Shown one piece after another: positions 1-64,000 of a DNA stretch of 64,000 nt. This stretch comes from an uncultured candidate division Zixibacteria bacterium (GTDB lineage: Bacteria > Zixibacteria > MSB-5A5 > GN15 > FEB-12). Every line of letters begins with the position of its first letter. Positions within the stretch are counted from its first letter, which is position 1. The notes beneath the pieces are model-generated. The model saw only the letters and a list, made by a program, of their open reading frames with translations. It did no database searches and was not told the origin of the DNA. The stretch is from NCBI GenBank assembly GCA_963707365.1, contig CAVPPI010000009.1:129778-193777 (forward strand), written 5' to 3'. Both the position numbers and the translations under genes were made by a program.

Positions 1-122
1 TTCCTGGGGTCTTAGCGATAAGACTTTTGGGATTTCGCCACTTTCCGGACGATTGAAAACGAAAAACTTATTTCCGCAAGGAACTAAGTTGGGAACTAAT
101 TCACTCTCGAAAGGAGCGATGA

Positions 123-3100
123 ATGATAAGGAGAACTTCCACAATTCTTGTTGTCTCCTTACTGTTAGTTGCCTTTTTGGCGATGACAGCGTTTGCGGCT
201 CATACGAAAGGCAAGAGCGACTTGGTCAAGAAGACCAGGGCTAACATGCAAGCTTTTTCGTTTACTGACGAAGCCTCCAATGGTAGCGTCGGTACCCAGA
301 AGGGTCATACCACTCTGGGAACAGTATCATACTCATCTTCGGCCGCCTCTCCGGGGCAGGTCGTTGGTGGTACGTGCTATGAATATCAGCACAACTGTTC
401 CATGGGCCGTATGATTGAGACTGGACCGCATTCTGGACAAACCGGCCCGGCTACGGTTCACTTTGGCTGGATGTATATGGCAACACCGGAAGACTTCAAC
501 CAGGCTCGTTCGTATGCTTATAACGCATACAGCAGCGGAACTCACCAGTATGCCGGTGAGTACGTACTTCATGAAGATCCTTATTCCGGTTACGTCAACG
601 TCGACGTAACTCCTGATAACCGCGGTATTGTCGGCGGTCACGCTGACCTCCGTGGTCCGGTACCGTATCAGCCTCAGATACATTTTGATGCCTGTTCGAG
701 CTGCGAAGATTTCACGGCCTTTGTGCGCGTTCCTGACAGCGTTGCCGGATATCCGGAAGATGCTGAAGAAGCCTCATGGCCGAAATTCTTCTTCCAGTTC
801 GGTACTGACACAGTGCTCCACGTTTTTGCGATGAGCGATCTTGGCTATCTTTCAGCCATGTATTTCCGCTGTGTTGGTTACGAAGGCGAAGGCGAATGGG
901 ATTACCCTCCGTACGTCGTTGATACCTGCGAAGATATCGCACAGGATATCACCGGTGAAAGAATGGGTGATCGCATTTGTATGTCCTGGTTTGCTGCTCC
1001 GCCGTATCAAGAGCCGTGGTGTGACACCTGCTCAGGTCTTCCGACCCCCGGATACGACGGACTTCTGCTCAGCCAGATGGACAACGATATTTATATCCAG
1101 ACCTCTGATAATCAGGGTATTAACTGGAGCCCGAGACAGAATATTACCAAAGTTGGCCCGTACGGCGATGCTGCCTGGAAGGCCTACTGCGATGCTTCTA
1201 TTCTGTTTGACCAGAACAGCAATCTTCACCTGATCTGGCACGCCTCTCCGTGGCCGGCCGATCCGGAACTTGATGGTGTTTTCGAAGAGTTCTGGCAGGG
1301 GACAGAAGCTCGTCTGTTCCACTGGTCAGAAAACGTACCTTATATTCGTACAATTGCCGACCACAACTATTATTCCGGTGACAGCTGCGGTACTCCTGCA
1401 TGGGCGCTTACTGTTTCGAAGATGACCCTGTCTGAGTGCGATGGCAAGATGTATGCCATGTGGTCACAGTTTAATGACATCCCGAACGGCGTTGAGAATG
1501 ACTGCGCCGAATGGGGTTACCCTGATACCTATTGGGGTGCTGCCAACGCCGACCTGTGGGTTTCGATCTCATCAGACGGCGGTATGACCTGGGATGCTCA
1601 GCGTAACCTGACCAACTCCTACAGCCCGCATTGTGATCCGGTTGGCGGTGAAGACTGCCAGAGTGATTACTGGGCCTCGATGACCCGTTGGGGACGTCAG
1701 GTTCAGACCGGTGAAGACTGGTCAGTTGCTGAAATCGTTGACCCGTCCGGTGGTTCTTCCCCGACGGATTACTACCTTGACATTCAGTACATCAATGACC
1801 GCGATGCCGGTGGTGCCGTACAGAATGAAGGTACCTGGCAGTATGTCCCGGTTAAGTGGTTCCGTATGCCGTGCGTAGAGCCGGTTGCGAACCCGCTGGC
1901 CATTATCACTCCTGGTGACTATGGCGATCCGGCCTGGGGTCACCCCGGCGAGCAGGTCGACACTTTCATCACGATTGAGAACGCCGGTAACATGGAACTC
2001 AACTGGACAACCACAGTCGAAGAATACAACGGCGCCACTGGCTGGCTGGCTATGGGCAGCTATGCCGGTACGGTTCCGTCGGGTCTTGGCAACGTTGCCC
2101 AGGCTGATGTATATTTCAACTATGGTGGTGTTGAGACTGGCTATCTCGTGCTTGAAGGCGCGATCATTTTTGACGGTAACGACCCGGCATTCCCGGTGAC
2201 GGTACCGGTCAGCTTCATCGTTGCTGACACGGTTCAGAGACCGGTCTTTGATACCGTTCACACCAATTGCCTGGCTCTCATGGTCGGTTCCAACGGTAAC
2301 ATGGGTAACGGCGGCCGCGCCGGCGTCACCATGGACTATATCCGTTCCGGTGACTGTGACGAAACCGCTACCAACTACCTGTATGACGGTACACCCGTTA
2401 TCGGTTGGATTACTGATGGCGACACGACCTTCAACTGGACCATCTGGGAAACCGGCTGGCTGGATCCTTATGGATTCCGTCCGCAGTATGGCGAAGTTGT
2501 CACCAAAGAGTGTCTGCCTCTTAACGCCGAAGTCTTCCATTCAGGTGTCTTCACGACTCACGACTCGACTATGGCGTTTGAGAAAGTCACGGTTGCTCCG
2601 CTTGATGACTGCCCGTTCATTCTGCAGTATATGAAAGTATACTCATTTGACGGCGCTGCTCATACCGGTCTGATGATCGGTGAAGCGATCGACTGGGATA
2701 TTCCTCAAGACCTTAGAGATGATGACGTTGAAGGCGAGACCTGGACCGTCTGTAACTACGGTGGTATGGATGTAACCAGAAGCCTGCTTTATCAGCAGGG
2801 TTACGAAGCTACCTGGGACGACGATTCCGTTGGCGAAGACTGCCAGCAGAACACCGCCCGCTACGGTGGTAACGCCTTTGTTGAATCCTATTTCAATGGC
2901 GCTTTCGCTGCCGGTGGTCCTTATAGTGGATTCGTTCAAGAGAACGAATTGCTCCAAGCCACCGATGGCTTCTTCCCTGGCCTCTTCTATCAGGAAATGA
3001 TGAAGTCCGGCATGGCTGCTACCGACTCGATCGAAGATCTGCACTCGGCCATGTGCTTCAACCCGTCGATGGATTTCGGCGCTACCGATTATTATGAGGT

Positions 3101-3461
3101 AGTGACTGTCCTGGCTACGGTTCATGAAGGTACCTTGACCGACCTGACCGACGCTATCGATGCCGGTAAAGCCTGGTACACCACCAATGGTGGCATGGCT
3201 ATCTTTGCCGACGCCAATGCCACTGGTGGCATTGACCTTTGCGAAGGCTGCTGCGAAATCATGGGTGACCTTAACGGTGACAACTACCTCGACCCGCTGG
3301 ATATCACGTTCTTCGTGAACTGGCTGTGGAAGGGTGGCGCGGATCCCGACTGCGTGGATGAAGTTGATGTAAATGGTGACCTTGCGGGTGACCCGCTGGA
3401 TCTCACCTATCTCGTCAATTACACCTGGAAGGGCGGTACTGCTCCGGTTCCTTGCCACTAA
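123..3461 (+). CDS. Large secreted protein with Asp-box/BNR (sialidase-like propeller) region and C-terminal dockerin type I-like module
   Basis: 1112 aa ORF; AAGGAG RBS; signal peptide; Asp-box motifs TSDNQGINW and SSDGGMTW; duplicated Ca-loops GDLNGDNYLDPLD and DVNGDLAGDPLD, flanked by CC and PCH. Confidence 0.85.
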   Translation: MIRRTSTILVVSLLLVAFLAMTAFAAHTKGKSDLVKKTRANMQAFSFTDEASNGSVGTQKGHTTLGTVSYSSSAASPGQVVGGTCYEYQHNCSMGRMIETGPHSGQTGPATVHFGWMYMATPEDFNQARSYAYNAYSSGTHQYAGEYVLHEDPYSGYVNVDVTPDNRGIVGGHADLRGPVPYQPQIHFDACSSCEDFTAFVRVPDSVAGYPEDAEEASWPKFFFQFGTDTVLHVFAMSDLGYLSAMYFRCVGYEGEGEWDYPPYVVDTCEDIAQDITGERMGDRICMSWFAAPPYQEPWCDTCSGLPTPGYDGLLLSQMDNDIYIQTSDNQGINWSPRQNITKVGPYGDAAWKAYCDASILFDQNSNLHLIWHASPWPADPELDGVFEEFWQGTEARLFHWSENVPYIRTIADHNYYSGDSCGTPAWALTVSKMTLSECDGKMYAMWSQFNDIPNGVENDCAEWGYPDTYWGAANADLWVSISSDGGMTWDAQRNLTNSYSPHCDPVGGEDCQSDYWASMTRWGRQVQTGEDWSVAEIVDPSGGSSPTDYYLDIQYINDRDAGGAVQNEGTWQYVPVKWFRMPCVEPVANPLAIITPGDYGDPAWGHPGEQVDTFITIENAGNMELNWTTTVEEYNGATGWLAMGSYAGTVPSGLGNVAQADVYFNYGGVETGYLVLEGAIIFDGNDPAFPVTVPVSFIVADTVQRPVFDTVHTNCLALMVGSNGNMGNGGRAGVTMDYIRSGDCDETATNYLYDGTPVIGWITDGDTTFNWTIWETGWLDPYGFRPQYGEVVTKECLPLNAEVFHSGVFTTHDSTMAFEKVTVAPLDDCPFILQYMKVYSFDGAAHTGLMIGEAIDWDIPQDLRDDDVEGETWTVCNYGGMDVTRSLLYQQGYEATWDDDSVGEDCQQNTARYGGNAFVESYFNGAFAAGGPYSGFVQENELLQATDGFFPGLFYQEMMKSGMAATDSIEDLHSAMCFNPSMDFGATDYYEVVTVLATVHEGTLTDLTDAIDAGKAWYTTNGGMAIFADANATGGIDLCEGCCEIMGDLNGDNYLDPLDITFFVNWLWKGGADPDCVDEVDVNGDLAGDPLDLTYLVNYTWKGGTAPVPCH

Positions 3462-3515
3462 GCAGGTCATTTATTTGACAAGATACAGAATTTTCGAATT
3501 CTGATCTGATAGACT

Positions 3516-3552
3516 CAGCCACTCCGACTTCGGTCGGAGTGGCTGTTTTTTT
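3516..3552 (+). terminator. Intrinsic terminator
   Basis: 13-bp perfect stem cagccactccgac/gtcggagtggctg, TTCG loop, T7 tail. Confidence 0.92.
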
Positions 3553-3902
3553 GTGCCCAAAGAAGTCCGCGACTCATGCCGGGCAACGAAATTTGAGATG
3601 AAATCATGCTCTTCGGCCTCTCTGACTGTAAAATTCTTGCGACATTGAAGCGCACTGAATCGTCACAATATTAGTAGGATATGCCATAATCTGCACCATT
3701 TTGCCTTAACGGATGCGGGATTTCCCTCTAAGTTACTGGTATACGGGCAGAATAAGTTAAAAGCAGCACGGCATCGAATTTGTTGTATTAGTAATTGGCG
3801 GCTGACAGCCAGGGCTGTAGACGGCAGACATAAGGTGTCGGTTTTCCGGTCGCTTAAGCCGTAAGAGGCTGAGTTATAATTTGGTTAGAACAGTTATTTC
3901 TA

Positions 3903-3931
3903 TTGACTAAACAACTGTTGGCTTTTATAAT
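3903..3931 (+). promoter_or_regulatory. Sigma70-type promoter
   Basis: TTGACT-17 nt-TATAAT upstream of 4091. Confidence 0.7.
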
Positions 3932-4090
3932 TATCCGTAGTATAGGCTGAAGAGTGTTATTCCAAATGATGATTGAAGGGATTCAATATTACTCCCGGGA
4001 GGTGGAACATATTGCCTATTGCTAAAGTTATTTTTTGCTTGTTAGGAAACAATAGAGAAATATTCGTGATAAATGGAGGCTCGTAAAAAG

Positions 4091-4986
4091 ATGAAGAGCA
4101 AAATTACATTTCTGACCCTTGCACTGGTAGTGTTTTCATTCGGATTGTCCTTCGGACAGGCGGTTTCTCTGGAGGCTGTTTCCGGGCTCAATCAAGATGA
4201 CGAAATCATTCCCGGCGAGAATGTGACATTCTACATTCGCTTAACCAACAGGGATATTCAGCAGGACGTTATCAGTAACGGATTTCGCGTTTACTCTCCG
4301 GACGGAGTGGTTTGGGAGCCAATGGATGCTACCGAGAATCCGGCGACTCTGAATCCCGCTTATGCATGGGATCTGAGTTTCGGTTTCCCGTGTATGTTCG
4401 ATCTCGGGTTCTTTGTCAACTATTTCTCCACCGGAACAGACTCTGACACAATCGGGTTTGGTGGAGCGGTCGGCCAGTACGGTACGGGTCTTTCCCCTCT
4501 GTGGAACGATACCTGCGTACTGGTTCAGTATTGGTGCGATCAGTGAAGATTACGCCGGTTTGACCATCGTACTCGACTCATGTTTTTATCCCCCGGCCGG
4601 ACGCTGGGTTTGGGACAAAGAGGGTGCAGCTGTCGCATGGGACGGCCCCCATACCTTCCCGGTGGAAGCAACACGGTGTAAGTTCTGTCGCTGGCGCGGA
4701 ACTGCCGACCAAGTTTGACATGAAGCAGAACTATCCGAACCCGTTTAACCCGACCACGGAAATTCTGTTCGACGTGCCGACTCGTTCACATGTTCAGATC
4801 AACGTTTACAACGTTCTCGGACAGAAGGTGACCACGCTGGTCAATGAAGATCGCGAAGCCGGAACGTATGTAGTGTCCTGGGATGGCACCAGCAACGGTG
4901 GCGGCAAGGTTTCATCGGGCATCTATTTCTACAAGATGGAAGCCGGTGACTTCGTTCAGACCAAAAAGATGGCTCTGCTGAAGTAA
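4091..4986 (+). CDS. Secreted protein with beta-sandwich (cohesin-like?) domain and FlgD-Ig/T9SS-type C-terminal domain; two +1 frameshifts as assembled
   Basis: ORF pieces 4073-4546, 4413-4718 and 4624-4986 align consecutively to paralog 5244-6134 (GFRVYSPDG; LDS.FYPP.G.W; QNYPNPFNPTT). Removing one base near 4513 and one near 4672 gives ~297 aa. GGAGG RBS precedes ATG 4091. Confidence 0.8.
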
Positions 4987-5010
4987 GCAGTTTAAGACAT
5001 ATTTAAGCTG

Positions 5011-5040
5011 AAAGCCCCCGCCCGGTGCGGGGGCTTTTTT
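5011..5040 (+). terminator. Intrinsic terminator
   Basis: aaagcccccgc/gcgggggcttt stem plus T tract. Confidence 0.88.
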
Positions 5041-5076
5041 GTGCCCCGCTCCCGTCCGGAAGGCGTCCCTTTTGTA

Positions 5077-5104
5077 TTGACAATAATGGGAATTGTGGTA
5101 TTTT
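5077..5104 (+). promoter_or_regulatory. Putative sigma70 promoter
   Basis: TTGACA-16 nt-TATTTT with an extended -10 TG. Confidence 0.45.
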
Positions 5105-5243
5105 GAAATGTTGGCTTATGTTTAGTCCGGACGACTGCCGGAGAAGTCCCCAATAGGATGGACTGTATTGGACAGAATGTGTCCGTTGGCAGTCTTATGG
5201 ATATATCATCAGAGGCACGATTAGCACATTATCTCAGGAGGCT

Positions 5244-6134
5244 ATGATCAGTATGAAATCCAGATATGCAGTCATGATATTCGTGATTTTGTTGATGGCC
5301 GGTGCATTGTCGTACGGTCAGGGAATCACCCTCGAAAGCGTCAGCGGGTTGGTTGGACCGGCTGAGGATTCGATGCTCGCGGCCGATGGCAGCACTCAGA
5401 TAGTATTCAATCTTCGACTGGTCGGCCTCAATACCGTTTCGGGCGGATTTACAACCGGGTTCAGGGTTTACTCCCCTGATGGAGCCGTCTGGGGCTCATT
5501 GACAGCCGATACCCTTACGGTTGGAACCGGTTGGGACGCAATGTGGGACTCTCCCGGTGGCTTCTTCAAAAACTACTGTAGCGCCGATGGCAGTGGCGCC
5601 GATACGGTAGGCCTGGGGGCACTGGCCATATTCGGTGGTCTTCCTGCCGATTTCGACGAGGTCGCCTACGCGCTCACTATTGGACCGATAGGGCCGGAGC
5701 ATGACGGTAGGACGCTGGTGTTGGACTCCTCGTTCTATCCTCCCAACGGTCACTGGATGATGGCCGGTGCAGGCGGATCGTTTAGCTGGGGCGGACCTTA
5801 TAACTTCACGCTGGCCAACCCTCTTTCCGTCAATGGCGACGGCAGTCAGCTTCCCACGCAGTTTGCCCTCGGGCAAAACTACCCGAATCCTTTCAACCCG
5901 ACCACTGAGATTCGCTTCGACCTGCCATCGAGGTCGCATGTCAATCTCTCAGTTTACAATCTTCTCGGTCAGCGAGTCAGGCAATTACTCGATGAAGAAC
6001 GCCGCGCCGGTTCGTGGATTGTGAGCTGGAACGGCAGCGATGATAACGGAAATGCGGTTTCATCGGGTGTTTATTTCTTCAAGATGGAAGCGGGCAATTT
6101 TACCGATACGAGAAAGATGATGCTTCTGAAGTAA
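5244..6134 (+). CDS. Secreted protein with FlgD-Ig/T9SS-type C-terminal sorting domain (paralog of 4091-4986)
   Basis: 296 aa; signal peptide; LGQNYPNPFNPTTEI...VSSGVYFFKM...RKMMLLK; AGGAGG RBS (start may be ATG 5253). Confidence 0.88.
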   Translation: MISMKSRYAVMIFVILLMAGALSYGQGITLESVSGLVGPAEDSMLAADGSTQIVFNLRLVGLNTVSGGFTTGFRVYSPDGAVWGSLTADTLTVGTGWDAMWDSPGGFFKNYCSADGSGADTVGLGALAIFGGLPADFDEVAYALTIGPIGPEHDGRTLVLDSSFYPPNGHWMMAGAGGSFSWGGPYNFTLANPLSVNGDGSQLPTQFALGQNYPNPFNPTTEIRFDLPSRSHVNLSVYNLLGQRVRQLLDEERRAGSWIVSWNGSDDNGNAVSSGVYFFKMEAGNFTDTRKMMLLK

Positions 6135-6165
6135 TGTCGGCCCTACAAAATAAATAAATCTGTGG

Positions 6166-6200
6166 ACCCTCGCTTGCGCAGGCAGCGAGGGTTTTTCTTT
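6166..6200 (+). terminator. Intrinsic terminator
   Basis: accctcgct/agcgagggt stem plus T-rich tail. Confidence 0.75.
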
Positions 6201-6366
6201 AGATTCTACGGTAAACTAGCGCAGAAACGTCAGGAAGATCGGTCTTACTGACAGGCAACCGCGCGGGCAATCGTGTTTTAACGTATGTTATGATACTATT
6301 ACGTACCGGGGGCGCAGAGACCCTTCGATATAAAGGGTTGTCCGCCAGCGCATTAGAGCTTTATTA

Positions 6367-6395
6367 TTGACTTTGTGGATGAGTTTACGTATGTT
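6367..6395 (+). promoter_or_regulatory. Putative sigma70 promoter
   Basis: TTGACT-17 nt-TATGTT upstream of 6450. Confidence 0.55.
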
Positions 6396-6449
6396 GAATG
6401 TTCAGGCCATTTAAAAACACAACCTTAAGTTATTGATATAAAAGGTGTT

Positions 6450-8630
6450 ATGCTAGGAGTTATAGGAAATAAATTCTCAATAGGCCGGGAAACTTATCAT
6501 CCGTTTTCCGCGGAATTGCACTATTTCAGGATCGAGAAGAAATACTGGTCGATTTGTTTCGAGCGCATCAAAAGGGCCGGTTTCAGGATAATTTCGACGG
6601 CGGTCCCATGGAATATACATCAGGACAACAGCAAGCATTTTGATTTTAGCGGTTATGATCATCCCAGCAACGATCTGATCGTGTTTTTGGAGCTTGCCCG
6701 GGAGTTTGGGTTCAAGGTGATTCTCAGGCCGGGTCCGTGGGTCGCAGGGCAGTTGCCTTACGGCGGTTTGCCGAAATATCTGTTTAACGATATCAAGATT
6801 TTTGCCCGCGACGCCAAGGGTCAGGAGCGCAAGCTCACCGATGATTTTGGAGTTGAAACAGGTTATCTTCCCAGCTATCTCCATCCGAATTTCCAGTACC
6901 ATCTCAAGAGTTATTTCAAAGCTTTCATTGAGACAACGCGAAACTATGTCCATCCTCGCGGGCCGATATTCATGATAGAGCTTGATTATGAGACTTCTTT
7001 TGCCCGTCAGCTGGACCCTGACAGCGCCGACTATAATCCCGATGTTATCGAGAAGTATTACCCTCCGTTTCTGGAGGGCCTTTATGGCGATATCAAGAAG
7101 CTGAATGTTCAGTACAAAGAGAAAAACGCTGATTTCGCCAGGGTTGAGCCTCCACGGCAGTTCGATGGGCTTGACATGAAACATTATCCGAAGGTGATGG
7201 ACTGGTTCAAATTCAGGCAGTCAATTCTCAATACTTATCTCGAACAGCTGGAAGACATTTTCAAGGCTTATACGGTGGAGCCGCTGATATACCGGTCTTT
7301 GTATTTCCGCAGCGGTGATCTTTTGTCAGCCTTCGATCTCGTTCCCTCCGATCGTCAACCTTTTCTCGGAAGTAACGTATTTCCGGAAGGAAACTACTTT
7401 GATCTCGTGGTCAAGGCGCGTTTTTTGAAGGCGGAGTATGGCTTTGCTTTTGCCACATCGTTTGCCTCCGGTGCCGCGGCAGCGGAACCCAGAAGAGAAG
7501 AACGGGTGGCCCCTATTACCGGCAATACCCAGCGATTCTATCTGGCGGCCGGGCTGGCGGCCGGTTTCAAGGGAATGAACCATTACATGTTTGTCGATCG
7601 TGATCGTTGGTATGGCGCCCCGCTCCACAACGATGGTACGATTTCCGACGGTTACAACATCGCCAAACGGTTCAATCAGGTGGTTACCGGGATTGGTCTG
7701 GAGCACATGGACAACGAGCCGGAGATAGCGGTCTTGGGTAATCGCTATTACTCCTGGCTTGCCCAGACCTCGAGTCCGAAGTCGTTTCTGTATATGAAGC
7801 GGTTGCTCTATGATTCAACTGTCGGCCTCCTTCGGGACTTAATGCGTCTGAAGCTGAATTTCGGTATTCGCGAGAACAAGGATTTTGAGACGCTCAAGAA
7901 ATATAAGCTCGTTGTCATTCCTTCGGCGGAGATAATGGCCGAGAGTGACCAGGAGGCTATTGTCGAGTTGACCAAGGCGGGCGTGACGGTCATTCTGGTC
8001 GGCTTGATGCCGAAATACGACGAAAACTTCAAAGACTGTCAGGTGCTGGCCAATCATTTCAGAATCAAGACGTCGGTAGATTATCGCATCGGCAGTATTA
8101 CGCACAAGGCCGGTTCATTCCCGGGGTATATATACGGTTCCATTCGCAGCACCGATGATTCCAAGGTGAAGAAGCTGGTTAAGTCCGATGCGAAAGTCGT
8201 CGGGGTGTGCTCCTCACGTTTCAAGGGTAACTTCTATCTTTTCACTTTCGATATTGCTTCCGGTGGAGATCACCAGAAGCTGTCGTATGTCGAGTCGCTT
8301 TTGACCGGCGAAAAGATTGAATCATATCTCTACTGCAGTGATCCGGCAGTGGATGTTTCGTTCCAGAACGGTGAAAAACGAGGTCTGCTATATGTGGTTG
8401 CTCCTCCTCCGGGTGAGTTGTCCGATGGATTTGAGGCCGGCGAGAAGGAGATTATCATCAAGGCCGATCTAAAGGTCGCCGGATTCAAATCGGCCAAGTT
8501 GCGTCTGACGAATATATTCAGCAGCGAGGAAGAGAAACCGCTGAGGCTTACGGCCAAGGAACTGAGAGACGGTATACCGCTGACTATTAAATACCCGGAC
8601 GGGTTAATATTCGCAGTGGATAAGCGCTAA
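6450..8630 (+). CDS. GH35/GH42-like beta-galactosidase family protein
   Basis: SAELHYFRI, VPWNIH, VILRPGPWV..GGLP N-terminal GH35 motifs; GATase-like trimerization region. Confidence 0.8.
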   Translation: MLGVIGNKFSIGRETYHPFSAELHYFRIEKKYWSICFERIKRAGFRIISTAVPWNIHQDNSKHFDFSGYDHPSNDLIVFLELAREFGFKVILRPGPWVAGQLPYGGLPKYLFNDIKIFARDAKGQERKLTDDFGVETGYLPSYLHPNFQYHLKSYFKAFIETTRNYVHPRGPIFMIELDYETSFARQLDPDSADYNPDVIEKYYPPFLEGLYGDIKKLNVQYKEKNADFARVEPPRQFDGLDMKHYPKVMDWFKFRQSILNTYLEQLEDIFKAYTVEPLIYRSLYFRSGDLLSAFDLVPSDRQPFLGSNVFPEGNYFDLVVKARFLKAEYGFAFATSFASGAAAAEPRREERVAPITGNTQRFYLAAGLAAGFKGMNHYMFVDRDRWYGAPLHNDGTISDGYNIAKRFNQVVTGIGLEHMDNEPEIAVLGNRYYSWLAQTSSPKSFLYMKRLLYDSTVGLLRDLMRLKLNFGIRENKDFETLKKYKLVVIPSAEIMAESDQEAIVELTKAGVTVILVGLMPKYDENFKDCQVLANHFRIKTSVDYRIGSITHKAGSFPGYIYGSIRSTDDSKVKKLVKSDAKVVGVCSSRFKGNFYLFTFDIASGGDHQKLSYVESLLTGEKIESYLYCSDPAVDVSFQNGEKRGLLYVVAPPPGELSDGFEAGEKEIIIKADLKVAGFKSAKLRLTNIFSSEEEKPLRLTAKELRDGIPLTIKYPDGLIFAVDKR

Positions 8631-8644
8631 ACGGAACAACTCTC

Positions 8645-10360
8645 ATGTTAAGATTAATATCAGGTTACCTGACCGCGGTCCGGGCAACCGTGACGGTGGT
8701 TTGCGCGGCATTTATTATTGCCGGCTGCACCGGCATAGAGGTTTCGCGATACTACGATAACGGCGCCGTGGCGACATCATCGCCGATAGCCACCGAGATC
8801 GGCCGTCAGGTTTTTGTTCGCGGCGGGAACGCTTTTGATGTAGCCGTTGCGGTCGGATTCGCGCTGGCGGTCTCGCATCCCGAGGCCGGCAATATCGGCG
8901 GTGGCGGGTTCGCTCTCATTCGGGACGGTTCAAGCGGGGATATTCGGGCTCTCGATTTTCGAGAGACGGCTCCGGCTGCGGCCTACGAACGAATGTATCT
9001 TGATGACTCCGGAGAGGTGATCGAAGATCTTTCGACGCTCGGAGCCAAAGCTGCAGGAGTACCGGGAACCGTTGCCGGACTGTACGAATTGTGGCAGGCG
9101 CACGGTACCCTGCCGTGGGAGGAGTTGGTCGGTTATGCCGCTGCACTGGCCGACACCGGCTTTGTGGTGGATCAGTACCTGGCCGGGTCGTTGGCGGATC
9201 ACGAGTCCGGACTAAGAAAATTCGAAGAAACTTCAAGGCAGTATCTTCCAACCGGCCGCGCCCCCGGGGCGGGTTTTTCTCTGGTTCAGCAAGATTTAGC
9301 CAAGACACTTTACCTGATAGCGGCGGAAGGTCGCGATGGTTTCTACAAGGGGGAAATAGCTTCTCTCATAGATTCGACCATGCGCCTTCGCGGCGGACTC
9401 ATCACAGTGCAAGATCTCGAGAATTACCAGCCTGTCTGGCGGGAGCCGATACATGTCGAGTTCGACTCGCTTGATGTTTACTCTATGCCACCGCCAAGCT
9501 CCGGCGGTATACTGGTAGGGCAGATTTTGAAAATTTTGGAGCCATTCGATTTTTCACGCCTCTCGCCCAACTCGCCGCAGTTTATTCATCTGTTTTGCGA
9601 AGCCTGCCGTTTGGCCTTTGCTGATCGCAGTGAACATCTGGGCGATCCCGATTTCTATGATGTCCCGGTGGCCGGTCTGCTCGATGACGCATATATCGAC
9701 GAGCGCCGCGCACTGATTGTCGCTGATCACGCAGTGCCTTCACAGGAAGTGAGACCGGGAGTGATTCCCAGGGTTGAGTCTGAACAGACGACTCATTTTT
9801 CGGTCTGTGACCGCCAGGGCAACATGGTAGCCATCACTTATACGTTGAACGCTTCTTATGGAAGTATGCTGGTCGTTGATGGTGCGGGTTTTCTGTTGAA
9901 CAACGAGATGGATGATTTTTCGGTGAAGCCGGGCTTCCCGAATATCTATGGCCTGGTGGGGGCCGAGGCTAACAAAATCGAGCCGAACAAGCGCATGCTG
10001 TCATCGATGTCGCCGACCCTGATACTGAAAGATGATCGCCCCTATCTGGCTATTGGAGCGCCCGGTGGCGGCAAGATTATAACAGTGGTTGCTCAGGCCA
10101 TCCTGAATCTGACAAGATTTGATCTTACCCCGACTGAGACGGCAGCTCTACCGAGAGTGCATCATCAATGGTTGCCGGATGTTCTTTATCTGGAGGAGGG
10201 CGGTTTCGACATCAATGTCAAGCAGGCGCTTATCAGTCTTGGTCATCACATTGAAGAGCGCAGCCCCTACAGTGATGTACAGTTGATATATGTTGACCCT
10301 GATGGATCAATGACAGGCGCCTCGGATCCGCGGAAGCGCGGGACAACCGACGGTTATTGA
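8645..10360 (+). CDS. ggt: Gamma-glutamyltransferase (lipoprotein)
   Basis: GGNAFD, GNIGGGGF, LDFRETAP, QTTHFSV (nucleophile Thr), LNNEMDDF, MLSSMSP, RVHHQWLP; lipobox IIAGC. Confidence 0.96.
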   Translation: MLRLISGYLTAVRATVTVVCAAFIIAGCTGIEVSRYYDNGAVATSSPIATEIGRQVFVRGGNAFDVAVAVGFALAVSHPEAGNIGGGGFALIRDGSSGDIRALDFRETAPAAAYERMYLDDSGEVIEDLSTLGAKAAGVPGTVAGLYELWQAHGTLPWEELVGYAAALADTGFVVDQYLAGSLADHESGLRKFEETSRQYLPTGRAPGAGFSLVQQDLAKTLYLIAAEGRDGFYKGEIASLIDSTMRLRGGLITVQDLENYQPVWREPIHVEFDSLDVYSMPPPSSGGILVGQILKILEPFDFSRLSPNSPQFIHLFCEACRLAFADRSEHLGDPDFYDVPVAGLLDDAYIDERRALIVADHAVPSQEVRPGVIPRVESEQTTHFSVCDRQGNMVAITYTLNASYGSMLVVDGAGFLLNNEMDDFSVKPGFPNIYGLVGAEANKIEPNKRMLSSMSPTLILKDDRPYLAIGAPGGGKIITVVAQAILNLTRFDLTPTETAALPRVHHQWLPDVLYLEEGGFDINVKQALISLGHHIEERSPYSDVQLIYVDPDGSMTGASDPRKRGTTDGY

Positions 10361-10362
10361 TT

Positions 10363-11646
10363 CTACTCCGTCTCTGCCCCGGAGTTACCGGCCGGCAGGG
10401 ATACCTTAGGTTCCTCAGAGTCCTTGCGACAGTTTCTTATTCCCAGAATGATCGCTCCGGCCCCGATGATACTTATTATTACGTAGATGAGAAAACCAAC
10501 GTACGGCACGGCGCACACTAAAGTCAGCAGTGCCAGGCCTATCAGCAATTGGAAACGACTCAGATAGGTGGCGCCGGGCTTCATCAGTTTGATCAGGGAA
10601 TATCCGGCGACAAGGGCAAAGACGATTTTCCCGCTGTAAAACAGTACTCCCCCGGAAACGGTTATGAAGCTGGTGATTGGGACCATGAAGATTGAAAGTG
10701 CCAGCACCAATCCTCCCACGGGGGAACCATCGGAACTATAGACCAATAGCAGCCCTGTGGTAACCAACACGCCGGAAATTACGAGGATAACCACGCTGAC
10801 GACGAAGATAATGAGGGCCAGCAATCCGGTGGCGGTCGCCACCGCGAAATTGGCCTTAAGTTGCTGTACCGACTCCATGGCGTATCGTTTGAAAAGGAGA
10901 AGCAGAACGACGCCAAACAGAAATGCTGCCATCAGCTTGGAAAGGCCTACGATTCCCGAGGTAAACAGGCCTACGTTGCTTTTGTCCTCCGGAGCGGTCT
11001 TGGGTTCCCAGATCGTCTCACCGACAATGGTCACGCCGGAATTAATATCAATAAAGGCTTCCTTGTCAGAATAGTATGTCAGGTTGCCTTCGATGAAGGC
11101 AGGCGGGAGGATATTTATATTGTCGCTTTTCAGAATAACATCACCGTGAATCACGCCGCTGATATACACAGCTCCTGCCGTAATCTCGACATCCTCGCGC
11201 GCCATACCGTCGAAATAGACACTGCCACCCAACAGCACGGCATCCTTCTCAATGACGGTTTTTTCTCCAACGCGAATTTCCTGGCCGCTTGCGAGCATTG
11301 ACCGGCCGATATAGCCGTTAACATCGACCCGGTTGACAAAGGCCCTCAGGGCGCCATCGACTTTACCGGTATGGGTGAAACTGTAGGCAAAAACGTTTTG
11401 TGAGCCTCTGACATGGCCGTTGGTATTGACAGTATAGGCCCCGGCGATAAGATCGCCTTCAATGAGGCCGTCCACGGTAATCTGAGATCCCCAGGCCAGG
11501 AGGTCATCGTCGATACGATGAAGATTGGAGATGTGAACGTTATCTTCACTTTCGAACGTAATGGCGCTGCTCTGGCCGGTCAGCATAAATAGGGTAAGCA
11601 GAATGGCGCCAAACACGGGACGATATGTGTTACGAGCTAACTTCAT
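10363..11646 (-). CDS. Exported bactofilin/polymer-forming beta-helix domain fused to a multi-TM C-terminal domain
   Basis: Signal peptide; repeated V.G.I.GD beta-helix pattern; about 6 hydrophobic helices ending in AVPYVG. Confidence 0.75.
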   Translation of the reverse strand: MKLARNTYRPVFGAILLTLFMLTGQSSAITFESEDNVHISNLHRIDDDLLAWGSQITVDGLIEGDLIAGAYTVNTNGHVRGSQNVFAYSFTHTGKVDGALRAFVNRVDVNGYIGRSMLASGQEIRVGEKTVIEKDAVLLGGSVYFDGMAREDVEITAGAVYISGVIHGDVILKSDNINILPPAFIEGNLTYYSDKEAFIDINSGVTIVGETIWEPKTAPEDKSNVGLFTSGIVGLSKLMAAFLFGVVLLLLFKRYAMESVQQLKANFAVATATGLLALIIFVVSVVILVISGVLVTTGLLLVYSSDGSPVGGLVLALSIFMVPITSFITVSGGVLFYSGKIVFALVAGYSLIKLMKPGATYLSRFQLLIGLALLTLVCAVPYVGFLIYVIISIIGAGAIILGIRNCRKDSEEPKVSLPAGNSGAETE

Positions 11647-11919
11647 CTCATTTCCTTTTTCCGGTTCTATTAATAAACTACGTTCAACAGGAAATCGAGT
11701 TGCCTCATCTGGTCTTAATATATCTTAAGAAACGGGCTAAGGGGAATTAAGAAAAGTGTTTTTTTCTGATATGCGGGGTTTAACGCCGGCCTGCCCGACC
11801 GCGTTTTCGCCGTTTTTCCTGACCTCCCCGGCTACAATTACACTTGAATTATCATTCTTGTTTGTTTTATTTCAATCAGACGCGAATCACGATGTGTTTC
11901 GGCAAACTGATGAGATAGC

Positions 11920-13662
11920 ATGAATGTATTGTTTTACTTCCTGGTAGCTCTTGCCTGCTTCATATTGGCCTACCGGTTCTATGGACGGTTTGTGGCCCGT
12001 GCTCTGGGCGAAAATGCCGACCGCCCCACTCCCGCAGTTGAGATAAATGATGGCAAGGATTATGTCCCGACACGCCCCTCGGTGCTCTTTGCCCATCACT
12101 ATTCAACGATTGCCGGCGCCGGCCCTATCGTGGGGCCGACTCTGGGCATTCTCTACGGTGTAGGCCCGGCCTGGTTATGGGTGATTATCGGGGCGATTTT
12201 CTTTGGGGCCGTTCACGACTTTGTGGCTCTTTTCGCCTCGATTCGGGAGGGGGGGAGTTCTATGGCCGAAGTAGCGCGTAAATCGCTCGGCAAGTCCGGC
12301 TTCACCATGTTCATTGTTTTTACGATTGTTCTTCTCGTCCTGGTGACTTCGGCCTTTCTGTCTTTCACGGCCATATCCCTGACATCGCTCTACCCGCTTG
12401 ACAAACTGGGGCTTGAACCGGGACAGACCATGCTCAGAACCACCACCGTCGGTGACCAGACGATGGGTATCGTGGGAGGCATAGCCTCTACTTCGGTAAT
12501 CGTAATAACTGTCCTGGCTCCGCTTCTCGGCTACCTGGTCAGCAGGCGTGAGATTAAGACATGGCTGGCGTTTGCCATAGCGTTCGGTATCTGTTTTCTG
12601 TCGGTCTTTGTTGGTTTCAACCATCCGCTGTCTTTGTCACCTCATTTGTGGATGGTCATAATCGCGATATACACTTTCTTCGCCTGTGAGACGCCGGTGT
12701 GGTTCATTTTGCAGCCCCGTGATTTCGTCAACGTTCAGATTCTATACTTCGGTATGGCGGCGATGATTGTGGGTGTGGTTGTCTCCGGCCTTCAGGGTCT
12801 CACCGTGACAGCGCCGGTAAGTAACCTTGCGGCCGGCACGGCCAAAATGGGCCCGGTCTGGCCGTTTTTGTTTATCACTATTGCCTGCGGTGCCATCTCC
12901 GGGTTTCACGCTCTGGTGGCCGGAGGGACATCGTCGAAGCAACTGGCGCGGGAGAATCAGGCGAAGGCTATTGGATACGGAGGCATGCTGCTGGAGGGGC
13001 TGCTTGCTGTGCTGGTTCTCGTAGCGATTGGTTCCTCGCTGAAATTCAATGACTACATGGCAATCGCCTGGCCGGAAACCGGAAGCGGCAATCCTATCTT
13101 GGCTTTTGCTCTATCGCTGGGGCATCTGCTGAACGGATCAATAGGTCTGTCGATGGCATTCTCAACCGTGATCGGCATTCTGATTGTTGAAGGTTTCCTG
13201 ATTACGACTCTTGACTCTGCTGTCCGGTTGAACCGCTACCTGTTCGAGGAACTCTGGAAATCAGTCTTTGAACGCCCGCCGGCGTATATGAAGAAATTCT
13301 GGTTCAACTCCGGTCTGTCAGTTATTCTTATGCTTTTGCTCTCGTGGACCAATAGCTACCAACATATCTGGCCGCTGTTCGGTTCAACGAATCAACTTTT
13401 GGCGGCGCTGACTCTTATCGCCGTGACAGTCTGGCTTAATAGAGCGGGACGACCAACTTGGTTCACTATTGTCCCGGCCGTCATTATGGTCATAACTACA
13501 ATGTCGGCATTGGGTTACAAGTTATTTCAGGATTATCTGCCAGGGCACAACTATTTACTGGCTGCCGTTGATATAATTCTGCTGGTACTGGCGGTGGGGG
13601 TGGTGCGGCTGTCAATCCGCAAACTGACCGAACCGGGAGCGGCCGTTCGTCCTTCCATTTAA
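11920..13662 (+). CDS. cstA: Carbon starvation protein A family transporter
   Basis: DGKDYVP, HHYSTIAGAGPIVGP, ACGAISGFH, WPLFGSTNQLLA. Confidence 0.95.
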   Translation: MNVLFYFLVALACFILAYRFYGRFVARALGENADRPTPAVEINDGKDYVPTRPSVLFAHHYSTIAGAGPIVGPTLGILYGVGPAWLWVIIGAIFFGAVHDFVALFASIREGGSSMAEVARKSLGKSGFTMFIVFTIVLLVLVTSAFLSFTAISLTSLYPLDKLGLEPGQTMLRTTTVGDQTMGIVGGIASTSVIVITVLAPLLGYLVSRREIKTWLAFAIAFGICFLSVFVGFNHPLSLSPHLWMVIIAIYTFFACETPVWFILQPRDFVNVQILYFGMAAMIVGVVVSGLQGLTVTAPVSNLAAGTAKMGPVWPFLFITIACGAISGFHALVAGGTSSKQLARENQAKAIGYGGMLLEGLLAVLVLVAIGSSLKFNDYMAIAWPETGSGNPILAFALSLGHLLNGSIGLSMAFSTVIGILIVEGFLITTLDSAVRLNRYLFEELWKSVFERPPAYMKKFWFNSGLSVILMLLLSWTNSYQHIWPLFGSTNQLLAALTLIAVTVWLNRAGRPTWFTIVPAVIMVITTMSALGYKLFQDYLPGHNYLLAAVDIILLVLAVGVVRLSIRKLTEPGAAVRPSI

Positions 13663-13726
13663 GCTTAATTGTAAGCTTTCAATCAAAAAACCTGCGTTTT
13701 GACCGATATATAGGCAAAGTAGGATA

Positions 13727-15304
13727 TTGTCTAACATGAAGTTATTTCTCGATCGCCACAAGACCTTATTGCCGCGAGTAGATATAATCTATCTTCTGAC
13801 CCGGTCAATGGTTCTTTGCGCCATCGCCTGGTACGTGTTTTTCGGCGACCTGGCCAGCGAGGACCACAACCTGTTTTACTTTCTGCTCGGTACGTTCGTC
13901 GTCCATCTGTTACTGTTTTTTACGGCGATGAAGGGGAAGTTCGATCTTAAGCTGGCCTACCTCTCGGCGATTATCTATGACATTCTGATGATACCGCTGT
14001 TGATTCTCTACACGAGCAAGGTGGACGGTGCCCATTCTCCGTTTTATCTTTTGTTTTTTCTGACGGTCTCGGTGGCGGCCTATGTGCTCACTTTCTGGTT
14101 TTCTCTTGCCACTACCGTTCTGGTGACGGCGGCTCTTCTCGTTTCCATAGGAGACGAAATTCACGTCGGACATCTGTTCGATATTTCGATGCGTGTTGGT
14201 TTCATCTGGGTTTACTATTTTGCCATCCTATACGCATCCGATTATATGCGTCGTTCCGAAAAGCGCCTGCTTAAACTTTTCAATACGTTAAACCAGCGGA
14301 CGTCGGAACTCGAGAGGTCTCAGGCTCATCTTGAGATGATCTACGAGAACACCCGCATTCTTGCCTCTATCCTCGAACCCGACAGTGTTGTCAAAGAGGT
14401 GATGAGGATTATGGGCAACATTCTGCAGTACAAGGCGTATGCGATAGTGTTCAAAGATAAATGGGGTAATTTCTACTATCGAGCGCGGTTTCAGGCCGGC
14501 CAGAACAATTTCCATCTTAAGGCGATCGATGTCTCCCGGATGGAATTGGTACGCAAGGCGGCCGATATGGGTGAACCGATAATCGTGAAGGATGTTTCCA
14601 GCCGGCAGGATGTCAAGCCGCTTGACCAGGAAACGCATGCGATGATGATTGTGCCTATGACATCACATGCGCATACTAATGGTCTGTTGACCGCGGAATC
14701 GGATGAGATCGGCCACTTCGCGGATAAAGATCTCCAGATGTTGTCGGTTGTTGCCCGCTCGGCGGCACTGGCTCTGGAAAACTCGGAACTTCACAAAAAG
14801 ACCGAGGAACTGACTATCATAGATGAATTGACAGAGACGTATAACTATAGATACTTTGTACAGAAGCTTCAGGAAGAAAAGCGAAGAGCGAGCAGATATT
14901 CGGTGCCGCTGTCGCTTATCATGGTGGATATTGACTGGTTCAAAAAGCTCAACGATAGTTACGGACACGAGGTTGGGAACTACGTTCTTCGCAAGCTGTC
15001 GGGAATAATCCAGCGCTGTATTCGTGATGTTGATATTTTTGCACGTTACGGCGGCGAGGAGTTTGCGATTATCCTTCCACAGACTCAGAGGAAGGAAGCA
15101 TCGATAATCGGCGAGCGTATTCGGGAACAAGTCGAGAAAGAGGTTTTTGAGGCAAGGCAGTACGGTAAGCTAAAAGTCACCGTGTCGGTGGGTGTGAGTT
15201 CGTTTCCTGAGAACGGGAAATCACAGGAGGAACTGGTATCAGTCGCCGACCAGGCTCTTTATCAAGCCAAGGGTGAGGGAAAAAACGCGGTATGTGTCAT
15301 CTAG
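13727..15304 (+). CDS. Membrane-bound GAF-GGDEF diguanylate cyclase
   Basis: N-terminal TM helices, GAF domain, DIDWFKKLNDSYGH, RDVD I-site, RYGGEEF (start may be ATG 13736). Confidence 0.93.
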   Translation: MSNMKLFLDRHKTLLPRVDIIYLLTRSMVLCAIAWYVFFGDLASEDHNLFYFLLGTFVVHLLLFFTAMKGKFDLKLAYLSAIIYDILMIPLLILYTSKVDGAHSPFYLLFFLTVSVAAYVLTFWFSLATTVLVTAALLVSIGDEIHVGHLFDISMRVGFIWVYYFAILYASDYMRRSEKRLLKLFNTLNQRTSELERSQAHLEMIYENTRILASILEPDSVVKEVMRIMGNILQYKAYAIVFKDKWGNFYYRARFQAGQNNFHLKAIDVSRMELVRKAADMGEPIIVKDVSSRQDVKPLDQETHAMMIVPMTSHAHTNGLLTAESDEIGHFADKDLQMLSVVARSAALALENSELHKKTEELTIIDELTETYNYRYFVQKLQEEKRRASRYSVPLSLIMVDIDWFKKLNDSYGHEVGNYVLRKLSGIIQRCIRDVDIFARYGGEEFAIILPQTQRKEASIIGERIREQVEKEVFEARQYGKLKVTVSVGVSSFPENGKSQEELVSVADQALYQAKGEGKNAVCVI

Positions 15305-15342
15305 ATTCGTCGCCTTCGTAGCATACTGACATTTTAGGGGAA

Positions 15343-16350
15343 ATGGATAAGATGTTGGAAGCACTAAAACAAATAGGCCAGTTATTCATAATCGGCTTTC
15401 CCGAACGCAAGCCGTCCTCGGCATTTTTGAATTTCATCCAGGAAGAAAATATCGGCGGCGTGATTTTTTTCAGGGCTAATTGTCCCACACATCAAATGAT
15501 AGAGAAGAACATTCGGCTGATCAATGACCACTGCCAGATCAGGATGCCGTTTATTGCGGTGGACCAGGAGGGCGGCAGAGTGTGCCGCATACATGGCGCC
15601 CCGGCCGAATTCAGTGCGGCCGAAGATTACGGCAGCCGGCTCGGTATCGAAGCCTTTGAGGAGGATTTCGGCAGGGCGGCTTTGTGCATGGAGAAGCTCG
15701 GTGTCAATTTAGTGTTGGCGCCCGTCTGCGATATTTTTCTCAACGAGAAAAACACGTGTCTCAAAGGTCGCTGTTTCGGGCAGTCGGCTTATGAGGTGAT
15801 CCCTTTCGTAGAGAAAGCTGTGGAAGTCTGTCACAAATACGGTTTGCTTTCGTGCCTCAAGCATTTTCCGGGACTGGGCGCCGCCGGGATTGATCCACAC
15901 GAGAAAACCACTACCGCTGAGTATGACGAACTGGTCTGGGAACAAAGAGAAAAACTGCCTTTTGCCGCAGGTATCGAAAAAGGTGCCGATTTCGTCATGA
16001 CCACACATATCGAGCTACCTGCCTTTGACAATCAAATGGTGACGGCCTCGGAAAAAATCATAACCGGCTATCTCAGGCAACGGTTGGCCTTTGACGGCCC
16101 TGTTATCACCGATGATCTGACCATGACAGGTGCGGCCCGGCTGGGTTCCGTGGGGAGTCGGGCTGTTGCGGCTTTCAATGCCGGACACGATCTATTGCTG
16201 TTCGGACAGGATCTGGATGCAGCCATGGAAGCATATGAATATTTCAAAGACGCTGCTCAACGTGGCGAAATTTCTCCGGATCGAATCAAAGCCTCTCTTG
16301 ATAGGATTACAGGAATAAAATTCAAACTGGGCAAATCCGTTTTATATTGA
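15343..16350 (+). CDS. nagZ: Beta-N-acetylhexosaminidase (GH3)
   Basis: AVDQEGGRV, LAPVCD, KHFPGLG....DPH, ITDDL.M; next to anmK. Confidence 0.9.
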   Translation: MDKMLEALKQIGQLFIIGFPERKPSSAFLNFIQEENIGGVIFFRANCPTHQMIEKNIRLINDHCQIRMPFIAVDQEGGRVCRIHGAPAEFSAAEDYGSRLGIEAFEEDFGRAALCMEKLGVNLVLAPVCDIFLNEKNTCLKGRCFGQSAYEVIPFVEKAVEVCHKYGLLSCLKHFPGLGAAGIDPHEKTTTAEYDELVWEQREKLPFAAGIEKGADFVMTTHIELPAFDNQMVTASEKIITGYLRQRLAFDGPVITDDLTMTGAARLGSVGSRAVAAFNAGHDLLLFGQDLDAAMEAYEYFKDAAQRGEISPDRIKASLDRITGIKFKLGKSVLY

Positions 16351-16362
16351 TACCTTTCGGCC

Positions 16363-17568
16363 ATGTCATTGAGTCGAAGCCTCACAAAAAAGAGCCTGAC
16401 TATCCTCGGCCTTAACTCCGGGACGTCGGCGGACGGTCTCGATATGGCCGCCGTGCGTATTGCACAGGTTGGGGGCGATAGACGTATCAAGTTTATTCGT
16501 GGTGCCACCAAACCGTTCCCCGTTACCCTCAAGCGCCTGATTCTCGACATAGCCGACTCCGAGAAAATCCGTCTCGAAGATTTAATCTACCTGGACAATA
16601 TTCTGGGACAGTTCTACGGTCGGGCGGCCAGGGCGTTTTTGTCAAAGCTCCCGACAGGGGTGACTATCGATGCCGTGGCGTCTCACGGGCAGACAGTGAG
16701 GCACGCCCCGCAAAAAGTGAAACGTTCGGGTTATACTGTTCGCGGAAGTCTGCAGATCGGCTCGGCGGATTTCATTGCTGCCGCCACCGGGAAAGTCGTC
16801 ATAAGTGATTTTCGTCAGGCGGATATCGCTCTGGGCAACGAGGGTGCGCCAATTACCGTAGCAGCCATGGAGGAGTTGTTTCGTGCGGGCAGCGAATCAA
16901 GATTGATTGTGAATATCGGGGGAATGGCCAACTATTTCTATTTTCCGGCGCGAAATTCCCGCCTGAGAGTTATGGCGGCTGATTGCGGACCGGGTAACAG
17001 TCTGAGCGACATTCTGGCTCAGAAACTGTTCGGTGAGAAATATGACAGGGGCGGCAGGCGGGCTAAGAAAGGCCGAAGCTGCGAAGAGCTACTGTCGAGT
17101 TTGCTGAAGTCGTCTTTTTACAGAGGGCATACTACCTCGACCGGTCGCGAAGCATTCGGTAAGCTGATGGCGGCGGAGATTGTCCGCGATAGTCGTCGGC
17201 GGAGGTTATCGGATGATGATATCATGGCGACGGCCGCCGAATTGACGGTCGTTTCGGTGGCAAGGGCAGTTCAGCCTCTGTTGAAACGGGATAAATCGCT
17301 GTCAAAATTATATTTGACCGGGGGTGGAAAACATAACATTTTCATGATGAACAAACTCCGGCATTACATACCGGGTCTGCAAATCGCCCCCATCGACGTA
17401 CTCGGAATCGATGGAGACTATGTAGAGGCTGTAGCCTATGCCGTGATGGGTGAAGCCTGCCTGCGTTCTCGAATGCTTCAGACAACGTACGGAAAAGCCG
17501 ACCGCAGAGTTTTGCAGCCGATTTCGGGTAAGATAACACAGCCCCCCGGGCGCAGGAAGCAACAATGA
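16363..17568 (+). CDS. anmK: Anhydro-N-acetylmuramic acid kinase
   Basis: GLNSGTSADGLD, SHGQTV, DFRQADIALG.EGAP, NIGGMAN, DCGPGN, STGRE. Confidence 0.95.
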   Translation: MSLSRSLTKKSLTILGLNSGTSADGLDMAAVRIAQVGGDRRIKFIRGATKPFPVTLKRLILDIADSEKIRLEDLIYLDNILGQFYGRAARAFLSKLPTGVTIDAVASHGQTVRHAPQKVKRSGYTVRGSLQIGSADFIAAATGKVVISDFRQADIALGNEGAPITVAAMEELFRAGSESRLIVNIGGMANYFYFPARNSRLRVMAADCGPGNSLSDILAQKLFGEKYDRGGRRAKKGRSCEELLSSLLKSSFYRGHTTSTGREAFGKLMAAEIVRDSRRRRLSDDDIMATAAELTVVSVARAVQPLLKRDKSLSKLYLTGGGKHNIFMMNKLRHYIPGLQIAPIDVLGIDGDYVEAVAYAVMGEACLRSRMLQTTYGKADRRVLQPISGKITQPPGRRKQQ

Positions 17569-18842
17569 GAATAGGAAAAATTTTGAGCACTGTCGTTAAG
17601 TACACCGGTCGCGTCGGGACTGTCCTGTGCCTGATGATATTGGTCTGGAGTTGTGCGACCGTACCGGGGCTTCAGGAAGAATCATCGAGTACGTTCATAA
17701 GAATCCCGTTTGTGCGGGTGCTTCTCGATGAAAATCACGACGAGGCCACTGTGGCCGCCGACGGTTCCTTTGCTATCGAATGTCTGAAGCAGGGGGAGCA
17801 GTCGGTGTTTTATTCGTCACGCGCCGTGAAGGTGAAAAACACCAGAGGTTTTCTGAGGGTGGAAAACCACAAGGGAGCCGTAATCCAGGAGCGTCTTGAT
17901 GAAGTCAATATCATCCCACGGGGAAACAACAACAGGGTGATTCTCGATGGAGCGCGCTACCGGGGGATTCTCAAGATGCTACCCGACGGGCAATCGGTTC
18001 AATTGATCAATGTAGTTTACATGGAAGACTACCTGCGGGGGGTCGTTCCTCCCGAAATCGGTAAGCGAACCGAAGACGAACTTGAGGCCGTTAAAGCTCA
18101 GGCAGTGGCGGCCCGGACCTACGCTATGGCTCACCTTCAACAGTATTCGAACGAACAGTACGATATGAAGTCCAGTATTGTCGATCAGGTATATCAGGGG
18201 GCCGGCGTCGAAGACAAACTGGTCAATCGGGCAATTGACGTTACCGCCGGTAGGGTGCTGTTTTTCGAAGACAAATACATAAATGCCTACTACCATTCCA
18301 CCTGTGGCGGCTATACCGATGATATCGCCAGTGTTTGGGACAGAAAAGAACTACCCTATTTGAAATCCGTTCAGGATGGCGGCGCATGCTCCTGGTCCAA
18401 GTACTACAATTGGAGCGAAGAGTTCTCGGAGTCACAGTTGCGGGGCCGTCTGGAGCAATATCTTTCCAGCGACCGCGGACGTGATCTCCGGATCGGGAAA
18501 ATTCGGGATATTACTATTACCGAATACACGCCGGGAGGAAGAGTGGCAACGATGTTGGTGCATACCGATCAGGATGTTTTTCGCTTTCACAAGGATCGTA
18601 TCAGGTGGGTTGTCGGTCGCACCTCGAATCCCGATCTGATATTGCCGTCGGATCGTTTCAAGGTCGAGATAGAACGTGACAATAGCGGCGATGTCCGGTC
18701 CATAACATTTAGCGGAAGCGGCTACGGGCACGGTGTGGGTATGTGTCAGTGTGGTGCTATCGGTCTGGCCAGAGAGGGCTGGACGTATGATCAGATCCTG
18801 ACTCATTATTACACGGGAGTTGAACTAAGAAAACTGTATTAA
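17565..18842 (+). CDS. SpoIID/LytB-domain lytic transglycosylase, probable lipoprotein
   Basis: EDYLRGVVPPE, AVKAQAVAARTY, YHSTCGG, GYGHGVGMCQCGA; VWSC lipobox. Confidence 0.93.
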   Translation: MRIGKILSTVVKYTGRVGTVLCLMILVWSCATVPGLQEESSSTFIRIPFVRVLLDENHDEATVAADGSFAIECLKQGEQSVFYSSRAVKVKNTRGFLRVENHKGAVIQERLDEVNIIPRGNNNRVILDGARYRGILKMLPDGQSVQLINVVYMEDYLRGVVPPEIGKRTEDELEAVKAQAVAARTYAMAHLQQYSNEQYDMKSSIVDQVYQGAGVEDKLVNRAIDVTAGRVLFFEDKYINAYYHSTCGGYTDDIASVWDRKELPYLKSVQDGGACSWSKYYNWSEEFSESQLRGRLEQYLSSDRGRDLRIGKIRDITITEYTPGGRVATMLVHTDQDVFRFHKDRIRWVVGRTSNPDLILPSDRFKVEIERDNSGDVRSITFSGSGYGHGVGMCQCGAIGLAREGWTYDQILTHYYTGVELRKLY

Positions 18843-18867
18843 GGATTTTTGTCCGGGGTTGTTTATA

Positions 18868-20313
18868 ATGCTGCGTTTTGCCATTGTCATAGTCATACTG
18901 CTGCTGTCGATTCCGTGTCAGGCATCCGATTACCGTTACTATTTCGGAATCAAGGGTGGTGTTTCGAGCATAACGGGTGGTGACGGATACAAATTCCCTC
19001 TGAGCAAGAGTCTCGGCGGCAGCGCCGGACTCCGTCTCTCGGATAAATGGAATCTGGAAATCGATTTTACGACACACCGCAATTATAACGACAGCACGGC
19101 AACCTCCAGTTTTACGTTCAGCGGAGATGAGGTCAATGCGACGCTGAAATGGAAAGCTACCCGACTGGGTGTTTCTGTCAATCATCTTCTGTTCGGTTCG
19201 GATAATCTCCTGAATATGCACGTGGGTGTGGGTGGCGGGCTGATGGTGTGGAAGATGGTGGAGCCGGTTGGTGATACCGTAATTGACGTCTTGGGGGTTC
19301 ATGATGAACGAGTCGACTATGCTGCAACGGAGATTTTCCTGTCGGCCCGAACGGGCTTTGATCTGGCGCTATCATCGAAGTGGTCACTGTGCTGGGATAT
19401 TCAGGCCGACATGCTGACCGGCGCCGGCGCCGAATTTGAATCGGCCGTCAAAGACTCTCGCGATATATGGCAGGTAGGGTCCCTGCTGTCTGTGAGATTT
19501 TTGTTCGGGGGCGGATCATCCGGACAATGGAAATCGAATCGTACCTGGTCACAGGCGGCTGTCCAGACCGGTGACTCTCCCCGGCAGGAGGCGCTCGACG
19601 GAGATGGTGATGGTGTGCCGGACGAACTGGACAGATGCCTTGACACGCCACTTGGAGTTATTGTAGATAAAACCGGATGCGCTCTGGATTCGGATGCCGA
19701 TGGGGTCAGTGACGGTCTCGATGACTGCCCCGGTACTGACAGGCGTGCGGTCGGGATGGTTGACATATACGGATGTCCGGTTGACTCGGATTTCGACGGC
19801 GTCCCGGACTATCTGGACAGGTGTCCTTTCAACCGGGTGGGGGCCCACGTTGACACCAGCGGCTGCCCTATAGACACTGATGCCGATGGTGTCCCCGACG
19901 GATTGGATGACTGCCCCTACACGTTGTACGGCGTTGATGTTGACCAGTTCGGTTGTATTGACCTCGCGGATTTTTCCCGTCCGATGGTGTTGAATATCGA
20001 TTATCCGCCGGGCTCGTTCGAGGTTGACCCGAACAACCAGGAACGGCTTAAGCAATTGGCGCGCGTCCTCAATTTCGTCCCTGAAATCAGGCTTGAAGTC
20101 AGCGGGTACACGGATAATATCGGCACCGATGTAGCCAACCATAAGCTATCGGAAAAGCGCGCCAATCGCGTCCGTGACTATCTGGTAATGCACGGCGTCG
20201 ATACGGCGCGCATTAAAGTGTTCGGGAAAGGTGAGACCAATTTCGTAGCTTCGAACGACACCGCCGATGGTCGCGCAAAAAACAGACGCATCGAGATTAT
20301 ATTTTATAAGTAG
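18868..20313 (+). CDS. OmpA-family outer membrane protein (beta-barrel, thrombospondin type-3 repeats, PG-binding domain)
   Basis: DxDxDGVxDxLDxC repeats; GYTDNIG, LSEKRA, NRRIE; alternative start TTG 18859. Confidence 0.92.
   Translation: MLRFAIVIVILLLSIPCQASDYRYYFGIKGGVSSITGGDGYKFPLSKSLGGSAGLRLSDKWNLEIDFTTHRNYNDSTATSSFTFSGDEVNATLKWKATRLGVSVNHLLFGSDNLLNMHVGVGGGLMVWKMVEPVGDTVIDVLGVHDERVDYAATEIFLSARTGFDLALSSKWSLCWDIQADMLTGAGAEFESAVKDSRDIWQVGSLLSVRFLFGGGSSGQWKSNRTWSQAAVQTGDSPRQEALDGDGDGVPDELDRCLDTPLGVIVDKTGCALDSDADGVSDGLDDCPGTDRRAVGMVDIYGCPVDSDFDGVPDYLDRCPFNRVGAHVDTSGCPIDTDADGVPDGLDDCPYTLYGVDVDQFGCIDLADFSRPMVLNIDYPPGSFEVDPNNQERLKQLARVLNFVPEIRLEVSGYTDNIGTDVANHKLSEKRANRVRDYLVMHGVDTARIKVFGKGETNFVASNDTADGRAKNRRIEIIFYK
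19597..19958 (+). repeat. Four coding TSP3 Ca-binding repeats inside the OmpA gene
   Basis: DGDGDGVPDELDRC, DSDADGVSDGLDDC, DSDFDGVPDYLDRC, DTDADGVPDGLDDC. Confidence 0.85.
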
Positions 20314-20336
20314 AATCTTTTCCCGTCTTGAGAAAT

Positions 20337-20915
20337 ATGGACAAGTATTTTGATTACGATAACCCCCTGAGTGAACGCCGTCGCAACAAGTACGCGGTAG
20401 TTGTGTTTCTGCCGCAGGCACTGCACGAGATAGTGGCGCCTCTGCGCGAAAGATTCGATCCTCTTTACAATCTGGTGGCACCCCATATAACGCTCGTATT
20501 CCCTTTTGAAACCAACCGGCCGCTCGATGAACTGACCAACCAGATAAAATCGGAGACGGAAAACCAGAAATCGTTTCTGGTTCAGCTTGAGAGTATCGGC
20601 GATTTCTATCCGGACTCTCCCACTGTTTACTGGAATGTGACCAGAAACGACCAACTCAGCGAACTGTACTATCGCTTGTATGTCAGACTGGGAATGCCGA
20701 TACCGAAGAAGCAGTATCTACCACACGTCACCGTAGCCCGTGAGATATCGCAACACCGGCTGATAGTCGTTAAGGAAGAATTAGCGTCCTATCTACCGAA
20801 GGAGAAGTTCTATGCCGGGTCTATTGATCTGGTGACGCCCCTGGTGAATGATCGCTGGGTATCCGTGAGGACTTTTCCCTTCAAGGGCTTCGCCGCCAAT
20901 CCTCCCATGGCATAA
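20337..20915 (+). CDS. 2H phosphoesterase / 2'-5' RNA ligase family protein
   Basis: Two HxT motifs (PHITL, PHVTV); alternative start TTG 20328. Confidence 0.88.
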   Translation: MDKYFDYDNPLSERRRNKYAVVVFLPQALHEIVAPLRERFDPLYNLVAPHITLVFPFETNRPLDELTNQIKSETENQKSFLVQLESIGDFYPDSPTVYWNVTRNDQLSELYYRLYVRLGMPIPKKQYLPHVTVAREISQHRLIVVKEELASYLPKEKFYAGSIDLVTPLVNDRWVSVRTFPFKGFAANPPMA

Positions 20916-20937
20916 AAAAAGCGGCCCGAAGGCCGCT
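20914..20937 (-). terminator. Intrinsic terminator for the cytochrome c gene
   Basis: Minus strand agcggcc-ttcg-ggccgc followed by T7. Confidence 0.8.
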
Positions 20938-20973
20938 CTAATAATCAAATGAATACTTGTTACGCCAGTGAGC

Positions 20974-21502
20974 TTATTCCTCGAAAGCGTGCACTTTGCC
21001 TTTGGAAGCTTCAAAGTCGAACGGCTTGAAGTTCGGGTTGCCTTCTTCTTTGTGGCACTGGGTGGCAGTTTTCGGCGGTCGGATAGACAAGACCGGCATC
21101 CATAGCCATCTTCTTGTAGGCTTCCGGATCGCCTTTCCATTTGGATTTGCTCATGATCTTGGGCGACTTATACGCCGACCCGGCGCCATGGCAAGCTTCG
21201 CACTCCACGCCTCCAAGGACTGTACCGTCGGCCAACTTACCGGTCATATGGCAAGTAACGCACTCCGGTTTTGCTTTCTCCTCGTCGGAGAGAACATCCC
21301 AGGCTTTGGCATGAGTAGTCTCCTGCCATGAGGTGAACTGAGCCTTGTGACAGACTTTAGCACACTTCTCAGCGCCGACAAATTCGTTTGCGGCACCTTC
21401 CTTGGCCTCGGTTTTGGTCTCTTCGCCGGCCATGGCGAACATGGCTGTGAAGGCCAGAAGCGCGAAACCTAACAGGGCAATAACCATTAACTTACGCATC
21501 AT
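20974..21502 (-). CDS. Periplasmic tetraheme cytochrome c (c554-like); one +1 frameshift as assembled
   Basis: Signal peptide; CAKVCH, CVTCH, CEACH. Removing one base at ~21064 restores CTQCH...KVHAFEE* ending at 20974. Confidence 0.85.
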
Positions 21503-21647
21503 ACTACCTCTTTGAAGTTATTTGTTAACCCTTATACAATTTGTTTTGGTTTCAGGTTCGTAACTGCCAAAAAATATTGAGCATTTGTAACGTAGTCAAG
21601 CGTTTAAAAGAAAAATATTCAAAAAGGCAGGGGCGGGCAAAAAAATC

Positions 21648-21676
21648 TTGCCTAAACCGGTAAATAATGGTAGACT
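21648..21676 (+). promoter_or_regulatory. Putative sigma70 promoter
   Basis: TTGCCT-17 nt-TAGACT with an extended -10 TG. Confidence 0.5.
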
Positions 21677-21692
21677 TACAGTCTGTGGGCCT

Positions 21693-22904
21693 ATGAAGAT
21701 TCTTATTATCACTCAGCATTTCCCTCCCGAGAGGGGAGCGGTAAGACGTCTATTTGAATTCGCCCGGTACTTTGTACGAAGAGGTCACCAGGTATCGGTT
21801 CTCACAGCTATGCCCAATTATCCGGATGGAATCGTGCCGCCCAAGTACCGCGGGCGTTTCTTCTATTACGAGGAAATGGATGGCGTTAAGGTCTACCGGA
21901 GTTGGGTGTTGCCGGCTTCCAACAATCAGCCCACCAAACGGATGATTGGGTTTATCACCTTTCTGGTGACATCCGTTATCAATTCTTTCAGGATAAAAGA
22001 GAAAAGCGATATTCTCATTGCTTCTTCCCCGCCGGTCAGCACTCCGGTGATTGGTTACCTGCTCAGCAGAATCAGAAAATGTAAATTTGTCCTTGAGATT
22101 CGCGACCTGCAGCCGGAATCGAGTGAAGATTTCGGAAACCTCAGCCGTTCGCCTTTCACGCGTTTGCTCAAGAAGATGATGCACCATCTGTATCGCAAGG
22201 CTGATGCGGTGGTTCCGGTCACTCAGGGTATCACTGATTACCTTCTGGGCCTGGGACTGGATGATTCGAAAGTTACCACGGTTAAGTCGGGGGTAAGCCG
22301 TGAATTTATAGATTCCGACTCCAATGGTATTCGCAAAAAATTCGGGCTGGAAGAGAAGTTTCTTGTCATTTATGCCGGTACTCTGGGATGGGCCCACTCC
22401 CTGGAGACTCTTATCGAGGCGGCACGACAGTTGACCGACCAGCCCGACATCTATTTTGCCTTCATCGGTGACGGCCAGAAGAAGAAAGTCCTCGAGGGGA
22501 TGGTACGTGATTACGGTCTTAAAAATGTCGGATTCTTCGGCCTTCAACCTCTGGACACAATCCCTTATTTCCTTCGCGCCGGTGATGTTTTGGTTCACAG
22601 CATGAAGGATGTACCGGTGACCAAGGGATCACTGCCAAGCAAGCTCTTTGAGTACATGGCCTCCGGAAAGCCGATCATCTATGGTTCTTCCGGTGGTGAG
22701 GCGGTTACGGAACTCGAGAGAGCCGGAGGAGCGCTTTCGTTTCAGGCGGACGATGCTGACCGTCTGTGCCAGTTAATTCTCGCAATCAAAACAGGCGAGA
22801 TTGACGGCGTAGCGCTTGGCAAGAAATATCACGAGCATATTAACCGCAATCACTGCCGTGAAAAGTGGGCTGAAAAATATCTCTCTTTCCTTGACAGCGT
22901 CTGA
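21693..22904 (+). CDS. Glycosyltransferase family 4 (WbuB-like)
   Basis: MKILIITQHFPPE, PNYP, IYAGTLG, PSKLFEYMASGKP. Confidence 0.92.
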   Translation: MKILIITQHFPPERGAVRRLFEFARYFVRRGHQVSVLTAMPNYPDGIVPPKYRGRFFYYEEMDGVKVYRSWVLPASNNQPTKRMIGFITFLVTSVINSFRIKEKSDILIASSPPVSTPVIGYLLSRIRKCKFVLEIRDLQPESSEDFGNLSRSPFTRLLKKMMHHLYRKADAVVPVTQGITDYLLGLGLDDSKVTTVKSGVSREFIDSDSNGIRKKFGLEEKFLVIYAGTLGWAHSLETLIEAARQLTDQPDIYFAFIGDGQKKKVLEGMVRDYGLKNVGFFGLQPLDTIPYFLRAGDVLVHSMKDVPVTKGSLPSKLFEYMASGKPIIYGSSGGEAVTELERAGGALSFQADDADRLCQLILAIKTGEIDGVALGKKYHEHINRNHCREKWAEKYLSFLDSV

Positions 22905-23116
22905 ACCACCAGAAGCTTTTGATCATTCCTGTTCTATTTATCCACCCTCTCATTAAGTGATTGATAGTAAACAACTAAGCATATCTTTGCTTTTGTTGGC
23001 CGACCGTTGTCCGGGCGGCAAAATCGGTTGCTATTTGACCCGTAATTGTGTTATAGTTAGTACTTTACGTGACCTTTACCGACCACTGATTCCTGAAATC
23101 TGGCGGGGAGACTAAT

Positions 23117-24227
23117 TTGACGACTCGAAAAATGAAACTTGTCCTGATTGTTGGTGCTCGACCCAATTTTATGAAATCCGCGCCGATTTTGACTCAGCTT
23201 CAAAAGCATCCGCAGTTGTTTGAGGCGGTTCTAATACATACCGGGCAACACTATGATCACAATTTGTCCCAATTGTTTTTCGATCAATTGAAGATGCCAA
23301 AACCCGATATCTATCTGGGAGTTGGCTCCGGGACACATGCCGAGCAAACCGGTAAGATCATGGTTGAATTGGAGAGGGAATTGCTCCAACTACAGCCGGA
23401 CCTGGTGGTGGTTTTCGGCGATGTAAATTCGACTATTGCTGCCGCGATTGTCGCGGCCAAGCTGAACATAAGACTGGCTCACGTCGAGGCGGGACTGAGA
23501 AGTTTCGATAATAGAATGCCAGAAGAAATAAACCGGATAGTAACCGACAGACTTTCGGACTATTTGTTTGTGACCGAAGATGCCGGGATGGTAAATCTTG
23601 AGAACGAAGGCGTACCCGGCGAGAAGGTTTTTTACACCGGAAACATTATGATCGACTCGCTCGTGGCTCACCTCGAAGGCAGCTCGTGATTGTGACATAT
23701 TGGAGAAACTGACCCTGGAGCCAAAGAGCTACGTGGCCATGACCATGCATCGGCCATCCAACGTAGATGACCCTGAAACTCTCCAGAGGCTCATGTCGTG
23801 TATTGGGGAAATAAGCAAGCGACTGCCGGTTATTTTTCCCTGTCACCCTCGCACCCGCGCCCGGATTGAGCAGTTCGGCTTCGACCAGGGCTCCGGCACC
23901 AAAGATTTCCGCCTGATTGAACCGCTCGGCTATCTCGACTTTCTCAAACTTCAGTCGGAGGCGCGCATAGTGCTTACCGACAGTGGCGGTATTCAGGAGG
24001 AGACAACCTATCTTGGGATCCCCTGCATTACCGTCCGCGAGAATACCGAGCTTCTGGCAACTGTTGAACTCGGCACCAATACTCTTTGCGGGACCGATCC
24101 CGCTTGCATTCTGGCGGTCGTGGATGACAATCTCAACGGTAAAGGCAAAAAGGGACGGATTCCGGAGTTGTGGGATGGTCATAGCGCCGGGCGAATTGTA
24201 GATGTTCTTCGAGAGAAGCTGTTTTAA
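23117..24227 (+). CDS. wecB: UDP-N-acetylglucosamine 2-epimerase (non-hydrolysing); one +1 frameshift near 23678 as assembled
   Basis: VGARPNFMK, HTGQHY, HVEAGLRS, MPEEINR in the first piece; HRPSNVD, TDSGGIQEE in the second; the pieces join as LE-AARDCDILEKL. Confidence 0.9.
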
Positions 24228-24352
24228 GACCGGCAGTGCTTCGGCGGTAATATCCGGGGGCGACTACTCTTAAAATCGGCTCTAATCCGTTTGCTTTATC
24301 GAGGCAATTACCTATATTGGGCGAGAGCTAAAAGTAAATTCGAGGAAACGAT

Positions 24353-25780
24353 ATGTCTAAACCGGTCAGCGCCTTAGCCGAATCAGAGAAAATAACGATA
24401 GCGGACCTTCCCGCTCTTTTGCTTGGTGCCAATACTACCGTGCCGACCCTGCACGGTCCCATGAAGTATATCAATTTCGACAACGCTGCTTCCACACCGA
24501 CGTTCTCGCATATCGCCGAATCGGTGACTTCGTTTTTGCGCTGGTATTCCAACGTTCACCGCGGTACCGGTTTCAAATCACAGTTATCGAGCTGGGCTTT
24601 TGAACAGTCGCGAGATGTTGTGACCGACTTTGTGGGCGCCGACTTGAGCAAACAGGTGGTTATCTTCACGAAAAACTCCACCGAGGCAATCAACAAACTC
24701 GCTAATCGGTTACCGTTGGAAAAGAAGGACATCGTTCTAACGACACTGATGGAACATCACTCCAATGAACTCCCCTGGCGAAGGGTGGCACAGGTTGAAC
24801 ATATTGGTCTTAAGGACGACGGTACGATTTCGACCGATGATTTTCTCGCAAAGCTGAAACAGTACGGGTCAAGAATTAAGCTGGTCGCTATCACGGGGGC
24901 ATCCAATGTAACCGGTTATATCAACGATATTGATTTCTTCGCCTGTGAAACACACAAGATAGGCGCTAAGATACTGGTCGACGCTGCCCAGTTGGCGCCT
25001 CATCGTCCGATTGACATGAAAGCGAACGACAAAGCCTGTATGATAGACTATCTCGTTTTCTCCGCACACAAAGTTTATGCACCCTTTGGGGTAGGCGTGC
25101 TGATCGGGGAGCGGGAAACGTTCGAGCAGGGTGACCCGGAAGAAGTTGGCGGCGGTGTCGTGGATATCGTCACTCTCGAAGATGCCTACTGGACGGACCT
25201 TCCCGAGAAAGAAGAAGCCGGCACGCCGGATATTATCGGTGTTGTGGCGCTGGCCAAAGTTATCCGGATGATTCAGTCGATCGGGTGGGATGAAATCATT
25301 CGTCATGAGGCGGAACTGACGGCGTATGCTCTGAAAAAACTGAAAGAAATTCCTTCGGTATCGATCTATGGCGATACGAATCCTGACAGAGCGCACGAGA
25401 GGCTGGGTGTTATTTCACTAAACGTAGGTGACCTTCCCCACGCCCTGGTGGCGGCTATCCTGAGTTACGAAGGAGCCATCGGTGTGCGTTCGGGATGTTT
25501 CTGTGCCCACCTGTACGTCAAATCGCTGTTGAAAGTCAGCGATGAAGACTCGAAGGTGCTGGAGGACGAGATTCTTGCCCGCGACCGTTCCCATCTGCCG
25601 GGGACAATCCGCATGTCGTTCGGCATTTACAATACCAAAGAGGAGATCGATCGTTTTCTCGAGATGATAAGAAAGATAGCGACCGGTGATTACTTTAAGG
25701 AGTATGTCCTCAACAAAGAAAAGGGTGAATATTCTCCGAAGGGTTTTGAACTGGATTTTCAGCAGTATTACAAACTCTGA
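24353..25780 (+). CDS. Class V PLP aminotransferase, cysteine desulfurase (SufS-like)
   Basis: FDNAAST, EHHSN, DAAQ, SAHK, RSGCFCA. Confidence 0.88.
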   Translation: MSKPVSALAESEKITIADLPALLLGANTTVPTLHGPMKYINFDNAASTPTFSHIAESVTSFLRWYSNVHRGTGFKSQLSSWAFEQSRDVVTDFVGADLSKQVVIFTKNSTEAINKLANRLPLEKKDIVLTTLMEHHSNELPWRRVAQVEHIGLKDDGTISTDDFLAKLKQYGSRIKLVAITGASNVTGYINDIDFFACETHKIGAKILVDAAQLAPHRPIDMKANDKACMIDYLVFSAHKVYAPFGVGVLIGERETFEQGDPEEVGGGVVDIVTLEDAYWTDLPEKEEAGTPDIIGVVALAKVIRMIQSIGWDEIIRHEAELTAYALKKLKEIPSVSIYGDTNPDRAHERLGVISLNVGDLPHALVAAILSYEGAIGVRSGCFCAHLYVKSLLKVSDEDSKVLEDEILARDRSHLPGTIRMSFGIYNTKEEIDRFLEMIRKIATGDYFKEYVLNKEKGEYSPKGFELDFQQYYKL

Positions 25781-25804
25781 TTAGTAATTCGACATAAAAG
25801 CAGC

Positions 25805-25827
25805 AAAGGCGCCCTCGTGGCGCCTTT
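25805..25827. terminator. Bidirectional terminator between convergent genes
   Basis: aaaggcgcc/ggcgccttt stem. Confidence 0.7.
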
Positions 25828-25828
25828 C

Positions 25829-26599
25829 TTATTTGGTGTTCATCGCGGCGATAAGCCGGAGACCTTCAAGCGTGAGATTCGGTTCTATCAGTTTGATGTG
25901 TTTTGAGTATTTGTCGATACTGCGCGAGAAGCCTCCCGTGCCGACAACCCGACAATTTTCGAACCCGGTTTCTTCTATGATTTTGTCAACCAGGTAGTCT
26001 ACCTGTCCGATTGTCCCGTAGAACAGACCTGACTTGAGCGCTCCGGCGGTCGATTTCCCCACTACGGAATCCGGAGGTTCAATGCGGACCTCAAAAAGAC
26101 GGGCGGCCCTTTTGGCAAGCTCCGCCATGGAGGTCTCCGGTCCGGGCAGGAGTATTCCTCCGATATAAGCAGCCTTCTCGTTGATGATATCGAAATTGGT
26201 TGCGGTGCCGAAATCGACGATTATGACCGGCCCTCCGAATTTAGTAAAACCGGCCACAGCGTTGGCAATTCGGTCCGCCCCAACCTGATCGGGCTGATCG
26301 ATTTCAACTGTGACTGGCAGTTTCAATTTGTGGGAGACAATAATTGGAAGGCATCCAAGATGTTTCTTCGAGGTGTACTCAAACGTGGTGGTTAATGGCG
26401 GCACGACGGAACTAACGATGACAACCTCTATATCCTCCCCCGATAAATGCATCCTCTCCAGCCACCCGGTAATCATAAAGCCGGCTTCATCGGCAGTCAT
26501 GTTTTGTCTGGTGGATATGCTGAAACGGTCTTTCAGGGTAGTGTTCTCGAAAAGACCGATCACGATGGTGGTGTTGCCGATGTCTATAGCCAGAAGCAT
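25829..26599 (-). CDS. coaX: Type III pantothenate kinase
   Basis: AIDIGNT, SSVVP, GADR, VDFGTAT, TGG, LTLEGL. Confidence 0.96.
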   Translation of the reverse strand: MLLAIDIGNTTIVIGLFENTTLKDRFSISTRQNMTADEAGFMITGWLERMHLSGEDIEVVIVSSVVPPLTTTFEYTSKKHLGCLPIIVSHKLKLPVTVEIDQPDQVGADRIANAVAGFTKFGGPVIIVDFGTATNFDIINEKAAYIGGILLPGPETSMAELAKRAARLFEVRIEPPDSVVGKSTAGALKSGLFYGTIGQVDYLVDKIIEETGFENCRVVGTGGFSRSIDKYSKHIKLIEPNLTLEGLRLIAAMNTK

Positions 26600-26666
26600 A
26601 GGGGAATATAGCCGTTATACCTGTCAGTCGTCAAGCCAATGCCGCTACCGGTTCTATAATCTTGTC

Positions 26667-26969
26667 TTAATTTATTGACGGGCCACCGGCCTGAGGGGGC
26701 TGGGAAGCAATGTCGCGGTTGATTTTCTCGGCCGATTTGTAGGCATCGTACATGCCAAAAATAAATAATACCGGAGTGCTGATAATCCCGATGGGCAAGA
26801 GTATGATTGAGGCGATAAACAGCCATGAGATACTATAGGCGACAATGAAAAGTATCCCTTTGGCGATTTGGCCGTTGTAAATCTGCCCCAGGCCCATCCA
26901 GAAAAACGACAGCACCGCGGCAAGACCGGGATTTTTAAAAAATCGAGGTGGAGGTTGATAGGTCATCAT
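26667..26969 (-). CDS. Small TM2-like membrane protein
   Basis: KNPGLAAVLSF..GLGQIYNGQ..KG motif. Confidence 0.8.
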   Translation of the reverse strand: MMTYQPPPRFFKNPGLAAVLSFFWMGLGQIYNGQIAKGILFIVAYSISWLFIASIILLPIGIISTPVLFIFGMYDAYKSAEKINRDIASQPPQAGGPSIN

Positions 26970-27095
26970 TTACTCCCGCGCGCAAAGGTTTTCGATACCT
27001 GCTTATAATACTACGAGGCATAGGCTTAATTCAACGCCTTTTTGAACTATTTTCGGTCTGAATATTATCCGCCACCGGGCCGATAATCATAAGTA

Positions 27096-27629
27096 ATGAG
27101 ATTCTCAGCGCTAAATTGCCTGGCCCTGGCCTTTTTCGTTCAACTGCTTGCGGGTTGTTCAAACAGGATGGACACAGTAAAGGCCCGATACATGGGACCT
27201 GACCCGCGGGTGGGGCCGGTCGTTTCGACAGGTGCGAGGTTATCACCACAGGCAAATGATTGGCTCGAAGAAGCGCTGGCGCTGTATGAAGACGGCAAGT
27301 TTGACAGTTGTTATCAGGTGCTCGAAAAGCAAATTTCTCACGACCCGTCCTCGTGGCAGGCGTACTACTTGAAAGGACGGATAGAGACTTACAAAGACGA
27401 GTTCGAAAAGTCTCTCAGGAGCCTGCGGCTTGCCCTGCAATTTTGCCCGGACGACACAAGAAGCCGGGCCATGGTGTATCTGGCGCTGGCGCAATGCCAT
27501 GAAAAGAGTGGAGATACCGCCCGGGCACAGCAGAATTTTGTCACTGCCCTAAATCTCGATCCGGAATCGGAGCAGGCGCGCAGAGGAGTGGAGCGCCTCA
27601 AACCGATGACCAGCATTGAGCGCAAATAA
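27096..27629 (+). CDS. TPR lipoprotein
   Basis: LLAGC lipobox; TPR helices (A..L...G; AL.L.P). Confidence 0.85.
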   Translation: MRFSALNCLALAFFVQLLAGCSNRMDTVKARYMGPDPRVGPVVSTGARLSPQANDWLEEALALYEDGKFDSCYQVLEKQISHDPSSWQAYYLKGRIETYKDEFEKSLRSLRLALQFCPDDTRSRAMVYLALAQCHEKSGDTARAQQNFVTALNLDPESEQARRGVERLKPMTSIERK

Positions 27630-27670
27630 AATAGTATCGCCCAAACTGACCTTTTTCTTATATTGCATTC

Positions 27671-28345
27671 ATGGACAGCAAGCATCCCACCTACCGTCTT
27701 GGCCCCGATTTCAACCTAAAGCTGGATAAGTTCGTTAAGGATTTTATCGCTGCGGGATTTACTACTTTTTCCGAGGAATTTGACCGTATTGAGGGCTTCG
27801 TTCAACGCGCCGGGGATGACCGGGGGCGTGACGACAGCGACCTCAGGCAAACTAAAAAGGAAAAGTATCTCCTTGAAATGGTCGCCTTTAAGATATACGA
27901 CGAGCTTAACCGGGAGAAATTCAACAAGTCCAAAAACACACTCGTAATCATGCCCGATTGTCTGTCTATCCACGATAAAGAGTGCGAGAAAGTGGAAAAG
28001 GAGTATGGTTCTTTCTGCAAAAGATGTCTCCCGACCTGCCAGGCATACCAGATCGGCGATCTGGCAGGCAAGTACGGCCTTAAGATCGCGTTTTCCAAGC
28101 GCAAGCTGACCGAGCAGATTGAGTATTTTGCCGGGAAGATGGAAGACCTGAGCGTTATCGGTATTGCCTGTGTGATGATGCTCGCTTCGGGCATGCGTAC
28201 TGCGGCCGAGGTCGGTGTGCCGGCGCGCGGGGTGCTTCTGAATTTCACCGGTTGCGAACACTGGAATGATGAACCGTTCGCATCCGAGTTTGCCTTTTCG
28301 TCGCTAAAAGCGATTCTGGAGGAGAAATATGGTCCGCGAGATTAG
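27671..28345 (+). CDS. DUF116-family Cys-rich protein
   Basis: MPDCL, CKRC..C.I..L, IGIAC, GVLL...GC pattern. Confidence 0.75.
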   Translation: MDSKHPTYRLGPDFNLKLDKFVKDFIAAGFTTFSEEFDRIEGFVQRAGDDRGRDDSDLRQTKKEKYLLEMVAFKIYDELNREKFNKSKNTLVIMPDCLSIHDKECEKVEKEYGSFCKRCLPTCQAYQIGDLAGKYGLKIAFSKRKLTEQIEYFAGKMEDLSVIGIACVMMLASGMRTAAEVGVPARGVLLNFTGCEHWNDEPFASEFAFSSLKAILEEKYGPRD

Positions 28346-28763
28346 AGAACTGTCGATCGAAGATTACGATGAAATCATTCGCATCTGGTCCATTGCCGGC
28401 CTGCCCTATAAGCCAAAAGGACGTGACAGCCGTGAAATGATGGCCAGAGAGATGGGTTACCCCATTTGTGCCTTCTTTGGTCTTTTCGAAGACGGCAACA
28501 TGATGGGCGTGGTCATAGCGAATTTTGACGGCCGCCGGGGCTGGATAAATCGGCTGGCCATCGACCCTGATTTCCGTGGACGCGGACTGGCCGGAGAACT
28601 GATAGCGCAAGCCGAGGAATTCCTGCGCGAAAAAGGGGCGGTGGTGATTTGTGCCTTGATAGAAGAAATCAATTACCCGTCCATCTCGTGTTTTCAGAGT
28701 CACGGGTATAACTGCGAACACAATATCAAGTATTTCACCAAAAGGCCATCTCCCGACGCCTGA
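28329..28763 (+). CDS. GNAT N-acetyltransferase
   Basis: DGRRGWINRLAIDPDFRGRGLA. Confidence 0.9.
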   Translation: MVREIRELSIEDYDEIIRIWSIAGLPYKPKGRDSREMMAREMGYPICAFFGLFEDGNMMGVVIANFDGRRGWINRLAIDPDFRGRGLAGELIAQAEEFLREKGAVVICALIEEINYPSISCFQSHGYNCEHNIKYFTKRPSPDA

Positions 28764-28885
28764 CAACAAAGACTTTTTTGGCCTATTCTGCATGTTTTTT
28801 TTCAATCAGGCTTGCGTCAGGAATCCGATTTTTATAAACTGAATTTATAATCAACTAAACTACCATAAGGATTGGAGTTGTTCGC

Positions 28886-30397
28886 ATGAATTATCCATTC
28901 TGGGATGTGGACATCGGCTATGGACTACTGATGGCCATCATAGCCGTGATTCACGTCTTCGTGTCGCACTTTGCAATCGGTGGCGGTCTGTACCTGGTCG
29001 TGGCCGAAAGAGCAGCTCGCAAGAAGAACGATGAGCTGATGCTCGGGTTTCTCAGGAAGCTCAGCAAGTTTTTCGTGCTGGTGACGGTTGTCTTCGGAGC
29101 GTTAACGGGGGTCGGCATCTGGTTTATTATCGGTTTGCTCAACCCGACTGCAACGGAAGCGCTCATTCACAATTTCGTCTGGGGCTGGGCGACCGAGTGG
29201 ACCTTCTTCGTGATGGAAATCACCGCCGCCCTGATTTATTTCTATGGCTGGGAAAAGATGTCGGCAAAAGCCCACATGTTTGTCGGCTGGGTTTATTTCG
29301 GCGCCGCCTGGATGTCGCTTTTTATTATCAACGGCATTGTCACTTTTATGCTTACACCGGGAGACTGGCTGGTGACGGGAGAATTCTGGGACGGGTTCTT
29401 TAATCCGACCTTCTGGTCATCGCTCTGGCTGCGCACCGGCATTTGTATCATGCTGGCCGGATTGTATGCTCTCGTGGTGGCGGCCCGATACAACGCCGAC
29501 GATTTCAAGGCAAGGCTGGTCAGGTACAACGCTGTCTGGGCATTGGTGGGACTGGTCATCATGGTGCCTACGTTCTATTGGTACTGGAGCGCGATTCCCT
29601 CAGGTATCGTGCAAACCGCATTGGCACAGATGCCAACACCCATCTCTACCCTCTATGGTTCTTTCTGGAACGCCGGCCTGATCTTCGTATTTTTGATTCT
29701 TTTCGGCCTGGCAATCCCGAAACGATACAACATGGTAATAGCCGTGCTTCTCATGATTTTTGGGCTGAGCTGGTTTGGCGAATATGAATGGATGCGCGAG
29801 TCGATTCGCAAACCGTATGTCATCACCGGGTATATGTATGGTAACGCTGTGGAGTTGGCGAAGGCTGATGTTTACACGCAGGACGGCATGCTCGAGCACA
29901 TTGCGTTCAGGACGGGCGACGACGGGGCCGATCTGTTCCGCCACGCCTGTCGCAGTTGTCACACAATCGATTGTTATAAGCCGTTGAAACCGGCGCTGGA
30001 TGGAACCGACACGGCCTTCATTGCGGCCACGGTTCGCGGTATGCAGGTCATAAAAGGCAATATGCCGCCGTTCACCGGCACGGAACAGGAAGCGGGCCTG
30101 ATTGCGGCTCATTTATACGGCAAACTCGATAGTCGCCATCTGAGTGAAATCTACAAGTTGAGCGGCGTGGCGCTCGGGGAGAAAGTGTATGATGTTCGCT
30201 GCGGACGGTGTCATGAGATTGGCGGCTTCAACGACAAGTGGGAGACACTGGCCGGTTTGACAGCGGATGACCTCAACGATCTTCTGGATATGGCTGCTGA
30301 TTTCGGCGAAGAGATGCCGGCATTCACCGGCGACGATGTTGAACGCCAGGCCCTGATACAGTATCTGTTGTCGTTAAACAAAGGGGGGACGCAATGA
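28886..30397 (+). CDS. Cytochrome bd-like oxidoreductase subunit I with two fused c-type heme domains
   Basis: HVFVSHFAIGGG, WATEWTFFVME, EWMRESIRKPY; C-terminal CRSCH..MP and CGRCH..MP. Confidence 0.8.
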   Translation: MNYPFWDVDIGYGLLMAIIAVIHVFVSHFAIGGGLYLVVAERAARKKNDELMLGFLRKLSKFFVLVTVVFGALTGVGIWFIIGLLNPTATEALIHNFVWGWATEWTFFVMEITAALIYFYGWEKMSAKAHMFVGWVYFGAAWMSLFIINGIVTFMLTPGDWLVTGEFWDGFFNPTFWSSLWLRTGICIMLAGLYALVVAARYNADDFKARLVRYNAVWALVGLVIMVPTFYWYWSAIPSGIVQTALAQMPTPISTLYGSFWNAGLIFVFLILFGLAIPKRYNMVIAVLLMIFGLSWFGEYEWMRESIRKPYVITGYMYGNAVELAKADVYTQDGMLEHIAFRTGDDGADLFRHACRSCHTIDCYKPLKPALDGTDTAFIAATVRGMQVIKGNMPPFTGTEQEAGLIAAHLYGKLDSRHLSEIYKLSGVALGEKVYDVRCGRCHEIGGFNDKWETLAGLTADDLNDLLDMAADFGEEMPAFTGDDVERQALIQYLLSLNKGGTQ

Positions 30398-31419
30398 ACT
30401 TACCCGATTACAATTTCCTGTCGGCGCCTCTCTGGCTCATCACGGTCTTGCACACTGTGACGCTGACACTGCATCTGCTGGCCATGAATTTCATGCTCGG
30501 CGGTATAATCATTCTTCTGTTCGGAAAATTCAACGACCGATGGAACCATCCGGTGGTCCAGAAATTCATCAAGCTCTTCCCGAACATTATGGCGGCTACG
30601 GTCACCATCGGGGTGGCGCCTCTGCTGTTTGCGCAGCTGGTGTTCGCCAAGCCGGTCTATGCCGCATCGATCGTCAGCGGCTGGTTCTGGCTGATGATAT
30701 TCGTGGTTGCCATGATAGTCTACTATCTCCTGTACGCTTCATCGTTCGCCACGAATACCGGCAACAAGCGCGTTAACATATATCTGAGTGTGGCTCTGAT
30801 TGGCCTGTTGTATATCTCGTTCGTGTACAGTTCCGTTTTCTCAATGGCGGAGCGTCGGGAACTCTATGCCTCTCTCTATGCCGGCAACCAGTCGGGACTG
30901 ATTCTCAATACGGATCTTGGTTCCTACATCTTCCGGTGGCTGCACATGGTTCTCGGGGCCCTGACCGTAGGCGGCTTTTTCGTCGGGCTTATCGGCAAAG
31001 ACGATGACCGGGCTTTTAAAGTCGGCAAGGCGTTTTACCTGTGGGGGATGGTAGCCGCAATGGTGATAGGCCTGGCGTATCTGTTTACGTTCGGTGACTA
31101 CATCTTGCCGTTCATGCGCAGCTCGGCGGTGTGGCTGCTTCTGGTTGCGATTGTGTTATCGCTGGGATCGCTGCATTTCTTTTTCAAGAAGAAATTTCTG
31201 TTCGCATCGCTCATGGTGCTGGTGTCGATGATCTTGATGGTCTGGATCCGGCACACGGTCAGACTGCTGTTTCTCGAGGGGCAATTTGACCCGGCTTCAT
31301 TACCGGTCAACCCGCAATGGTCGATTTTCATTATATTCCTGATCTGTTTTCTTGTCGCCGTCGGGTTGGTCTGGTATATGCTCAGACTGTTTCTCTCCGG
31401 GAAGGGTCAGACAACCTGA
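30394..31419 (+). CDS. Multi-TM partner subunit of the bd-like oxidoreductase
   Basis: 4-bp overlap with subunit I; LHLLAMNFMLGG, GVAPLLF.Q, RWLHM. Confidence 0.72.
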   Translation: MNLPDYNFLSAPLWLITVLHTVTLTLHLLAMNFMLGGIIILLFGKFNDRWNHPVVQKFIKLFPNIMAATVTIGVAPLLFAQLVFAKPVYAASIVSGWFWLMIFVVAMIVYYLLYASSFATNTGNKRVNIYLSVALIGLLYISFVYSSVFSMAERRELYASLYAGNQSGLILNTDLGSYIFRWLHMVLGALTVGGFFVGLIGKDDDRAFKVGKAFYLWGMVAAMVIGLAYLFTFGDYILPFMRSSAVWLLLVAIVLSLGSLHFFFKKKFLFASLMVLVSMILMVWIRHTVRLLFLEGQFDPASLPVNPQWSIFIIFLICFLVAVGLVWYMLRLFLSGKGQTT

Positions 31420-31439
31420 GATTGTTTTTGTGCAAATAA

Positions 31440-31474
31440 ATAAAGGGTGGACCGTTGTTCGGTCCACCCTTTAT
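31440..31474. terminator. Bidirectional terminator
   Basis: 15-bp stem ataaagggtggaccg/cggtccaccctttat. Confidence 0.82.
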
Positions 31475-31499
31475 CATATCTGTGGTTTGCGGATATCTG

Positions 31500-32058
31500 T
31501 CAGCTTCGCAGAGCCAGTTCAAAAGCGTCTTTGAATGTCTCATAGTCGCGGGGTCCCACGAATCGTCCAATTTCGTTTCCGTTGCGATCTATGAAAATTG
31601 TCGTTGGCACGCCGGTGATACCATAGCGAATGCCCAGGTCGTTGTCTCCCATCAGCATGATCCAATTCATGCCGTTCTGCTCTGCGAAAGTGATAACGTT
31701 GCCCGGAGAGTCGCGAACGGCAAGACCGATCATCTCAATCTGATCGGAGCTGTACTCGTTGTATACCTTGACCAGATCGGGGATTTCTTTGCGGCACGGC
31801 GGACACCAGGTTCCCCAGAAATTGAGCACGACCGGCTTTTTGCCGACCCATTCTCTCGAATCGCGCAATGTGCCGTGGATATCGTAAGCCGTAAATACAA
31901 ACGTGTCGGTTGCGATCGTCGCGCAGGTTGGTAGTGTCGACCGCGGGATTGGTCTGAGCTGGCTGATTTGTCTGGTCGGCCGCCTGCTGGGATCCACATG
32001 AAGCCAGGACCAACATGGTAAATGCGATCAGGCTGAATCGGGTAATTTTTCTTAGCAT
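31500..32058 (-). CDS. TlpA/ResA-like redoxin lipoprotein; one +1 frameshift near 31923 as assembled
   Basis: LASC lipobox in the 32058 frame; NFWGTWCPPCRKEIP and YGITGVPT in the frame ending at 31500. Confidence 0.85.
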
Positions 32059-32183
32059 CTAATTTTCCTTCTCAATATTTTTCAACTTTGCTGTAGGTAA
32101 ATTAATCAACCGCAACATCAGTGCAAGCAAAAACGAGCTTTGCCGTTTGCCAGGCCGATACTGTCTTCCAGATCATGTTTTGG

Positions 32184-32717
32184 TTATTGCCCGTCACCTT
32201 CCGTAGCTGTCGAATCTTCGTATTTGTGCTCTTTGACAAAGGTGAGAGCCTCCAGCATATAATCGGTAGGTCGATAGCCGCCGATGGGAGCGAGTTTGCT
32301 ACCGTCGGACTTGAGAAACCAGAAAGTCGGGTAACCGCGAACCCCGAATTCCTGAATAGCGAGATTCCTCTCCGTGATCTTGTACCCGTCGATATCGAGT
32401 TCCTTTTTCGACTCACCATCCACTTTGACCGGGACGAAATCATTATTGAGGATATCGATCACTCTCTGGTCGGAGAAAGTTTCGCGATCCATCTTCTTGC
32501 AGTACCCGCACCATTTGGCGGTGAAATCGATAAAAACATGTTTGTCTTCTTCTTTGGCTTTTTTCAATCCCGCATCGTAGGCATGCCAGACGATTTCTTT
32601 TTTCGGTTCTTCGGCCGGTTTGCTGCCGTCTTTCGGACTGATCTCTGCTCCTGAAAGGGCCACAGACGAGGTGGTCAGCAGAAACAGCGTGATGCCAATG
32701 GTCTTTGTTAATTTCAT
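32184..32717 (-). CDS. Periplasmic thioredoxin-fold protein (SoxW/DUF255-like)
   Basis: Signal peptide; DFTAKWCGYCKKM; GVRGYPT. Confidence 0.88.
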   Translation of the reverse strand: MKLTKTIGITLFLLTTSSVALSGAEISPKDGSKPAEEPKKEIVWHAYDAGLKKAKEEDKHVFIDFTAKWCGYCKKMDRETFSDQRVIDILNNDFVPVKVDGESKKELDIDGYKITERNLAIQEFGVRGYPTFWFLKSDGSKLAPIGGYRPTDYMLEALTFVKEHKYEDSTATEGDGQ

Positions 32718-32735
32718 ATTCGGGTCCGGGTTCTA

Positions 32736-35700
32736 TTAATACATTTCTTTCTTGCTAAGTTTCCTGAGGAATGCCGATGATTCACCAAGCAATTCCTTGA
32801 GGCTGTTCAAAAGTGCGAAATCCGGTTTTACTCTGTACTTTCGGGATTTTATATATACTTCGGAACCGTTTTCCTGGGCCGTAATCAGTACCGGAGCCTC
32901 GCCCGGGTACTGCTCGAGGGAGGCCAGGGCCCTGTCAATTATGTTATCGGAGCAGTTCCGATCAATCTTTATAACCAATTGACAGCTAAACCGTTCCGAA
33001 AGATTTTCAAGCGGCATCAGCTCTGAACAAATGATCTTGGGAGCCTCCCCTTCTCGCGTCGAAACGCGTCCCTCCACCAGTACCATCCGTTCATCGGCAA
33101 TGCACTCCTGTCCCTTTTCATAACAGCTTGAAAAAACTATCAGTTCCACCGAGCCGGAGTAGTCTTCCAGGGTAACAAAAGCCATCATGTTACCCTTCTT
33201 GTCCAGCATTTTCTTAACGGTAGTAACAACGCCGCCTACCGTTACTTCTTTCTGGTCGGCCGCCCGGCCGAGATCGCCGATTCGATAAGTAGTGAAATGA
33301 GTCAATTCGTCTCTATATTTGTCCAGTGGATGTCCGGAGATGTAATAACCGAGCATTGCTTTTTCCTGGGCCAATCTGTCGGCATTTGACCATTCCGGTA
33401 CATCGGGTAGTGGCGGTGCGACACGCTCAATGGCGCCGCCCGTATCGGCAAAGAGATCGTGAGAGCTGCTGTGCTCGGAGGCTTTGTGTCCGAACTCCAG
33501 CATTGCCTCGACCGCCTGGTACTTCTGGGCGCGATGTCCCTCGAGTGAATCACAGGCACCGCCGGCTATAAGCGATTCGAGCGTGCGTCGGTTTATCGCT
33601 TTCAATGGCACTCTGCCGACGACATCTTCGAGCTTTTTGAAAGGTCCACCCTTCAGCTGTTCTTCGACAATGGCACGGGCGGGTCCTTCACCGACATTCT
33701 TAACGGCCATCAGGCCGAATCGAATCTTACCGTCAACGACAGAAAAATCGACTTTGGATTCATTGATATCCGGTGGCAGCACTTCTATGTTCATGCGGCG
33801 ACACTCTTCCAGAAGCTGGTAGATGCGATCGGAGTTGTTGATTTCCGATGACATGAGGGCGGCCATGAATTCGCGCGGGTAATAATGCTTGAGCCAGGCG
33901 GTTTGATAAGCTACGAAGGCATAGCAGGTGGCGTGAGCTTTATTGAAGCCGTAGCGGGCAAAAGTCTCTATCTGGTTAAAGACCTCCTCGGCCACACCGC
34001 GGTCGATCTTATTTTTGTCGGTCCCTTCCAGAAATTCCTTTTTCTGGGCAGCCATCAAAGCAGCGTCTTTCTTACCCATAGCCTTTCTGAGAAAGTCCGC
34101 CGAGCCCATGCTGTATCCGGCCAGGGCGTTGGCAATGTGCAGCACCTGCTCCTGAAACACAATTACGCCGTAGGTGCTGCCGAGGATCTTTTCCAGTTTG
34201 GGATGAAGATACTTAATAGTCTTAGCGCCCCGTTTACGCTCGATATATATATCGATCATTCCGGAGTCCAGCGGTCCGGGCCGGTAGAGAGCGTTCATGG
34301 CCGTGATGTCGGTCAGATTTTCGGGGCCGAGTTTGCGCAGGTAGTCCCGCATGCCGGCCGATTCAAATTGGAAAATGCCGATAGTGTCGCCGCGGGCAAA
34401 TACTTTGTATACCTCGGCGTCATCGAGAGGGACTTTATCGATGTCGATATCGGCGCCGCCATCATTCTCTTTGACCATGCGCAGGGTATCATCGATGACT
34501 GTCAGGGTGCGCAGGCCAAGAAAATCCATTTTCAGCAGGCCGATTTCTTCGACCATTTTCATATCGTACTGGGTGGTTATTTCGTCGCGGGTCCCTTTGA
34601 ACAGCGGTACATAGTTGGTGAGAGCCGAGGGAGCAATCACCACTCCCGCGGCATGCGTGGAGCAATGACGCGCCAGACCTTCGAGCGTTATAGAATAATC
34701 AAGCAATCGCTCGATGCGTTTGTCGGTGTTTTTCAGTTGTGTCAGTTCCGGAACCTCTTTGAGAGCAGTCGCGAGCGTGATGCCTATCCGCTCCGGTACC
34801 ATCTTGGCAATCTTGTCGACATCCATGTACGGCATGCCCAGCACCCTACCGACATCGCGGATAACCCCGCGCGCCATCATGGTTCCAAAAGTTATTATCT
34901 GGCAGACATTGTCCGAGCCGTATTTTTCGATAACGTACTGGATGATCTTGTCGCGTCCGCGGTCGGCGAAGTCGATATCGATATCCGGCATCGACACTCG
35001 CTCCGGGTTGAGGAACCTTTCAAAAAGAAGCTCGAACTTGATGGGGTCGATATTGGTAATCTTGAGGGCATACGAAACCAGCGAACCGGCGGCAGAACCG
35101 CGTCCGGGGCCAACCGGGATTTTCTGCGAGCGGGCGTAGTCACAAAAATCTTTCACAATCAGGAAATACCCCGCGTAACCCATCTGTTTGATAACGCCCA
35201 GCTCGTATTGGAGCCTGTCGGTTATCTCATCGGTGATTTCTCCATAGCGATCTTTGAGCCCCTCATCGCACAGGTGGCTCAGGAAAACATCGGGGTCCAC
35301 AAACGGTTTCGGAATCGGGAAGCGCGGCAGTTTAAGTTTACCCAGTTCGAGCTCAAGATGGCAGGATTCGGCGATGTGTACCGTGTTTTCAAGAGCCTGG
35401 GGAAAGTCGCCCAGCGCTGACTCCATCTCCGGAGCGGATTTGAAATAGATCTGGTCCGATGTATACTTCATACGCTCGGTGTCGGATACAACCTTACCGG
35501 TCTGTATGCACAATAAAGCGTCGTGAGCGGCATAATCCTGCTGACGCAGATAGTGACAATCGTTGGTAGCCACCAGGGGGATGCCGGTCTCGCGGGAGAT
35601 AGCATCAAGTTTGGGTATCAGCTGGAGTTCTTTCTCCAGACCGTGGTTCTGTATCTCGAGGTAGAAGTTGCCCTTGCCGAAGATGTCGTTCAGCTCCCTG

Positions 35701-36188
35701 GCAGCAGCAACCGCTTCCTCGGTACGGCCGTTGAGCAGGTGCCAGTTGACTTCACCCTTGAGACAGGCCGAGGATGCTATCAGTCCCTCGGAGTGCTGTT
35801 TGAGAAGTTCCTTGTCGATTCGCGGGCGATGGTAGAACCCTTCGAGAAAGGCTGCCGACGTAAGCTTTATCAAATTTTTGTAACCGGTTTCGTTCTTTGC
35901 CAGCAGTACCAGGTGGAAGCCACCATCGGGATAACGGCCGGACGGTTGTTTTTCAAAGCGGCTGCCGCCGGCAACGTATGCCTCGCATCCGATGATCGGC
36001 TTGAGGCCGGCTTTGGTGGCTTTTTTATAAAATTCTATGGCTCCGAACAGGTTACCATGGTCGGTGATGGCCAGGGCAGGCATCTTGTATTCTATGGCCA
36101 TGTCGATGACGTTATCCAGTCGACAGGCGCCATCGAGTAGCGAGTACTGGCTATGAGTGTGCAGATGTACGAAATTAGCGTATTTCAT
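32736..36188 (-). CDS. dnaE: DNA polymerase III alpha subunit
   Basis: HLHTHSQYSLLDG PHP domain, GPGRGSAAGS, FERFLNPER.SMPDIDID, YGFNKAH. Confidence 0.98.
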   Translation of the reverse strand: MKYANFVHLHTHSQYSLLDGACRLDNVIDMAIEYKMPALAITDHGNLFGAIEFYKKATKAGLKPIIGCEAYVAGGSRFEKQPSGRYPDGGFHLVLLAKNETGYKNLIKLTSAAFLEGFYHRPRIDKELLKQHSEGLIASSACLKGEVNWHLLNGRTEEAVAAARELNDIFGKGNFYLEIQNHGLEKELQLIPKLDAISRETGIPLVATNDCHYLRQQDYAAHDALLCIQTGKVVSDTERMKYTSDQIYFKSAPEMESALGDFPQALENTVHIAESCHLELELGKLKLPRFPIPKPFVDPDVFLSHLCDEGLKDRYGEITDEITDRLQYELGVIKQMGYAGYFLIVKDFCDYARSQKIPVGPGRGSAAGSLVSYALKITNIDPIKFELLFERFLNPERVSMPDIDIDFADRGRDKIIQYVIEKYGSDNVCQIITFGTMMARGVIRDVGRVLGMPYMDVDKIAKMVPERIGITLATALKEVPELTQLKNTDKRIERLLDYSITLEGLARHCSTHAAGVVIAPSALTNYVPLFKGTRDEITTQYDMKMVEEIGLLKMDFLGLRTLTVIDDTLRMVKENDGGADIDIDKVPLDDAEVYKVFARGDTIGIFQFESAGMRDYLRKLGPENLTDITAMNALYRPGPLDSGMIDIYIERKRGAKTIKYLHPKLEKILGSTYGVIVFQEQVLHIANALAGYSMGSADFLRKAMGKKDAALMAAQKKEFLEGTDKNKIDRGVAEEVFNQIETFARYGFNKAHATCYAFVAYQTAWLKHYYPREFMAALMSSEINNSDRIYQLLEECRRMNIEVLPPDINESKVDFSVVDGKIRFGLMAVKNVGEGPARAIVEEQLKGGPFKKLEDVVGRVPLKAINRRTLESLIAGGACDSLEGHRAQKYQAVEAMLEFGHKASEHSSSHDLFADTGGAIERVAPPLPDVPEWSNADRLAQEKAMLGYYISGHPLDKYRDELTHFTTYRIGDLGRAADQKEVTVGGVVTTVKKMLDKKGNMMAFVTLEDYSGSVELIVFSSCYEKGQECIADERMVLVEGRVSTREGEAPKIICSELMPLENLSERFSCQLVIKIDRNCSDNIIDRALASLEQYPGEAPVLITAQENGSEVYIKSRKYRVKPDFALLNSLKELLGESSAFLRKLSKKEMY

Positions 36189-36358
36189 CTCTTAGTCTTT
36201 GTCCAAATCAGAACCACCTGCTGTGAATTGTCACGATTACGCAACCGGTGAAAAAGGGTGAGTCTCTTAAGTGTCTTCCTAATTATTGTACGAACTAATA
36301 AGTACGACTAAACCCGGCCGGGGTCAATTACTTTTTGGATCCCGCCCCCGCGCCGCAC

Positions 36359-36384
36359 AAAAAAGGCGGCCCATTCGGGCCGCC
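36359..36384 (-). terminator. Intrinsic terminator of the PEP-CTERM gene
   Basis: Minus strand ggcggccc-gaat-gggccgcc followed by T6. Confidence 0.82.
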
Positions 36385-36416
36385 CGGCGTAACTATGAGA
36401 AGGTGTGAGATAGAAT

Positions 36417-36803
36417 TTACTTTTTCATGCGACGGTACACACCGGCTCCGACAAGACCGGTCGCAAACAGAATCAGGCTGGCCGGTTCCGGAGTGGCGGT
36501 TGTTTCCAACTCGCATTCGTTGTTGTCGTAACGCCAGTTAGATGTCCGGGAGTTCTGGTAAAACCCGGAAAACTCGGATCCGCCCTTTTGGTCATTCCAG
36601 TAACTGTGCGAAGTAAACAGTGTACCGGTGTGGTAAGATGAGCCCGATAAAGGCGTGTAAGAACTACCGGCTGTCCAATTGTTGGCGACTGCTGGAGTTA
36701 CCGACGGACGATGGTTGTTTAAGACCAGGGCGTTCGCCGAATAGGCTGCGGCGACTACAATTAGCGCGACCGTGAATATCAAAATGGTTTTGTTCGTTTT
36801 CAC
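36417..36803 (-). CDS. Small PEP-CTERM sorting-domain protein
   Basis: Signal peptide; C-terminal TPEPASLILFATGLVGAGVYRRMKK; AGGAG RBS before GTG. Confidence 0.9.
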   Translation of the reverse strand: MKTNKTILIFTVALIVVAAAYSANALVLNNHRPSVTPAVANNWTAGSSYTPLSGSSYHTGTLFTSHSYWNDQKGGSEFSGFYQNSRTSNWRYDNNECELETTATPEPASLILFATGLVGAGVYRRMKK

Positions 36804-36924
36804 TTCTGCTCCTGGAGAACTTCCAAAGCTCAGTTTTTTTACTAAAAAGAGCCTTTGAAGAGTCTATTCTCCTTAAAATTATTAAGTGTGCTCTACTGCT
36901 GTCCCGAATACAAGATAAGTAAAG

Positions 36925-36941
36925 TAGCAATTAGTGTGCCC
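36925..36941 (-). promoter_or_regulatory. Sigma54 (-24/-12) promoter for the PEP-CTERM gene
   Basis: Minus strand GGGCACACTAATTGCTA = GG-N10-GC with GGCAC and TTGC cores. Confidence 0.75.
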
Positions 36942-37354
36942 GTTTTTGTGGTATTCCGGAATGTTTTAGGTTGCGGTGTAAGTGTTTGTTGGTGTGAACG
37001 TTAGGGGTTGGTCGCAATAAGGGCGTACGCGGAGCCATACAGTCCATGATAAAGTATGAATAACGACAAGCACAATTGCGTATAATTATGCACAGTCCGG
37101 GCGACATTATTTTTCCGGAAGGCCCCATTGGTAAGGGTTTTGGCTCGCAAGAGCATCAACGGCTGTGATCTACCCTATTTAGTTGGAGAGACTGCGTAAA
37201 ACTTAGTGAAAGGTTCGGTATTTAGACTGACACACCCTGTCACCGGAAGAATTTATTTTATTCTCGGGAAGAATGTGATATATTTCGCAATTGAACCCAC
37301 TTAGGTTGTGTCATGACGAAGAACAAGATAGAAATAAAGAAAGGCAGAGCAGAT

Positions 37355-38395
37355 ATGGCTAACTCGACAAGTGCACCCGACCGCAAGAAGGCGCTTGATG
37401 CTGCCGTGACGCAGATTGAGCGTTCTTTCGGCAAGGGCTCAATTATGCGGCTGGGAGACAATGTGGTTTTGGAGGTCGAAGTTATTCCGTCCGGCTCCCT
37501 GGGACTCGACCATGCTCTCGGTGTCGGTGGTATTCCTCGCGGCCGCGTCACTGAGATTTTCGGTCCGGAATCATCGGGTAAGACTACTTTGGCGCTTCAC
37601 ATAATCGCCGAAGCACAGAAACTTGGCGGAGTAGCAGCCTTTATCGACGCTGAGCATGCGCTTGACGCTAAATATGCCAAAGCGCTGGGCGTTGATATTG
37701 ATAATCTTCTCATCTCGCAACCGGATACCGGCGAGCAGGCTCTTGAAATCGCCGAAACGCTGGTTCGTTCCAGTGCCGTTGATATCGTAGTGGTTGACTC
37801 CGTTGCGGCTTTAACACCCAAGTCTGAAATCGAAGGAGACATGGGCGACAGCCATATGGGTCTTCAGGCTCGCCTGATGTCTCAGGCTCTCAGGAAGTTG
37901 ACCGCCATTATTTCCAAGTCAAAGACGGCTGTCGTGTTCATAAACCAGATTCGCATGAAGATTGGCGTAATGTTTGGAAATCCCGAAACCACGACCGGCG
38001 GTAACGCTCTCAAATTCTATTCCACGGTGCGACTGGATATCCGCCGGATAGCCGCTATCAAAGACAATCAGGAGGTTATAGGTTCAAGGACCAGAGTTCG
38101 GGTCGTAAAGAACAAAGTGGCGCCCCCGTTTAGAGAGACCGAGTTTGACATAATCTATGGCAAGGGTGTCTCCACCAGCGGCGAACTTATTGATGTCGCT
38201 GTCGATAAAGGCATTGTGGACAAGTCTGGGTCATGGTTCAGCTACGGTTCGGAGCGCCTTGGGCAGGGCCGCGAAAATGCCAAGCGCTTCCTGGAGGATA
38301 CTCCCGAGGTTGCAGCCGAGGTGCTATCAAAAGTGAAAGAACATCTGGGTATGAAGTTTGAGCCGATCGTTGTTGCCCAGACGGAAGAAAAATAG
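37355..38395 (+). CDS. recA: Recombinase RecA
   Basis: [35 protein letters not shown]; the ORF could start at 37313. Confidence 0.98.
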
Positions 38396-38404
38396 TCGGC
38401 AGAC

Positions 38405-38432
38405 CGGGTGCCCCTGATTTAAGAGGCACCCG
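38405..38432. terminator. Hairpin between convergent recA and cytochrome genes
   Basis: cgggtgcc/ggcacccg stem; weak T tails. Confidence 0.5.
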
Positions 38433-38457
38433 ATTTCCATCCAAAGAATTTCCCGCG

Positions 38458-39057
38458 TTACTGCTTTACGCCGGACGGCATTCCATCCGGCTTCATCGGC
38501 ATTGGTACCATGTTGTTAATTGGCTTCAGCGACTGGAGATAAGCGAATATGGCGCGCAGGTCGTCGTCGCTTAGCTCGCCGATGTTCTGCCATGGCATCG
38601 GGGGCAGTATCGGTCTGCCGGTACCCATATGTCTGCCGCTACGCATGGCGCTGATAAAAGATGACTCCAGCCAGGCGCCTGTGCCCGTTACCTCGTCGGG
38701 TGTGAGATTTGTGGCAAAGCTTGTTCCCCAGGGTCCGGCCCAGGCTGTGAAATCGCTGTTGGTAAGGGCTGCCCAGCCCTGCGGTCCCATTACGTTTTTG
38801 GGGACTTCCGGGAGGGTGCTGCTGGCGGGATGGCCCGAGAGAAGGCGGGAGGGATCGGGTATTGGCCCGCTGGAGGTGTAGATCTTTGGTGAGTGGCAGT
38901 CGTTACATCCACCTATGTTAACCAGATATTTCCCTCTTTCAATTTGCCGACTCATACTGAAAGCATCGGCTTGTTTCGGTTCGCCCGAACATGCGACAAT
39001 TAGCCCGACAGCAAGAATTGCCGCAAATGCTGTCATTATCGCCAGTCTTTTGGTCAT
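38458..39057 (-). CDS. c-type cytochrome lipoprotein
   Basis: IVAC lipobox; RGKYLV..GGCNDCHSP; NLTPD..TG; PPMPW. Confidence 0.88.
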   Translation of the reverse strand: MTKRLAIMTAFAAILAVGLIVACSGEPKQADAFSMSRQIERGKYLVNIGGCNDCHSPKIYTSSGPIPDPSRLLSGHPASSTLPEVPKNVMGPQGWAALTNSDFTAWAGPWGTSFATNLTPDEVTGTGAWLESSFISAMRSGRHMGTGRPILPPMPWQNIGELSDDDLRAIFAYLQSLKPINNMVPMPMKPDGMPSGVKQ

Positions 39058-39203
39058 ATTATCTCCTGCGTTGTGATTGTTTAGCAGACGTAATACGTTA
39101 GCGCGGCCGGACGTGGTGGAGAAATCTTGCGAGACCTCGAATTTTGGACCGGATGGCGATTACTACCGGTGGTTGGCCCGGATTGATGCGGAAGGTCGGG
39201 CTC

Positions 39204-39857
39204 TTACGACTTCAAGTTGTTGATACTCTCTTGTTTGCCCAATACAACGAGGATGTCGCTGCTTTTGATTTTGTACTCCCCATCAAGAATGAAGTTGAAC
39301 TTGTTGGTGATGCTGTCCCTGGTGGCAATCACCTGAATCTGATATCGAGACCGCAACTGAAGTTCCGCGAGGTTCTTGTCTATGAATCCCTCGGGGGCGA
39401 CCACCTCGGCGATGTTATAGTCCGCGCCGAGCGGCAGGTAATCAACCAGGTTAGGCTGTGCCAGAGAGCGAGCCACTTTAACGGCCATTTGACTTTCGGG
39501 GATGACGGCCTCGGTGGCGCCTACTTTTATCAGTATTTTAGCATGCTGAGGTGAGTTGGCTTTGACGACAATCTTTTTCGCCTTAAGTTCACTCAGGTGC
39601 AGCGTAATGAGGATGGATGCGTGTGAGTCTCGACCTGTCGAAACGACAATGCTGTCAGAGTTCACTACGTCGAGCTTCTCCAAAAAATTGCGATCGGTAG
39701 CATCGTCGAGAATCGCGACGAGCCGCGGGTGCTGCTGGAGGGCCTGGACTTTTGCTTTGTCGCTATCGATTGCCGTTACTTCACAATCGAGCTGCAGCAA
39801 TTCGCTGGCGACTGTTGCCCCGAAGTTGCCCATACCTATTACAATAAAGTTTTTCAT
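39204..39857 (-). CDS. ktrA: KtrA/TrkA-family K+ uptake RCK subunit
   Basis: VIGMGNFG Rossmann motif; TrkA_C domain; next to KtrB. Confidence 0.85.
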   Translation of the reverse strand: MKNFIVIGMGNFGATVASELLQLDCEVTAIDSDKAKVQALQQHPRLVAILDDATDRNFLEKLDVVNSDSIVVSTGRDSHASILITLHLSELKAKKIVVKANSPQHAKILIKVGATEAVIPESQMAVKVARSLAQPNLVDYLPLGADYNIAEVVAPEGFIDKNLAELQLRSRYQIQVIATRDSITNKFNFILDGEYKIKSSDILVVLGKQESINNLKS

Positions 39858-39872
39858 ATTTTCACCTTTCTA

Positions 39873-41225
39873 TTATCCAACCATGACCTCTTCTTCGCGA
39901 TAGATTATTTCGCCGCGTTCGCGTGGGCGAGCCAGCGATAAGGCCAGGGTGAGCAGGCCGACCCTGCCTATGAACATTGTTGTTATCAACACTAACTTAC
40001 CGAAAGAGTGCAGGTGCGACGTTACTCCCATCGATAAACCGACCGTACCAAACGCCGAGACTACTTCGAATAAATTCTCCACAAACCACCCATGGCTGAG
40101 TTGGTGTGAACCCGGGGTCTGTTCAGAGTACATGAATATGACGAACACCGATACTATCACAAACAGGGCAAGAATCAGGACGGTTAAAGAGCGGGTAACG
40201 GAGTCGGGGCTTATCGTCCGTTTGAATACTGAAACACTCTGTCGTCCGCGAAATCTTCGGTATACTAAAATGGCAATTATTCCGAGAGTTGTGGTCTTGA
40301 TGCCCCCTGCTGTGGAACCGGGACAGGCCCCGATGAACATGAGTATCATCGTCACGAGTATGCTGATTTCATTGAGGCTCGACTGCGCGATGGTGTTGAA
40401 GCCGGCTGTCCTGCAGGTGACTGATTGGAAAAAGGCATTTGCCAGATTGTAGCCGGGACTTGTCTGCTGAAACACATTTTTGTCTTCGGACAGCAAGAAT
40501 GCGAAAGTTCCACCAATGAGCAAAATGGCCGTTATTGTAAGGCATAGCTTGGAATGCAGCGTCAGGCCCCGATCTTTGTAGTGAATCCGGTTATAGATGT
40601 CGTTAATCACGACAAATCCTAATCCTCCGGAGATAATCAGCACCGAAAAGATCAAGATCATGACATAATCGCCACTATAACTTTCGAGACTGTTGCTGAA
40701 AGTAGAAAAACCGGCGTTGCAAAATGCTGAGACTGAGTGAAAAACGGCCAGAAAGCAAGCCTCGCCAAACGGGAAGCGCCCATAAAACTTGGTCAGCAGG
40801 GCAATCGCTCCGAGAAGCTCGACTAAAAAAGTAGTTACTACGACCGCCTTTATAAGGCTTCCGATATCGCCGCTGACGCCCGGTTTGAAACTCTGGCCAA
40901 CACTTATCTTCTTCCTGAAAGTTATCTTCGTTCCGAGCGAGAGAAGAATAACCGTGGTTAGAGTCATGAAGCCGAGACCACCCACCTGTATTAGCACCAT
41001 CACAACCACCTGGCCGAAGAGGGATAGATGATTCCCGGTATCAACAACCGTTAGTCCGGTCACACAAACCGCCGAGGTGGCCGTAAACAGGGCATCAACC
41101 AGAGATAGCTGCCCGTCCTGACAACTTACCGGCAAAGTAAGTAAAATAGCACCGGCCATTATAGCTATTAGAAAGTAAATCGGGATTTGTCGGCCGGGAT
41201 TTGTTCCCAGTAGCTCCATAGTCAA
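39873..41225 (-). CDS. ktrB: KtrB/TrkH-family K+ uptake membrane subunit
   Basis: SAVCVTGL, SAFCNAGF, RTAGF, SAFGTVGLS, GRVG. Confidence 0.92.
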   Translation of the reverse strand: MTMELLGTNPGRQIPIYFLIAIMAGAILLTLPVSCQDGQLSLVDALFTATSAVCVTGLTVVDTGNHLSLFGQVVVMVLIQVGGLGFMTLTTVILLSLGTKITFRKKISVGQSFKPGVSGDIGSLIKAVVVTTFLVELLGAIALLTKFYGRFPFGEACFLAVFHSVSAFCNAGFSTFSNSLESYSGDYVMILIFSVLIISGGLGFVVINDIYNRIHYKDRGLTLHSKLCLTITAILLIGGTFAFLLSEDKNVFQQTSPGYNLANAFFQSVTCRTAGFNTIAQSSLNEISILVTMILMFIGACPGSTAGGIKTTTLGIIAILVYRRFRGRQSVSVFKRTISPDSVTRSLTVLILALFVIVSVFVIFMYSEQTPGSHQLSHGWFVENLFEVVSAFGTVGLSMGVTSHLHSFGKLVLITTMFIGRVGLLTLALSLARPRERGEIIYREEEVMVG

Positions 41226-41480
41226 AAAGAATAGACGGTTTGTCGATTCGGCGCTACATTAAAAAGTATGTGTTGGTGGGTCGGGAGCGAATTTCCCCGT
41301 CAACCAGTGTAAAACAGAAGTATGCTTTTGCCCGATGATTGTCGCCGGGGTGCCGGTGCGGAAAAACCGCTTGATTTTTGAAACCGGCGGCGTATTTTGG
41401 CGTTAAAGGACTTACGAGGCCGCGCTTTTCATCATAAGCGCCGCCTATGTCCTTTTACTCTACTTTAAAGGGTTGTCTAA

Positions 41481-41825
41481 GTGAAATTTGAAGATACGTT
41501 GCAGGGGGATATTGTTTTAATCAAAATCTCCGGTAAGGTTATGGCTCATGAGGATAATATGACCCGGTTCCACGGGCAGATTCATCAGTATATTAACTTG
41601 AACAAGAAATCGATTATCGTTGACCTGACGAAGATCGAGATGATGGGTTCCGTGGGGCTTGGGATGTTGATTTCGGCTTTCACGACGGTGCAGAATGCCG
41701 GAGGGCGCATGGTGCTGGCCAATATCACCAGAATCCAGAATCTTATTGCCATGACGCGCCTAAATACGATCTTCGAAAGTTACGACAGTGTTGAACAAGC
41801 AATCGAATCATTTAAGAAAGGTTAG
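41481..41825 (+). CDS. STAS-domain anti-sigma factor antagonist (copy 1)
   Basis: DLTKIEMMGSVGLGML; GTG start. Confidence 0.88.
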   Translation: MKFEDTLQGDIVLIKISGKVMAHEDNMTRFHGQIHQYINLNKKSIIVDLTKIEMMGSVGLGMLISAFTTVQNAGGRMVLANITRIQNLIAMTRLNTIFESYDSVEQAIESFKKG

Positions 41826-41837
41826 AGGGAAAATAGT

Positions 41838-42173
41838 ATGAAGTTTGAGGACTTTCTGGAAGGGGATATCGCTGTAATTGATGTTTCCGGTAAAATTATG
41901 GGAGGAGAAGAGACTACCCTCTTCCACGGCAAAATTCACGAGTATATCCAGCAAAACAAAAAGAACATCGTTATCGATTTGTCAAAAGTGGATTGGATGA
42001 ACTCGGTTGGCCTGGGAATGTTGATCTCGGCGCTGACCACTGTCAAGAACGCTGGCGGTAGATTGGTCCTGGCTAACATAACCAAGATTGAATCGATTCT
42101 TACCATTACGAGGCTGATCTCCGTATTCGAGCACTATGACACCCGCGATGAGGCCATCAAGACCTTCGCGTAA
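41838..42173 (+). CDS. STAS-domain anti-sigma factor antagonist (copy 2)
   Basis: DLSKVDWMNSVGLGML. Confidence 0.92.
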   Translation: MKFEDFLEGDIAVIDVSGKIMGGEETTLFHGKIHEYIQQNKKNIVIDLSKVDWMNSVGLGMLISALTTVKNAGGRLVLANITKIESILTITRLISVFEHYDTRDEAIKTFA

Positions 42174-42198
42174 TCATAGCCTTCTTGAGATGTTTTTG

Positions 42199-42226
42199 AA
42201 AAGCCCCGTTAATGGGGCTTTTTTTT
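42199..42226 (+). terminator. Intrinsic terminator
   Basis: aaaagcccc/ggggctttt stem plus T tract. Confidence 0.85.
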
Positions 42227-42435
42227 GCTATCTCACGTTTTGCGTTACAGCGATGTCTCGCAACAAATCTGCCATCCCCTTCGTAAGAAAGGCATTGATA
42301 GCCAAATCAATAGGGTGTGCTAAAATCTGTGCTGTTGTGCCTCGCAGAAGCTGACGGGATCACTCGAATTCATTGACATATTACGTTAGCTGGTTCGTCC
42401 TATTGTTAAAGGGGCAGAGAATGGAAAAAGGTCGT

Positions 42436-43224
42436 ATGGCACAAAAGATATATCAGGTTGATTCCTTTACAGACAAGCCGTTTTCAGGAAATCCTGCGGG
42501 TGTATGCGTCATGGACGATGCTGCGCCCGTGGAATGGATGAAAGCTGTGGCGGCTGAAATGAACCTTTCGGAAACCGCCTTCTTGTATCCGTCGGAAGGT
42601 GGCTATAATCTGCGTTGGTTTACGCCGAGAGTGGAGGTTGACCTTTGCGGCCATGCAACCCTGGCTTCATCGCACATTCTGTGGGAGCAGGGTTATCTGC
42701 CGCAGAACAAGACAGCCCGGTTTGATACCCGGAGCGGTCTGCTTACAGCCGACTGGAACGACGGCTGGATCAGGCTGAACTTTCCGTCGAAACCTCCAAA
42801 GGCTGCAGAGCCGCCGCCGGGATTTCTCGAAGCTCTCGGGGTTGAGGCTGTTTTTGTGGGCAAAAACCAGTTTGACTATGTAGTCGAAGTAGAATCCGAA
42901 CAGATTGTCAGAAACATGACCCCGGATTTTTCGGCGCTTCTGAAATTCCCGGTCAGGGGGATGGTTGTAACTGCAAGATCCGACTGCGATAAGTACGACT
43001 TTGTCTCCCGGTTTTTTGCGCCGGCAGTCGGTGTCAACGAAGATCCGGTGACCGGCTCGGCGCACTGTTGCCTGGGGCCTTACTGGATGGATCGCCTCGT
43101 GAAGACCGAGTTAAAAGCCTATCAGGCTTCGAGCAGAGGGGGTGAACTCCGCTTGCAGGTTGTGGGCGACAGGGTCCATCTTTTCGGGCAGGCCGTGACA
43201 GTTTTCAATATTGATATGAGATAG
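42436..43224 (+). CDS. PhzF-family isomerase
   Basis: QVDSFT..PFSGNPA, NLSETAF, EVDLCGHAT, EDPVTGSAH; start could be 42421. Confidence 0.93.
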   Translation: MAQKIYQVDSFTDKPFSGNPAGVCVMDDAAPVEWMKAVAAEMNLSETAFLYPSEGGYNLRWFTPRVEVDLCGHATLASSHILWEQGYLPQNKTARFDTRSGLLTADWNDGWIRLNFPSKPPKAAEPPPGFLEALGVEAVFVGKNQFDYVVEVESEQIVRNMTPDFSALLKFPVRGMVVTARSDCDKYDFVSRFFAPAVGVNEDPVTGSAHCCLGPYWMDRLVKTELKAYQASSRGGELRLQVVGDRVHLFGQAVTVFNIDMR

Positions 43225-43469
43225 CGATCCGCCGCCAGAACTCAGGTTGTACTGGTCCGTTTTGAGCAGAAGCCGGACTTCATGCCTATCGAGTTTCGGC
43301 AAACCGGAGCCTCGCGCAACCAACAGCGACTTCTGCGCCCATAATATTTTGAAACCCCATAAAAATTATCCCGTACATTAATCCAAGATGTAGTGAGAAG
43401 CAGACGTCTCGTAATCTCCGCCGTTAAACCAGAATCCCGGGCGTAGCCCTATTGAGGAGAGGATGATAT

Positions 43470-45776
43470 ATGCCAAGAGCCTCTTATTTCAGAAATAGTC
43501 TGTCCGCCTTCATCGTGCTTTTGCTTCTATCAGGATCGGCGCTGGCTGCCGGGGCTGATGGAGAATACACGCCTGTCTATCATCCTGAATTGACCGCAAG
43601 CCGGGTTCAGGGGAGTATATCCATCGATGGTGACCTCACTGATTCCGGGTGGCGCAACGCGGCTATGGCCGACAATTTTGCCGAACACCAGCCGGGCGAT
43701 CAGACCCAGCCTCCGGTGAATACCGAAGCCCTCATCACCTATGATTCCGACAAGCTCTATGTCGCTTTCATTTGTTATGACGACCCGGCAACTGTCAGAG
43801 CTTCACTGTGTGAAAGAGACCACATTTGGTCGGATGACAACATAGTCCTTGCCTTAGATACCTACGGCGACGCGGCCTGGGCATATGAGTTGTGTGTAAA
43901 TCCTCATGGTATTCAGGGAGATATTCTCTGGTCCAGAAATGGTGGTGAAGACAGCGGCTATGACCTGATCTGGGAATCGGCCGGCAAGATAACCGACTCC
44001 GGTTATCAGGTCGAGATGGCCATACCGTTTGCCAGTCTTCGCTTTCCGAATCAACAGGTACAGACCTGGAAAATGGATTTCTGGCGCAATCGTCCACGGG
44101 ATGTTCGCGGTCAGTACTCGTGGGCGGCCTATGACCGGGATGAAAACTGCTGGCCGTGTCAGTGGGGAACGGTTCATGGCATCGAGGACGTTCGGCCGGG
44201 TCGGGGTATAGAGATAATGCCGACGGTGATAGGTTATCAGGCCGGGGCACTGACCGATTCGGATGATCCTCTCTCTGAATTTGATAACAGTGATCCCGAC
44301 GGTGAGTTGTCACTCAATGGCAAATATGCTATTACCTCCGATATCATGGCCGAGGCTTCATATAATCCGGATTTCAGTCAGGTCGAGGCCGATGCGGCCC
44401 AGGTTGATGTAAACACCAACTTCGCCCTCTCGTTCAGTGAGCGCCGGCCGTTCTTCCAGGAAGGAAGCGATCTTTTCGGTACTATCTTCGCGGCTGTCTA
44501 TACGCGTTCGATCAATGACCCCGATTTTACTGCCAAAATGACCGCCCGCAAGGATCGAACCAGCGTGGCGTACCTGTTTGCTCATGATGAGAACAGCCCG
44601 ATTATCATGCCGTTCGAAGAGGGCAGTTCTATTTTCCTCGGTGGCAAGAGCACCTCGAATATACTGCGTGCCAGGCAGACGTTCGGCGAGAACTCGCATG
44701 CCGGCATTCTGGTCACCGACCGTCGCTATGAAGATGGTGGTTCCGGTACGGTTCTGTCTGCCGACGGTGCCTTTTTTCTCTCGAAGAAGTATAGGTTTGA
44801 GTGGCAGACGATAGGTACCTACACCGCCGAGCCGGATGATTCAGTGATCACGTTTGATGAGGACGACACCGATTTTCATTATTCGACTTTTGACGATGGC
44901 AGATACACCGCTGGTTTCAACGGTGAATCGTTCTGGGGCAACGCTTATTATTTTGGAGTCAATCGTGAAACCCGCAACTCATTTATCGACCTCAGCTATC
45001 TCGAGAGAAGCCCGACCTACCGGGCCGCCAACGGCTTTCAGCCGAGAAATGATCAGCGGAGCGTGAGGTTATACACCCAGTATGTCTTTCGCTTCGATGA
45101 CGGACTGCTCCAGTGGGTGATCCCCAACATACAGCTTGGCAACGCCTGGAATTTCGTGGGCGAACGCAAGGAACGGTTTGCTGACATTAATTTGGAAACG
45201 AAATTCAGAATTGCCCAAACCAATACGCATTCCCGCTACAAGAGAGCTTCCGAGAGATGGGGTGGCGTTGACTTTGATGATGTCTGGCTGCTCCATACCT
45301 GTTTCAGTACACAACCGAGTCTGAAGATTAATTTCGGCGGTTCGGTTACTTATGCCCACCAGCCCGCACTTGGAGAAGACCCGCCCGTTATGGAAAAAGA
45401 ACTGTACCTGTCGGGGTGGTTGGATTTGAGACCGATAAACCGGCTGTTTATCGAAAATTGGTATACCTATGTTAAGGGTGATGCTCTTGAGACCAACGAA
45501 GAGCTTTACGAGGGGTATATTCTTCGAACCCGCTGGAACCTTCAGTTAACCACAGCTCTCTCGGTCAGGTTAGTCGGCCAGTACAACAAGTTCAGCGAGA
45601 GTTTCGACTTGGATCCGCTCCTGACTTATCGGCTCAGTCCGTTCTCTGTTTTCTACATCGGGTCAACCTATGATTACTGCACTTACAACGGTATCGGTGA
45701 AGAGGCCCGGGATACGCGGACCTGTCTTACATCGAGGCAGTTTTTCATGAAGCTGCAGTACTTGTTCCAGATTTAG
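43470..45776 (+). CDS. CBM9-like plus DUF5916 outer-membrane protein
   Basis: Signal peptide; IDGDL.D..W, EMAIPFASLRF, NPDFSQVEAD, ERRPFF.EG; barrel-like C-terminus. Confidence 0.85.
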   Translation: MPRASYFRNSLSAFIVLLLLSGSALAAGADGEYTPVYHPELTASRVQGSISIDGDLTDSGWRNAAMADNFAEHQPGDQTQPPVNTEALITYDSDKLYVAFICYDDPATVRASLCERDHIWSDDNIVLALDTYGDAAWAYELCVNPHGIQGDILWSRNGGEDSGYDLIWESAGKITDSGYQVEMAIPFASLRFPNQQVQTWKMDFWRNRPRDVRGQYSWAAYDRDENCWPCQWGTVHGIEDVRPGRGIEIMPTVIGYQAGALTDSDDPLSEFDNSDPDGELSLNGKYAITSDIMAEASYNPDFSQVEADAAQVDVNTNFALSFSERRPFFQEGSDLFGTIFAAVYTRSINDPDFTAKMTARKDRTSVAYLFAHDENSPIIMPFEEGSSIFLGGKSTSNILRARQTFGENSHAGILVTDRRYEDGGSGTVLSADGAFFLSKKYRFEWQTIGTYTAEPDDSVITFDEDDTDFHYSTFDDGRYTAGFNGESFWGNAYYFGVNRETRNSFIDLSYLERSPTYRAANGFQPRNDQRSVRLYTQYVFRFDDGLLQWVIPNIQLGNAWNFVGERKERFADINLETKFRIAQTNTHSRYKRASERWGGVDFDDVWLLHTCFSTQPSLKINFGGSVTYAHQPALGEDPPVMEKELYLSGWLDLRPINRLFIENWYTYVKGDALETNEELYEGYILRTRWNLQLTTALSVRLVGQYNKFSESFDLDPLLTYRLSPFSVFYIGSTYDYCTYNGIGEEARDTRTCLTSRQFFMKLQYLFQI

Positions 45777-45807
45777 CGACCTTAAAGCGCTATATTTTCG
45801 TTTAGCG

Positions 45808-45844
45808 AACCCGCCGGACCTAATTCAGCCGGCGGGTTTCTTTT
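45808..45844 (+). terminator. Intrinsic terminator
   Basis: aacccgccgg/ccggcgggtt stem plus T-rich tail. Confidence 0.75.
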
Positions 45845-45973
45845 GGTTTGCCGGTGTTTCTCCATTTCCCGGCGGAAACCCGGGGTTGCCTTTTAGAAAT
45901 CTGGTTGCGTTTGAGGTTCAAAAGGGTTATTTATCGAATATAATCAGGCTAAACAAATCAGGGAGATTTTCAA

Positions 45974-47023
45974 ATGATCAGTAAAATTGAGCAGTTGTTG
46001 GGTAGCGACAAGAACCTGTTGACCCATGAGTGCAAGACCATTTCGAAATCCCGGTTGTACCTGCCGGGGCCTAATTTCGTCGACGAAGTAGTAAGCCAGT
46101 CGGATCGTTCGCCCGCAGTGATGCGGTCAATGAGCTGGCTTTTAAACACCGGTCGTCTCGCGGGCACCGGGCACGTGTCGATTTTGCCCGTTGACCAGGG
46201 GATAGAACATTCCGCCGGAGCTTCGTTTGCCCCCAACCCGGATTATTTCGATCCGGCCAAGATAGTCGAACTGGCGATTGAGGGCGGATGCAATGGCGTG
46301 GCGTCTACATTCGGCGTGTTGGGAGCAATCTCGCGCAAATACGCACACAAGATTCCGATGATTCTGAAATTGAATCACAATGAGATGTTGACCTATCCGA
46401 ATAAATTCGACCAGGTCATGTATTCATCGGTCAAGGACGCTTTCAACCTGGGAGCCGCCGGTGTTGGCGCTACCATCTATTTTGGCTCCGATGAGGGCAT
46501 GCGTCAGCTTCAGGAAGTGACTGAAGCCTTCAGCTATGCGCACGAGCTGGGTATGTTCACGGTTCTGTGGTGCTATCTCAGAAATCCGGAGTTCAAGAAG
46601 GACAAGGACTATCACGTTTCGGCCGACCTGACCGGTCAGGCCAACCATCTGGGCGTGACAATCGAGGCCGACATAATCAAGCAGAAGTTGCCCGAAAACA
46701 ACGGCGGCTACAATGCTCTCAAGTTTGGCAAGACGCACAAGAAGGTTTATGACGAACTTACGTCAGACAATCCGATTGACCTTACGCGTTACCAGATAGC
46801 CAACTGCTATATGGGTAGGATTGCTTTGATCAACTCCGGTGGCGCTTCTGCCGGGGACACCGACCTGGCGCAGGCGGTCAGAACGGCCGTTATCAATAAG
46901 CGCGCCGGTGGTATGGGTCTGATTTCCGGGCGCAAGGCTTTCCAGCGGCCGATGAAAGAGGGCGTCGGACTCCTCAATGCCATTCAGGATGTCTATCTCT
47001 GCAAAGAGGTTACATTCGCCTGA
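45974..47023 (+). CDS. fbaB: Class I fructose-bisphosphate aldolase (DhnA type)
   Basis: [30 protein letters not shown]. Confidence 0.96.
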
Positions 47024-47043
47024 TTCTCAGCTCTCACAAATTC

Positions 47044-47074
47044 AAAAAAGGCTGCCTTTAAGGCAGCCTTTTTT
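47044..47074. terminator. Bidirectional terminator
   Basis: A6-ggctgcc/ggcagcc-T6. Confidence 0.9.
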
Positions 47075-47094
47075 GTGATAAATCAGGGGAGAAC

Positions 47095-47928
47095 TCACCT
47101 GAGCCGGTAGAGGCTCTCGACCATTTTGCTTGCCGAATTTTCTGCGTCGGCTTGACCCTCCCCTTCCAGATCGGAAGGCACGCCGCTGCCAACAGTAATG
47201 AATTTGACGGCCAGAAGCGACCGGCTGTAGATTGAACCGGTAATTTTCAAGCCGCTGACATTCGGGGTGGTGCCCGGAATTGGACCGGCGATAGAAGAAC
47301 CATATATATGGAGACGTCCATTATCTGAAAGGAAACTCCCATCGATCACCATGGTCGTGTCGATTGTCCAGAGGATACTGTCGCGGTATGCTGAGAAGCC
47401 TGACGAGTCGAATTCGTACCACCAGACCAGGCCGTACCAGTCGGCATTGGGGACACGAGACCAGGCGATTTCAACCGTCTCTCCGCGACTTGCGGTATAT
47501 TCCGCCGGTGGCAGTAGGTACTTCAGGGTGTCGTCTTCCCAGTGGAGCAAGGCGACCTCGGCCGTCGATGTCTGACCGTTGTCAAAGAACTTTATCGGAG
47601 CGGTATCACCGGACTGGAAACGAAGGGAATCGCGTATATTATAGTATACGCCCGTATACAGGTATTCTGTACCGTAGAAATTGTAGTAGTAGGATGGGTA
47701 TATTTCGCAGGTGCTATCGGCGAAATGAATCGAGTCGATCTGGTTGCCCTGCCCATAGACGGGGAAGATATCGAGGCTGAAATCGACATACGGTCTCAAG
47801 AGTACCTGTCCCAGAACAAGTGTTTCCTCACCGCCTGCCAGCCCCAAATTGGTGTCGTCGTCGCTGCAACTGAAAATGAAATGCGCCGTCAAAAGCAACA
47901 GCGCCACAAAAATAACGGATTTCTTCAT
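47095..47928 (-). CDS. Hypothetical lipoprotein
   Basis: FIFSC lipobox; GGAGG RBS; beta-rich. Confidence 0.75.
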   Translation of the reverse strand: MKKSVIFVALLLLTAHFIFSCSDDDTNLGLAGGEETLVLGQVLLRPYVDFSLDIFPVYGQGNQIDSIHFADSTCEIYPSYYYNFYGTEYLYTGVYYNIRDSLRFQSGDTAPIKFFDNGQTSTAEVALLHWEDDTLKYLLPPAEYTASRGETVEIAWSRVPNADWYGLVWWYEFDSSGFSAYRDSILWTIDTTMVIDGSFLSDNGRLHIYGSSIAGPIPGTTPNVSGLKITGSIYSRSLLAVKFITVGSGVPSDLEGEGQADAENSASKMVESLYRLR

Positions 47929-48088
47929 AGAACCTCCTCTACATCTGAAACGTATAAAACAGGTCCAGATATCAACTGAATATAATGACCTGATAGGGCG
48001 AAGATGAAGGGCTCAATTCTATTCTTGACAATCAGGCCCCACGTAAGATAATTAGACTATCCTATAAATCAGTAGCAGGGACAGAACA

Positions 48089-49408
48089 ATGTCAATCAGA
48101 AATTTAAGTCTTCTTCTCGTGGTCGCCTTAGCGGCAGTCCTGATTGGTAACGGCAGTTTATTGGCCCAGTCCGAGTCGGCAGACTCGCTTGCGAAACCCC
48201 TGACCGGCGGCGATACGGTTGTTGTATCGCAACAGGATTCTTCCGTGGTTGCTGCGGGTCTGAAATCGGATGATCAGCCTGTTTACCCGATGTCGCCCGA
48301 ACGCAAAGCAAAGCTTATCGCTTATTCGCAATTCAATCACATCTGGCGGTTTATCAGCTTCTTTTTGGGTCTGGCGGTGATGGCGCTGATACTCTTCACC
48401 GGTTTTTCCGCGAAAATGAGAAACTGGGCCGGCGTTGCGAAAAAGAAATTCTTGGTTCTGTGGTTGTTTGTCGTTCTTTTTTTGTTGGCCGACTATATCA
48501 TCAGCTTCCCTTTTAATCTTTATCGCGATTTCCTCGTCGAAGGCGAATACGGTTTCGTGAATCTGACATTCGGCGGCTGGCTGGGTGAGAGTCTTTTGGA
48601 TCTGCTGATAGCTATGATATTCGCTGTCATCCCTATCTGGCTTCTCTACTTTGCGATAGAGAAATCGAAAAAATGGTGGCTATGGGTGGCGCTGGGCGCG
48701 ATGCCCCTGGCTGTTTTTATGATAATTATCGCACCGGTTGTTATCTCCCCCCTGTTTAACAAATACGAGCCACTAAAAGACAAACAATTGGAATCAGAGA
48801 TTCTGCAGCTTGCCGGCAAGGCCGGTATTGAGGGTTCCGATGTATTTCAGGTCAACGCCTCAAAACAGTCCACGAAAATAAACGCCTACGTGACCGGGCT
48901 TTTTGCCACCAAGCGAATCGTTCTCTATGACAATATGATCGAGAATTTCGAGACCGATGAGATCAAATTCGTCATGGGACACGAAATGGGCCACTATGTG
49001 ATGAATCACGTCTGGAAAGGCCTGCTGATTGCGATAGTATTTATAGGCCTGGCTATGTGGATTACGAGCCGCACAGTCCAGCCGATAATAAACCGATTCA
49101 AACATCGTTTCGGATTCGAATCCCTGAGTGACATTGCCTCCCTTCCCCTGATTATGATAATGCTGAGCATAATGGGTTTTCTGTTTAACCCGGTTTCAAA
49201 CGGTTTCAGCCGTCACATGGAGCGCCAATCCGATAAATACGGCATGGATATTTCCGAAGTATCGGGCGAGACGGCGGCCGTGGCATTCGATAAACTTTCT
49301 GCGTTTAATCTCTCTGACCCCGACCCGCATCCAATAATAGAATTCTGGTTTTACAGTCATCCTGCGCTCAACAAACGTATAGAATTTGTACGTAATTACC
49401 GGCCGTAA
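48089..49408 (+). CDS. M48 family (Ste24-like) membrane metallopeptidase
   Basis: NAYVTG, RIVLYD, HEMGH, E..SD, SHP...RI. Confidence 0.93.
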   Translation: MSIRNLSLLLVVALAAVLIGNGSLLAQSESADSLAKPLTGGDTVVVSQQDSSVVAAGLKSDDQPVYPMSPERKAKLIAYSQFNHIWRFISFFLGLAVMALILFTGFSAKMRNWAGVAKKKFLVLWLFVVLFLLADYIISFPFNLYRDFLVEGEYGFVNLTFGGWLGESLLDLLIAMIFAVIPIWLLYFAIEKSKKWWLWVALGAMPLAVFMIIIAPVVISPLFNKYEPLKDKQLESEILQLAGKAGIEGSDVFQVNASKQSTKINAYVTGLFATKRIVLYDNMIENFETDEIKFVMGHEMGHYVMNHVWKGLLIAIVFIGLAMWITSRTVQPIINRFKHRFGFESLSDIASLPLIMIMLSIMGFLFNPVSNGFSRHMERQSDKYGMDISEVSGETAAVAFDKLSAFNLSDPDPHPIIEFWFYSHPALNKRIEFVRNYRP

Positions 49409-49420
49409 CTGTCGCCCGAA

Positions 49421-51769
49421 GTGAAAAAGGAGCATCGGTTGAAACTGGTTGCACGTTTCATCGTTATCGCCTGCCTATTGCTGATACTGTATCCTCACGG
49501 TCGTTTGTTGGCTGCCGACGGCGCCGGGCTGCAGACCGCTCTCAACGAAATGTTCAAAGGTGAACTGGATACCCTGACGACCTGTCACATCAGCGACTTT
49601 GAACTCAAGCACAAGGACCTCGAGATAGTCTTCCAACCCGGCCGGATCGCTTTTTTCAAGCCGGTTACAATCGATGGCTCCGATGTATACTATGCGGCCT
49701 ACTACGATGGTGCCGGGCAGTTCAGGTTTGCGCCCCCTGTCAGAATGGAACAGGAACAACTGAATCGTTTCTTTGCCTCTGATTCGCTCAACCGCTCTTT
49801 TAACAAAATACTGCTTCTGTTTTCATCGCCGATTTACGAGATGATTGTGGCGGCCTGTACGTCCGGCGAGGCATCACTTCATGACAACCATGCCCGTGAT
49901 GCGCGCAAATTGTTCGAGGAGATTACGAAAGACGAAAACCGGGAGTACCTCTACGAAACGCTGAGAGCTATTGTGCAGCCGGGGCAATTACCATATCTGA
50001 TGGTTCATCTGGAGCCGGACAAAAGCGATCCGGTGATTTACGTTTTCGATCCGAACGAGCGGGAGGAAGTAAGGTTTCTCAAGAAGTATGTTCAGTTGGG
50101 CTTCTCATTTATGGAGACTGTCTGCGGCTACTCACAGTACATTGATCCGGGGTATATCAACATAAACGGCCTCGATAAACATCGTATCCGCCCCGACCGC
50201 TATAATATCGATGCCTCGATCAGCCACAACGCAAAGTTTGAGGCCGCCACCGAGATGATATTCGAGGTCAAATTGGGTCCCACTCAGGTGCTAAGGATGT
50301 TGCTGCACCCGGAACTTGTCGTAGACAGTATAACCGACTCGACAGATCAAAAGATTGCTTTTGTGCGCTACGAGAAGGACAAATACAAATCGTATCCGCT
50401 ATATATGATGTTTGACCGTCCCCTGTTTGCAGGAGAGACAGTCAGGTTGAAGTTCCACTATCATGGCGACATAATCGAAAAGGAGATGGGTCAATTCTTC
50501 GTAAGGACCGGTGCGGACTGGTATCCCCGCTACGGGTTCAGGCGGAAGACGTTGTTCACTCTGAATTTCAAAACCCACAAGCAGTATGCTTTCGTAGCCA
50601 CCGGTAACCTCGTGAGGGAGGAGATTGTAGAGGACACTCTCTTTACTACCTGGAAAGTGGTGCCGCCGGCGGCCAATGTCGGATTCAATATCGGTCCTAT
50701 GGAGAAATATACGTTTGAGGGTGAAAAGGTGCCGCCTGTCGATGTCTACTTCTCTAAGGATTTCCACCGCGCCTTGGCTCTGGAGTTGGCTCAGGGGACT
50801 ACCCCGACCGGAAGAAACATGCAAAATCAGGTCGGCGAGGATGTTGTGGAAGCGCTGAAGCTGTTCACACACTATTTCGGTCCTTGTCCATATAATAAAA
50901 TAACGGTGGGTGAAGTCATGCAGCTTGGCCATGAGGCTTTTCCGGGTTTTCTTCATCTGGGAGTCGACACATGGATCAGCACTGACTATGAAGGGTACGA
51001 GCGCGCGAATCGTGCCCACGAAGTGGCGCACCAATGGTGGGGTGTGGGAGTTGGCTGGGCTACCTATCACGATCAGTGGCTGAGCGAGGGGTTCGCCGAA
51101 TACAGCTCCCTGATGTATCTTCAAGCCGTCCTCGGCAACGACAAGTTCTTAGAGCATCTCAAAGATTACCGCACCGATGTCTTCTCGGCCCGGCAGTATC
51201 TGCTCGGTTCGGGTGAGGAGTCGGGGCCGATAGCATTGGGGTATAGAACGGCGAGCACCGAAACCAGAGGCGACTTCGGACTTATTATTTATAAAAAAGC
51301 CGCCCTGGTGCTGCACATGCTCCGTAACATGCTTATCGATTTCCAGACGATGAATGAAGACTTGTTCATGAATATGATGAAAGAGTATTACGGATTATAC
51401 CGCGGCCGTGATGTAACCACTGCCGATTTCAGACGGCTGACCGAGAAATATACCGGTGGTGACATGGGATGGTTCTTCGATCAATGGATCTATTCCAGCG
51501 ATTTGCCAACCTACAAGTTCTCCTACAACATCGAGAAGGATTCTTCGGGCACTTTTACTGCCTACTGTCATGTGGTAACGACCGGCGTGCCCGAGGACTT
51601 CATGATGTATGTTCCTCTGGAAATTGAGATGGACGACAAGACCAAAGCGTATATCCGTATTTTCATCGATCGACCCGATTTCGATTTCACCCTGCCCGGT
51701 TTGAAAAGCAAGCCCCGGAAACTGCGATTGAACCCGTTCGAATCCGTCCTTGCCCGGGTCGAGCAGTAG
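49421..51769 (+). CDS. M1 family aminopeptidase, exported
   Basis: AHEVAHQWWG..WLSEGFAEY, IYKKAALVLHMLR. Confidence 0.92.
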   Translation: MKKEHRLKLVARFIVIACLLLILYPHGRLLAADGAGLQTALNEMFKGELDTLTTCHISDFELKHKDLEIVFQPGRIAFFKPVTIDGSDVYYAAYYDGAGQFRFAPPVRMEQEQLNRFFASDSLNRSFNKILLLFSSPIYEMIVAACTSGEASLHDNHARDARKLFEEITKDENREYLYETLRAIVQPGQLPYLMVHLEPDKSDPVIYVFDPNEREEVRFLKKYVQLGFSFMETVCGYSQYIDPGYININGLDKHRIRPDRYNIDASISHNAKFEAATEMIFEVKLGPTQVLRMLLHPELVVDSITDSTDQKIAFVRYEKDKYKSYPLYMMFDRPLFAGETVRLKFHYHGDIIEKEMGQFFVRTGADWYPRYGFRRKTLFTLNFKTHKQYAFVATGNLVREEIVEDTLFTTWKVVPPAANVGFNIGPMEKYTFEGEKVPPVDVYFSKDFHRALALELAQGTTPTGRNMQNQVGEDVVEALKLFTHYFGPCPYNKITVGEVMQLGHEAFPGFLHLGVDTWISTDYEGYERANRAHEVAHQWWGVGVGWATYHDQWLSEGFAEYSSLMYLQAVLGNDKFLEHLKDYRTDVFSARQYLLGSGEESGPIALGYRTASTETRGDFGLIIYKKAALVLHMLRNMLIDFQTMNEDLFMNMMKEYYGLYRGRDVTTADFRRLTEKYTGGDMGWFFDQWIYSSDLPTYKFSYNIEKDSSGTFTAYCHVVTTGVPEDFMMYVPLEIEMDDKTKAYIRIFIDRPDFDFTLPGLKSKPRKLRLNPFESVLARVEQ

Positions 51770-51774
51770 GTTCT

Positions 51775-52464
51775 TTGGAAAGTTCGATAAGAGTAGAATT
51801 GCCGGAAGAATTCGCTACGCTCCGCGACCGTGAGGGACTGTTGGAACTCTGCCAGTATCTTAAGCAGGCCAATTCTCCAGCAGTCGGCACTCTCGAACAA
51901 ATCCACTCGCAATGGACTATTCTGTCTGAAGAACTCCGCCATGATCAGGCTTATTGCCTCTTTGTGGAGACTTCCGGCGAGAGCGACCATGGCCGACTTC
52001 GCGCCCTGCGGGCAAGTGTAGAGTTATTCGGGAAATCGGCTACGACCGATGAGATCACGTTTGAGAACCAGATAAAGGCCCCCGATGATCCCTTTGTGGG
52101 AAGCTCTTATAACGCTCTTTCATCTCTCCGGGAGTATTTTCAAACCCATGGCTACAAAGACAAGGCGGGCAGATACTACCACGGACATTTCAATTTAGCT
52201 GACAGCAGCCAGACATTCACGGGCGACTCGATCGGTCTTGGAGTGGCGGCGGTAACATTTGCGGGACTTATGAAGACCGAGGTAATGCGTCATGAGCGCC
52301 TCATATCGCAGGAGGTTGCATTTACAGGTGGGGTTGACGAGACCGGTAATATTACGTCGGTTAACGAAGACACGCTCCGTGAGAAGATATCGCGCGCCTT
52401 CTTTTCGCATATCAAATTCCTGGTGCTGCCCGACGGGACAACATCCGTACCGCGGAGAGAATAG
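51775..52464 (+). CDS. Lon (S16) protease C-terminal-like domain; probably the N-terminal part of a frameshifted fusion with 52509-53684
   Basis: TGDSIG (Ser), VAFTGGVD..G.I..V, EK (Lys), LVLP; the expected P..N continues in another frame at 52440. Confidence 0.7.
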   Translation: MESSIRVELPEEFATLRDREGLLELCQYLKQANSPAVGTLEQIHSQWTILSEELRHDQAYCLFVETSGESDHGRLRALRASVELFGKSATTDEITFENQIKAPDDPFVGSSYNALSSLREYFQTHGYKDKAGRYYHGHFNLADSSQTFTGDSIGLGVAAVTFAGLMKTEVMRHERLISQEVAFTGGVDETGNITSVNEDTLREKISRAFFSHIKFLVLPDGTTSVPRRE

Positions 52465-52508
52465 TTGGCGAGCTTGATCAGCGGAGTACCCGACGGCGGA
52501 CCCTTCAT

Positions 52509-53684
52509 GTGGTTGCGTATTCTCGGTTGGCCGATATTCTGGACGACAAGAACGTGGTTCGTTCCGAGAAGGTGTGTATTGGTCAGTATGTTGCCCGCAA
52601 GGCGGTGCGCTACAGCCGCGCGACTCATATCCAGGTGCCGATACTTCTGGCGCTGGCATACCTGTTGATCAGCCTTATCTATCCGAAAGCGTGGGTGGGG
52701 TTTGATGATAATCCGGCTTATGTGAAACCGACAAAAAATGGGTTCATAGCGGTGAATGTGAACTCGACGCCTCTGTGGTCTAAAACGTACGATGTGGATT
52801 CGCTGGCCTCCGCCCGGACTTACACCATTGGCGATCTCGATTCTGATGGCAAGAATGAAGTGGCTTTCGTCCCCAAACCCGGGCTTTCATCTAACATGGA
52901 AGCCGTTTTGTACTTGTACGATCACGACGGCAAAGAGTTGTTCGCGAGACCTTGCACAATCGAGGCTGAGTACCCCGGCGATTCTACTGCTGATTTGAAT
53001 TACTATCCATCGACCGTGGAGTTTGTTCAGACCGACAAAGGCGTACGGATAGTATGTTGTGTGTGCCGAGAATATCCTGCCCGAACTCACATCACGGTGT
53101 GGAACTCGGATGGCGAGAGTCTGGGATGGTACATCAACTCCGGATTTGCCCACCAACGGGGAGTGCTTGAGTCCGGCGCCGCTGGCGGGCAAAAACTGCT
53201 GGTTTTTACCTGCACCAACAATCGCGTTGGCAGTTCCGGCCTTTTTGGCTTATACGTTGATTCAAGTTACGGCGTGTCCCCGCCATTCTCTGATACGATT
53301 TACGCTCTTGACGGCGTGACGCGAGGGAACCAGTACTCTTATGTTATGCTGCCGCGTTCGGATGTAAGTATTGCCCTGCGAGCCAGATATAACACAATAT
53401 ACAGGATAGTCTTTGAGGCCAGCGGCCGTTTCATGGTGGATCTGAGTCCACTAACCGATACGTTGAATTACGCCACATACTTCTTCGATGATCGCATGAG
53501 AGTGGGCGGCGTCAAGTTATCAGACGGATTTCATACTCAAAGAGACCAGCTTGTCGATCGGGGGCTGCTTTCCGAAATCAACTCAGGCGACTACACAGAA
53601 GAACTTCTTCGCGCCGTAACCTATTGGACTGACTCTGGCTGGGTGACCGAGGGCCAGCTCCGGGCCGCCGAAAAACCCCACTGA
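52509..53684 (+). CDS. Single-TM protein with periplasmic FG-GAP/propeller-like domain (frame open from 52440)
   Basis: Basic stretch, then TM IQVPILLALAYLLISLIY; GDLDSDGKNEV Ca-loop. Confidence 0.7.
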   Translation: MVAYSRLADILDDKNVVRSEKVCIGQYVARKAVRYSRATHIQVPILLALAYLLISLIYPKAWVGFDDNPAYVKPTKNGFIAVNVNSTPLWSKTYDVDSLASARTYTIGDLDSDGKNEVAFVPKPGLSSNMEAVLYLYDHDGKELFARPCTIEAEYPGDSTADLNYYPSTVEFVQTDKGVRIVCCVCREYPARTHITVWNSDGESLGWYINSGFAHQRGVLESGAAGGQKLLVFTCTNNRVGSSGLFGLYVDSSYGVSPPFSDTIYALDGVTRGNQYSYVMLPRSDVSIALRARYNTIYRIVFEASGRFMVDLSPLTDTLNYATYFFDDRMRVGGVKLSDGFHTQRDQLVDRGLLSEINSGDYTEELLRAVTYWTDSGWVTEGQLRAAEKPH

Positions 53685-53828
53685 TTTTTCTACAAATCTT
53701 CTCTTTAGCTGCTATTACATCTGCAGAAGCAGCCCACCAATGCGGTTCGCAGTCAACTCAACGAACGAGTGCCGAATGCGGATCATGGCAGCAGATGGGC
53801 ACTTATACCAAAAAATAGGGAGGCCTAA

Positions 53829-55811
53829 ATGTTACGGACCAAGTCCATAGCTATTGTCACAATTGTGGCCGCGCTCGCGATCTCACTGTTAGTGTCCAGC
53901 TGTTCGAATGAAAACCCCGCAGAGTCGTCTGAGCAAGAAACGATAATATCGGGGAACGTAACGGCTCTGGGCGAAAGTAGCGCCGTAGAGTTGGATAGTA
54001 CTGACGGCGTGAACTACTACTTTTCCGTAGGCGGAGACGTGCCCCACCTTAATCCCGGAGACATCATTGTGGGCACCGACAATTCCGGTTTCTTGAGGAG
54101 AGTATCCGCCGTCTCGCAGGAGGGTAGTCTGCTTAGCATCACTACAGGGGATGCTGTTCTAACGGACGCTTTCGTAAAGTGTAGTCTGCAGGCCACAGTA
54201 CCACTGACGCTCGATGACGCGATGAATAAAGCAGTTACCGAACCAGCTAAGGGCGGATATAAAATGGAAGGTGTCTCGATCACAGAAGAAGGTATCGATT
54301 TGAGCGGCGTAACTCTTTTTTCTGACGAGAACAACACCGTAAGAATATCTGGCGGTTATGTGAACTTCGAACCTGTCTTGGATCTTGGCTTTGAAATAGA
54401 GGACCGGGTCTTGAAGGAGTTCCACGCCATCGGGTCTGGTGAGCTAAACAGCTCGCTTGACATTATAGCTAGTTGCGGTTCGATTGGCCTTTCAGGGGAT
54501 ACGATTCTTGCTGAAATACCGGTGGGCAAGACGGTAGTGTGGGTAGAGTATGTGCCGGTAGTGATAACGTCCACGCTCCGGTTTAGGGCTGGTTATGCCG
54601 TAGAAGCTTCGGTACTCGCTCTGCAGGCTGGATATGAGGGCTCTATCAGCGTCGCTTGTGGTGCGAGCTATGAAAACTCTGAATGGACCACTGTTTGGGA
54701 AAAGACGCTAAACTGTGCTGCGCACGATTGTGATTGGATTGAATCACCTAATACACAGGTCAAAGTGTACATTAGACCAGAAATTGATGTGGAGATATAT
54801 GCTGTCGCTGGGCCAAATCTAGGAGTTGAAGGTTACCTTGAGTATTGTGGTGAGGTCGATGGCCAGCAATGGTCATGGACTCTGAGTGGTGGAATAGCTG
54901 GCTACCTTGGTATTCGAGTGCACATCTTGTCTTGGGATTTGGTGGACCGCAGCTGGGAGCTAGTCAAATGGGAAACGACGCTTGCGGCAGATACTGGTGA
55001 AGTAAGTGGGCCGCTTATTATAAGTGAGCAAGACTTTACCGGAGATGGTACCCTTGACATCAGAGCGGACAACGGCGTGATGTGGATACAGATCAATAGA
55101 GATCAGGTACAGCAGGCCGGGCGGTTTATTGACGCAGGCGGGATGAGTGGAAAGGAGAGCTTCTTGCGTAACTTCATACAGGCGGGTGGCTTGGTCGACG
55201 GAGTGGCATATTGGTCAACGCGCAATTTTGATGTAGATGTGCTCGAGAACAGCGCGCAAACGGGCACCTACAGGGTGACTGCGATCGATACCGCCAATGG
55301 AAAGGAAGTTACAAAAGTATTTACGGTAACACTCAACGCAGGTGAGGAAAGCGCATCGATTGGTTATGATTTCACTAACACGGGAGATGCAAGTTGGTCT
55401 TATGACCACCCGCTTTCTCACATTCACGATGGGGCGGCGCTTGCCAACGTGACTTCGTCTGAGACGCTTGATATTGACGCCTATATAAACGGTGTAGGAC
55501 TTATTGGACTTTCTTCAACTGGTTTGTGGCGCAGCTACACGCCCGATAACGAAGCACCCTTTGCCGTTCTTTTCGAACCGTCATCTAGCGAAGCCGTCAC
55601 TTACGGTTTTGATGGGCTTTCCGAACATCCCATGAACCAGATAGTCTCTTACTATACGGGTTTGACCTCCGAAATTACACCGACATTGGATTTTCAAGCC
55701 GCCGAATTTACACTATCCCCAGGTGCTTCCACCCAATGGCGGGCACTCATAGCCTTCCATACTGGTGGTGATACCAAGGGTATCGAAATATATAATAATG
55801 CGACTTGGTGA
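53829..55811 (+). CDS. Large beta-rich hypothetical lipoprotein
   Basis: 660 aa; GGGAGG RBS; LLVSSC lipobox. Confidence 0.75.
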   Translation: MLRTKSIAIVTIVAALAISLLVSSCSNENPAESSEQETIISGNVTALGESSAVELDSTDGVNYYFSVGGDVPHLNPGDIIVGTDNSGFLRRVSAVSQEGSLLSITTGDAVLTDAFVKCSLQATVPLTLDDAMNKAVTEPAKGGYKMEGVSITEEGIDLSGVTLFSDENNTVRISGGYVNFEPVLDLGFEIEDRVLKEFHAIGSGELNSSLDIIASCGSIGLSGDTILAEIPVGKTVVWVEYVPVVITSTLRFRAGYAVEASVLALQAGYEGSISVACGASYENSEWTTVWEKTLNCAAHDCDWIESPNTQVKVYIRPEIDVEIYAVAGPNLGVEGYLEYCGEVDGQQWSWTLSGGIAGYLGIRVHILSWDLVDRSWELVKWETTLAADTGEVSGPLIISEQDFTGDGTLDIRADNGVMWIQINRDQVQQAGRFIDAGGMSGKESFLRNFIQAGGLVDGVAYWSTRNFDVDVLENSAQTGTYRVTAIDTANGKEVTKVFTVTLNAGEESASIGYDFTNTGDASWSYDHPLSHIHDGAALANVTSSETLDIDAYINGVGLIGLSSTGLWRSYTPDNEAPFAVLFEPSSSEAVTYGFDGLSEHPMNQIVSYYTGLTSEITPTLDFQAAEFTLSPGASTQWRALIAFHTGGDTKGIEIYNNATW

Positions 55812-55941
55812 TACTTGTTCATAGCGGATTTGTGTCAACAATAACTCTATGCGTGTCTGATAACGGGGGGAATGATGCTCCGGTGGTGCCCGTAAAGGGT
55901 CCCCGGAGCGTCTTCGCTTTATCCCCCACGGCAGAAATTTC

Positions 55942-55970
55942 TTGACACAAAAGAGGAATGTGAGTATTCT
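55942..55970 (+). promoter_or_regulatory. Sigma70-type promoter with no downstream CDS
   Basis: TTGACA-17 nt-TATTCT. Confidence 0.65.
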
Positions 55971-55976
55971 TAAATA

Positions 55977-56242
55977 GATCCCCGTCTGTCCCTATCAAAA
56001 CTGAGAACCGGTTTCGCAGAACCTTAGGTACCCGCGGACAGACCTCCTCAGTCTTTCGCATCTACGGCGAAACTGGAAATCAGATTAAGACCGAACGGGA
56101 TGCCCTGCTTTATACTTCGGGTAAAGCTGTACTAACAGGCGTATGAAGGCTGGAGAGTACAGCAACACTTGGGTAGTACTGCTCAGTTAGCAGTATTGAA
56201 CCGCCAAAGCAAAAGCCCTCTTAACAGAGGGTTTTTGCTTTG
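55977..56242 (+). ncRNA. Putative structured ncRNA, ~265 nt, family not recognised
   Basis: Promoter and terminator bracket a region with no ORF of 60 aa or more and at least 8 stems; G-U pairs and a cUUCGg loop favour the + strand. Confidence 0.6.
56205..56242. terminator. Bidirectional terminator (putative ncRNA and Smr gene)
   Basis: caaagcaaaagccctc/gagggtttttgctttg. Confidence 0.85.
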
Positions 56243-56262
56243 TATCCGTATCGCATTTGATA

Positions 56263-56544
56263 TCAGTGCTTAAGGTCGACAATGGTCGCACCCCATCCGC
56301 CGCCGCTGCCACCCTCATGGTAAAACCGAACAACATCGGGATGATTAGTCAGGATAGAATGAACGATCTCGCGCTTGACGCCTTTCCCCTTGCCGTGGAC
56401 AATGCGAAGCTTAAATACGCCTCTCTCAAGACACGCCCGAATATACTCCAGAACCACCTCGCGGGTGTCTTTGGGGGCGAAGAGGTGTAAATCAAGGGTG
56501 CCGTCTATCGGGTATTCAACAGGATTGTCGTGGTTTTCGGTCAT
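56263..56544 (-). CDS. Stand-alone Smr/MutS2 domain protein
   Basis: LDLH, IVHGKGKG, GGWGATIV. Confidence 0.92.
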   Translation of the reverse strand: MTENHDNPVEYPIDGTLDLHLFAPKDTREVVLEYIRACLERGVFKLRIVHGKGKGVKREIVHSILTNHPDVVRFYHEGGSGGGWGATIVDLKH

Positions 56545-56571
56545 ATCACACTCTTTGTTGTTCGAACTTTA

Positions 56572-56762
56572 GTGTCAGGTCACACCCCGACTGCGTCGGG
56601 CCAAGCCCTGACACAACGGGAACGGAGACTGCGTCGGGCCAAGACCTGACACAACGGGATTGGCGCTGCTGCTTCCGTGTCAGGTCACACCCGGACTGCG
56701 TCGGGCCAAGACCTGACACAACGGGAACGGGGACTGCGTCGGGCCAAGACCTGACACAACGG
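56572..56762. repeat. Cluster of REP-like palindromic elements (105-bp period duplication)
   Basis: Full elements gtgtcagg...cctgacac at 56572 and 56677; 31-nt core gactgcgtcgggccaag(a/c)cctgacacaacgg at 56589, 56627, 56694, 56732. Confidence 0.85.
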
Positions 56763-56928
56763 TAGTGATTTCCGCTGTCTTCCGGAATTATAAATAGCGA
56801 CGCGGCCATTTCCAACCGGGTTTTTGGCCACACTGCCGGTTGGTCAGGGTTTGCCTTTCCTGTTGACGTAGCCAGGAACTAAGAGTTTATTAAGGGAAAT
56901 TCTCAAATCATATTAGCAAAGGACATCT

Positions 56929-58398
56929 ATGTCGACCACGCAATCTTCCGTTCCATCCCAGCCAGCCCCGTCCGAGGGACTCATGGGCCAACTGGCCAGT
57001 ATGAGTCGCCCATTCTGGATGGTCAATGTGATGGAAATGCTTGAGCGTTTGGCCTACTACGGCGTACGAGTCGTTATACCTATTTACATTGCTCAGGCCG
57101 ATGAAATCGGCGGCCTCCACTTTTCCCAGACCGACAAAGGAATAATTTTTCTCTGGTGGGCGCTGTTTCAGTCGCTGACCCCGATGATCTCCGGTGGGTT
57201 TGCCGACCGCTACGGGTACAAGAAGACCATCGCCGCCTCGATCGTTATCAAAATGGCCGGCTATATTCTCATGGCTACCCAGCGGGAATTCTGGCCGTTC
57301 TTGATTGGTTGCTGCGTGCTGGCCCTGGGCACGGCTATATTCAAACCGGGCGTGCAAGGTACGATGTGCCAGGTGTTGACCAAGAAAAACTCCTCGGTTG
57401 GTTGGGGAACTTTCTACATGCTGGTCAATATCGGCGGGTTCTTAGGACCGCCGCTGGCGCATTATCTCTATGGCTATTCTTGGCCGGTCGTCTTTTATGG
57501 CTGCGCCGTAATAGTCTCGCTCAATTTCCTGATGTTGCTTACTTACAAAGACCCGCCGGCCGGCGGTGATCAAACAGGCAATCCGTTCGAAGTCCTGTGG
57601 ATTACGATAAAGAATATATTCAACCTGCGGCTCATCGTTTTCATTCTGATTATGTCGGGATTCTGGCTGATGTTCATGCAGCTTTTTGACATGCTGCCCA
57701 ATTTCATTGTCGATTGGGTCAACAGCTCGCAAGTAGTGCATGATCTGGGATTGCCCGAATGGATGCTTCAGCAGAATTCAAGCCGCCCGCCGCAGATTTC
57801 GCAGGAGTGGCTGATAAATGCCAACGCCGGGCTTATCGTAGTATTGGTTATTTTCGTTTCTTATCTGGTTTCCCGGATGAGGAGAGTGCACTCTATCACG
57901 CTCGGAATTACGGTATCTTCGGTAGGTCTCATCGCGGCCGGCTTCACCACCTCGGGTTACTTTTGTCTTCTGGGTATTCTGTTGTTTTCCGTGGGTGAGA
58001 TGTTGTCATCGCCTAAAATGAATGAATATCTCGGTGTCATTGCCCCTGAGGGTAAGAAGGGGCTATACATGGGGTATGCCAATATCCCACAGGGAATAGG
58101 CTGGGGTGTAGGTTCGGTCTTTGCCGGGCATGTATATGACAACATGGGCGACAAAGCAAATCTTGCCCTTGATTACCTCGCAAAGAATTACAACATAACC
58201 GATGTCTCCCGCACGGACGCCATGCAAAGGTTGGTCGATGTATCGAACATGACCCACCAGCAGGCCACCGAGGTGCTCTGGACGGCATACGACCCGTATA
58301 AGCTGTGGTATCAGTTTGCAGCAATCGGTATTGTCTCTGCGATTGCGATGGTGTTCTATTCTCGCTGGGTGAAAAAGCACGAGGCTCCGGACGTATAG
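56929..58398 (+). CDS. MFS transporter (POT/peptide-like)
   Basis: EMLERLAYYG (ExxER), GGFADRYG, FYMLVNIGG, GEM..SP. Confidence 0.9.
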   Translation: MSTTQSSVPSQPAPSEGLMGQLASMSRPFWMVNVMEMLERLAYYGVRVVIPIYIAQADEIGGLHFSQTDKGIIFLWWALFQSLTPMISGGFADRYGYKKTIAASIVIKMAGYILMATQREFWPFLIGCCVLALGTAIFKPGVQGTMCQVLTKKNSSVGWGTFYMLVNIGGFLGPPLAHYLYGYSWPVVFYGCAVIVSLNFLMLLTYKDPPAGGDQTGNPFEVLWITIKNIFNLRLIVFILIMSGFWLMFMQLFDMLPNFIVDWVNSSQVVHDLGLPEWMLQQNSSRPPQISQEWLINANAGLIVVLVIFVSYLVSRMRRVHSITLGITVSSVGLIAAGFTTSGYFCLLGILLFSVGEMLSSPKMNEYLGVIAPEGKKGLYMGYANIPQGIGWGVGSVFAGHVYDNMGDKANLALDYLAKNYNITDVSRTDAMQRLVDVSNMTHQQATEVLWTAYDPYKLWYQFAAIGIVSAIAMVFYSRWVKKHEAPDV

Positions 58399-58422
58399 CC
58401 GGACTTAGAGGATTATTGCCAC

Positions 58423-58538
58423 ATTGCGGCAGGTCCTGTCCCCGACAAAATCGGGGATGTGACCTGCCGCCTTGTTGGCTTTTGAACTCAGGTGTCAGGT
58501 CACGTCCCCGATTTCATCGGGACCAGACCTGACACAAC
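58423..58538. repeat. Inverted pair of REP-like palindromes of the same family as 56572-56762
   Basis: gcggcaggtc...gacctgccgc (58426-58470, reverse orientation) and gtgtcaggtc...gacctgacac-aac (58492-58538). Confidence 0.8.
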
Positions 58539-58685
58539 GATAGAAAATCGGGGGCTTCTGTTGCGCGACACAAAACCCCTCAGGCGCGCGGCCTGCCTGA
58601 TTGCATCCCTTGCTTTATGGGCACGGGTTGCCTATATTGGCAACCTACCAAAGAGAAAAACAGTATTCCTATCAGGAGCCAGAGA

Positions 58686-60503
58686 ATGACCACATCAACC
58701 AAGATACCACCCGCACCGAAATGGGACCTCGATTCCATATTCAGAGGCGGAAGCAAATCGGAAGATTTCCGCAAGCACCGTGAAGACGTCAAGGTCGGGC
58801 TGAAAGAAGCCTCCGGCCTGATTGAGAGTCTACCGGAATCGATCGACAAGGGTTCGCTCGATGCATGGGTCGATATGATCCTGAAGCTTCAGTCCCTGCT
58901 GGAAGACATAGACTTAATCCGGTCGTTTGCCGGCGCTCTGGCGTCACAGAATGTTGAAGACTCCGCGGCCGATGGGATCAACGTTGAGGGGCACGTGCTT
59001 ACGTCGGAGTGGGAGAAGCTCCGCACGCAGCTTGAAGCGCTCTCGTTGATGCAGTCCGATGAGCAGTGGAAGATGCTTCTTAAAGATTCCCGTCTGGATG
59101 GTATACAGTTTTATCTCGATGAACTGCGAGTTATCGCCCGCAGCAAGATGCCGGTCGAGCTGGAATCGCTCGCCCTCGAGCTGTCAGTGAACGGTTATCA
59201 CGCCTGGAATCAGATTTACGACAAGATGGCGGGTGGGTTGGCTGTTGATTTCGAACAACACGGAAAGATAGAAAAAATCTCGCTGGGCCAGTTGGCCACC
59301 AAGATGTCGGACCCCAATCGTCAGATACGCAAGCAGGCTTTTGAAAAGATGACTGAAGCCTGGAAGACCAAGACCGATCTGGCTGCCATGATGCTCAATG
59401 CGCTCGGTGGGTTCCGTCTGACACTCTACGACCGCCGCAAGTGGGAATCCCCGGTAAAAGAAGCCCTCATAATGTCTCGTGCCGAGGAGAAGACTCTCGA
59501 CACCATGTGGAAGGTAATAGCCCGCGAGACCAAACGACTTCAGCCGTATATAGACGCCAAGAAAAAACTTCTGGGCATCGATAAATACGCCTGGTACGAT
59601 GAGTTCGCTCCGTGCGGGACTGTCAACAAGATGTACGATTTCGCAGAGGCCGGTGAGTTTATCCGGAAACATATCGGCAGTCTTTCACCGGATATGGCCG
59701 ATTTCTGCAAGATGGCTCTCGAGAAACGCTGGGTCGAGGCCGAGGACCGTCCCGGCAAACGCGGCGGAGCCTATTGTATGGGCACCGGCAAGTTTCGTCA
59801 ACCGCGCGTGTTTATGACCTACGCCGGTTCCTATGAAAATCTGCTCACGCTGGCTCATGAGCTTGGCCACGCCTACCACGGATGGGTGTTGAAAGACAAA
59901 CCGTATTTCTCGACAATCTACCCGATGAATCTTGCCGAGACGGCTTCGATATTCGCCGAGACGCTCGTCAACGACGCCGCTCTGGCGCAGGCGACTGATC
60001 CGCAGGAAAAACTGATGCTGGTAGAACAGAAACTCCAGAGCGCCTATGGGATGTTCACTGACCTTCACTGTCGCTACCTGTTCGACCGCTCTTTCTATGC
60101 CGAGCGCAAAAAAGGAGCCGTCGGACCCGACCGCTTGAGCGAACTGATGATTCAGGCGCAGAAAAAGGCTTTCGGCTCGCTGCTCGATGAGTCGGGTTTG
60201 CACCCGCTGTTCTGGTGTTCGAAACTTCATTTCTATATCAGCGATCAGCCGTTTTACAACTTCCCTTATACATTTGGTTATCTTTTCGCCGGCGGCGTTT
60301 ACGATAAGGCGAAGAAAGAAGGCCCCGCTTTCGCCAAGCAATATAAGGCCCTTCTGGCCGAAACCGGCAGCATGACTACCGAACAGGTCGCGCAGAAATA
60401 TCTGGGCGTGGACCTGACGAAGGAAGACTTCTGGGTTGATGCCATAAACAGGTCTCTCGCCGATGTAGATGAATTCGTTAAACTGGCGGATTCGCTCTCA
60501 TAG
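58686..60503 (+). CDS. M3B oligoendopeptidase F family
   Basis: WDL..IF, KRGGAYC, TLAHELGHAYH, AETAS, FYNFPYTFG; AGGAG RBS before ATG 58686. Confidence 0.93.
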   Translation: MTTSTKIPPAPKWDLDSIFRGGSKSEDFRKHREDVKVGLKEASGLIESLPESIDKGSLDAWVDMILKLQSLLEDIDLIRSFAGALASQNVEDSAADGINVEGHVLTSEWEKLRTQLEALSLMQSDEQWKMLLKDSRLDGIQFYLDELRVIARSKMPVELESLALELSVNGYHAWNQIYDKMAGGLAVDFEQHGKIEKISLGQLATKMSDPNRQIRKQAFEKMTEAWKTKTDLAAMMLNALGGFRLTLYDRRKWESPVKEALIMSRAEEKTLDTMWKVIARETKRLQPYIDAKKKLLGIDKYAWYDEFAPCGTVNKMYDFAEAGEFIRKHIGSLSPDMADFCKMALEKRWVEAEDRPGKRGGAYCMGTGKFRQPRVFMTYAGSYENLLTLAHELGHAYHGWVLKDKPYFSTIYPMNLAETASIFAETLVNDAALAQATDPQEKLMLVEQKLQSAYGMFTDLHCRYLFDRSFYAERKKGAVGPDRLSELMIQAQKKAFGSLLDESGLHPLFWCSKLHFYISDQPFYNFPYTFGYLFAGGVYDKAKKEGPAFAKQYKALLAETGSMTTEQVAQKYLGVDLTKEDFWVDAINRSLADVDEFVKLADSLS

Positions 60504-60506
60504 TCT

Positions 60507-61619
60507 ATGGCGACCGAGAACAATGATAAGCCTGAGAGTGGTCTCTGGAAAGACTATCTCAATCAGGCCACTATCAGTAAAATCGCTCGTGAGATTGGTC
60601 GTGTCCACAAAGGATTCGACCAATCCTCGTTTGTAGCGGCTCTCTCAGACAAGGCTTTTGTCGGGTTGGAGCTCAAGCAACGAATTAACCGGATAGCACA
60701 AGCGCTGCATGACTTCCTGCCGAACAATTATGCCAGGGTCATGGACATTTTCAGAAAAATTGCCCCCGGGCTTGGTGGTTTTGAGAACTGGGCGCTCATG
60801 TCCTACATAGAGCTGTACGGACTGGAGAATTTCGACACTTCCGTGACCGCCATGAGAGACCTTACTCAACACAGTACGGCCGAGTTCGCCATTCGGCCCT
60901 ATGTCAATCACGATCCCGCGACAATGCTCGCCGTCATGAACGATTGGGCGGAAGATGAAAATGAGCATATCCGCCGGCTGGCCGCCGAGGGTTCGCGCCC
61001 CAGAGGGGTCTGGACGGCTCACATTGACCAGTTCAAGAAGGACCCGCGACCGGTTTTGGCGCTGCTTGAAAAACTCAAGGCCGACGATTCCCTGTATGTG
61101 AGAAAAGCGGTGGCCAACAACCTTAACGACATCTCCAAAGACCATCCCGGCCTGGTCATCAAAACGGCCACGATCTGGCAGAAGAACAAAAACAAGCATA
61201 CCGATTGGATTATAAAGCACGCCTGCAGGACACTGATCAAGCGCGGCGATCGGGCGGTCTTTCCCCTGCTCGGGTTTACTGCCAATCCGAAGATTGAGCT
61301 GAAGAATTTCAAGTTGTCAGGCAAGAAAATCAAGATAGGCTCCGATGTTATTATTTCATTCGACCTTTTATCGCTTGCGAAACGTCCCCAAAAATTGGCG
61401 ATAGATTACCGGATTCACTTTGTAAAGAAAAACGGCAAGCTTTCCCCAAAAGTCTTTAAGCTTGCCGAAAAAAAACTCCCTGCTCAGGAAAGCATCGCCG
61501 CAGCCACCAAACACTCTTTTCGTAATCACAGCACCAGGACCCACCTTCCGGGTCAGCACCGGCTTGATATAGTAGTCAACGGTATCGTCGTGAAATCAAA
61601 CGATTTTCGCCTGTATTAG
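60507..61619 (+). CDS. AlkC-like HEAT-repeat DNA alkylation repair glycosylase with C-terminal Ig-like domain
   Basis: TAEFAIRP, HIRRLAAEGSRPR, YVRKAVANNLNDISKDHP, IDY.IHF.K. Confidence 0.88.
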   Translation: MATENNDKPESGLWKDYLNQATISKIAREIGRVHKGFDQSSFVAALSDKAFVGLELKQRINRIAQALHDFLPNNYARVMDIFRKIAPGLGGFENWALMSYIELYGLENFDTSVTAMRDLTQHSTAEFAIRPYVNHDPATMLAVMNDWAEDENEHIRRLAAEGSRPRGVWTAHIDQFKKDPRPVLALLEKLKADDSLYVRKAVANNLNDISKDHPGLVIKTATIWQKNKNKHTDWIIKHACRTLIKRGDRAVFPLLGFTANPKIELKNFKLSGKKIKIGSDVIISFDLLSLAKRPQKLAIDYRIHFVKKNGKLSPKVFKLAEKKLPAQESIAAATKHSFRNHSTRTHLPGQHRLDIVVNGIVVKSNDFRLY

Positions 61620-61660
61620 GGGTGTGAGACATTCGGGCGGGAGAAAGAACCGCGCAGGCG

Positions 61661-62521
61661 TCAAATATCTTCTATTTTTGTCAGCTTATCAATAAACTCG
61701 GCAGCCTCGCGTTTGGACAATCCCAATTTAACCAGTTCATCCAAATCGTAATTGCAGTCAGCGAGATGTTTCTTGAGAACCTTCAGTTCGGGGCCGGAGA
61801 AATAGGCCGAATTGACAGAGTAATCCATGAACGCTTCAAATGCGACCGGGCAGACCGTCTTGACCATATCACCCATGATGACAGCATACTCCCGGAATTC
61901 CTGCTGGGCGTGCGGGTCCATGCGAAGCCGGAGAAAGTGGAAAAGGTTGTGCAGGTCGATTTTCCAGTACCACTCGGTGTAGAGCGAAAGCGGCAGAGCG
62001 ATGCGGGCCAGCTCGCGTGCCATGCCATCATCGACAAACTCCATATAGCTCTCAAAGCTCTGCTTCTGGGAAGTAATCAGGTAATCGAGCAGCTTCTGTT
62101 TTAGTTCTTCGGGGACTTCTTCCTCGGAACGTCCCTGCTTGTTGACGGTCGACTGGTAGCGGACATCCTCGGGTTGCGGTACGTAGAATTCCTCTTTCAT
62201 AACCGAATACCGGCCGGAGTACTCGTTGACACTGGCCGAGCGATGGCGAATCCATTGGCGGGCAACAAAGATGGGGAGTTTGACGTGAAATTTGAACTCC
62301 ACCATCTCAAACGGGGTGGTGTGTTTGTGGCGCATAAGATACCGGATAAGCCCGCGATCTTCAGAGACCTTCTTGGTTCCCTTGCCATAGCTAACTCTGG
62401 CTGCCTGGACTATTGCCTCGTCCGAGCCCATATAGTCAATAAGGCGGATGAATCCGTGGTCGAGGACTTTGAATTCCTTGTCCAGAAGGGCATCGGCCTT
62501 TTCGTTTACTACGTGTGCCAC
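61661..62521 (-). CDS. thyX: FAD-dependent thymidylate synthase
   Basis: AARVSY, HTTPFE, RQWIRHRSASVNEYSGRY, ELAR, HAQ.E. Confidence 0.97.
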   Translation of the reverse strand: MAHVVNEKADALLDKEFKVLDHGFIRLIDYMGSDEAIVQAARVSYGKGTKKVSEDRGLIRYLMRHKHTTPFEMVEFKFHVKLPIFVARQWIRHRSASVNEYSGRYSVMKEEFYVPQPEDVRYQSTVNKQGRSEEEVPEELKQKLLDYLITSQKQSFESYMEFVDDGMARELARIALPLSLYTEWYWKIDLHNLFHFLRLRMDPHAQQEFREYAVIMGDMVKTVCPVAFEAFMDYSVNSAYFSGPELKVLKKHLADCNYDLDELVKLGLSKREAAEFIDKLTKIEDI

Positions 62522-62778
62522 AATTCTCCTTTATTCAGTTCAACCGTGAGTTGCCAATATAATCAAACCGTTTCCGGTGGACAATCTCTTTATGCCCCGG
62601 GGGCTGATGAGAAGCGTTTCAGGCGGTCGACCGGGCCGTTTTTATAAGATAAAATAGATTAATAATGCCATCAAGATGAGCCGTAAGGTTGCGCGGCAGG
62701 CGGCTTTTCTTTATCTTATGTCCTGTTTCGAAAAACAACCGGGACCACGGGTCCCCCGAGATAAAAAGGAGTTTTGTG

Positions 62779-64000
62779 ATGTCCACTCAACAGGCTTATG
62801 ACGACCTGATTAAGCGGGTGAAAGAAGTCTCTCTGCTTCATTCCTGTGACGCTATACTTGGCTGGGATGAACGTACTTATATGCCCCGGGGCGGGGCCGC
62901 GCACAGGGCTGACCAGCTTGGACTGATCTCCGGGCTGGCTCATGAAAAATTGACCGACCCCAAAATAGGCGAGCTTCTCTCGGAACTGGAGCAGTCGGAT
63001 TTGGTCAAGGACCCCGAATCCGCCCAGGCGGTCAATATCCGCGAAATTCGTTACTATTACGACAAGCAGACCAAGTTGCCGAAAGACCTGGTTGAGGAGA
63101 TTACCAAAGTCACCACGCTGGCTCAAGGAGAGTGGGTTGAGGCCCGTAAGAAATCCGATTTCAAACACTTCGAACCGTGGCTAGGGAAAGTTATTGCTCT
63201 GCAAAAACAGAAGGCCGATGCCTACGGGTACGATGGTGAAGCGTACGATGCACTTCTTGATGACTACGAGAAAGGTGCGAAGACTTCGGATATCGTAGAT
63301 GTGTTTACGACCCTCAGAAAGGAACTGGTGGAGTTGCTGGGCAAGATTAAGGGAGCTCCCCGCAAACCGGATGCCGGTATTGTAACACGTGATTATGACG
63401 TTGAGCTTCAGAAAATATTCGGCGAATCAGTTGCGGCCGCTATGGGCTTTGGCTTTGACGAGGGCCGGCTCGATATCACCACTCATCCTTTCTGCACCGG
63501 CATAGGCCCCGGCGACACCCGCATTACCACGCGCTACAATCCGAAGCGTATCAATGATGCTCTTTTCGGGATTATGCACGAGGCCGGACACGGCCTGTAT
63601 GAAATGGGACTGGATAAGAAACAGCATTTCGGTACACCGATGGGCGACTCGGTTTCACTGGGAATTCATGAATCACAGTCGCGTATGTGGGAGAACCAGG
63701 TCGGCCGCTCGCGTGCTTTCTGGGTGTATTTCTTCCCGCAGGCGCAGCGGATATTCAAGGAGTCCCTCGGTGGCGTTAAGCTCGATGATTTCTATGGTGC
63801 CATAAACGATGTGAGGCCGTCATTCATTCGCGTGGAAGCCGACGAAGCGACCTATAACCTGCATATTCTTCTTCGCTTCGAACTCGAACGGCCGCTTCTC
63901 ACCGGTGATTTGAAACCGGCCGATGTTCCGGGCGAATGGAACAGTCGCTTCAAGAAGTATTTCGGTATCGATGTTGATAAGGATGCCAACGGCTGTCTTC
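62779..64000 (+). CDS. M32 carboxypeptidase, truncated by the window end (absent from the ORF track)
   Basis: My translation: MSTQQAY...LGWDERTYMP, HPF, HEAGHGLYE, HESQS, IRVEADE in one frame; AAGGAG RBS. Confidence 0.93.
   Translation, partial: MSTQQAYDDLIKRVKEVSLLHSCDAILGWDERTYMPRGGAAHRADQLGLISGLAHEKLTDPKIGELLSELEQSDLVKDPESAQAVNIREIRYYYDKQTKLPKDLVEEITKVTTLAQGEWVEARKKSDFKHFEPWLGKVIALQKQKADAYGYDGEAYDALLDDYEKGAKTSDIVDVFTTLRKELVELLGKIKGAPRKPDAGIVTRDYDVELQKIFGESVAAAMGFGFDEGRLDITTHPFCTGIGPGDTRITTRYNPKRINDALFGIMHEAGHGLYEMGLDKKQHFGTPMGDSVSLGIHESQSRMWENQVGRSRAFWVYFFPQAQRIFKESLGGVKLDDFYGAINDVRPSFIRVEADEATYNLHILLRFELERPLLTGDLKPADVPGEWNSRFKKYFGIDVDKDANGCL

Follow-up and report, generated by a model that had tools for sequence, protein, structure and literature searches.

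A truncated, frame-broken gene in a Zixibacteria genome points to a probable receptor-protease family with an ATPase-less Lon-fold domain

Introduction

Bacteria are known to relay signals from the envelope to transcription through two-component kinases, through one-component regulators bound to the membrane, and through proteolytic cascades in which an anti-sigma factor that spans the membrane is cut. In a 64,000-nucleotide stretch of DNA from an uncultured Zixibacteria bacterium (the window), two adjoining reading frames raise the question of whether a Lon-type protease could serve a similar end. A first-pass annotation had read them as one split gene encoding a one-component receptor-protease, with a Lon domain lacking the ATPase, one transmembrane (TM) helix and a periplasmic propeller-like domain. 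Are the two frames one gene, is its product still a working protein, and on what would such a protease act?

One gene in two pieces

We use the name C0 for the conserved, uncharacterised receptor-protease gene family of which window positions 51775-53684 hold a copy. A syntenic genome of the same genus (G002) carries an intact ortholog, G002 C0. The features of the locus are as follows.

49421-51769 (+): M1-family peptidase; flanking gene, outside the module, brought beside the remnant by a deletion
51770-51799 (+): deletion junction; 30 nt without counterpart in G002, replacing ~2406 bp there
51775-52464 (+): ORF A; listed with 229 aa, TTG start uncertain
52228-52230 (+): putative catalytic Ser codon (FTGDSIG); aligned to the Ser of GDS in A. 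fulgidus LonB
52384-52386 (+): putative catalytic Lys codon (REKISRAF); 52 residues past the Ser
52432-52436 (+): frame break; five bases separating LVLP (frame 1) from DN... (frame 0), three in G002
52437-53684 (+): continuation in the frame of ORF B; ORF B itself listed from 52509 (52509-53684)
52629-52685 (+): single predicted TM helix, IQVPILLALAYLLISLIYP; corresponds to helix 427-445 in the ortholog model
52701-53525 (+): predicted periplasmic β-propeller domain; approximate borders, 35% identity to G002
52833-52859 (+): FG-GAP-like loop DLDSDGKNE, within the propeller domain
53526-53681 (+): small C-terminal helix/strand domain; family-wide motif VTYWTDSGWVTEGQLRAAE at 53616-53672
53829-55811 (+): downstream gene; 660 aa, lipoprotein-like signal sequence

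The tail of a helical domain and the greater part of the Lon/S16-fold protease domain are encoded in ORF A, which is 88% identical to residues 152-365 of G002 C0. Its LVLP runs to 52431. The frame of ORF B, open from 52383, reads DNIRTAERIV... from 52437 onward, with the Asn codon at 52440. From 52437 to 53684 the sequence encodes the rest of the Lon domain and then a linker, the TM helix, the β-propeller and the C-terminal domain. A basic stretch, ARKAVRYSRATH, lies just N-terminal to the predicted TM helix, and an N-in topology would follow from the positive-inside rule. The positions of the ORFs, the Ser and Lys motifs, LVLP, the basic stretch, the TM helix and the DLDSDG loop all agreed with those given in the first-pass annotation.

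Comparison with homologous proteins confirmed that one gene is split between ORF A and the frame of ORF B. Nineteen of the 27 non-self matches to the C-terminal piece were single proteins of 631-725 aa that spanned both pieces, and homologs covered both halves in one protein rather than in two separate genes. The initial estimate of a ~635-aa fusion was right as to the single gene and wrong as to full length: in relatives the protein is read from a single ORF and has about 670-800 aa, and G002 C0 (779 aa) is matched only from its residue 152 onward, at window position 51799.

The family is large. A profile search returned 728 cluster representatives at E ≤ 1e-30, and the best 150 profile matches were mostly of 700-800 aa. 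The carriers were mainly metagenome-assembled genomes labelled Zixibacteria or Ignavibacteriales. In order, intact members (~700-800 aa) consist of a cytoplasmic helical domain, a Lon/S16-fold domain without ATPase, a TM helix, a periplasmic β-propeller with FG-GAP-like loops, and a small, conserved C-terminal domain. No Pfam or NCBIfam model matched the family above its curated cut-off. A literature search for this architecture, with most subscription-journal papers outside its coverage, found no paper.

A deletion and a frame break in the window copy

The window is syntenic with G002, in which the order is M48-M1-C1-C2-C0-C3-...-MFS (C1 to C3 are described below). The ~2406 bp of G002 absent from the window comprise C1, C2 and C0 codons 1-151; on this alignment, a deletion of ~2.4 kb has taken all three from the window genome. 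Profile searches of that genome, which is 97.5% complete, found no C1, no full-length C2 and no second C0.

ORF A abuts the M1 peptidase because of this deletion. The first-pass annotation had noted, accurately, a start 5 nt past the M1 stop (51769). As a functional link, the adjacency was rejected as a deletion scar, since two genes and 151 codons intervene in G002. Among 28 public loci, tblastn with all window ORFs from 37 kb onward gave no M1 or M48 neighbour at E ≤ 1e-5, and the two C0 pieces were the only ORFs with matches. For genome annotation, the locus is a truncated copy whose proximity to the M1 peptidase is meaningless.

The frame break amounts to a 2-nt surplus relative to G002 and differs from a simple homopolymer miscount. 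An assembly indel could account for it, since two other genes (wecB and a redoxin lipoprotein gene) among the 43 in the window with a G002 ortholog are also split. Reads of three soil-metagenome runs (one study; word shares 0.07-0.09) yielded short contigs over 51898-52208 only, a span between the deletion junction and the frame break. Since the two pieces together form 640 codons whose sole stop lies at the frame break, the copy is not old debris. The repeat region downstream of the gene had no match in Rfam.

These features also bear on another reading, in which the copy is a working orphan receptor-protease that starts near 51775, perhaps coupled to M1, and signals or processes without C1 and C2, the break being an assembly error. 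The stop-free codons, the retained Ser and Lys and the two further split genes are in its favour; the Lon, TM and propeller parts would be complete if read through, and the distance of 5 nt from the M1 stop would permit translational coupling. We nevertheless regard it as unlikely. The missing 151 N-terminal residues belong to a confidently folded helical domain, and the genome lacks the partner genes present at 23-24 of 25 loci. The first eight codons of ORF A are non-homologous filler, its TTG start is unsupported, and the 2-nt surplus is not what a simple homopolymer miscount would leave. Moreover, at one other locus (L011) C0 is likewise in pieces with C1 and C2 absent, a pattern shared with the window that suggests recurrent decay of the module.

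Lacking its N-terminal 151 residues and both partners, and being frame-broken, the window copy may not work at all. It is probably defunct or orphaned, and we infer a recent remnant or, at best, an orphan. If the break is an assembly indel, a shorter protein may still be made from the copy.

The Lon/S16-fold protease domain

ORF A matched Pfam Lon_C with only 11.7 bits (E 0.18), below the gathering cut-off of 21.1, and just three of 20 family members reached E ≤ 0.1 with this model. The C0 Lon domain is, by these profile scores, a divergent subfamily missed by current models. Because the direct Pfam signal is weak, the assignment rests on the comparison of the family profile with the PDB and on the fold. 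With the family profile, the protease domain of A. fulgidus LonB was the best sequence match in the PDB (E 2.7e-5), with GDS and K aligned.

Structural evidence was taken from an AF2 model of G002 C0, which is 83% identical to the window copy across the Lon domain. The model (pLDDT 92.6) has four parts, in which a helical domain is followed by a Lon/S16 protease domain, a single TM helix and, on the periplasmic side, a β-propeller. Foldseek matched it to LonA protease domains at E 3.9e-10, with a TM-score of 0.85 when normalised to the proteolytic domain of E. coli Lon. In VIA, it was superposed on BsLonBA with a Z of 22.4 (rmsd 2.3, 177 residues) and on E. coli Lon with a Z of 21.7. G295, S297 and K349 were invariant in all 112 aligned family members, and S297 and K349 form the putative Ser-Lys pair.

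The only module N-terminal to the protease domain in the model is the helical domain of ~195 aa. Its residues ~97-195 overlaid LonA's helical subdomain N-terminal to the protease, at a high rmsd of 5.9-6.0 (VIA). No AAA match was found by Pfam in the window pieces or in 20 family members. The model and the alignment thus describe C0 as carrying a predicted Lon/S16-fold domain with an invariant putative Ser-Lys dyad and without an AAA+ module. Both the fold assignment and the conserved dyad had been put forward from the window letters, and both have held.

A Lon-like fold can also be a non-catalytic scaffold, as in RadA/Sms or ComM, and C0 might then signal through binding. The Lon-like domains of RadA and ComM were indeed among the structural matches, with Z of 17-19. 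Active Lon protease domains scored higher (Z 20-22), and the Ser and Lys, invariant in 112 of 112 members, align with the catalytic pair of LonB. We therefore consider a scaffold very improbable.

The periplasmic propeller

FG-GAP_3 matched 12 of 20 family members and FG-GAP six of 20 (Pfam). Residues 454-753 of the ortholog model matched propellers in VIA, including integrin alpha and BamB, at a moderate Z of 11-12. Both lines agree with the propeller-like domain first proposed, and the region C-terminal to the TM helix is accordingly modelled as an FG-GAP-type β-propeller.

This domain diverges fast. Between the window and G002, identity was 83% in the Lon domain, 95% in the linker and TM helix, and 35% in the propeller; the flanking genes were 75-91% identical. 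Likewise, in 19 family pairs with at least 70% Lon-domain identity, the propellers averaged 43%. The gene downstream of C0 was also swapped between the window and G002. Through the fast divergence of the propeller and the swapped downstream secreted gene, ligand specificity becomes open to test.

With the periplasmic part as sole query, a word-based search recovered fragments of the C0 family only, and Pfam scans of 14 longer or atypical C0 members gave no new cytoplasmic domain. As a separate observation, structure comparison in the Atlas pointed to clusters that may carry a similar TM-plus-propeller module C-terminal to a Trans_reg_C DNA-binding domain.

The conserved neighbourhood of intact C0

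At intact loci the gene order is C1-C2-C0-C3. Among the 25 public loci whose upstream DNA extends for 2 kb or more, C2 lay immediately upstream of C0 in 24 and C1 ahead of C2 in 23. C0 thus belongs to a conserved module of three to four genes, and the one-component system first envisaged did not stand.

The C2 protein, soluble and ~275 aa long, carries an HxxxCxxC zinc-finger domain of the anti-sigma type at its N-terminus. H27, C31 and C34 were invariant in 24 of 24 sequences; a motif LAA.G is also invariant. Profile matches led to the anti-sigma factors RsiW (E 8.7e-4), RslA (2.3e-3) and DdvA (0.032), and zf-HC2 matched 14 of 24 members below the gathering score; all matches to anti-sigma families fell under the curated cut-offs. 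From these sequence features, the N-terminal region of C2 is best described as a ZAS-type anti-sigma-like domain with the HxxxCxxC motif. No TM helix was found in C2, which places the protein on the protease-domain side of the membrane. That intact relatives are nearly always preceded by such a gene lent unexpected support to the analogy with CalpL, drawn in the first-pass annotation.

C1 is a helical protein of ~340 aa. Its 22 members had no family match in Pfam beyond scattered chance hits, and Sigma70_r2 and r4 were absent at E ≤ 1. The C1 profile found nothing meaningful in the PDB (best E 0.071, to a designed protein), hhalign against an alignment of nine ECF sigmas of the same genome returned a probability of 0.15%, and Foldseek with the C1 model gave no match at E ≤ 0.001. 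By these sequence comparisons, C1 is not recognisable as a sigma-70 or ECF sigma factor. In VIA, at least 10 of the 50 matches listed were sigma factors on model residues 1-124, with Z of 5.5-7.5, a range that can reflect a common helical arrangement. In the Atlas, C1 matched unnamed clusters only, one of which had Sigma70_r2 in 15% of its members (TM 0.35).

The C3 proteins are secreted and variable, and many carry FG-GAP repeats, a dockerin or a sorting domain for type IX secretion (T9SS). On visual inspection for hydrophobic stretches at the N-terminus, a secreted protein followed C0 on the same strand in 16 of the 22 loci with a downstream ORF. In the window, the gene at 53829-55811 occupies the position of C3, and its similarity to C3 is undetectable. 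PADLOC gave no match for C0, C1 and C2 of G002.

A proposed route across the membrane

The C0 family is probably a receptor-protease module. In the mechanism that we propose, the propeller would sense a cue in the periplasm or at the surface, which might be the co-varying C3 protein, and sensing would turn on the cytoplasmic Lon-fold protease. In the first-pass annotation, activation would come from ligand-driven oligomerisation, and peptides or envelope damage might be what is sensed. The protease would then cleave C2, a step suggested by the gene order and the likeness to CalpL. Cleavage of C2 would free or activate C1 and so change gene expression. As a whole, the logic would be that of a trans-membrane counterpart of CalpL-CalpT-CalpS.

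Considering the evidence together, we lean, by a modest measure, toward an explanation in which the window holds a truncated, frame-broken C0 and in which C0 senses outside, cleaves C2 and frees C1. A bolder version is attractive, and we hold it with more doubt than belief. Here C0 would represent a new class of single-pass trans-envelope receptor protease: a cue at the propeller (possibly T9SS-secreted C3) would activate the ATP-independent Lon domain, C2 would be cut, perhaps at LAA.G, and C1 would be released as a regulator of a new family. This would be the envelope-sensing counterpart of the CRISPR CalpL/T/S proteins. The module occurs widely in Zixibacteria and Ignavibacteria-like lineages, and close relatives often differ by its loss or remodelling, the window being a case in point.

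C0 might instead be an envelope processing or quality-control protease that degrades or matures proteins of the membrane or linked to secretion, C3 precursors for example, with the propeller only as anchor or substrate recruiter and with C2 and C1 as regulators or adaptors instead of substrates. Membrane-anchored Lon proteases such as archaeal LonB do perform quality control, and LonB is the closest by sequence; the secreted protein so often found after C0 is also in its favour. Such a protease would need an AAA+ unfoldase to be fed folded substrates, and none is present. Its protease domain is also cytoplasmic whereas C3 is exported. The linkage to a soluble anti-sigma-type C2 and the fast-evolving propeller better fit a sensor with regulated proteolysis, so that we give the quality-control role little weight.

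The occurrence of intact relatives beside an anti-sigma-like gene suggests a new way for signals to pass across the membrane. If the receptor-protease mechanism is true, a single polypeptide would join an outside sensor to an inside ATP-independent Lon-fold protease with a soluble anti-sigma-type partner, a wiring different from the known routes. The CalpL principle, in which a sensor-gated Lon domain cleaves an anti-sigma factor, would then apply to extracytoplasmic signals as well as to antiviral second messengers.

Comparison with known systems

In the DegS/RseP-RseA and PrsW/RasP-RsiW systems, an envelope signal leads to proteolysis of a membrane-spanning anti-sigma factor by S1, M50 or other proteases. 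The course from envelope signal to anti-sigma-type proteolysis proposed for C0 is alike, and the N-terminal domain of C2 matches RsiW. The arrangement is reversed: in the C0 module the protease spans the membrane and the anti-sigma-like C2 is soluble.

ATP-independent Lon-like proteases include YlbL and SepM-type PDZ-Lon, whose accessory domains and topology differ from those of C0. To our knowledge, none of them has a TM helix followed by a β-propeller, and none has an anti-sigma-like partner. One report concerns an ATP-independent Lon-like protease (PMC3391209). What this group would share with C0 is a Lon protease domain that functions without ATP-driven unfolding.

Archaeal LonB, LonA and LonC (MEROPS S16) share the protease fold and the Ser-Lys pair with C0, and LonB is membrane-anchored as C0 is predicted to be. 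C0 differs in having neither an AAA+ module nor a degenerate AAA as in LonC; the helical domain of ~195 aa stands in its place. Unlike in LonB, the TM helix is C-terminal to the protease domain and leads into a large periplasmic domain.

The nearest parallel is CalpL-CalpT-CalpS, described as a type III CRISPR SAVED-Lon protease, an anti-sigma factor and a sigma of the ECF-like type (10.1101/2024.05.08.593097). CalpL is soluble and senses cA4 through SAVED, whereas C0, according to the model, would sense through a periplasmic β-propeller beyond a TM helix. Pfam found no SAVED domain in the window pieces or in 20 members, the C-terminal half being TM helix and propeller, and no CRISPR context was seen at C0. 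The protease domain of C0 is also nearer to LonA and LonB (Z 20-22) than to CalpL (Z 12.6 with the ortholog model in VIA), and C1 is not recognisable as an ECF sigma factor. Of the two neighbours of the CalpL type, a candidate for the anti-sigma gene, C2, adjoins C0 at 24 of 25 relatives' loci and is absent from the window and its genome. ORF A gave a weak match (E about 8e-4) to the CRISPR-Lon and SAVED-Lon models of PADLOC, the SAVED-Lon models covering only the Ser-to-Lys stretch of the Lon domain. What C0 and CalpL have in common is the overall plan: an ATPase-less Lon-fold Ser-Lys protease joined to a sensor domain, encoded beside a gene of the anti-sigma type.

The C0 gene and its protein family

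ORF A and ORF B are pieces of one gene, C0. The first-pass annotation had joined them into a single Lon-type protease with a transmembrane (TM) helix and a propeller-like domain, and all of the sequence elements it described were found.

51775..52464, + strand: ORF A, frame 1, TTG start
52228-30, + strand: putative catalytic Ser codon, in FTGDSIG
52384-86, + strand: putative catalytic Lys codon, in REKISRAF, 52 residues from the Ser
52509..53684, + strand: ORF B, frame 0, the same frame being open upstream to 52383
52629-85, + strand: hydrophobic helix, with a basic stretch in front
52833-59, + strand: DLDSDGKNE loop, FG-GAP-like

From 52437, frame 0 reads DNIRTAERIVGELDQ...LHVVAYSRLADILDD, picking up after the LVLP that ends the conserved part of ORF A at 52431. 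When aligned with 18 full-length relatives, the two window pieces met precisely at the frame break; conservation was at least 90% in both the Ser and the Lys column. ORF A alone scored 11.7 bits (E 0.18) against Pfam Lon_C, under the cut-off of 21.1, so the motif reading needed independent support.

The homolog search bore out the fusion as one gene. With the C-terminal piece as the query, 28 proteins matched, 27 besides the window's own, and 19 of these 27 spanned 631-725 aa as single proteins; the shorter matches came mostly from 2-5 kb contigs. A C0 profile searched against 1.84 billion cluster representatives gave 3437 matches at E<=1e-3 and 728 at E<=1e-30, and most of the 150 matches listed were 700-800 aa long. 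The proposed dyad was also conserved: G295, S297 and K349 (numbering of G002, a syntenic genome of the same genus with an intact ortholog) were invariant in a 112-sequence alignment. This invariance speaks against the unlikely alternative that the Lon-fold domain is a non-catalytic scaffold.

Fold and topology

The C0 family profile matched the proteolytic domain of A. fulgidus LonB in the PDB (E 2.7e-5), with GDS aligned on GDS and K on K. A structure model of the same-genus ortholog (779 aa), built from the 112-sequence alignment, had a mean pLDDT of 92.6. With this model, Foldseek retrieved Lon protease domains (E ~4e-10), with a TM-score of 0.85 normalised to the E. coli Lon proteolytic domain. 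VIA-align likewise gave matches to Lon protease domains.

VIA-align matches of the protease domain of the ortholog model
BsLonBA: Z 22.4, rmsd 2.3, 177 residues
E. coli Lon: Z 21.7
Archaeal LonB domains: Z about 20
RadA, ComM, BrxL: Z 17-19
CalpL: Z 12.6

Model residues 454-753 matched β-propellers at Z 11-12 in VIA-align, among them a designed six-blade protein, BamB and integrin alpha. Pfam FG-GAP_3 was present in 12 of 20 C0 members and FG-GAP in 6, in agreement with the FG-GAP character suggested for the propeller-like domain. As had been claimed, there was no AAA+ domain; in the ortholog model, a helical domain of ~195 aa occupied the position before the protease. The basic stretch before the TM helix and the lack of an N-terminal signal sequence suggest an N-in, C-out topology.

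Conserved neighbors of C0

When one genome per species was scanned, 28 C0 loci came up, labeled mostly as Zixibacteria MAGs and otherwise as Ignavibacteriales, Abyssobacteria, Acidoferrum or bacterium. ORF clustering across these loci revealed the conserved order C1-C2-C0-C3. Upstream sequence of at least 2 kb was present at 25 loci, and three further loci start at or near C0. Of the 25, C2 lay directly upstream of C0 in 24 and C1 lay upstream in 23. Locus L011 was the only one of the 25 without C2; C1 was absent from it and undetected in locus L018. At L011 (positions 8001-10424 of a 403-kb public Zixibacteria MAG contig), C0 was present as three ORFs of 277, 203 and 286 aa without C1 or C2, a state that parallels the decay of the window copy. 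No other window ORF had a counterpart in the 28 loci; this applies to the M48 and M1 peptidases and to the 660-aa downstream protein as well.

C2 has ~275 aa and no TM helix, and its H27, C31 and C34 (HxxxCxxC) are invariant. Its profile matched the anti-sigma factors RsiW (8.7e-4), RslA (2.3e-3) and DdvA (0.032), and its matches to Pfam zf-HC2 and NCBIfam anti-sigma models were all under the curated cut-offs. The motif LAA.G, also invariant, lies ~60 residues past HxxxCxxC (residues 93-96, G002 numbering), between the anti-sigma-like N-terminal domain and the β-rich C-terminal part. Speculatively, it might be a cleavage or docking site for the C0 protease.

C1 is a helical protein of ~340 aa (model pLDDT 88.8), for which neither sequence searches nor Foldseek gave a match. 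Sigma factors made up at least 10 of the 50 VIA matches listed, on the first 124 residues and at Z values of just 5.5-7.5; hhalign against nine ECF sigmas encoded in the window's own genome gave no match. The C3 proteins vary in content, carrying FG-GAP repeats, dockerin, fn3 or T9SS sorting domains. An ORF follows C0 in 22 loci; in 16 of them this next gene was on the same strand and encoded a signal-like hydrophobic N-terminus, as judged by eye.

Deletion and frame break in the window copy

G002 was syntenic across the entire window, with the order M48 (75% amino acid identity), M1 (78%), C1, C2, C0 (779 aa), C3 (784 aa), two small ORFs and MFS (91%). The tandem M48 (Ste24/HtpX-like, 439 aa) and M1 (782 aa, signal-anchored) genes occupy 48089-51769 of the window; this pair, conserved in G002, has no relation to the receptor-protease module. 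A tandem array (56572-56762) separates the Smr-domain and MFS transporter genes; it repeats with a period of about 38 (4.8 copies) or 105 (1.8 copies, 96% matches). Its units hold the palindrome GTGTCAGGTC/GACCTGACAC, spurious minus-strand ORFs arise from it, and it had no match in Rfam.

ORF A was 88% identical to residues 152-365 of the G002 C0, with similarity starting at window 51799. In the nucleotide alignment, the 3' end of M1 was alignable up to its stop, after which 30 nt of the window faced ~2.4 kb of G002, and similarity was back at 83% for 51800-52778. Therefore, C1, C2 and 151 codons of C0 have been deleted. Profile searches of the window's own genome (97.5% complete) detected neither C1 nor a full-length C2, nor another copy of C0. 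The 2.4-kb deletion is the main reason to think that the window copy is defunct or orphaned; a less likely alternative is that it is an active orphan. The window pieces contained no further stops in 640 codons, suggesting a recent event.

The frame break comprises five bases in the window and three in G002. The reads found cover 51898-52208 of the window, and the break lies outside this stretch. Of the 43 G002 ORFs that have orthologs in the window, 2 besides C0 were split there. The UDP-N-acetylglucosamine 2-epimerase gene, a single 376-aa ORF in G002, formed two ORFs (23117..23689 and 23700..24227) matching Pfam Epimerase_2 positions 3-162 and 178-347, through an indel in the assembly or a genuine frameshift. 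A redoxin/thioredoxin-like lipoprotein gene (- strand, 31500-32058; a single 196-aa ORF in G002) was split near 31960, with its signal-peptide part (31735..32058) and redoxin domain (31500..31997) in different frames. This makes three splits within 64 kb, in an assembly of 9 contigs. Consensus indel errors are a live explanation for the frame break, which we therefore gave no weight as a sign of decay; the 2.4-kb deletion belongs to another class of event.

Divergence of the outward-facing part

The identity between the window and G002 proteins varied strongly by region.

Identity of the window C0 to G002
Remaining helical part: 82%
Lon domain: 83%
Linker and TM: 95%
Propeller: 35%
C-terminal domain: 57%

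The nucleotide alignment was lost from 52779 to 53621 and regained at 90% for 53622-53733, and the genes downstream of C0 were unrelated between the two genomes. Propeller identity averaged 43% in the 19 family pairs whose Lon domains were at least 70% identical; the most extreme pairs had 85% in the Lon domain vs 24% in the propeller. Within the genus, G002 and G004 have the intact module, G003 has part of it and the window a truncated form, and no module match was found in G001. The G003 locus (L044, G003:C1:958000-975000) held a 524-aa C0-like ORF without adjacent C1 or C2, whose match to the window's C-terminal query was confined to the first 90 residues of that query. The C0 module is accessory, with an outward-facing part that is quickly remodeled.

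Proposed mechanism and comparison with known systems

Less probably, the C0 family is an envelope quality-control protease. We instead rate it as a sensor-gated Lon-fold protease, with the window copy as a degraded member. The propeller would sense a cue in the periplasm or at the surface, for which C3 is a candidate, and this cue would activate the cytoplasmic Lon-fold protease. The activated protease might then cleave the soluble, anti-sigma-like C2, and this cleavage would release C1.

Full-text searches, with subscription journals mostly outside their coverage, found no paper on a protein combining a Lon domain, a TM helix and a propeller, and none on a Lon domain paired with an anti-sigma factor outside CRISPR. 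In a 2008 survey of serine-protease architectures, the passages on FG-GAP pair it with trypsin only. The scheme proposed for C0 would follow the logic of the type III CRISPR system formed by the SAVED-Lon protease CalpL, the anti-sigma factor CalpT and the ECF-like sigma CalpS (10.1101/2024.05.08.593097).

Follow-up and report, generated by a model that had tools for sequence, protein, structure and literature searches.

What is the conserved block at positions 55942-56242 of the window, the 64-kb stretch of contig C9 analyzed here, and where did it come from? The window belongs to a 3.34 Mb Candidatus Zixiibacteriota genome (G000; 97% complete, 3% estimated contamination). A first-pass annotation, made from the letters alone, had read the block as a stand-alone structured RNA, possibly a ribozyme. 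We compared it with its counterparts in the four other species of the genus (G001 to G004) and with the corresponding gene ends in sister genera.

The locus and its predicted transcript

A sigma-70-like promoter lies on the + strand at 55942-55970, with TTGACA at 55942-55947, a 17-nt spacer and TATTCT at 55965-55970, as had been proposed. A promoter scan scored it at 10 of 12 matches to TTGACA/TATAAT, a consensus that may not be the one used in this phylum. In the alignment all five species carried TTGAC(A/T)-N17-TAT(T/C/A)(C/G/A)T; the hexamers and the 17-nt spacing were kept and the spacer bases were not conserved. We predict a non-coding transcript of ~265 nt (55978-56242, + strand), extending from this promoter to the U-run of a terminator and having homologs in all four other genomes of the genus. 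Its start is placed ~7 nt past the -10 hexamer, which is also where the conserved body begins in the five-species alignment, and its end at the terminator U-run. The segment 56199-56242 (+ strand) is made up of the conserved AACCGCCAAAGCA and, after it, the intrinsic terminator, a G+C-rich 16-bp hairpin at 56205-56242 (stem 56205-56220/56227-56242) that is kept in all five species, with 97.5% of cells paired. Since an A-run precedes this hairpin and a U-run follows it, it should be able to terminate transcription in both directions. The stop codon of a convergent Smr-domain gene (56263-56544, - strand; Pfam PF01713, E=9.8e-19), which served as our synteny anchor, lies 20 nt from the terminator. 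On the upstream side in G000, a terminator-like hairpin (55874-55912, + strand; z = -3.6 for the region) stands 3' of a 660-aa ORF (53829-55811) and separates that ORF from the RNA unit. In G001, G003 and G004 the unit begins ~40 nt past the stop of an M1 peptidase gene, and no terminator was noted between the two. By the sequence evidence, the locus thus has the two marks of a generic intrinsic-terminator small RNA (sRNA) gene, a promoter of its own and a Rho-independent terminator, both conserved across species.

The earlier statement that the block holds no credible ORF was borne out. The ~230 nt after the promoter were without such a frame: on the + strand at 55975-56168 there was no ORF of at least 30 aa with an ATG, GTG or TTG start, G000 had two to five stops in each of the six frames, and in G003 and G001, as in G000, no frame on either strand was free of stops. 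The species differed by indels of 1, 2 and 5 nt, none of them a multiple of three, and no small ORF that might explain the transcript was conserved across the five. We also considered whether the block could be a frameshift or readthrough extension of the upstream 660-aa ORF. We rejected this possibility, since many stops lie between them and the 660-aa protein is unrelated to the cargo tail of G028 (see below) or to the upstream genes of G001, G003 and G004.

Searches for known RNAs likewise upheld the view that the block is undescribed. Rfam 15 gave no hit at gathering score across the whole 64-kb window, so that, as first thought, there is no tmRNA, RNase P, SRP, 6S or riboswitch match here. 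When E values up to 10 were admitted for 55800-56700, we obtained eight matches, all sub-threshold; six lay on the terminator hairpin and two elsewhere, and the best, ohsC, reached 25.4 bits vs. the 50 needed. SRP, RNase P and tmRNA were found elsewhere in the genome, tmRNA as two full-length matches (C9:10742-11098 and C3:322573-322920, both on the - strand; 210 and 195 bits) that could reflect a second ssrA, a prophage- or island-borne copy, or contamination. The 6S model RF00013 had no match in any of 21 genomes from this order; failing to find it in G000 is therefore uninformative, and the 6S RNA of the clade, if there is one, is beyond the reach of that model. We rejected the element as the missing 6S RNA on account of this order-wide blank and of its ends, which do not pair. 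Judged from these searches and from the alignment, the locus is a conserved, undescribed non-coding element.

The element was present in all five species of the genus, representing four lineages, and in none of 103 other genomes of the family. By BLASTN, all four other genomes of the genus matched, G002 at 90% over the full length and G001, G003 and G004 at 73-74% over the 3' half. In 56 other genomes of the family and order the element was absent, and the search returned two short hits, one of them a 29-nt match in G028, which belongs to another genus. With the G001 copy as query, 108 family genomes (47 genera) yielded matches in the genus only, plus two hits within genes for C-terminal sorting domains (CTDs). 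A motif scan of 185,579 species genomes recovered no copy beyond three already known members of the genus. A looser scan of metagenome contigs gave 17 loci, none of which fit the RNA profile, and we discarded them as chance GC-rich matches. The element is, as far as these genomes indicate, very young and genus-restricted.

Descent from the end of a T9SS cargo gene

The 29-nt match in G028 sits inside an intact ORF that ends in ...YASGVYFYRLKAGEFSSTKKMVLLK*; a terminator and then a convergent Smr gene come next, the same gene-end layout as in the window. The tail of the encoded protein is a T9SS type A sorting domain (NCBIfam TIGR04183, 48 bits), and the whole is a 3078-aa protein with Pfam domains Big_9, PKD, Y_Y_Y and Por_Secre_tail (L069 2719-11955). 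The gene order in G028 is M1 peptidase, cargo gene, convergent Smr, and its M1 peptidase is 46% identical to the one encoded at 49421-51769 of the window. In G001 the M1 peptidase gene is followed directly by the remnant and then by Smr, and the ~9-kb gene body is missing.

An Smr ortholog was found in 38 of 40 family genomes, and we retrieved 29 Smr-adjacent loci. A CTD HMM built from 43 sorting domains of the G000 genome detected an intact domain (92-104 bits) shortly before Smr in 16 of these 29 loci. We also searched with nhmmer, using a profile of the five copies of the element, and 15 of the 29 Smr-adjacent loci of other genera matched at E<1e-3. The best E values were 1.5e-21 (L040/G028), 1e-17 (L038), 1.4e-15 (L046), 5e-15 and 5e-13, and the matches covered the sorting-domain coding sequence and continued into the terminator. 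When the same profile was run against the G000 genome, its sole match was the locus itself, despite the presence there of ~48 sorting domains over the TIGR04183 cut-off. Since the profile misses these paralogs, what it finds in the other genera is the positional ortholog and not the domain family in general. Homology at the DNA level spanned the whole T9SS domain, with the same order and spacing of motifs, and the intact orthologs in sister genera have a similar hairpin 3' of the gene. These comparisons show the locus to be the retained ~240 coding nt, 3' UTR and terminator of a lost, large T9SS cargo gene, of which the 3078-aa protein gene of G028 is likely the intact form. The first-pass annotation missed this origin: sister genera still have the gene intact, and the sequence is homologous to its CTD-coding part and its 3' end.

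The remnant itself is no longer coding. An ORF matching the HMM, as a T9SS C-terminal sorting domain protein would have, was not found: the CTD HMM gave at most 3.3 bits on the remnant in any frame, and the remnant was not among the 61 matches at E<=1 in a six-frame TIGR04183 scan of the G000 genome. At the former codon positions, identity among the four lineages was 0.60/0.62/0.62, without codon periodicity, whereas 14 intact orthologs gave 0.74/0.80/0.46. The remnant thus differs from a type A sorting domain (TIGR04183/PF18962 Por_Secre_tail) in lacking both an open frame and the periodicity of one. Elsewhere in the family, the orthologous sorting domain of G029 (L038) carries an in-frame TAG. 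That of G023 (L024) is decayed, with a stop and loss of the WDA part, and is without the features of the genus remnant; this relic is found at 84% in one of three other genomes of its genus, in assemblies that are fragmented. The end of the cargo gene seems, from these cases, to decay repeatedly across the family.

The invariant blocks in the alignment of the five copies are GTCTGTCCC, GGACAGA, ACGGGATGCC, TAT(A/G)CTTCGGG, GGCTGGAGAGT, AACCGCCAA and the terminator, and between them lie variable stretches in which indels of 1, 2, 3, 5 and 8 nt occur. Given the homology to the end of the CTD gene, the conserved blocks represent inherited codons (WDA, YASG, AGE) and not newly invented RNA motifs. 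The promoter region aligns with the first codons of the ancestral domain (QNYPNPFNP). The 3' arm of helix H1 (GGACAGAC; 56036-56043, + strand) stems from the GGA-CAG (Gly-Gln) codons of the motif NILGQ. Its pairing partner, the 5' arm (GUCUGUCC; 55984-55991, + strand), is invariant in all five species, had no counterpart that we could see by eye in one intact ortholog (L006/G028), and looks new in the remnant lineage. Block ACGGGATGCC (56095-56104, + strand) is invariant and homologous to codons E-W-D-A, with TGG replaced by CGG in all five species. Block TAT(A/G)CTTCGGG (56111-56121, + strand), homologous to codons Y-A-S-G, is invariant and lies in the loop of a short helix. Reading the alignment by eye, we found a register for this helix with compensatory U-A/C-G changes, and in G001, G003 and G004 the CUUCGG within the block is complementary to CCGAAG at the 5' end. 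The invariant block GGCTGGAGAGT (56148-56158, + strand) is homologous to codons (K)-A-G-E, an assignment to which the 29-nt BLAST match in G028 contributes. The hairpin Pc, agtactgct-cagtt-agcagtatt (56175-56197, + strand), occurs in all five species and spans the position of the ancestral stop codon. The codon-anchored alignment led us to dismiss an 11-nt match of tttcgcagaac to the SQN codons of G028 as coincidence.

Selection and folding

If the remnant were a neutral pseudogene, it should have diverged like synonymous or intergenic sites. Within the genus, identity at 4-fold sites was 24-46% in Smr and 35-40% in the upstream gene of G001, G003 and G004, levels at which synonymous sites are saturated. 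The remnant was 52-65% identical, even with gaps counted as mismatches, and contained invariant runs of 7-11 nt. Between G000 and G002 the remnant was 89% identical (241/272), vs. 79% for Smr at the nucleotide level and 55% (22/40) at Smr 4-fold sites. The five species also have derived changes in common, namely TGG to CGG, the promoter hexamers, and GUCUGUCC complementing the inherited GGACAGAC. The unit is kept behind three unrelated upstream genes: G000 has the 660-aa ORF there, G002 another protein with a sorting domain, and G001, G003 and G004 the M1 peptidase. By these comparisons the remnant was shown to be under purifying selection at the nucleotide level and the unit to be independent of the upstream gene. 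Together with the conserved hexamers and terminator, this agrees with the original description of a stand-alone non-coding unit on the + strand.

The neighborhood has other features of its own. In G000 only, three ORFs (229, 391 and 660 aa) occupy 51775-55811 of the window, between the M1 peptidase gene and the remnant; none has a Pfam match, and the 660-aa ORF has no NCBIfam match either. G001 is without these three extra ORFs and the T9SS-tailed protein of G002 stands in the same place, so that 51775-55811 looks like a variable insertion slot. On the far side, the intergenic region between Smr and an MFS gene (56567-56767) holds a tandem duplication with two ~96-nt copies, 105 nt apart and 93% identical, each made up of two 38-nt sub-repeats and 20-nt inverted arms. 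A 17-mer core of this repeat occurs four times, all here, and nowhere else in the genome.

The block had been described as densely structured, and we found little in the homologs to sustain this. In G000, 55942-56242 folded at -100.6 kcal/mol, with an MFE z-score of -6.0 on the + strand vs. -3.3 on the - strand. Much of the G000 z-score is due to the terminator: without it the score was -3.5, and the four homologs, at -1.6, +0.2, +0.2 and -1.2, folded no better than shuffles or than 15 intact coding counterparts used as controls (mean z -1.15; the copies of the element averaged -1.2). An RNAalifold consensus retained H1 (8 bp), Pc, two short helices and the terminator, and compared to column shuffles it had z=-3.7, with one of 200 shuffles as low. 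All of the helices listed in the first-pass annotation exist in G000, but only H1, Pc and the terminator hold across the five species. H1 (gtctgtcc/ggacagac) was paired in 97.5% of cells and invariant, and without any variation it speaks neither for nor against pairing. Pc was paired in 82% of cells, and in two of its pairs both sides had changed. The remaining proposed helices were paired in 55-83% of cells and were carried mostly by G000 and its near-twin G002. Of the proposed pseudoknots, aactgag with the last-loop ctcagtt was paired in 47% of cells, no better than shuffles, and aactgag/ctcagt was weakly kept (72% of cells, weak covariation, 8/500 shuffles). Pair 139-147 of helix 8 was U-G in all five species and pair 137-149 in three, and the terminator showed single-sided changes of A-U or G-C to G-U; such G-U pairs are possible on the + strand only. 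A hairpin between H1 and ACGGGAUGCC could be drawn in every species from sequences that do not align, and the 5' end could pair with CUUCGG (6 bp; G001, G003 and G004) or with GGGAU (5 bp; G000 and G002). Five sequences from four lineages offer little covariation power, and within this low-power set we did not see the covarying multi-helix fold, stabler than chance in homologs, that defines a structured RNA class.

A probable small RNA and its rivals

We favor, with a probability of roughly 55%, the reading that the element is a genus-specific small RNA gene of ~260 nt, independently transcribed and exapted from a gene or mRNA fragment. A large T9SS cargo gene once stood between the M1 peptidase gene and the convergent Smr, and in one genus its body has been lost. 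The conserved promoter sequence TTGACW-N17-TATnnT, predicted to be active, now occupies the first ~45 nt of the former domain, and the sequence of the old terminator still closes the unit. This route of origin would be the one proposed for OxyS. The RNA would start with a 5' stem-loop closed by the invariant 8-bp helix, built from the new 5' arm and the inherited GGACAG codons; the invariant blocks ACGGGAUGCC, UAURCUUCGGG, GGCUGGAGAGU and AACCGCC would follow, probably exposed, and then the 3' hairpin and the terminator. Most likely such an RNA would act by binding a partner, RNA or protein, via its invariant blocks. Hfq was not found in the 97%-complete genome, and any such action would therefore be presumed independent of Hfq. 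When we ran duplexfold against the start regions of the Smr, MFS, M1 and 660-aa genes, the energies were within background, in a method unsuited to long RNAs. The pattern of blocks may in part have been inherited with the codons and not reflect new function. A more specific proposal, to which we give little credence, is that the RNA acts as a decoy for, or competes for, a factor recognizing sorting-domain mRNA, be it a protein, an RNase or an antisense RNA, which would tie it to control of the T9SS secretome. The RNA would resemble, in the sense orientation, the 3' ends of ~50 T9SS cargo mRNAs, and H1 with the invariant blocks would be the recognition surface. If this were true, the coding sequence of a protein domain would have been turned into a functional RNA within the lifetime of one genus.

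The same conservation might instead reflect a cis-acting role where the convergent genes meet at their 3' ends: the element could be a 3' UTR for whichever gene is upstream, affecting stability or processing, or a buffer or terminator zone against collisions with Smr transcription, and in neither case a separate RNA acting in trans. This is unlikely, though it deserves some weight: the M1 ORF of G001, G003 and G004 ends ~40 nt before the -35 hexamer with no hairpin noted, the Smr stop lies 20 nt from a terminator that is bidirectional, and sister genera already have the 3' end of a gene at this position. A terminator, however, requires ~40 nt and not 260 conserved nt, and the promoter hexamers are conserved around a free spacer. 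Furthermore, the upstream ORF of G000 has its own terminator-like hairpin, and G000 and G002 are 89% identical here although the upstream genes of G000, G002 and the remaining three species are unrelated. We consider it quite improbable that the element is a functionless pseudogene fragment whose conservation is due to CTD codon legacy or to locally low rates of mutation or recombination. The CTD here is plainly disabled, the same gene end has decayed in G023 and G029, and there is no excess folding stability; as with a unitary pseudogene fragment, relatives have the intact gene and the locus only a disabled remnant. Unlike such a fragment, the element has changed at a rate far below that of neutral sites and has acquired new features common to five species (CGG for TGG, the H1 5' arm and the promoter hexamers). 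The former third positions are as conserved (0.62) as the first and second, and the contrast of 89% with 55% at 4-fold sites between G000 and G002 also argues against neutrality. With synonymous sites saturated across the genus (24-46%), a remnant that predates the genus should no longer align if it had evolved neutrally.

Two further alternatives appear very improbable to us. A small peptide could start at the ATG inside GGGATGCC (MP..(I/M)LR..), which is invariant in five of five species and opens, by eye, 11-13 codons in G000, G004 and G001, or some other short ORF could be translated. Yet the ORF lengths are 11, 13, 13 and 22 codons, with that of G002 open to the transcript end, and the species differ in codons 3 and 4 at the first and second positions. 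The ATG has no suitably spaced Shine-Dalgarno sequence, and a 1-nt deletion in G003 shifts the frame within the most conserved block. A highly structured catalytic or ligand-binding RNA, akin to a ribozyme or riboswitch, would fit the G000 z-score of -6.0 with the terminator and -3.5 without it, the invariant blocks, and a 5' end that may pair with CUUCGG in three species or GGGAU in two. Against it, the homologs fold like controls, most helices are specific to G000 and G002, one proposed pseudoknot fails, there is no downstream gene to regulate, and the element is very young and genus-restricted. No ribozyme or riboswitch model matches, and the ribozyme suggested by the first-pass annotation consequently finds no backing.

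The small RNA reading has precedents. Type I 3'UTR-derived sRNAs, such as DapZ and MicL, have an internal promoter and share a terminator with the parent mRNA. As in DapZ and MicL, the promoter here lies in (former) coding sequence and the terminator comes from the parent; unlike them, the parent ORF is gone, and by eye there appears to be no internal promoter at the equivalent place in the G028 ortholog. DapZ is mentioned in a study of Enterobacterales sRNAs, which also proposes that OxyS derives from the 3' end of a peroxidase mRNA and counts STnc240 and STnc3230, with OxyS, among ORF-derived sRNAs (Krieger et al. 2022, Mol Biol Evol, PMC8825220). Our element resembles OxyS-type sRNAs in being an intergenic non-coding element homologous to the coding-strand 3' end of a protein gene that relatives have in the same slot, and in that the gene body and its coding capacity were lost and the terminator was kept. 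It differs in phylum (uncultured Zixibacteria), in parent (the T9SS sorting domain of a giant Ig/PKD protein), in length (~260 vs. ~110 nt), and in a promoter that apparently arose within former coding sequence and was not inherited. A limited literature search found nothing related on noncoding RNA in Zixibacteria and nothing on T9SS tails in work on sRNA origin.

For genome scans, the locus carries a warning: an orphan intergenic block that is conserved and foldable can turn out to be the relic of an abundant domain, for example a T9SS tail, and candidate RNAs should be compared with the coding sequence of neighboring genera before a new RNA class is named. If the element is transcribed, it would be a clean case, beyond the enterobacteria, of a small RNA born from a fragment of a protein-coding gene; the phylum is uncultured and has no described sRNAs, and Hfq was not found in this genome. 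Comparison with the sister genera brings out every part of this history, from the parent gene and the deletion to the promoter and the helix arm that are new.
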